Origin: Glycera tridactyla
Taxonomy: Eukaryota
Length of the DNA stretch: 64,000 nucleotides
Direction: 5' to 3'
NCBI GenBank assembly: GCA_965644265.1
Contig: OZ286460.1
Location: forward strand, 52,948,001 to 53,012,000
A model generated the notes under the pieces. The model saw only the letters and a program-made list of their open reading frames with translations. It had not been told where the DNA came from and did no database searches. Shown piece by piece: positions 1 through 64,000 of this stretch. The position numbers and the translations under genes are program-made. Within the stretch, counting starts at the first letter, position 1; every line of letters starts with the position of its first letter.

Positions 1-3000
1 ACCTCCTGTGGTATACAAGGGAGGTCACTAGACTCTACTACACACTAATGCTATTTATCAAGTCAAAATCCAGACTAATAGCTGATAGTAGCACCAACAG
101 ATGAGAAGCTAAAATGATCAACAATTTCAATTGATCGGTGTGTATACATATAAATGCCGACTGCCGGCAGGTATTTGCTGCACAAAGAGACCGCCTCCAT
201 CAATGCTTTGTGACACATGTGATGACAACAAACTGTTCATAAATCCAGTGGAAATCAGTCCTCACAAGCCAGCAATATTACAAGCATAGCCCCACCCCCA
301 CCCCCACCCCCATCTCACCAATGCTATGCTTCAATCAAATGATGGAAGTGATCTTGACATAACTGAATCACTCACTGACTATAGTATTTATAAGGAAATA
401 CAACTTCTCAAAACTTTTCACAAAAAAAGGTGATCTGAAAATCATGAAGAAGTTATGCTATGTCTAGAGATACTGACATTCTGTTCTGATTCTTCTCGAT
501 TTTGAGTAAAGAAATTGAAGTTTCATGGATAATTTTCATGTCAACATTGATTCAAAGGTATCAGCCAGCCTCAATGATCAGACAAGAATGATTTCATTGG
601 CTATGGGTAAGGATGGCATTACACTGCTGTCTTTTAAAAGGTATACAAAGAGATAAGGGGAAAGAGGATCATGGGATATCAGATGGATGAAGTATTCTAT
701 AACCATGACATTGGTGAGAAAGGCAGGCTGCCAGACCTGAAACTCAGGGAGGGATACATGCAGTACAAGCATGATCTGATGACACTTTCTATCATTCTGA
801 AGAAGTAAACCCTCATGAAATGGCCATGAGGTACATGAATGGTGACCCTCTCTCTTTCAACAAGACCAGATGAAAGACCCAGGGGGAAAAGACAGACAAC
901 AATAGCCCATGAAATGACAACAGCATATGCGTTTAAAAGGTGCAACATCTAACAGCCTTCGGTGCAAAATGGTTAACATTACAGTGCAGCATGGTGTCTC
1001 TCATCTAAGGTGCAGAAACTTGGAGGGGGCGGGACCGAGGTTGAACTCTTTTGCATCATATTCGAAGCAGAAGATTAACCACGCCCATGTCAAAAAATTG
1101 GAGATCTAGACTAAATACACTGCAAAATTACACCATCATCTTCCACTGAAAAAACGAGACACAACACCAGCTTTTACGAGCATGAAGGCGAACATGGAAT
1201 CTAAGAAACTAAGGCAGATGAAGAGGATGAGGATGAGGATGAGGAGGAGGAGGGCACCTACTTTGATGTGGACCTGCATCTCCATATTGACATGCTGCAC
1301 CATCTGTAGAAGAGCACAGGAAAAACTATCCGTCAGTGTCAAAATCAAGGCAACAACACGTCAAGAGCGTGCAATATCCGGGCAATACCACAAGCTGCAT
1401 TATGCTCACGTATCTCACAAGGCAAACTGCCAAATGTAGTACTGAGCTGGCAGTCGAGTAAAACTTATCATACTCAAAGGTGAATGTATCAAACAGTCCC
1501 ACAAATCATTCAACTTATATTGATGGATCCATCAATATCATATCATGTTCAAAATGCACTGAGATGAACACTGAAAGCTTTCAATTCCCCACTGCATTAT
1601 AGGGAGGGAATATCACCAGCATGGTTCTCTCATTCATACAGTAGACAGGCAGAATCAACATTGAATATGGACAACATGCCAAATTTGTTCAAATTTTCCC
1701 CAATAATAACATAGCTGAATAACTTGAGGGATGGATCTGAACCTGTTACAGACAATGATATGCCATTTTTTATGCTACAATATATACCAGCAAGCAATGA
1801 AAATGCTTTGATATGATCATATCTGAAGTTGCTGGAAGTATATCTCACTTTGCTCTGAAAACTCACAGATTTCCTTGCTTTTACACTGAACAGAATGGAT
1901 TGTCTTTGTTTCATTCTCGAAAAAGTGAGAGTGGAAACTGTAGCTCAGGATGGCGCCAACATCCAAATATATGTGCTAAATCAAGGCTACGACTCAACAC
2001 CGCATCTTTACCATTCTGCATAAAAAACTTCTCTAACGTTTCCATTTATATTCCCATTACTATATACACTTCTTGGTCTTGAACATTATGTTCTGCAGCC
2101 GAGGTGGAAAGCTCACAACAAAAATGTTGAATAACAATAACTGGCAGCAAGAGCAGATTTTGATATGGATCCTAGCCCTTTGATCTATTCTAAACAACCA
2201 TACATTTATCCTAAATGGACACCACATGACAGAAGTTCACAACTGTTTCCCCCAACATGGAATAGGGGCATGAAGTATATGACATTTGGGCAGAGAGGGA
2301 CCAAACACATGGAGTACAGCCACCTGACAGAGACCTATACTGTTTGACGGAGAATTACTCAGGTGGTGGGACTAATCCTTCTGTTTTGCATGACAAATCA
2401 ACCATCATGACAATCGACTTGTGGGATAAAAAATATATAATAGGGTACAAAAGCAAACATCCATTTTTTTTTTCTATCATCACTTGAAGCCAGTGTGAAT
2501 GCTTAAAACCTATATGGCATTACCCAAGAGTTCAGTCAATAACTGTGTATTTCCTATGATAAACTCAAGATAAAGCCCATTCATGATTGTAGACTACCAA
2601 CGATTTGAACCACAACATTCTTTTTCATTGTATTCACTTGTTTTGGTCAGCCACCTACCAACAATGTCCTATTTGGAAGATCAAAGGTGACTTTTGTGAA
2701 AAGGGGTGAATGTAGAAAAGAAATTAGTCGATTTCGCACCATTTTGTTCATTATTCAGTTAAAGAGAAATGATTGTTGAGACATATGTAAGAAAAATAGG
2801 CAGTGGAAAAACATATTCAATGATTGGGCAAGTGGGTATTCAACAGATGAGAGTCCGCAAAAAGTTGGCATCACTCAACACAACGATAAGCAAAAAAAGC
2901 AGTGACAGGCCCTTCCAAAAACTCGCCTATTGCCGGCCAGTGTCTACTTGTGTTGTAATCCTGAATGTGTGCCGTATGCATGTATGGTGTCGGGACAATG

Positions 3001-6000
3001 GCGTGTTTTGCCTGGAATTAATCGCAGCTATTGTGGTAGTCATCATGGTGTGCTCACTCAACTAGACGATTCTCCTCCTCAGCCATAACACTGTTTACCA
3101 ATCCCATTACCCAACCATTGTTGTTGACTAAAACTAGTCTCCTGAAATCATCAGCCTAGCCCCCTTGATCCTCTTAGGACGTCTCAGCGGTTTAATACTA
3201 AACATGTTGGTACACACTGCCAAGGGCGTGCTATCCCCGAGGTACATCCAGAGCTAACAGTAAAATTAGGGGGCAAGTCTAATTAAGAACTTGTGTCAAT
3301 ACCACTCGGCCACTTGCCTCCTCCCCAAAATAACACTCTGTAGTGGACTCAAGTGATTCCCCAGGTCATCCTGACTAATGCAAGCCATTAGACCATTTTC
3401 TATCGCACTATCTCTTAAGTTCTTAACTATAAATCAATATATCCCTTGTGTCAGCCTATGAAACATGCAGCAACCAGCAAGAAGCAATATGGAGAAAGGT
3501 CTCCATTGAATCTGTTGGCATGCCTTAGTAATATAAGTTGTATTAATTTATTTTATGCACGGCTATCCACCTGTGATAGTATCACTCATTAGTTTTTTGA
3601 TATGATTCATTTTTTGATATGATAACATTCATCACCACTCCCACAACTGATACTAAAGCTCTGGATGAATGATATTATCAGTACATTGCCTACACTGCAG
3701 TCTTTGTCACATATCTAATGCCTCCAGTGCAGTCTATATATTATTCGGAGAAAACATTCTGAACCTTTGTGGAATTCCCAACTATGCTATACATGTATCC
3801 CAACGCTATACATGTATACATCTCCGAACTGGAACCAACTCTCATTCAGTATCAAGAGTACATGCCTCCCTGGTGAATATCTTGCAGGATATGGCAGATA
3901 GGGCCTCAACAATCAAAAGATACTGGCCAGGGGGGAATGAGAAATTACAGTCCCAAAGGTCAAAATGATTCTCAAAAATCTACCTGGAGTCAGGCAGTGA
4001 CTTGTAAATGATATGGATTTTACCAAATGATGAGCTACTGGATGTTGTTGCCAATGAAACATGGCACCTTTCAAAACCTGACACCAGCACACTGCTTGAC
4101 CATATACTGAACAGATTTGATGTAAGAATCACAATCATATAGAATAACTGATGAAGGATATCCCCAAAGGCTGTAACATCGATATCTCGAGTGACCTGAG
4201 TCAGGAACAGGGGGGAACTCTTCTGGAGAGAGTGGCAGGAGGGGTTGACGTCCAGTACAAACACTGCAGCTTAAAGATTATAAAGGGCTAAACCAATGCA
4301 CTGCATACACAAGATTAACAAGAGACAAGGCATAGAAATATTCATTTCAAATTCATCTACATCCACATCCCAAAATCGTGCTTCAATGAAAAACCAGACA
4401 AAAAGTGAGTGTCAGGCAAAAATCAATAGAATTTAGCATCATGAAAAAAGTGCAAAACAAATCATCGTCACAAACCGAGACATCCCAGCACCATTCAATT
4501 TATTGATGAAATTTGAAATATCATTATGATAGATAAAATGATTCCCAAGTTAATTTTTTTCATTGTGAAATGAATATTTCTAAACACCTATCAGAATTAC
4601 CTATGGAAAAGGCACTTCTAGTAAGCATTTAGCATCTCATAGCAAACCCATGGTAGAGTCCTATGTTAGCAAGAAGGAACTCTGTTGGTGACTTTACTGC
4701 ACCATTGAATCATATTTTTCTAAGGGCAGACTTTCACATAATAAAGGCAAAAGTAAAATGTTGATAATCACAAAGTGAAATTGAAGCTCAAAAACCAATT
4801 ATCTTCAAATTTGGAGGTCACAATCACATCAACATGGAAGGATAGGAATTTCATTTAGTGAAGTCAACAAGAAGATAGAGAATCTATTTAGTGCAGTCAC
4901 CAAGAAAGTTCCTTGAGTTATGGTGCATCTGCTTCTTGAATCCAACTTCAGCATAGCCAGGGTGTGAATGGGACGATCAACTTGCAGGATTATTCATGCA
5001 TGTGGTAGGCATGCAAATCAAACTTGTCACAGGCACCAACACTGCTGTGCTCGCCAATGAAAACAATGATTCGACCATCCACTGGCATATCAATATATCA
5101 TATATGCACACCACATTATGAATGCAGAGCAAGTTTGTCGACATACACACCACCCTGACCATGTGCATTGTCTTCATGAATCAGCTGCAGCAAAAATTGG
5201 CATGATTTCCTTGTGGCGTTCACTGTTTGCTGAATACCGTCTTGTCCCTAATTACGCTGTATACATTGGATGCACAGAAGAAACACCCCTGCTTTAAGAA
5301 AAGAAATGATTTTATTATCACATGAAATATCCAATTTGATCTCTGCAGAAGTTAGTTCTAAAAGGCTAATAGAAAAAGAAAAAAACAAACAATTACAAAA
5401 CCCATTCAATCAAAAACTCCAATAAAGCTTCAATATGAATTGATATCGCAGCAACAATGAGAGATTGCCATGGGAAGTCACCCGGAGTGGTATTCATGAA
5501 GGAGAAAATAATATGATTAATGTACAAGAGGATGTTGTTCAACAGCCATCAGAACAGGTAATTCAAAGTGCTTTTTTGAGTTCATACCACCCCTGCATAT
5601 GTTCATAGGCATCTCCCCACAAGATTTGGGCAACCTATGAACATGGTCAGGATCAGATGCACCAAGTTTTGTATGCACTGTTGGCCACACAAGCCACGGT
5701 TGCTGGTACGAGCCGTGGCTTGAGGGAAAACCTGTGCAAGATACAAAACGTGGCTCATGACAATGAAAATGGAATGATGTTTAGACTGCTGGCCCAGACA
5801 TGTTGCTCACCTGTGCTGCTGGTTCCTGGACTCTCAGACAAAATCTGCATTGGCTTTCTATGCAAACCAAAGCATAGTTTGCCAAAGATTTGCCAAGAAC
5901 CATAGCACTTCGACCTTTCATGCTGATACTCAAAGTAATGCTTTTCATGCCTCCGCTATTATTTTCATATTTCAGCTATCAAAATGTTAATAACTCACTA

Positions 6001-8489
6001 CAAAATGCATTTATCTTTCACTGCATTTGCATCTGTCAGTAAACCTCACATTCAAATTTTAAAAATTTGTTTCAAATCCTTAAAAAAAACTAGCTGTCAG
6101 TAAGTGATCTGTCTTTATGGTTTGCCAATTGGAAACACACAACCATCCCAAGCCATTCTCAGAAATGGAGTGCTACCCATGACAGGTCAACATGAATCAT
6201 TGCCTGTTCATGAAGTGCATGATGCCCTGAATATCTGACACTCATACAGGATGTGTGTATGTTCATGGGTGGCAGTCTCTGACCATTCACCATAGAAAGC
6301 TAGCTTTATAATAATGATAAGGCACCAAATACATGCTTTGGCTGGCAGGCTGAGATGGAACTGAGAATCCACCATACTCAAGCCTGTTATATCGAACACA
6401 CACCTTGGAGGGGCATACTTAAATGACACCAAGTGATTTATGCTCACACGAAGACCCTTCACTCCATTGTGATCGTACAACGGGACCACAGCTTTGTAGT
6501 TCTGGCAACTGCAAAGCCATGATCCATGAGTACAATCCATGATGAGCGAACTGATCTTCTGGACATGCCAAAAACCAGTGGATTGCTTGTCTGAATGGCA
6601 ACTGGGATAGGCTGTATGTTTCCTGTGGAAAGAAGCTTTTATTGAAAACAGCATGGCTCAAAAGTCATGAAAATATCATTTTTCCACAATCGGTGGCTGC
6701 TGTTTTGGCATTACCACCGTTAGATTATTTACCACTATATACCAGCCAGAAGAGCAAAGCTTTCCTCTGGACTTAATAACATATACACCTCTGAATGGAA
6801 TACAGTGGTAAGGGGTGATACACCACAAAATGGCAGTTAAAAATTGCACTTTTATTTCCCAATTTATCTCAATGTTTTCGTTTCCACCTTACTGAACAGC
6901 AGTTGACCTAACCATTAGGGACAATACGGTAGCTCCTGTGGAACACTTCCTAAATGATGATGGCAAAAAGACAGCAGCTGGCAGCTAAGATGAATATGTA
7001 GATATATATAACGCAGTACGCAGTCCAATCATATAAACAAGAAGAACAATATCTCACAAATAGAGAAGCATAATTTTGAGCTCAGCATGATTACCAACGG
7101 CCAAAATGGATAGCAAATAGTGACCAGCAGTTGAATTACCTTAGTGAAGGCGACTGTACTGAGGCTGAAGAAAGAGAACGAAAGAGAAAGCACGTTATTT
7201 CTCCATTGCCCAGTTGCCATGCCAACATCATGACATATTTACATATGATTAAATCATTTACTATGGACATGCATACGGGAATCACACGAAAATATTGTCT
7301 TCTCTTGTTTACCATGATGGTGACAAACTATAGAGGAAGAAACAGTTAGACAATATTTAAGGAATTCCGATACTCCTTTGTAGCATCCAGTAATGTGCAC
7401 ATTTCCACAAGATCGGAGGTAGTGCATATATCGCCAATTGCTACATTTCCAGACAGTTGGTTTCTTGCCATTTATGCTGATAACACTGGCGATGAATACA
7501 CATTTCTGGGGAAAGAATACTTCAGGTGCATTGCCTTTTGAGACGAATGTGTCAAAGGGAGGGTAAACATTTTCTGTTATCTCGTGTCCACCGTTTACTG
7601 GATGCTTCAAAGCGTGGAGAGATTTGCAGCTTTCTGCCATCAGAAAGTCAAATGATGATGAGGGAGGGGAGAACCTGTATGCGGAGTAGTCATCTACTAA
7701 AGCTCATACCCACTCAGAATGGTTCCTCAAGCAAGATTTTTCACTGAGAACTTGTTCTTGATCCTGTTGCTTCTACCTTCATAATGAGACCGAGGGCTAT
7801 GAATATGACCGATGTCTTGGTTAAAGCATATACATAGCATAGACGGGAGGAGTGCAGCCGCATCCATAGCAAAATGTTTCAATATACATACATATGCAGA
7901 ACCTGGAATCCAACTCTTTGCATGGCTATCTTCAATGGCTTTGAAACGTCGTGCAAAGCATGCACTGGCGGTCAACACTCCACCTGCCTCACACCTCACC
8001 ATTGGCGACAGATGCAGCAAAACGTTTTTCATCGCAGTATTTCAGAGAAATAGTTGGCATGCTGAATTCAAAATTTCTCAAATGAACAGAAATAGGTTTT
8101 GGAAGCAGGAAGACAATCTTTACATCACCTTCTCTGCGACCTGTTCAATTCAAACTAATACTAATGGCCTAATTCAATGATGAACGAATTCACTCAATAC
8201 ACAAATTTACTCTGAGATTTCGCAATCATTTTTTTCAGTCACTTCAGCAATCTGATCCTGGAGTGAAAGAAGAAAGAAATTGCTTTTTGAATTCCCCTGT
8301 ACTGACAATGTATAATGTGATAAATTATCCGAAATGATATCAAGGAAAGAGTTCCACTCCACGCATCGATTTCTTTTCAGAATGGTGTAGTTGCTTGAAA
8401 ATTAACTGCTGTTGGTTGCTATGATCTTTGCAGGAAACCATAGCAATCAAGGGCATCTATATCTGCCGATATTCAGCCAATTCCTGAAA

Positions 8490-8745
8490 TAGATCTCTAA
8501 CATCCCCCAAATAGAATACTGATCCAACGGCATAGTGTTCGGCTGCAGCATGCTTCCAAGTACCTCTGAATATGTCATGATGTTGAACAATCCCACTGAA
8601 TACATCACAGCATTGAACAATAACAAATGAGGGGTTAAACAGATATCATTTATTGATGCTGCTTGAAGGACTTCTGCCAATGCTGCCATGCTTATGTGTA
8701 ACAACTTGGCTCCATGGCCATTGACAAACAATGGGTAAGAATGCA
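8490..8745 (-). pseudogene. Possible decayed pogo/Tigger (DDE_1-type) transposase fragment
   Basis: PLFVNGH...H ISMAALAE...I.DICLTPH...LQP..PLD..IWG resembles the DDE_1 pattern LxxDGH..H...I...LPPH...LQPLD..F, but needs an atypical insertion of about 28 aa. Confidence 0.3.
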
Positions 8746-10111
8746 ATAGATTGCTGCCAATCACTACAATATAATTGTATTTTTTTCTCCCTACATTCTG
8801 TATGCAACAAAAGATCGACGGGACATGGGTATAAAGCTGATGATTTCTGAGGAAGATTAGANNNNNNNNNNNNNNNNNNNNNNNNNNNNNNNNNNNNNNN
8901 NNNNNNNNNNNNNNNNNNNNNNNNNNNNNNNNNNNNNNNNNNNNNNNNNNNNNNNNNNNNNNNNNNNNNNNNNNNNNNNNNNNNNNNNNNNNNNNNNNNN
9001 NNNNNNNNNNNNNNNNNNNNNNNNNNNNGTGTGTGGTATATGTATGATGCATGACTCCTTCAAATATGGATCTCTTATATCAATATCATCAAATGCAACA
9101 CTACATTCATGACTAGAATATAAACCTGAATCTCGAAACTCACATACTATTTTTCGAATGGCAGTTCATGGAATAGAGATCAGTTGGGTAATGAGTGTGG
9201 TGATGGAAGAACACTGCTGACAAATACCTATGCTGTCATCATCAGGACATGGCGTAAGCGTGAAGTGGTTAACACAGGAAAAAACTGAGCAAATGCATGT
9301 GACTATTCTATTGACAAAACAGCTCATCCAACAGGTGCAATAAGTTGATTAAATGATCGCAATGATAAAAAATGGATGCAGTTGGGAGATGGTTAATGGG
9401 CATGTGTAGGCTGGGCTTTATAGGCAGGGCTTGAGTTTATAGTCTATAGCACTCTACACAGTGTCCAGCGACCTGAGGATCATGTTGGGGATTGCGACGA
9501 GGTCCGGGTGCCTATTTATTCTCAGCTCTAGATTGCATACGGCAGCAAGCAGAGAATCGCCTCTGTAGCAGAGCCAAACGGGCCGCTCCAATACGCTGCA
9601 ATGCATCAGTGGAAGCGTTTTCAGCTGTGTAATAAGAAATATGGAAATCCTAATGAAAACGGAGTCCCTAATAGGACCATCTGACATGGGCTCACAGAAT
9701 TCATTTGGCCACATGTGCTAACGGTGGCTGTGCCTGCCCAGGCAGCAACAACCACCGAACTTGCAGTATGCGAACTCGCTGTATGCCGATATTGCAGCTG
9801 GTCCCAAGACGCTGCGAGAAGGAACATCAAGTGAGTAGTCAGGATTCCCCGAAGAATTGCATGTCTGGTCACTTAATCTGAGGGCATTATGGGAGCTCTT
9901 CTGGGAGGATCTCTTGGGCTAGCTAGTCAGTCTCTCTCTAATAGTGACACTACAAACAAACTCAAGACTTCGGCTCACATCTGGCACATGCTGACCAATC
10001 AAACGCATCATGTCATACAGAAGAACAATCCCCACGAGAACACCGAATCAGGGAGTTTGACTCTCTCCAGTATTGACCAATGAGCCGGTTCTATGGATAT
10101 AAGTACCAGTA

Positions 10112-10261
10112 CAGTGACCCCTGTCCTGTGAATCCCCCTGACATGAGACCACCCACATTGAAAGACCACTCTACCTGATATAGTCAAATACTCCCTAATG
10201 AGAAACCACAAGTATTGTTAGACCACTCTATTAATGGTAGTTTCCCAATGAAGTTTCACTG
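10112..10261. mobile_element. Diverged MITE of the same CAGT-TIR/GACCAC group
   Basis: TA|CAGTGACCCCTGTC...GAGACCACC...AAAGACCACT...GTTTCACTG. Confidence 0.5.
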
Positions 10262-10831
10262 TCCTCAGCCAAAACGATGATCTTTCCATCTATCTATCCA
10301 TCATCAATCAATAATAGAAGATGCTGAGAATGAGGAGAGCTGGGGGGCCAACCAATCTATGATGCTACTGGAATTTCAAATTTTGCGACAAATTTCACAC
10401 AATTGGGTGATACCCTGCTCGATTTTCCAGTGTGGAAAGAGTGGTGAGCAAACAGAGAGGCGGCGAGTCAACACGTGTTTAGCACCCTAATCCCATAGAG
10501 ACTGCGTGCTGAATGGGCAGTCCCGAGGCAGTGTAATGGCCAAGTACAATGCCACAAATGGGATCAGTGGGCCTTGTTGAACTTACAATTTACTCCTCAA
10601 ACAGTCCGGGAAATGTAGCCAGTGAGGACTATTGACCACAATTTACCTGCCTCACCAATCTAACTGATGTAACAGTCAACCACTACTTAGGTCACAAGAT
10701 GTAATTTACAGATGCTCGTCTAAATAATTCATCACGGTGATTACCATTCCCTGCTCACTTCAATGACCCGAGTCTCCAATGGAAGAGATGGATTCCCTCA
10801 AGAACCACTCCTTGATTTGAAACAATATGTG

Positions 10832-10984
10832 CAGTCAAACCTCCCTACTGAGACCATCCTTAGTCACAACAAGTGGTCTCTGTAGAGAGGTTGTTCACTG
10901 TATAAAATACCACCAAAGTCACCAGTCAGGGTGAACTTCATAGGCGGGTGACCCATGTAGTGGTCTCTTGAGCAGGTATGACTG
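10832..10984. mobile_element. Diverged or composite MITE of the same group
   Basis: CAGTCAAACCT...GAGACCA left end, with two right-end copies (GGTCTC...TTCACTG|TA at 10900 and GGTCTCTTGAGCAGGTATGACTG|TA at 10984). Confidence 0.55.
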
Positions 10985-12254
10985 TAATTCATGGGAGTTT
11001 TTCTGAATAATTTGTCATAGTGATTATAATAACCTGTTCACTTTAAGGATACTTCAGTTCCCATGGGAATCAGTCCCCACCCTTTCCTTTGTGCATGAAC
11101 AACTTTCAAGTCAGAAGCAGGTGGGGAAGTAGCATGCGCTTTCATGTGAGGACACTGGCTGGATGAAACTGATGGCCTGCCTCATGCAAGAGCAATGACA
11201 GAGATCCACAGCCTCTCCAGAAATGTCATCTGACTCATGTTAGCCGGTGCATGGACGTTGTCATTGTCGTTGCCATTGATGTGGGTCAAGAGCCACAACG
11301 AGCTGGCCGGAAGACTTGCAGCTGGCAGGAAGGCAAACGGGGAAGCTAACAATTCGATTAGGCTTCTCTAGCCTGCACAAACCACCAGCCAACACTTACT
11401 TTTAGTGCATCAAATGGATCGGGATGTAGGCACACCATACATGCAAATCTGATATTGGCTACATTAATGCTGGCTTCCCAAGCACAAACTCACCCAGAAC
11501 GCTCAAACACCCTCAACGAGTCCATCCCTCGCTCTGGCAAATTCATCAAATTTTTCTAAGAACTTCATCAAATTCCTGGTTGAGGGCATAGTTTGAATGA
11601 TGAACCTACAACTTATGGATTTATTTGTCATGAGATCTTCGGCGTTTCTGCTCAGTGCAACAGACTGCTCATCCTGGATTTTGATCAATATAAATTATGA
11701 CCTACTTTCNNNNNNNNNNNNNNNNNNNNNNNNNNNNNNNNNNNNNNNNNNNNNNNNNNNNNNNNNNNNNNNNNNNNNNNNNNNNNNNNNNNNNNNNNNN
11801 NNNNNNNNNNNNNNNNNNNNNNNNNNNNNNNNNNNNNNNNNNNNNNNNNNNNNNNNNNNNNNNNNNNNNNNNNNNNNNNNNNNNNNNNNNNNNNNNNNNN
11901 NNNTGTGCACGTGTGAGCATGTGCGTGTGTGCATGTGTGTGTAGTGTCTGCACATGTGTGTGACCTTGTGCATGTGCATGTGTCAGTTCATCCATGCACC
12001 CAGTCAGTACACCCATCCAGTCTGGTGGCACATCTGTACATGGCTCACACAAAAAAGATAATGGATTTCAACACGGTGCCCTGGCATATGATGGATACAT
12101 AAAATCCAGGTCTCAACCACCATAATTCACCACACCTATCATTACTGTCAAATCCAAATATGTCTCCAACAATATCGCTATATCAACATGTCTCTATAAC
12201 TTACTCACTCATCATTTATTTCCTGTGTCATACCAGCAACTCCAATGATATATA

Positions 12255-12428
12255 CAGTCAAACCTGTCTATAAAGACCACCTCTCTATAAAGACCACCTC
12301 TCTATAAAGACCACCTGAGCTGCGACCGTGGTAGCAGTTTCAACAGTAAATGACCTCTCTATAGAGACCAACTGCCCATAAAGACCGCTTTTTGATGCGA
12401 CTGAAGGCGGTCTTTATAGACTGTACTG
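12255..12428. mobile_element. pogo/Tc1-mariner-type MITE
   Basis: TA|CAGTCAAACCTGTCTATAAAGACC ... GGTCTTTATAGAC(tgt)ACTG|TA: a TIR pair with TA duplication and an internal 17-bp unit (ctataaagaccacctct) about three times. Confidence 0.8.
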
Positions 12429-15400
12429 TATATTTCAAACCTATTGATACTCACGCTTGATTTTAATTTGAAATGATAATACTTCAACAAGTTTATTTCG
12501 CAATTAGAAACTGGGTGCCTTTTTTCTCAAAAATGTCTCAATATGACCTCTATCACTATCCAACCATCTTCAAATAAGGACCAAGACTTATTGATAGAAT
12601 CAAAATAGTTGATATGAGTATGATATTTAGTGAGTGAAAAGTGCTCAATATTGTGAGCCATGGTAGCTTTCATCCTCTCAAAGTTCGTCTTGATCAGTAC
12701 TGGATAATGCAAGTAGTTTTCACAACATTTACTATCATTGATTGGTGGTGGATGCCATTTCATGTGTTTTTATTTGATATAACAGCTTAGTACATACATG
12801 TGTACTGCACATTATGATGAAGTGCCATAACCAAACAGTGGAACATTTATTGCCCTGACAAAGTTTGATGGATCACAAACATTTAACCCCCACATGGACC
12901 ATGTATGGATCTCAATGAATGGATCTCATCCCCACGTGTGTACTACACCACTGGATTATACACCAATGACATGGCATCNNNNNNNNNNNNNNNNNNNNNN
13001 NNNNNNNNNNNNNNNNNNNNNNNNNNNNNNNNNNNNNNNNNNNNNNNNNNNNNNNNNNNNNNNNNNNNNNNNNNNNNNNNNNNNNNNNNNNNNNNNNNNN
13101 NNNNNNNNNNNNNATTTCAAAAGACAGGACATGATGATCGTACAGTTCATCCCAGATTCCTCCTCTGAATCTATATCCAAAGGAATTAACAGCTGGTTTA
13201 TTTCCTGAAACATATTCTCAAATGTCTCCCTTCTGAAATTTTTCAACGGATTGCAAATTATCACCATAGTTTATGTGATTTCCATATTCTGGGGGGAAAT
13301 TGGTAAAACTGCGAGTTTGTCACATGTCTAGAAAATGTTGATTTATTAGAAGGGGGGATGGTTACTAGCACATACATATACACAGTCAATGAAAGTCATC
13401 CCAGCTGATGCCAGACCCTTGATTGTCAACAAACATGGAATCTATTCAAGCCAGAACCAATAGCAAACAGCATCCACACCAGGTGAACCTCCCGATTAGA
13501 GCCCACCAGAGTTTTTTTTCACAAACCCGAGCTTATGAAATTAATAATAGAGCAGAACAGACTGTTGCTATAGTGACTAAGTCCATCGGTTAGCTGCACC
13601 TTGTCATCAGGTCGGTGTACATGATCCAGGGGGATCTCCAGACACTTGTAGAGTTCCGCTCAACCCCGCCAATAACACTAAGGTCCTATCTATTGAGGGG
13701 ATATAGGTGTATGCATGAATGCCTTCATATTGAAACACAAATGAATGCATATATACCCTCGGTNNNNNNNNNNNNNNNNNNNNNNNNNNNNNNNNNNNNN
13801 NNNNNNNNNNNNNNNNNNNNNNNNNNNNNNNNNNNNNNNNNNNNNNNNNNNNNNNNNNNNNNNNNNNNNNNNNNNNNNNNNNNNNNNNNNNNNNNNNNNN
13901 NNNNNNNNNNNNNNNNNNNNNNNNNNNNNNNNNNNNNNNNNGTGTCTGTATCTGTGTGTACACACTGTAACCTACTGAAACATCAAATTCCACTTCTGCT
14001 ATTTCTGCTATGAAACCATACAGAGCAAATTTCAGCACACATAGCTCATGGCTGACCAGTGAGCCAGACCTAATGTGGACAGAATCTGCATGGTTAGAGA
14101 TGCTGGCTAGAGGCAAAACAGATGCAACTTCTAGTCCTTCTACATGCAGGGCGAGAAGACATCCTGAAAATCCACCTGCCCCCCTGGAAAATCCACCTGC
14201 CCTGCTTATATATGCAAGTCATTTATGTGGGCGGCTATCTCTTCTCGCCCTGTACATATACAATGTTCTACTATATATCAGGTTGAGATGCTGGATCCAG
14301 CATGTACATGCAATGATATTTGCACATCAGTTACCCTTGGAGGAGACCCTGCTGAATAAACATGAAAGTGATGATAGCCCTGGCAAGTGGCTTACTGTCA
14401 CAACCAGCTGGTAAGGCCAATGGGAAGCTTATGCCTAGCTTCATTCTCAACCCCGTCCTTTCTTCAGACAGGGACTTCAGAGAATGTACTAAAGGACAGG
14501 AAACTGAACTAAGGCAGGACCAAAAGCCATCAGAGAGATGGGGGAAGGGCCTGCTAGTGACAGGGAGCGTAGACGGTGGTGCTGTGGAAGCCAAGAAGCC
14601 ATTTCCTGCAGGATGTGGCACTAGTTCTGCAAGCAGCAGTCGGTACACAATAGAGCAGAAATAACAAACACCTTCATTATATGAATCATGAATGCAGAGC
14701 AGCTAACCCCTTTCCCCCCACTCCCAACACCATTACCATCACCCTTAGGGTCTCACACCCACACCAAACCCAACACCCCCCATGCTGTGAACCCCCTATG
14801 GAGCAAGCAACAGGTCGTACAATGCATCTGTATTCACTTTGCTTTGTTACTTGCTCTGTGGGGCATCCATGGCACAAGCCAGGGCCAGCTGATACATGGG
14901 GCTTTTGTACTGGCCAGTGGCCCTGATTTCCTGCTCATTAGGAGAGGTGGAAAGAAGTGTGCGTCTCACACCTTGGCAAACAATGCCTGCCCATACAAAT
15001 GTTATGACATCTTCAAGAGCATCAGAGCAGCAGGACAACACCACATATTTCCGTGAAGTGAATCAAGTCAATGCCAAACACTATTCATTATCTTCATAAT
15101 TTCCTCATGCTCTAAGCTCTATGCTTCATCACTGACTGCATGAGAATGAGAGATAAAAGACAGCATTACTGCTATTATTGCAGGGTTGAATAATACTCAG
15201 GACTATGATCAGGCCAAGAAAATCTGTACTGCAGCTGCAGAAGAACTGAAACAAATATGGGTATCTTAATTCAATCCAACTATTACTAAGAAATCCTGTT
15301 TGTTTGTTTGTTTGTTTGTTTGAGGTTTAACAGTATGTATCAATCCAGAGAATTATGTGTTCTATGTGTTACTGGTCAATGAAGGCTATAGATATCTGTC

Positions 15401-18400
15401 CCCTGCAGGCATCACTTACACAAACCCTGAACACAAGATGATGGGAATCTGAAAGGTTGTCAATGTGTATGCATGTATAGCTTGAGGATATGTCATCAGG
15501 TCATTTCGGGATGTAGACCAATGGGAGAAATAGGAATGGAAAGCTCGTAATCATGATGCTGAATCAATCTTGTGAGTTAATTCCAGTCCACATTCTTGTA
15601 AGACTACAAATGACAAACTGTTAGCCAAGCCACAACAATGACAACCTGAGCTTATATAGGAGAACCTGGTCATTTGGCCTGAGACCGTACATGCTACCCT
15701 GTTATTTTGCCCATCAGTGACCACTCATGCAGTCGTAAAGACCTGATATTAGAATACCTTATACAACTACACTGATTGCCTCCACCTAATAATGCCGACA
15801 CACACCAAGATGACCCTCCCAGCCAACATCCATCATTCAGGGCTGCATTCTGTCCTAAGAAATCCCCAGGTCACCATAGCATTCTATTCACCCTACCCTA
15901 AAAAAATGCAGATGACCTGATCTAGCGGGCTGTTCTGCAAACTTTAACCATATGTTTTTTCCTATAATAGACAATAAGTAAATAGTTCTTGAATCTATTT
16001 CCAGAATTTCAACCCAAAATGGAGTGCACAATGTAGTGTTCACAAAGCAGTATTCAAATAGAAGCAAATATTCATGATCCATATGAGGAGGGGGGTGGGG
16101 CAGAATCCTGCTTTTGCAGAAAGCTGCTCAAGTGGATTTGGAGAATGAGAGCCTTCCAACAGAATCCCCGTGAAAAGCATCAAGGCGAGAGAGTCTGAGA
16201 GTTAACGGTGGCCAACAATAAGGCGGGCAATAACGGTGAAACTCTATATGCTGCATCATATTTTGGATCAATAACAGTGGAGAAATCTATATAATTGTCC
16301 ACTTTTGAGACGACCTGTTCACATCCATCTCATCCATATCTGTCAGCTCGGATATGTCTCCCAACAAAAGCATAATTACAACATCAGCAACTACAAGTGT
16401 AATCCGAGTGGCCAGCTTGCTTAGAAGCCGATCGTTAGATGGAGACGATGACGATTTCCAATGGTTCTCCAAGGATGCGGCCCAAAGATTTCAAAGCCGT
16501 TCATGACCACATTCAATCTAGTTCTACGCAATCAAATCTCAGGATTTCTTTCAAACCTTTTATCCTTTCTCCCTAAAGCATCTTTTCAATAGAATTAAAA
16601 AGTGGCAACCTTGCCAAAAGTCGCTAGATGGCATTATATTTAACAATAATCCTATAACGCTTTCTCTCTTGGGAAAATCTCAGGTCATACGAACTGAAAT
16701 GGACTTTCTTGCATATCGTGTGATAGTCATTCAGAAGCTCAATATTGGAGTGTCTATGCCAGATTGCACAATTTTCAGACCTGATTTTTCAAATTTCAAA
16801 TATTGTCTGAGAAGAGACATCAGTGTAGTGTGAGGATCATCATACTGAAGGAGAACAAGTTAATGTTTTTCACTCTGAGCTCTTTATGGCAACCTCGGCT
16901 TTAAGGGTCGACTAGTTTTAGACATGATGCAGGTCTCTGTAATCCACCTAAATGTAGCTCAATGACTTTATATCCAAACTGCATTTCAACCAGCCAACTT
17001 ATTTGCATTGCAACATAATAATCTGCTTTTGAAGAGAACCCCTCCAATATCTATCACATTTTCCAACTTGGAACTTTTTCTTCAATTTCATTTCTCAAAT
17101 CAGGATTCACCAACAATCATATGAGGGATATCAAGGATAAACTGCACATGATAACAGAAAGTTTGCAGTGTCAATCCAGTAAAATCCCATCTTGAACAAT
17201 TCCTCAAAATGAGTGAAAAGACAAAATATCTTGAGCCTCTCTTGCATATTAGAGATATCGGAAATTTAAGTCAAATGGGAATCACAGCTGACATCATAAA
17301 AATATGAGATAGCCTCTCTTCCTCATATATCAGGCTGGCACATTTGCATGATCAGTCCATTTATTGAGTTCAGAATAACTGAAAGTAAAAATGCGTACCA
17401 CTGAACATTGAAACCTGAACCACTGCAGCTGGAAATTCTGATATAGGCGGATACATATTTTCCCGAGTATCTTGGTGCATCGAGTGTGAGATTTCCATTC
17501 TAAATTTATTTCGTCTCCTTCGTTAGATTTCTTTGGGCTAAAAACAGAAAGCTCCATTAGAATGAGTCACTAAGTTCATGACCGATAAAAGTTGGTGATG
17601 TTTGTGTGAAGGTAACTCCGCTGGGATTCAACAACATCATCACTGATCAGAGTTCGATACTTTGAGCAAGTTGATGAAATTCTCTACGGACAAGATGGAA
17701 GGCGATCAAATGTGTACCTGAACAGAATAAAACTGATGCGTACAAGCACTCTCTATCACCGTTTCAACACATTTATGAATTAAGTGAATGAACGACTGCC
17801 ACAGACACCTGTCACTTGAAAGTTTCGCCTTCCCACACAGTCGGGTATTCTAATGTTGAATCTCTGCCCTCTATTAATCAACTTCACACATTGATGAAAT
17901 GAATACAGAAAAGCACTTCTAACTATAATTAGCCAAACATGGAAACCCTGGAAAAACCCTAGCAAGGGTTAAAACCAAACTGAAAGCCGGTGATCATTTC
18001 ATGACCACTGAACAAGAGGTGTTCACCCAAGCCCTGGGTCAACCCCAAGTGGCTGTTCAGGATACCAACCAAATCAACCCTCAACTGACCAAATTGTATT
18101 CTATACTGAATTCTTCAGCCCATGATTTCAAAGCTCGCCATTCGTCAATATTACCATGATAGATCTGAATTTGTAGTGAGTAGAGTCACTCAGAATGAAA
18201 ATCAAATTCCTACATAATCTGTAAACATTTCTAGCATTTCGTGCAGCCTAATGAGTGAGGGAATTCTTTTTGAGAAATTTTCAACCTCCCAACTGTCTTT
18301 GCCAATTCAAATGGATTGAGATAACGGGGTGTTTAGGTTAAGGAACTGCCATGACCCGGATAAATAACATGATCCTGGTGGGGGGTTCATATCTAGACTG

Positions 18401-21400
18401 AAATGAATACAGCAGGCACAACGTGCTGAATAGTGCCCAGTTTGGGAATTGCGCTTTTGGTATGCGAGGACATCATCATCATAGCCAAGTGACATCAGCT
18501 CGGGGCAGAGCTACTGCTGCGCCCGGTGAGTGGAGTGGTTCAGGTTGGCTGCAGATCGTGGGGGTGTAACCCCCTCCAGGTATGCTGTGCTATAGAAGAT
18601 CGACAATACAACCAATGTAACCGATACCCAGATTGCTATGCAGTTACCAGCCCCTTCTCTCTCCTCCTCCTTCCACTGAATGCCATCAAAGATGCACCCC
18701 CTCCCTCCCTCCCCATGGGAAAAGCAGATGGCCAGGTTTGCTATATTCCTCCACACATTCTCATGAAATCTCCTGATTTTGAGTAGACTCTCATGACTGA
18801 AATTCTATGAATAATGGGATCATGTGATAATTGGTGATGACTCATGAATAATCAAATGAAATGCAACAGGACAAGGAAGAATACATTTGTATTCTCTATA
18901 GTCCATGCACTTAATAAATGAGATGAATGCTCCGGCTGAAGTAGCACTTGGCAGGAATAACCCAACTTTGTGCCCTGTGTAAAAAGGTACATGAATTTGG
19001 AAATGGGCACATACAGTCATACATGAAGGGCACATGTATGCATACAGTTATATGCGATGCATGAATGTGCCAAAAAGGCACAATACGTACAATGTTCAAT
19101 ACATGCATGCGACTAGAAAATCACCATAACCAAGGTGGTCCTTGAGAATTTATTTGCATTTGCTGGTTATTGTCCCTCGGATATGACCCTGCTAAGCCAG
19201 CACCAGGCTGAATTATGATGAAACATGGGTAGACCAATTTATTCTTCTCTATTCTATTCTATCATATCTTTTGAGTCCTATATCAATGGATGATTTTGAA
19301 GGATGTGAGAATGCAGCTGGGATGCGGATGCTGATAATAGGTTGACAGCTGATGATGCTACAGGGTTGTCAACCCACCACCAGCTCTATTACCACAATAT
19401 TCGATAGGGCAGCCTTTGATAACGCCTCTCACCTTCAAAACTGTGGTTGAAAACACCAGATAATTCCGCTCTCTTTTGCAGCCATGCATTGCAAGTGTTT
19501 CGAAAAGAAAGTCATTAAGACGGTCATTAGAGCTCCCATTCAGCGAAACACGACTGCTGCGTTTGTGCCCTCGAGGTCTTGGCAAAGGTCAAGAGAAGTG
19601 ACCTCTGCACAATCCGGGCAGCATTTACCACAATGTGGGACCAGCGAGAATTGTATCCCAAATGCTACATTGAAACCACAGCCCAGTTTTCTGTAGAATC
19701 GGCTATGATGGTATCGATTTAGACCCTGCAGGTGGCGTGGAACAATGCAATGGATATACAGGTGCATTTTTCATGCTGAACCAAAGATTTTCAATGCAAT
19801 CCTATGCCCCTATTCTTTGTGTGTGCCGTGATTTGTATTTAAAATGACAGAAAATGCCAGAAAATTCTCCATGACTGATCTCTGATGAAAGTTTATCCTG
19901 GTTCCCATCCTCTGAGCTAGGAGTTGTATGCACTACCATATAGGCAGGAATATTTCATGATTATCTCATATTTCAAGCCAACTGAGGTAGCCCAAATATG
20001 AAATACCACGAAATATCCTACATAATCAATAACATGTGCTACCCACTTTCAGATGTAAATTTCCTTGTTCAATTTGCATTTTCTACACTTTTGGCAACAA
20101 TAGTTTTAGAAGAACACAAAAGCCATGAATTGCAGCTAATGTATCCAGCTGAGAGTGAGTACAGGAGAAGTTAAGCCTCCCAATACAGTGTGCATCACAT
20201 GGCCACCTGAAGTGTTTTCTTGTGCGATGATGCAGCAAAAAGCACCTGTGTCATTGATGTTGAAGTGTTTTCATTACATCATGCACCAACTCCTCCTACT
20301 TGCAGCCGGATTGTGTTACCACAAACTTGCCGACAGCTTTATATCATCCAACATGTTCGGGATTCTCCATCATCTGCAAGAGCAGGTGAAACCTCTGAAT
20401 CCAAGCTTCATCAAATGCCCAGGCAAATATATAGTGTCAATACCATGATGGCCAGGACTCATATTCATGCAACAATCCACATGATTGGTCAATCGTTGGA
20501 ACTCAATACAAAATAGGAGTGACCTGCCGAAACACATTTGGTTTTGAAATGATTTCAAACCCCATACATCAACTTAGTTCAATTTTCTCTACCAGCTCAT
20601 GACTGAGTGTATGACTCAAAGATACAAGGTACAAGAGATATTTTGAGAGTACAGACGGTAAAACGCCCGCAATGATCATCAATCAATGTCACTTCATTTT
20701 CTTGACATTTTAGTATTTTTAGCAATTAAATGTTGGAAGTGGCTGCCAAGCTAGCATTTTATGTAATTACAGTATGTTATTACTAAGCCAGCATGCCCTG
20801 GATAATTGTTTTTTAAAAATTGCAACTTCCCAGTATACAATGTCAGGATGGAATCATAAAAAGAACTATGTCTCTTTGAATTTGAATGTGGTAAGGAAGG
20901 AGGGGGTTACTTCAGCGTATAGCTGACTGGTTGTAAACAATATCGTTTTATATTACTTTGTAACCAAATCCGACTTGGCCGAATCTAATGGGAGGCATGA
21001 ACAGGAGCTATTCTTCAACCTGCATTACATCCAGCCCACGTTTTTGTGATCGTTTGAAAGAGGACGATGATGTCTGATGTCGATGATGTCTGATGTCGAT
21101 GTCAGCCCAGAGAGCTGCCAGCACCTACAGCCCGACATACCTGGTTCAACAGGAAGTCAAGCGACATTCTAGTGGCTGATTTCATTCAGGCCCAACCACC
21201 ATAATCACCTGCACATATGCCACCAGACCTGGAAAAATGTTGCAATTTGACTTTAACCCCCTCCCCTTACAACTGCATCAAAAACTCCACGAATTGCTTC
21301 ATCGTCTGTTTGAATCCCCCAATGTAAAATCCTAATAAGGCAACAGGGGAAGTCTCAACAATATGAAACAATGTAGTATTCACCTTACAACTCCTAAAGG

Positions 21401-21536
21401 TCCTAAAGATGCCAGGGCCAGTGGCAAGATTCCAAAAGGACAATGATGACTTCTTTCAGCGACTCAAAGCCATTATTAGACCCTACAGTATTTCATTTAA
21501 GATTTTGACAGTAGATGAGGGGAAAAGTTGCATTTG

Positions 21537-21590
21537 CAGTCTAACCTGCTCAAAAGACCACCTGCCTATAAGGGCCAGCTAAGTGGTAAC
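21537..21590. mobile_element. Solo left TIR of the CAGT/GACCAC MITE group
   Basis: CAGTCTAACCTGCTCAAAAGACCACCTGCCTATAAG. Confidence 0.45.
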
Positions 21591-22758
21591 CATGATATGT
21601 TTGACATTGAAAACCTCCAATCTGATAAAGGCTTTCGAGAGTATAATAGTTTGGTTAAAAAATTAATAGATGAGAAATAGCTAAGTGTCATCAGAAACAA
21701 GGTAGCCATCTAATACTGATATGGACAGAAGCAGTGGGTGAAATACATGAGAATGAGCTTGGAACATGTGAGAATGAGGAGTGGGAGGAGAACATTAATA
21801 GAGCGAGGAACACATGTCATGACCTTAATATATCTGCTGATGACCTTGCCTACACATCAATACAAGTTACAGTTTCCAAGCCAGTGAGATACATGAACAA
21901 AAGATCAACTAGGATAGCGGGAGACCAAGTGAGTATCCAATATCAATGGGACATTTGTGTTACCACTAACAAAGGATATTGAGGGTAAATGCTCGCTTTG
22001 AATTCCATTTGAATAGTGCGGTATTGATGTCAAAGTGTTTGTGAATATAATCGCCATTTCTAAGGTTATAATTAGTTGCCATCGAACATCCAGTGAACAT
22101 ATTACTGTGTTAGAATGGAACATATGTCGTACATGAATGAAAGAATGGGAATTTTTTATAACCCTGATGGGAGACACTTCAAATTCAACCATGCATACAC
22201 ACAAAACAGAACTACCTTATTGAACATTTCGCCCTAGAAAAACAGAATGACCAAAAATCCTGCATTAGTTCTGAAAGATTTTATTCTACCTACAAGATAC
22301 TGGCATTTTAGATGTTATTGCAGTATCAATTCGAGGACGAGTGGCTTGCGGCATACATACTGTTGGTGATGCATTTGTCTGCAATATATTCTATGCTCCA
22401 GCATGGTTGTACACATATTTACGTTAGTACTTTGCCACCTAATGTACAGCTAACTGTGTTTACCTTACAAAGAACATTAGATATCCCAAATAATACTAAG
22501 TGAATTTAATATTGTTGAATTCTCATGTCAATGGGATGAGCAGTACGGCATCAATTGGCATGTTTGCATCCCTAATGGTGTATTTGAGGAATGGTAAATC
22601 GTACAACAGTTTATCATATACATGAGAATCAATCTGGTAGCTTTAGATTTCAAATGTAACCAGTCTAGTAGATCGATGTTGCATTCAGGCATAGATGCAT
22701 AGATGCTACCATCTATGGTACAGGTCTCTCTTTCACTCTCATCCACTCTTTCTCTCTC

Positions 22759-22793
22759 ACACAGACACAGACACAGACACAGACACAGACACA

Positions 22794-22846
<53 letters not shown>
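22759..22846. repeat. Compound microsatellite (ACACAG)n-(AC)n
   Basis: Directly visible. Confidence 0.95.
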
Positions 22847-22848
<2 letters not shown>

Positions 22849-23906
22849 TCACTCACTCACTCACCCAATCACTCAATCACTTGATTGATCACACTTCCCC
22901 TCATGTAATCTATGCAATCTGACCTATTCCGAAGATTTGATAGTTTTCGTGAAGGAAACATACACAAAAATTTCAAGCTATCTACTTCTGTCCTCAGATC
23001 AATACTTGTCATGTAATTTTGTTTCATTTGCTCATAATGCCTAGCTCTTTACTCATAGAAACCCAGCAGTAAACTATAGAACTTTAATATGAATATAACA
23101 CCTCCAAGAATGATCTTGGTTTGTGTTGTACATTGGATTACATCAGATTTATAGTCAAGAAATTGTGCAGGATGCCCAAGTCTTATTGGACAAAATATGC
23201 TCCGAAAGACACTCATTGATAGAATAAATCCGAAATTGAGTTGAGGTCGACACATTCAGCATTCCAGGAATGAATCACTCAAGTTGCTACAGTAGGTCAA
23301 CACAAGGAAGGAAAGGTTACTAGGAGTACAGATGATATCTGTGTTTGCACTACCCGAGGGTCACCTGTTCCAAGTTTATCTATCGATGTCCGTAGCCGGG
23401 GATGAGTGACAGTTGGCTGAGAAGAGTAGTCGCCTTCTGTGCCTTCTGTGCGGGAAGGAGCTCATTTCACCCGAGTGATTTTTATGGCAGGCCTACATTG
23501 TACACCTCTTCATTATTACCAATTAAAATAATGACTTAATGATGGCCGGGTGGAGAGCAAGACAGCCATAAAGTGCTACCTGTTCCCTCCTATTGCTCAC
23601 TTGAAGCCACTACAAGCACCTCAGATTCCAACACAGACAAGTGCCTGACACTATGACTTAACTGACAGTCCATCAAGGCAGAGATTTTGAAGGCTGATGC
23701 TTCTCTCCCTGTCAAATGTTGACAAGGATGTAAACTATGGCCAAAAAACTGAANNNNNNNNNNNNNNNNNNNNNNNNNNNNNNNNNNNNNNNNNNNNNNN
23801 NNNNNNNNNNNNNNNNNNNNNNNNNNNNNNNNNNNNNNNNNNNNNNNNNNNNNNNNNNNNNNNNNNNNNNNNNNNNNNNNNNNNNNNNNNNNCCAACCAC
23901 CCACCC

Positions 23907-24766
23907 ACACACATTTTTTTAGTGATAGAAATCATGTCAGAGACATATTTCCAGATTGTACTGGCAACAGGTCCATGAAATGTGTTCCAAATGCCCAAAT
24001 TATTTTTTGGCTTGTATGGGATTTGAACCATCAACCTTCCAGTTTGGCACCCTCGCCAGCAACAAACTGCCAACGCTCTTGTCCTCTGCCCCACGGCCGA
24101 TCCACTAAAATGGATCTGCAATGGAGGCAGTTAAGCCAGAGCGCTGGCAGTGTGTTTCCCCCAGAGGTCAATGTATCACGAAACCTGGCACTCACATTCA
24201 CACACATTTTTTTAGTGATAGAAATCATGTCAGAGACATATTTCCAGATTGTACTGGCAACAGGTCCATGAAATGTGTTCCAAATGCCCAAATTATTTTT
24301 TGGCTTGTATGGGATTTGAACCATCAACCTTCCAGTTTGGCACCCTCGCCAGCAACAAACTGCCAACGCTCTTGTCCTCTGCCCCACGGCCGATCCACTA
24401 AAAATGGATCTGCAATGGAGGCAGTTAAGCCAGAACGCTGGCAGTGTGTTACCCCCAGAGGTCAATGTATCACGAAACCTGGCACTCACATTCACACACA
24501 TTTTTTTAGTGATAGAAATCATGTCAGAGACATATTTCCAGATTGTACTGGCAACAGGTCCATGAAATGTGTTCCAAATGCCCAAATTATTTTTTGGCTT
24601 GTATGGGATTTGAACCATCAACCTTCCAGTTTGGCACCCTCGCCAGCAACAAACTGCCAACTCTCTTGTCCTCTGCCCCACGGCCGATCCACTAAAAATG
24701 GATCTGCAATGGAGGCAGTTAAGCCAGAGCGCTGGCAGTGTGTTACCCCCAGAGGTCAATGTATCA
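23907..24766 (-). repeat. Tandem array, about 2.9 copies of a 293-294 bp unit with a tRNA-derived SINE-like head
   Basis: The anchor agtgatagaaatc recurs at 23921, 24214 and 24508, and copies are nearly identical. The minus strand of each unit has an A-box-like GTGGGGCAGAGG and a B-box-like GGTTCAAATCCC. N-gaps lie on both sides. Confidence 0.9.
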
Positions 24767-26434
24767 NNNNNNNNNNNNNNNNNNNNNNNNNNNNNNNNNN
24801 NNNNNNNNNNNNNNNNNNNNNNNNNNNNNNNNNNNNNNNNNNNNNNNNNNNNNNNNNNNNNNNNNNNNNNNNNNNNNNNNNNNNNNNNNNNNNNNNNNNN
24901 NNNNAAATATTGTGGATCAGTCAAGTTAAATCTATGACCAGTAATCAGCTACTATCATCAACAAAATGTTCATTGATGATGCTAATTTTCATGAGCATTG
25001 ATGCCTGTATTTCCATTGATGCACAAAAGACAGTGTCTGTGGTTGGTATGAAACATCATTTGCCCCAATTCCAACCTAAAAAATTTACTTGAAAATTTCA
25101 ATACTATGTGCCTATGTAAATAGTGAGCTTGCCTTCGTGAGGGTTAAATGGCGGTACTTGGCTGGGAGACAGTTGATGAGTCTGAATCGGGGATGGATGG
25201 GGCACATGTGGTGTGCCTCCCCGTAAGATGATAATCAGTTGGAGGTAATGATGGATGGTAATGATGAGAGGTAATGATCAGTATGACACCATCAGGATGT
25301 ATCCTAGACACCTATCTCTACTGCCCGTTGGTCATCAACTATAGCTGCCCCCTCGCCCTCGTCTAAACCAACCCCAATACCACAACCCCATTTACCCCAG
25401 TCCACCTTTCCTAATGTTCCTAGCAGCATAATAGATTCTAGGGGCTGAGACCCTCCTGTTGCAAATGGCACTTTGTTTGGGATGGTAATAGCTGGCTATA
25501 ATATCACACCTCCAATAAAGTTGACCAGAGAGCATCAGCAATGTTGACCCAACAGCTTTTCAACCCTTTGGCCGGGAGATCAATTTTCCCACCTCTCTAC
25601 TCAAAACTGGCTGATTAATTCTGACACTAAGCACCTCCTAATATCAGGAAGACTGTTTGATTGCTAGCAACCTAACTGACAGGAAATTAAAAATTATTCA
25701 GCTATCCACTGGGCACTGATCTTACTCAATGCCACTCCTTACACAAGAGATATTTGTACAATTTATGAGTGCCTTTTTCCACAGCAATTGATCATTATTC
25801 AAAATTCTTGATTCCTCAACCATCAACCTCTGCTTTGGTTTGAAAAAGGCCCTGACCTATCCAGACCAGGTCAAATACTTCAGTATAATTCGGCGTTTTT
25901 TCCCCTGCTCAGTGGGCTAATTAGAAATGGTCAAGACTTTAAAAAAAATGAAATGGACAGATGAGATCTTGAATAGGGCAGGTTGATAAAAAATCTACCA
26001 GCCCTTAAAACATGAATCCCCTGTTTTCATTCATCCAAAAATGACAACCTTCATTTTCCCAAAATTTGCTCATAGGACAGGCAACATTGATGTATGAAGA
26101 AAGATGTGTATAAAAAAATACATCATCAGCTCACTGTATACTTATACAATTGAAGAGCTGGAAACAACTCATCAAAAGTTTTTAGCAATTCAGCAATATT
26201 AGAGTTGAGTGACTGAATATTCATAAGCACATTTTTGCTGTTAATGGGTTAACTGGACACCTTATCTATGCAAACGGGATGATGGACATCATTACTATGC
26301 CATAAAATTACAAATTGCTTTTTCAACCACTTAACCTACATAGGCAAGGCTGTCCTGCCCCCATCTAGCTTTCTTCTATGGGTGCTTCGTGGTCTGCCTA
26401 GGCAGCCCCAAAATTTGAATTCAGAGAAGAATTA

Positions 26435-26735
26435 CAGTGAAACCTGTAACAATAGACCACTGATGCAAGACCAATCTCTGAAATAAGACAATGGTTATGT
26501 GGCCGATTATCCACATGATATGACCAAATGAGAGTCCACTATTTTCTATCTTTTGCATAGTGATTACATTTAGAATAGTGTTTCATTGCAGTTCCACTTG
26601 AGCCTTGGTACTGTTCTGACAGCTCTCATAGGGAATTATTTGCCTGCTTAGACCCAGCAGAAGATAGCTTTCTCACAAGAATTATAAAGAGGGAAGTGGT
26701 CTCTCATTCAGAGGTCTCTTGTTGCAGGTCCCACC
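26435..26735. mobile_element. Diverged MITE of the same group
   Basis: Left arm TA|CAGTGAAACCTGTAACAATAGACCAC is roughly complementary to the right arm GTGGTCTCTC...GGTCTCTTGTTGCAGGT. Confidence 0.5.
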
Positions 26736-27779
26736 ATGCATCATATCATGTTCCAAGGGGAACACACACTCAGTGGCCGAGTCCATCAACCAAGACATAT
26801 GTTGGAACTTTTCACATGTGTGTGTGTATGTGTGTATGTGTGTGTGAATGCATGCATGTGTGTGTACATGTGCACCTGCCTGCAAGTATCACGGATGTGA
26901 TTGGCCATTGAAGGAAAAATGGAAATCAGTGATTTTTTTTTTGGGGGGGGGAATTAACATGGTTGAAAAACTAAAATCTACTTAGCGAAACATGGCAACA
27001 TTTCTGATCAAGAAGACAATTACATCCCTGAAGCATACATTCATGCAAATGTCATCGCAGGGCTTGAAACACACATTCATGTAGCCATGTTCATCAACTG
27101 GCAAGTAGGTTCCATTTGTTCTCAGAATTAATTCGGTTCTGGTTTCTGTCAATTGCAGCAGGCCCCACCCAGAAAATTATGGTATGCTAAGTTGTAGTGG
27201 AGAAATATCTCACTGTTCAGGGGCAGATACATCAACATAAACGTACTCACACAAACATCTAATGATACAATTAGATACCAAGCATTGCAGACAATTATAC
27301 AACAATACTACACTGGACCACTGAAACCAAAAGTACACTGGCCTAGCTTGACCACCGATTGGATTAAAACTTTGACATGAGCTGATTTGTGTAGATGACT
27401 AAAAAGGTGGCCTGGACCACAAAAGTTGCCAGGTAGCAGCACAGTGGACCCGGACTAGATATGGGTGTTCATGCATGCACCACAGAATGTGTTTTCTGTA
27501 TCTTTATTATTCCAGAACTATATTGAGTAAGGTGATCAGAACTGCAGGTATTCAATGATGTGAGGTATCAACCTGTATTCCTCACTTATTGTGTAACTTT
27601 CATTCATATCTTTGGATCTACCCAATATACACAGTTACTTCCAAACATTCCTTAGGCATTGATACTAAGTTCAAAGAACATTGTTATTCTTTGAATGTTT
27701 GCAAGTTGTTTTTTTAGGCCTACGTCACGTGTCAAGATCATCGGTGTAGATATACACACACCTACAAAGCAGTGAATTA

Positions 27780-61512
<33,733 letters not shown>

Positions 61513-61756
61513 TGGCGTCAGCCTAGGCGGCCTTCCAAGTCGTTCGAACCGGTGTCCGTCGGAGAATTACGTAAGTCCGCGGTCAAAGCAGATTTCCACC
61601 AACTAACAGTCCATCCAGTAAACAATCCCAGGTCCAGTGTTGCGAACCTACAAAAATGTCACAACTCGGTAAATCCACATGCATGCGAGCTGCCATCAAC
61701 ACGCGCGCCGAGTATAACTAGTAAACTGTCTGTGCTCGTGGCTTCACTGTGTAAAT

Positions 61757-61766
61757 CTGTCAATCA
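61757..61766 (-). promoter_or_regulatory. PBX-MEIS/PREP decamer TGATTGACAG
   Basis: Plus strand ctgtcaatca is an exact match to the established PBX-MEIS/PKNOX heterodimer site, about 245 nt upstream of the Meis ATG. Confidence 0.7.
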
Positions 61767-62279
61767 AATGCCGCTGCCGATCGACGTGCATAACGAATGG
61801 GCCGTCAAGCACCCGTCCCGGCCATGGGCAGCCCGTATGGGCGAGACATCTACAGTTTGGCCCAGCCCCGTATCTCATAGAACACACCACCTCAATGGAC
61901 AGGCCAAGATGGGATGGACCCGCCGTCACAAATGTATTCCAAATGATAATGACAGGCACTCCCGGCTACTTCAAAAACCACACATTTAGCAGCGGCATCC
62001 CCCAACTTTGTGCAATTTCTACCCTCAAAACTCAACGCTTTTCCCTCTCCTTTCCCGCAACTTCTACCCAATACGTGTGTTTTACTCGCCCAAACTTGGC
62101 GATTAATAATACTCGCCACGTTATATTTTCTCTTCCGAAGAGTGCGAATGACGTTTTAACGTCGGTGTATTGATACGTCCAAGTGTGCGCGCGGTGTATA
62201 TTTTGAATGATAAAAAAGAAAAACAAAGATGTACCTCTCCGGGGTCGACAGGGATGTCAGATAAGTTTTAGACGGCGTT

Positions 62280-62520
62280 AGAGTAACATGCAGGCCGAAA
62301 TTATCAATCCGTACGGCAGTAATGACAGCTGGATGGTTGAATTTGATTAAGCACTGATATTTAGCAGTGTTCGGTCATATTTACTAAGTCAGAACCTGAG
62401 TGCGGCGGCTACTGTCAGTGTGCGGTGCATCCACGTCTGATTTGTTTGATTATGCCAGTTGCTGGCAGTTGAAGCTCCGCCCCCACGTCGATGCTAGCCA
62501 CGCCCCCGTGTGGAGGCCAA
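62280..62520 (-). promoter_or_regulatory. Candidate proximal promoter of Meis
   Basis: CpG-rich, about 0.8-1 kb upstream of the ATG. GC box CCGCCCCC at 62477-62484, CACGCCCCC near 62499-62507, TGACAG/CTGTCA at 62323-62328 and 62412-62417, and a TGAT/TAAT core at 62301-62310. The TSS is not determinable. Confidence 0.55.
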
Positions 62521-64000
62521 CAGCACTGTAGCGGCCGCGCGATTGCTGCAGACCGCCAACCAGAGTGGCGCAGCGATGCACACTGCTTGCAGCGTGGTGT
62601 GTAGAACACTCCTGTACTGCAGACGATGCACACACACCAACACGTTGCTCTGCATTCACACACCACCACCGCCATATCTCCTATACGTATCTTTGCAAAT
62701 ATATACAAAGCTGGCATGCACGCACTCGGTCCTGATGCAAAACAGGGCAAAGACGAGCAACACTCGCGTCCTGCGTGTAGACATTCGCAAATTCGATATC
62801 GTCTTCAACATTGCATTAGCGGTTTATCAATATGAATATATGTAAATTTCGAGCTGGGGTTGTGTTCGCAGCATCGGCTATGTATACCGCATCTTGAGTG
62901 TGCGTAACGTGTCTGTGTGTGTAATTTGGTGGTTTGCTAACTTGGTGAGATTTTCCGAGGGACTTACACAGGCACTGGAGATGCATAATAACCTCGTGAC
63001 AGGAGATCTGACACAATAAGTGGACTGTTTACACATATATATACATATTAGTAGAGCTAGCTAGATCCCATTCACTCAACCCGGATCCAGCCCACCCGAA
63101 GATCTGTATAATGATACTATGTGGTCAGGCTGTATTTATATGATAGACCATATAATGAACATTATGGATGTCGCCATATTGGATATCTACATATCAAACA
63201 TTAGGTTCTATAATTTATATAAAGCGAGGATCACACTTATGCGAAGTTCCTGCACGGTTCAAACACATGAAATTCTAGTTCATCTCATTAGATACAACAT
63301 TACAACTTAGCAATATGTGTAAGTCATTACTTTTGATTGATCAGCTGAAAGTAGTGTTAGGCAGAGGACTTGTGGTTCTATATCTTATATGTGGAATAAA
63401 ATGGAACTTTAATCATTGATATATGTAGGTAAGCACATAACTTGATCCTCCTGATATTGTATCCTATCTTAATCCTAGCTTTCAGACTCCTTAAAGTTAC
63501 TATATGCCATCCCAGCTTAGAACTAAGTATATGTGTTACATACCCACATTGTCGGATGAACTTATCAACGTAGTCCTTTCTTTCTCAGTCTCGTAGCTCA
63601 CATACAATGTGCAAACCCAACACCAACTATTGCAAGATTATCTGCCACTTATCCCCTGATATGATAATATGATGAATCTGGTTCGGTTTGTGTTACTTTC
63701 ACGATGTATGTTAGTATCCAATCTTCATGGCTTGTGAATGATGTACAGATGGGTGGATTGTATACCTCTGAGTATGTCGTGAACTGGGATGAGCACCCCC
63801 CCCCCCCTCCGGTTGAGCCACCTCCCCAAGTGGTCACTGTCCTACAGAGCCCAGTGGGGTGCAGAGCATCACAAAGGGCGACTACTTGTAAGGACTGATC
63901 CCCATCTGTGTGTGAAGGGTGTTGTCAGGTGGTGATACATGTGGTCCCTCATGGACCTTTCATAAAGTGGCACACATACAGATGTAGATACATGTCCTCT

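Follow-up and report, generated by a model that had tools for sequence, protein, structure and literature searches.

A module conserved between protostomes and chordates surrounds a PBX-MEIS/PREP site near the start of a Glycera tridactyla Meis gene

Results

The Meis gene and its first exon

The 64,000-nt stretch of Glycera tridactyla DNA analysed here (the window) contains, downstream of the decamer with which this study is concerned, a Meis gene on the minus strand. The coding part of its exon 1 is tiny and reads ATG GCG ACG CAG AGG, followed by GTGAGT (MATQR; ATG at 61510-61512, last exon base at 61498). Further Meis-domain exons lie near 46.8k, 34.5k and 28.0k of the window, and the homeodomain exons lie outside it. 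A small exon is expected between the exons encoding NEDI...NQ and MIQAIQ; a motif search of 34580-46686 did not find it, and it may reside inside one of the four masked N runs of that interval.

Transcript contigs from public runs were used to define the first exon. Contigs X1 (61498-61712) and X2 (61498-61700) are 100% identical to the window and run from 61498 into exon 2 sequence, which establishes that exon 1 is real and spliced. Their 5′ ends, at 61712 and 61700, are positioned 45-57 nt downstream of the decamer, and the decamer is not included in either contig. Two other contigs, X3 and X4, agree with the window over 61498-61648, and what follows in them is found nowhere in the window. 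Because these two leave the window sequence at 61648, we conclude that the acceptor TTTTTGTAG/G at about 61648 is joined to a first exon that lies farther away and, from this upstream first exon, that Meis has both a distal and a proximal promoter here. In transcripts that begin at the distant exon, the decamer is intronic. As the contigs cannot fix the transcription start, we place the decamer within about 60 nt of the start and leave the side unstated. The decamer itself may be transcribed, given that the RNA contigs stop so close downstream of it and that the corresponding mouse site seemingly lies about 50-60 nt past the annotated start (see Discussion).

The gene model of the bivalve Solemya has the same layout of two first exons, the distal one being only about 1.1 kb upstream. 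Intron 1 varies widely in length among the loci described below, from 4.85 kb in the window (56651-61497) to about 155 nt in L001 (10330-10486) and about 70 nt in the scorpion locus L037 (10013-10084). The position of the tiny first exon, of four to five codons, is kept from the probable cnidarians to vertebrates.

The decamer and related sites in the window

The earlier note on this DNA had reported a perfect PBX-MEIS decamer on the minus strand, 245 nt from the start codon of Meis, and we observed exactly this: the minus strand reads TGATTGACAG, an exact PBX-MEIS/PREP composite site (DECA motif) in which the PBX half-site directly abuts the MEIS/PREP half-site to give the full 10 bp of the DECA motif, and its last base is 245 nt from the A of the ATG (254 nt when counted from the start of the decamer). 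The wider string described in the same note, AAGCCACGAG followed by GACAGTTT, is also present and turned out to be part of the conserved module presented below. The two TGACAG sites that were listed with it, at 62323 and 62412, do exist, but the hexamer occurs at chance level and we found no conservation of either copy. The window as a whole has 47 TGACAG hexamers where 47.5 are expected, and hence shows no enrichment.

Two copies of the decamer occur in the window when both strands are counted, against 0.30 expected from shuffles; at least two copies were present in 4 of 100 shuffles, and the count in the window alone is only mildly unusual. The second perfect copy of TGATTGACAG is located at 31537-31546 of the minus strand, where an intron separates the exons encoding MIQAIQ and HELCDNF; a TGTCA sequence is found 5 nt downstream of it. 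None of the other loci examined has a conserved counterpart of this intronic copy. We also considered a tandem or dispersed repeat as the source of both decamers, which a repeat search and a comparison of the flanks ruled out. Between 61450 and 62600, CCAAT or ATTGG is found in only two places, one at the Meis ATG and the other 560 nt upstream of it, and neither is near the decamer.

Table 1. Coordinates of the features in the window and of the decamer in the other loci. Distances are from the start of the decamer to the ATG.
Locus	Feature	Position	Strand	Distance to ATG (nt)	Basis or remark
Window	Meis exon 1, RNA-covered (5′ UTR + ATG)	61498-61712	-		Transcript contigs
Window	Meis exon 2, ...KRDKDQIYG, spliced to exon 1	56390-56650	-		Reading frame and transcript contigs
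Window	Whole conserved module, ~190 nt, close to transcription start	61614-61807	-		Alignments and BLAST
Window	Upstream TGAC-type site, TGACGG; 41 nt before decamer	61802-61807	-		Site-offset comparison
Window	Block CCATTCGTTAT (CCATTTGTTAT in other spiralians)	61790-61800	-		Alignments
Window	PBX-MEIS/PREP decamer TGATTGACAG, invariant core	61757-61766	-	254	Identical in every module-carrying locus; second, intronic copy at 31537
Window	Block AAGCCACGAG	61735-61744	-		Alignments
Window	Block GACAGTTTACTAGTTA, second GACAG site	61715-61730	-		Alignments
Window	Block GTGTTGATGG	61693-61702	-		Alignments and site offsets
Window	TGACAT site, then T-run and TAG; also used 3′ splice acceptor	61648-61661	-		Transcript contigs
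Window	Block GGGATTGTTTACTGGA in 5′ UTR, contains TTGTTTAC	61614-61629	-		Alignments
L001	Decamer	10067		247	
L003 (L003-L005)	Decamer	2894		247	
Solemya (L006)	Decamer	11132		238	
Amphioxus	Decamer	12443		234 (about 235)	To ATG of ATGGCGCAAAGG/GT; only copy in 67 kb
Catfish Meis1	Decamer	9655		346	Only copy in 75 kb
Sea star	Decamer	9126		875	Only copy in 67 kb
Probable corals (L015)	Decamer	3502		244	ATG at 3746

Position of the decamer in other Meis loci

Searches with exon 2 protein queries returned a single fragment when a word index was used, and 15 matches, mostly exon-2 frames on genomic contigs, when the search was exhaustive. The named proteins nearest to exon 2 of the window are nemertean and molluscan, with 50-58% identity, and a search with the nearest full-length relative, P0052, gave the nemertean Tubulanus (58%) as the nearest named source. 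The N-terminus MATQR groups the window gene with L001 and L003, both of which have MATPR. The loci compared were L001, an ENA contig of 395 kb, and L003-L005, host DNA in three metagenome assemblies, all treated as spiralian; L006, from the bivalve Solemya velum (protein KAL5008494.1); L007 and L008, from Branchiostoma; L009, Meis1 of the catfish Pangasianodon hypophthalmus, which is the only vertebrate gene in the comparison; L036, from the sea star Acanthaster planci; and L037, from the scorpion Centruroides sculpturatus. Probable coral contigs are described in a later section.

One could envision that a 10-mer happens to lie near a gene start by chance and has no function there. The presence in the window of a second decamer that is not conserved, and of TGACAG hexamers at chance level, would be compatible with this. 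However, a given 10-mer is expected in only about 0.002 copies per kb of upstream sequence per locus, both strands counted, and the decamer was found less than 1 kb from the ATG in eight independent lineages; the recurrence is therefore not a matter of chance. Its flanks and spacing are conserved as well, and we regard a functionless chance occurrence as effectively refuted by the cross-species alignments.

Sequence similarity beyond the decamer

Each 300-nt module was compared by BLAST with each whole locus. The best E values obtained with the module of the window were 1e-25 for L001, 1e-27 for L003, 1e-15 for Solemya and 4e-4 for amphioxus (63% over 169 nt). The amphioxus module, when used in the same way, matched the window (4e-4), L001 (1e-7), L003 (4e-10), Solemya (4e-4), catfish (4e-10; 76% over 75 nt), and the two groups of probable coral contigs, group C (5e-10) and group D (6e-7). 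With either of these two queries, the strongest match in every complete locus was to the module. The flank GAGTGGCAAAAAGCCA is, letter for letter, the same in amphioxus and catfish. No direct alignment beyond the decamer was obtained between the window and catfish; since both match amphioxus, the homology of these two is transitive, with amphioxus serving as the bridge.

The earlier note had pointed to a similar sequence upstream of vertebrate MEIS2 and had raised the possibility of a non-coding element conserved between vertebrates and invertebrates. Alignment with the regions upstream of other Meis ATGs bore out this expectation, in that a match at the equivalent position, comprising the decamer and flanking blocks, was found in amphioxus, catfish, Solemya, two spiralians and the probable corals; a conserved vertebrate-invertebrate element is thereby shown for Meis1 (catfish), via amphioxus. 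As judged from these alignments, the decamer is confirmed as the core of a module of about 190 nt that has been kept in place in molluscs, amphioxus and a fish, and probably in corals.

Two loci gave a different picture. Acanthaster keeps only the decamer and a TGACAA sequence 12 nt upstream of it, and its BLAST matches were not significant. The Centruroides paralogue has no decamer within 5 kb, even at one mismatch, and no similarity to the module; with this single locus (one scorpion paralogue) as the sample, the presence of the module in Ecdysozoa appears unsupported so far.

Order and spacing of the blocks

The aligned blocks follow the order TGAC-type site (−41), CCATTTGTTAT, TTGATTGACAGATTT, AAGCCACGAG, GACAGTTTACT.GTTA, GTGTTGAYGG, TGACA with T-run and TAG, and GGGATTGTTTACTGG, and TTGATTGACAGATTT is invariant in four spiralians. 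The comparison across loci showed that TGAC-type sites are all in the forward orientation, at −41, +4, +61 to +67, and +93 to +105. The most upstream of them is TGACAG in L003, Solemya and amphioxus, and its offset of −41 holds for amphioxus and for all four spiralians; none of these five has an indel in the 41 nt that precede the decamer. The position of the GTGTTGATGG block (+61 to +67) is occupied by TGACGG in L001, Solemya, amphioxus and the probable corals, and a TGAC site at +93 to +105 is present in seven loci.

Where the spiralians have the AAGCCACGAG block, amphioxus, catfish and the probable corals have a longer palindrome, GTGGC-N5-GCCAC, of which the block is the right half. This palindrome, whose right half can also read GCCAT, directly follows the decamer at 12455-12475 in L007, 9668-9688 in L009 and 3514-3532 in L015; its left half is missing from the spiralians, the window among them. 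Next to the decamer of amphioxus, catfish and group C, it presumably resembles an NFI site. We also take TTGTTTAC within GGGATTGTTTACTGGA to be a putative forkhead-type core, and TGACAGATTTAC looks to us like a MEIS-posterior-HOX composite.

An alternative to a role of the module in DNA binding is that it acts at the RNA level, either in the 5′ UTR or in the intron that precedes the acceptor at about 61648, by affecting first-exon choice, translation or stability, and that the match to a TALE site is incidental. In agreement with this, the part of the module at 61614-61647 belongs to the mature 5′ UTR, the block consisting of TGACAT, a T-run and TAG is a 3′ splice site that is actually used, and the mouse decamer possibly lies just inside the annotated 5′ UTR, as its primer positions suggest. 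However, we detected no conserved secondary structure (the consensus has −3.2 kcal/mol over 229 columns, with a covariation term of −0.14) and no Rfam match, and the RNA contigs that start nearest to the site are without the decamer. Furthermore, the 10 bp of the invariant core are precisely those of a known protein-binding site, for which occupancy in vivo has been shown in mouse. We consider it very unlikely that the conservation is explained by a role in RNA.

Probable cnidarian copies of the module

Metagenome contigs were scanned for the pattern of a decamer, a gap of 11-12 nt and RAMGCCAYGRG. Among the 26 matches were 17 near-identical contigs (group C), the contig L027 (group D), two from the species of L003 and five bacterial-like contigs. 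The five were set aside as chance matches, as they look like bacterial coding sequence. One metagenome contig, L017 (MDSQ01037855.1), has a version of the element that is very close to those of amphioxus and fish; it is chordate-like, possibly vertebrate and possibly human, and was kept out of the alignments.

The group C contigs and L027 carry a compact Meis gene. In L015 the start of the gene reads ATG GCA CAA CGG/GT (MAQR), and the flank of the decamer has GTGGC.AAAAGCCACGAGAC, GTTAC and TTGTTGACGG in common with amphioxus (E 5e-10). At six positions where 277 bilaterian Meis proteins show no variation, the Meis protein of groups C and D has a different residue, and the region after the homeodomain is one open frame, an arrangement that has been reported for non-bilaterians only (Irimia et al., PMC3140891). 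The six divergent residues, together with the single frame after the homeodomain, place these contigs outside Bilateria. The JGI sample series from which they come consists, we assume, of coral holobiont metagenomes, and it is quite likely that the contigs are cnidarian.

A second decamer, in inverted orientation, is located about 650 nt further upstream in these sequences (L015, 2844-2853; L027, 7550-7559; L030, 4428-4437). It sits in a block that is conserved between groups C and D, with AACACCTGCTGTTAATTGG adjoining, and may represent a further TALE-responsive element.

Discussion

Comparison with mouse and zebrafish Meis sites

The same 10-mer is found close to the start of a Meis gene in mouse, where it is occupied by MEIS1 and PBX1. 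The primers used for the mouse Meis1 promoter flank a consensus PBX-MEIS site, TGATTGACAG, and ChIP of this site recovers MEIS1, PBX1 and, after forskolin treatment, TORC2 (Goh et al. 2009, J Biol Chem, PMC2707216). CCCCTCAGA occurs both in the reverse primer of the mouse ChIP and in catfish, about 45 nt past the decamer, and the mouse site is therefore very probably orthologous. Judged by the primers of Yamada et al. 2013, it would lie about 50-60 nt after +1. Goh et al. treated the site as a mouse ChIP target only, with no word on conservation outside mammals, on the flanks or on the spacing, whereas the Glycera tridactyla element belongs to an invertebrate and was traced across phyla.

The 10-mer is also the DECA motif of PREP:PBX dimers, which in zebrafish blastulae lies mostly near the transcription starts of genes for developmental transcription factors, according to Ladam et al. 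(2018, eLife, PMC6023610). The ChIP-qPCR sites of that study are PREP-occupied and are named after the nearest gene, and the primer table includes a pair for meis1b. We mapped one of the two meis1b primers to catfish 9612-9631 with one mismatch, 24 nt upstream of the decamer; the other had no match in the catfish locus within three mismatches. The site in the window has the motif of the zebrafish DECA class and its location near the start of a developmental transcription factor gene, but lacks the nearby NF-Y CCAAT box that typifies this class.

A proposed docking platform for TALE dimers

One interpretation of these results, which we consider reasonably probable, is that the module is an ancient array of sites close to where transcription begins, on which PBX docks together with PREP or MEIS, and that it gives rise to auto- or cross-regulation of Meis. 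The module near the start of the ancestral tiny first exon (MAQR/MATQR) would then be a cis-regulatory platform on which dimers of TALE homeodomain proteins dock, with an array of TGAC sites in a single orientation, at −41, the decamer, about +64 and about +100, surrounding one full-strength composite site. Early on, the Meis promoter would be marked or poised by PBX and PREP, the latter being broadly expressed; PBX with MEIS would then hold Meis on, which would amount to positive auto- or cross-regulation. We infer that PBX, MEIS and PREP bind the module in Glycera tridactyla and take part in such a feedback loop. PREP:PBX is possibly the main occupant rather than MEIS, in which case the loop would be one of cross-regulation and not of autoregulation; an autoregulatory role is nonetheless plausible.

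Another scenario is that the decamer serves as a bookmark for PREP:PBX only: maternal or ubiquitous dimers would hold the decamer from early cleavage on and poise the promoter, MEIS would not be involved, and there would be no loop. In the zebrafish study, 75% of the blastula PREP peaks carry the 10-mer, mostly less than 5 kb from the starts of developmental transcription factor genes, and the meis1b pair appears in the ChIP-qPCR list, with one primer next to the orthologous fish site as described above (PMC6023610). On the other hand, MEIS1 itself was recovered by ChIP at the mouse Meis1 promoter site (PMC2707216), and chick Meis2 stimulates its own expression, as seen in the tectum (PMC3313853). 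The extra single sites TGACAG and TGACAA in the same orientation suit monomers of MEIS or PREP equally, and the absence of a CCAAT box near the decamer is not what would be expected of the zebrafish class. We therefore think that occupancy by PREP:PBX without participation of MEIS is unlikely, although less so than a role in RNA, and prefer the docking array with auto- or cross-regulation.

Relation to other deeply conserved elements

Two Bicores, located upstream of Id and Znf503, have been called the first regulatory sequences conserved between protostomes and deuterostomes (Clarke et al. 2012, PLoS Genet, PMC3410860). Like the Meis module, the Bicores are short blocks of transcription factor sites kept in order, orientation and spacing beside an orthologous gene in protostomes and deuterostomes, with an identity of 60-70%, at the edge of what BLAST detects, and with some species acting as bridges. 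The Meis module has the corresponding properties: its sequence is conserved between protostomes and deuterostomes, its sites keep their order, orientation and spacing, and its decamer is always upstream of the Meis first exon. Bicore2 contains Meis, Pbx and Hox sites, and neither Bicore is linked to a Meis gene itself. Unlike the Bicores, the Meis module is positioned at the promoter and in the 5′ UTR, a region that screens for conserved elements may, we assume, skip, and it probably reaches cnidarians; its regulatory role is a proposed one.

The Hoxb1 autoregulatory element (Popperl et al. 1995, as cited in PMC3581578) is likewise deeply conserved and composed of TALE/homeodomain composite sites, and it is a feedback element. 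It differs in that it has PBX-HOX sites, is a distal enhancer and is conserved vertebrate-wide, whereas the Meis module has a PBX-MEIS/PREP site at the promoter and appears to be far older. Our literature search, the coverage of which was incomplete, found no report of a Meis promoter site that is conserved outside vertebrates.

Non-coding sequences that align across the protostome-deuterostome divide are very rare, and the present module adds one more, at the promoter of a gene for a key Hox cofactor. The divergence between these two groups spans more than 550 million years, and the module is, on the alignments presented here, among the few non-coding sequences known to be of such age. Its core is a binding site for the protein family that Meis itself encodes, and it offers a short, mutable target with which to ask whether TALE feedback on Meis is an ancestral circuit of animals. 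The module also ties the mouse ChIP data, and possibly the zebrafish data, to invertebrate genomes, provides a natural test case of binding-site order and spacing frozen over deep time, and can help in practice to locate the ancestral Meis promoter when new genomes are sequenced.

The probable coral contigs raise the question of a still greater age. If corals, spiralians and chordates indeed share one order of blocks at about 240 nt from the MAQR start codon, the module could predate Bilateria, and a TALE feedback or cross-regulatory loop on Meis could already have been in place in the common ancestor of cnidarians and bilaterians. We offer this as a tentative proposal, toward which we are somewhat more doubtful than inclined; if it is correct, the module would be among the oldest conserved cis-regulatory sequences known.

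Alternative first exons accompany the MAQR-type exon in two of the deuterostome loci. In Acanthaster (L036) the MAQR exon, at 10001, is followed about 290 nt downstream by another coding first exon (MQLSL, at 10287), and in amphioxus an alternative first exon (MNQYLQ...) lies 2.7 kb upstream of the MAQR-type exon. These positions indicate that each lineage acquired its alternative Meis first exon at a site of its own.
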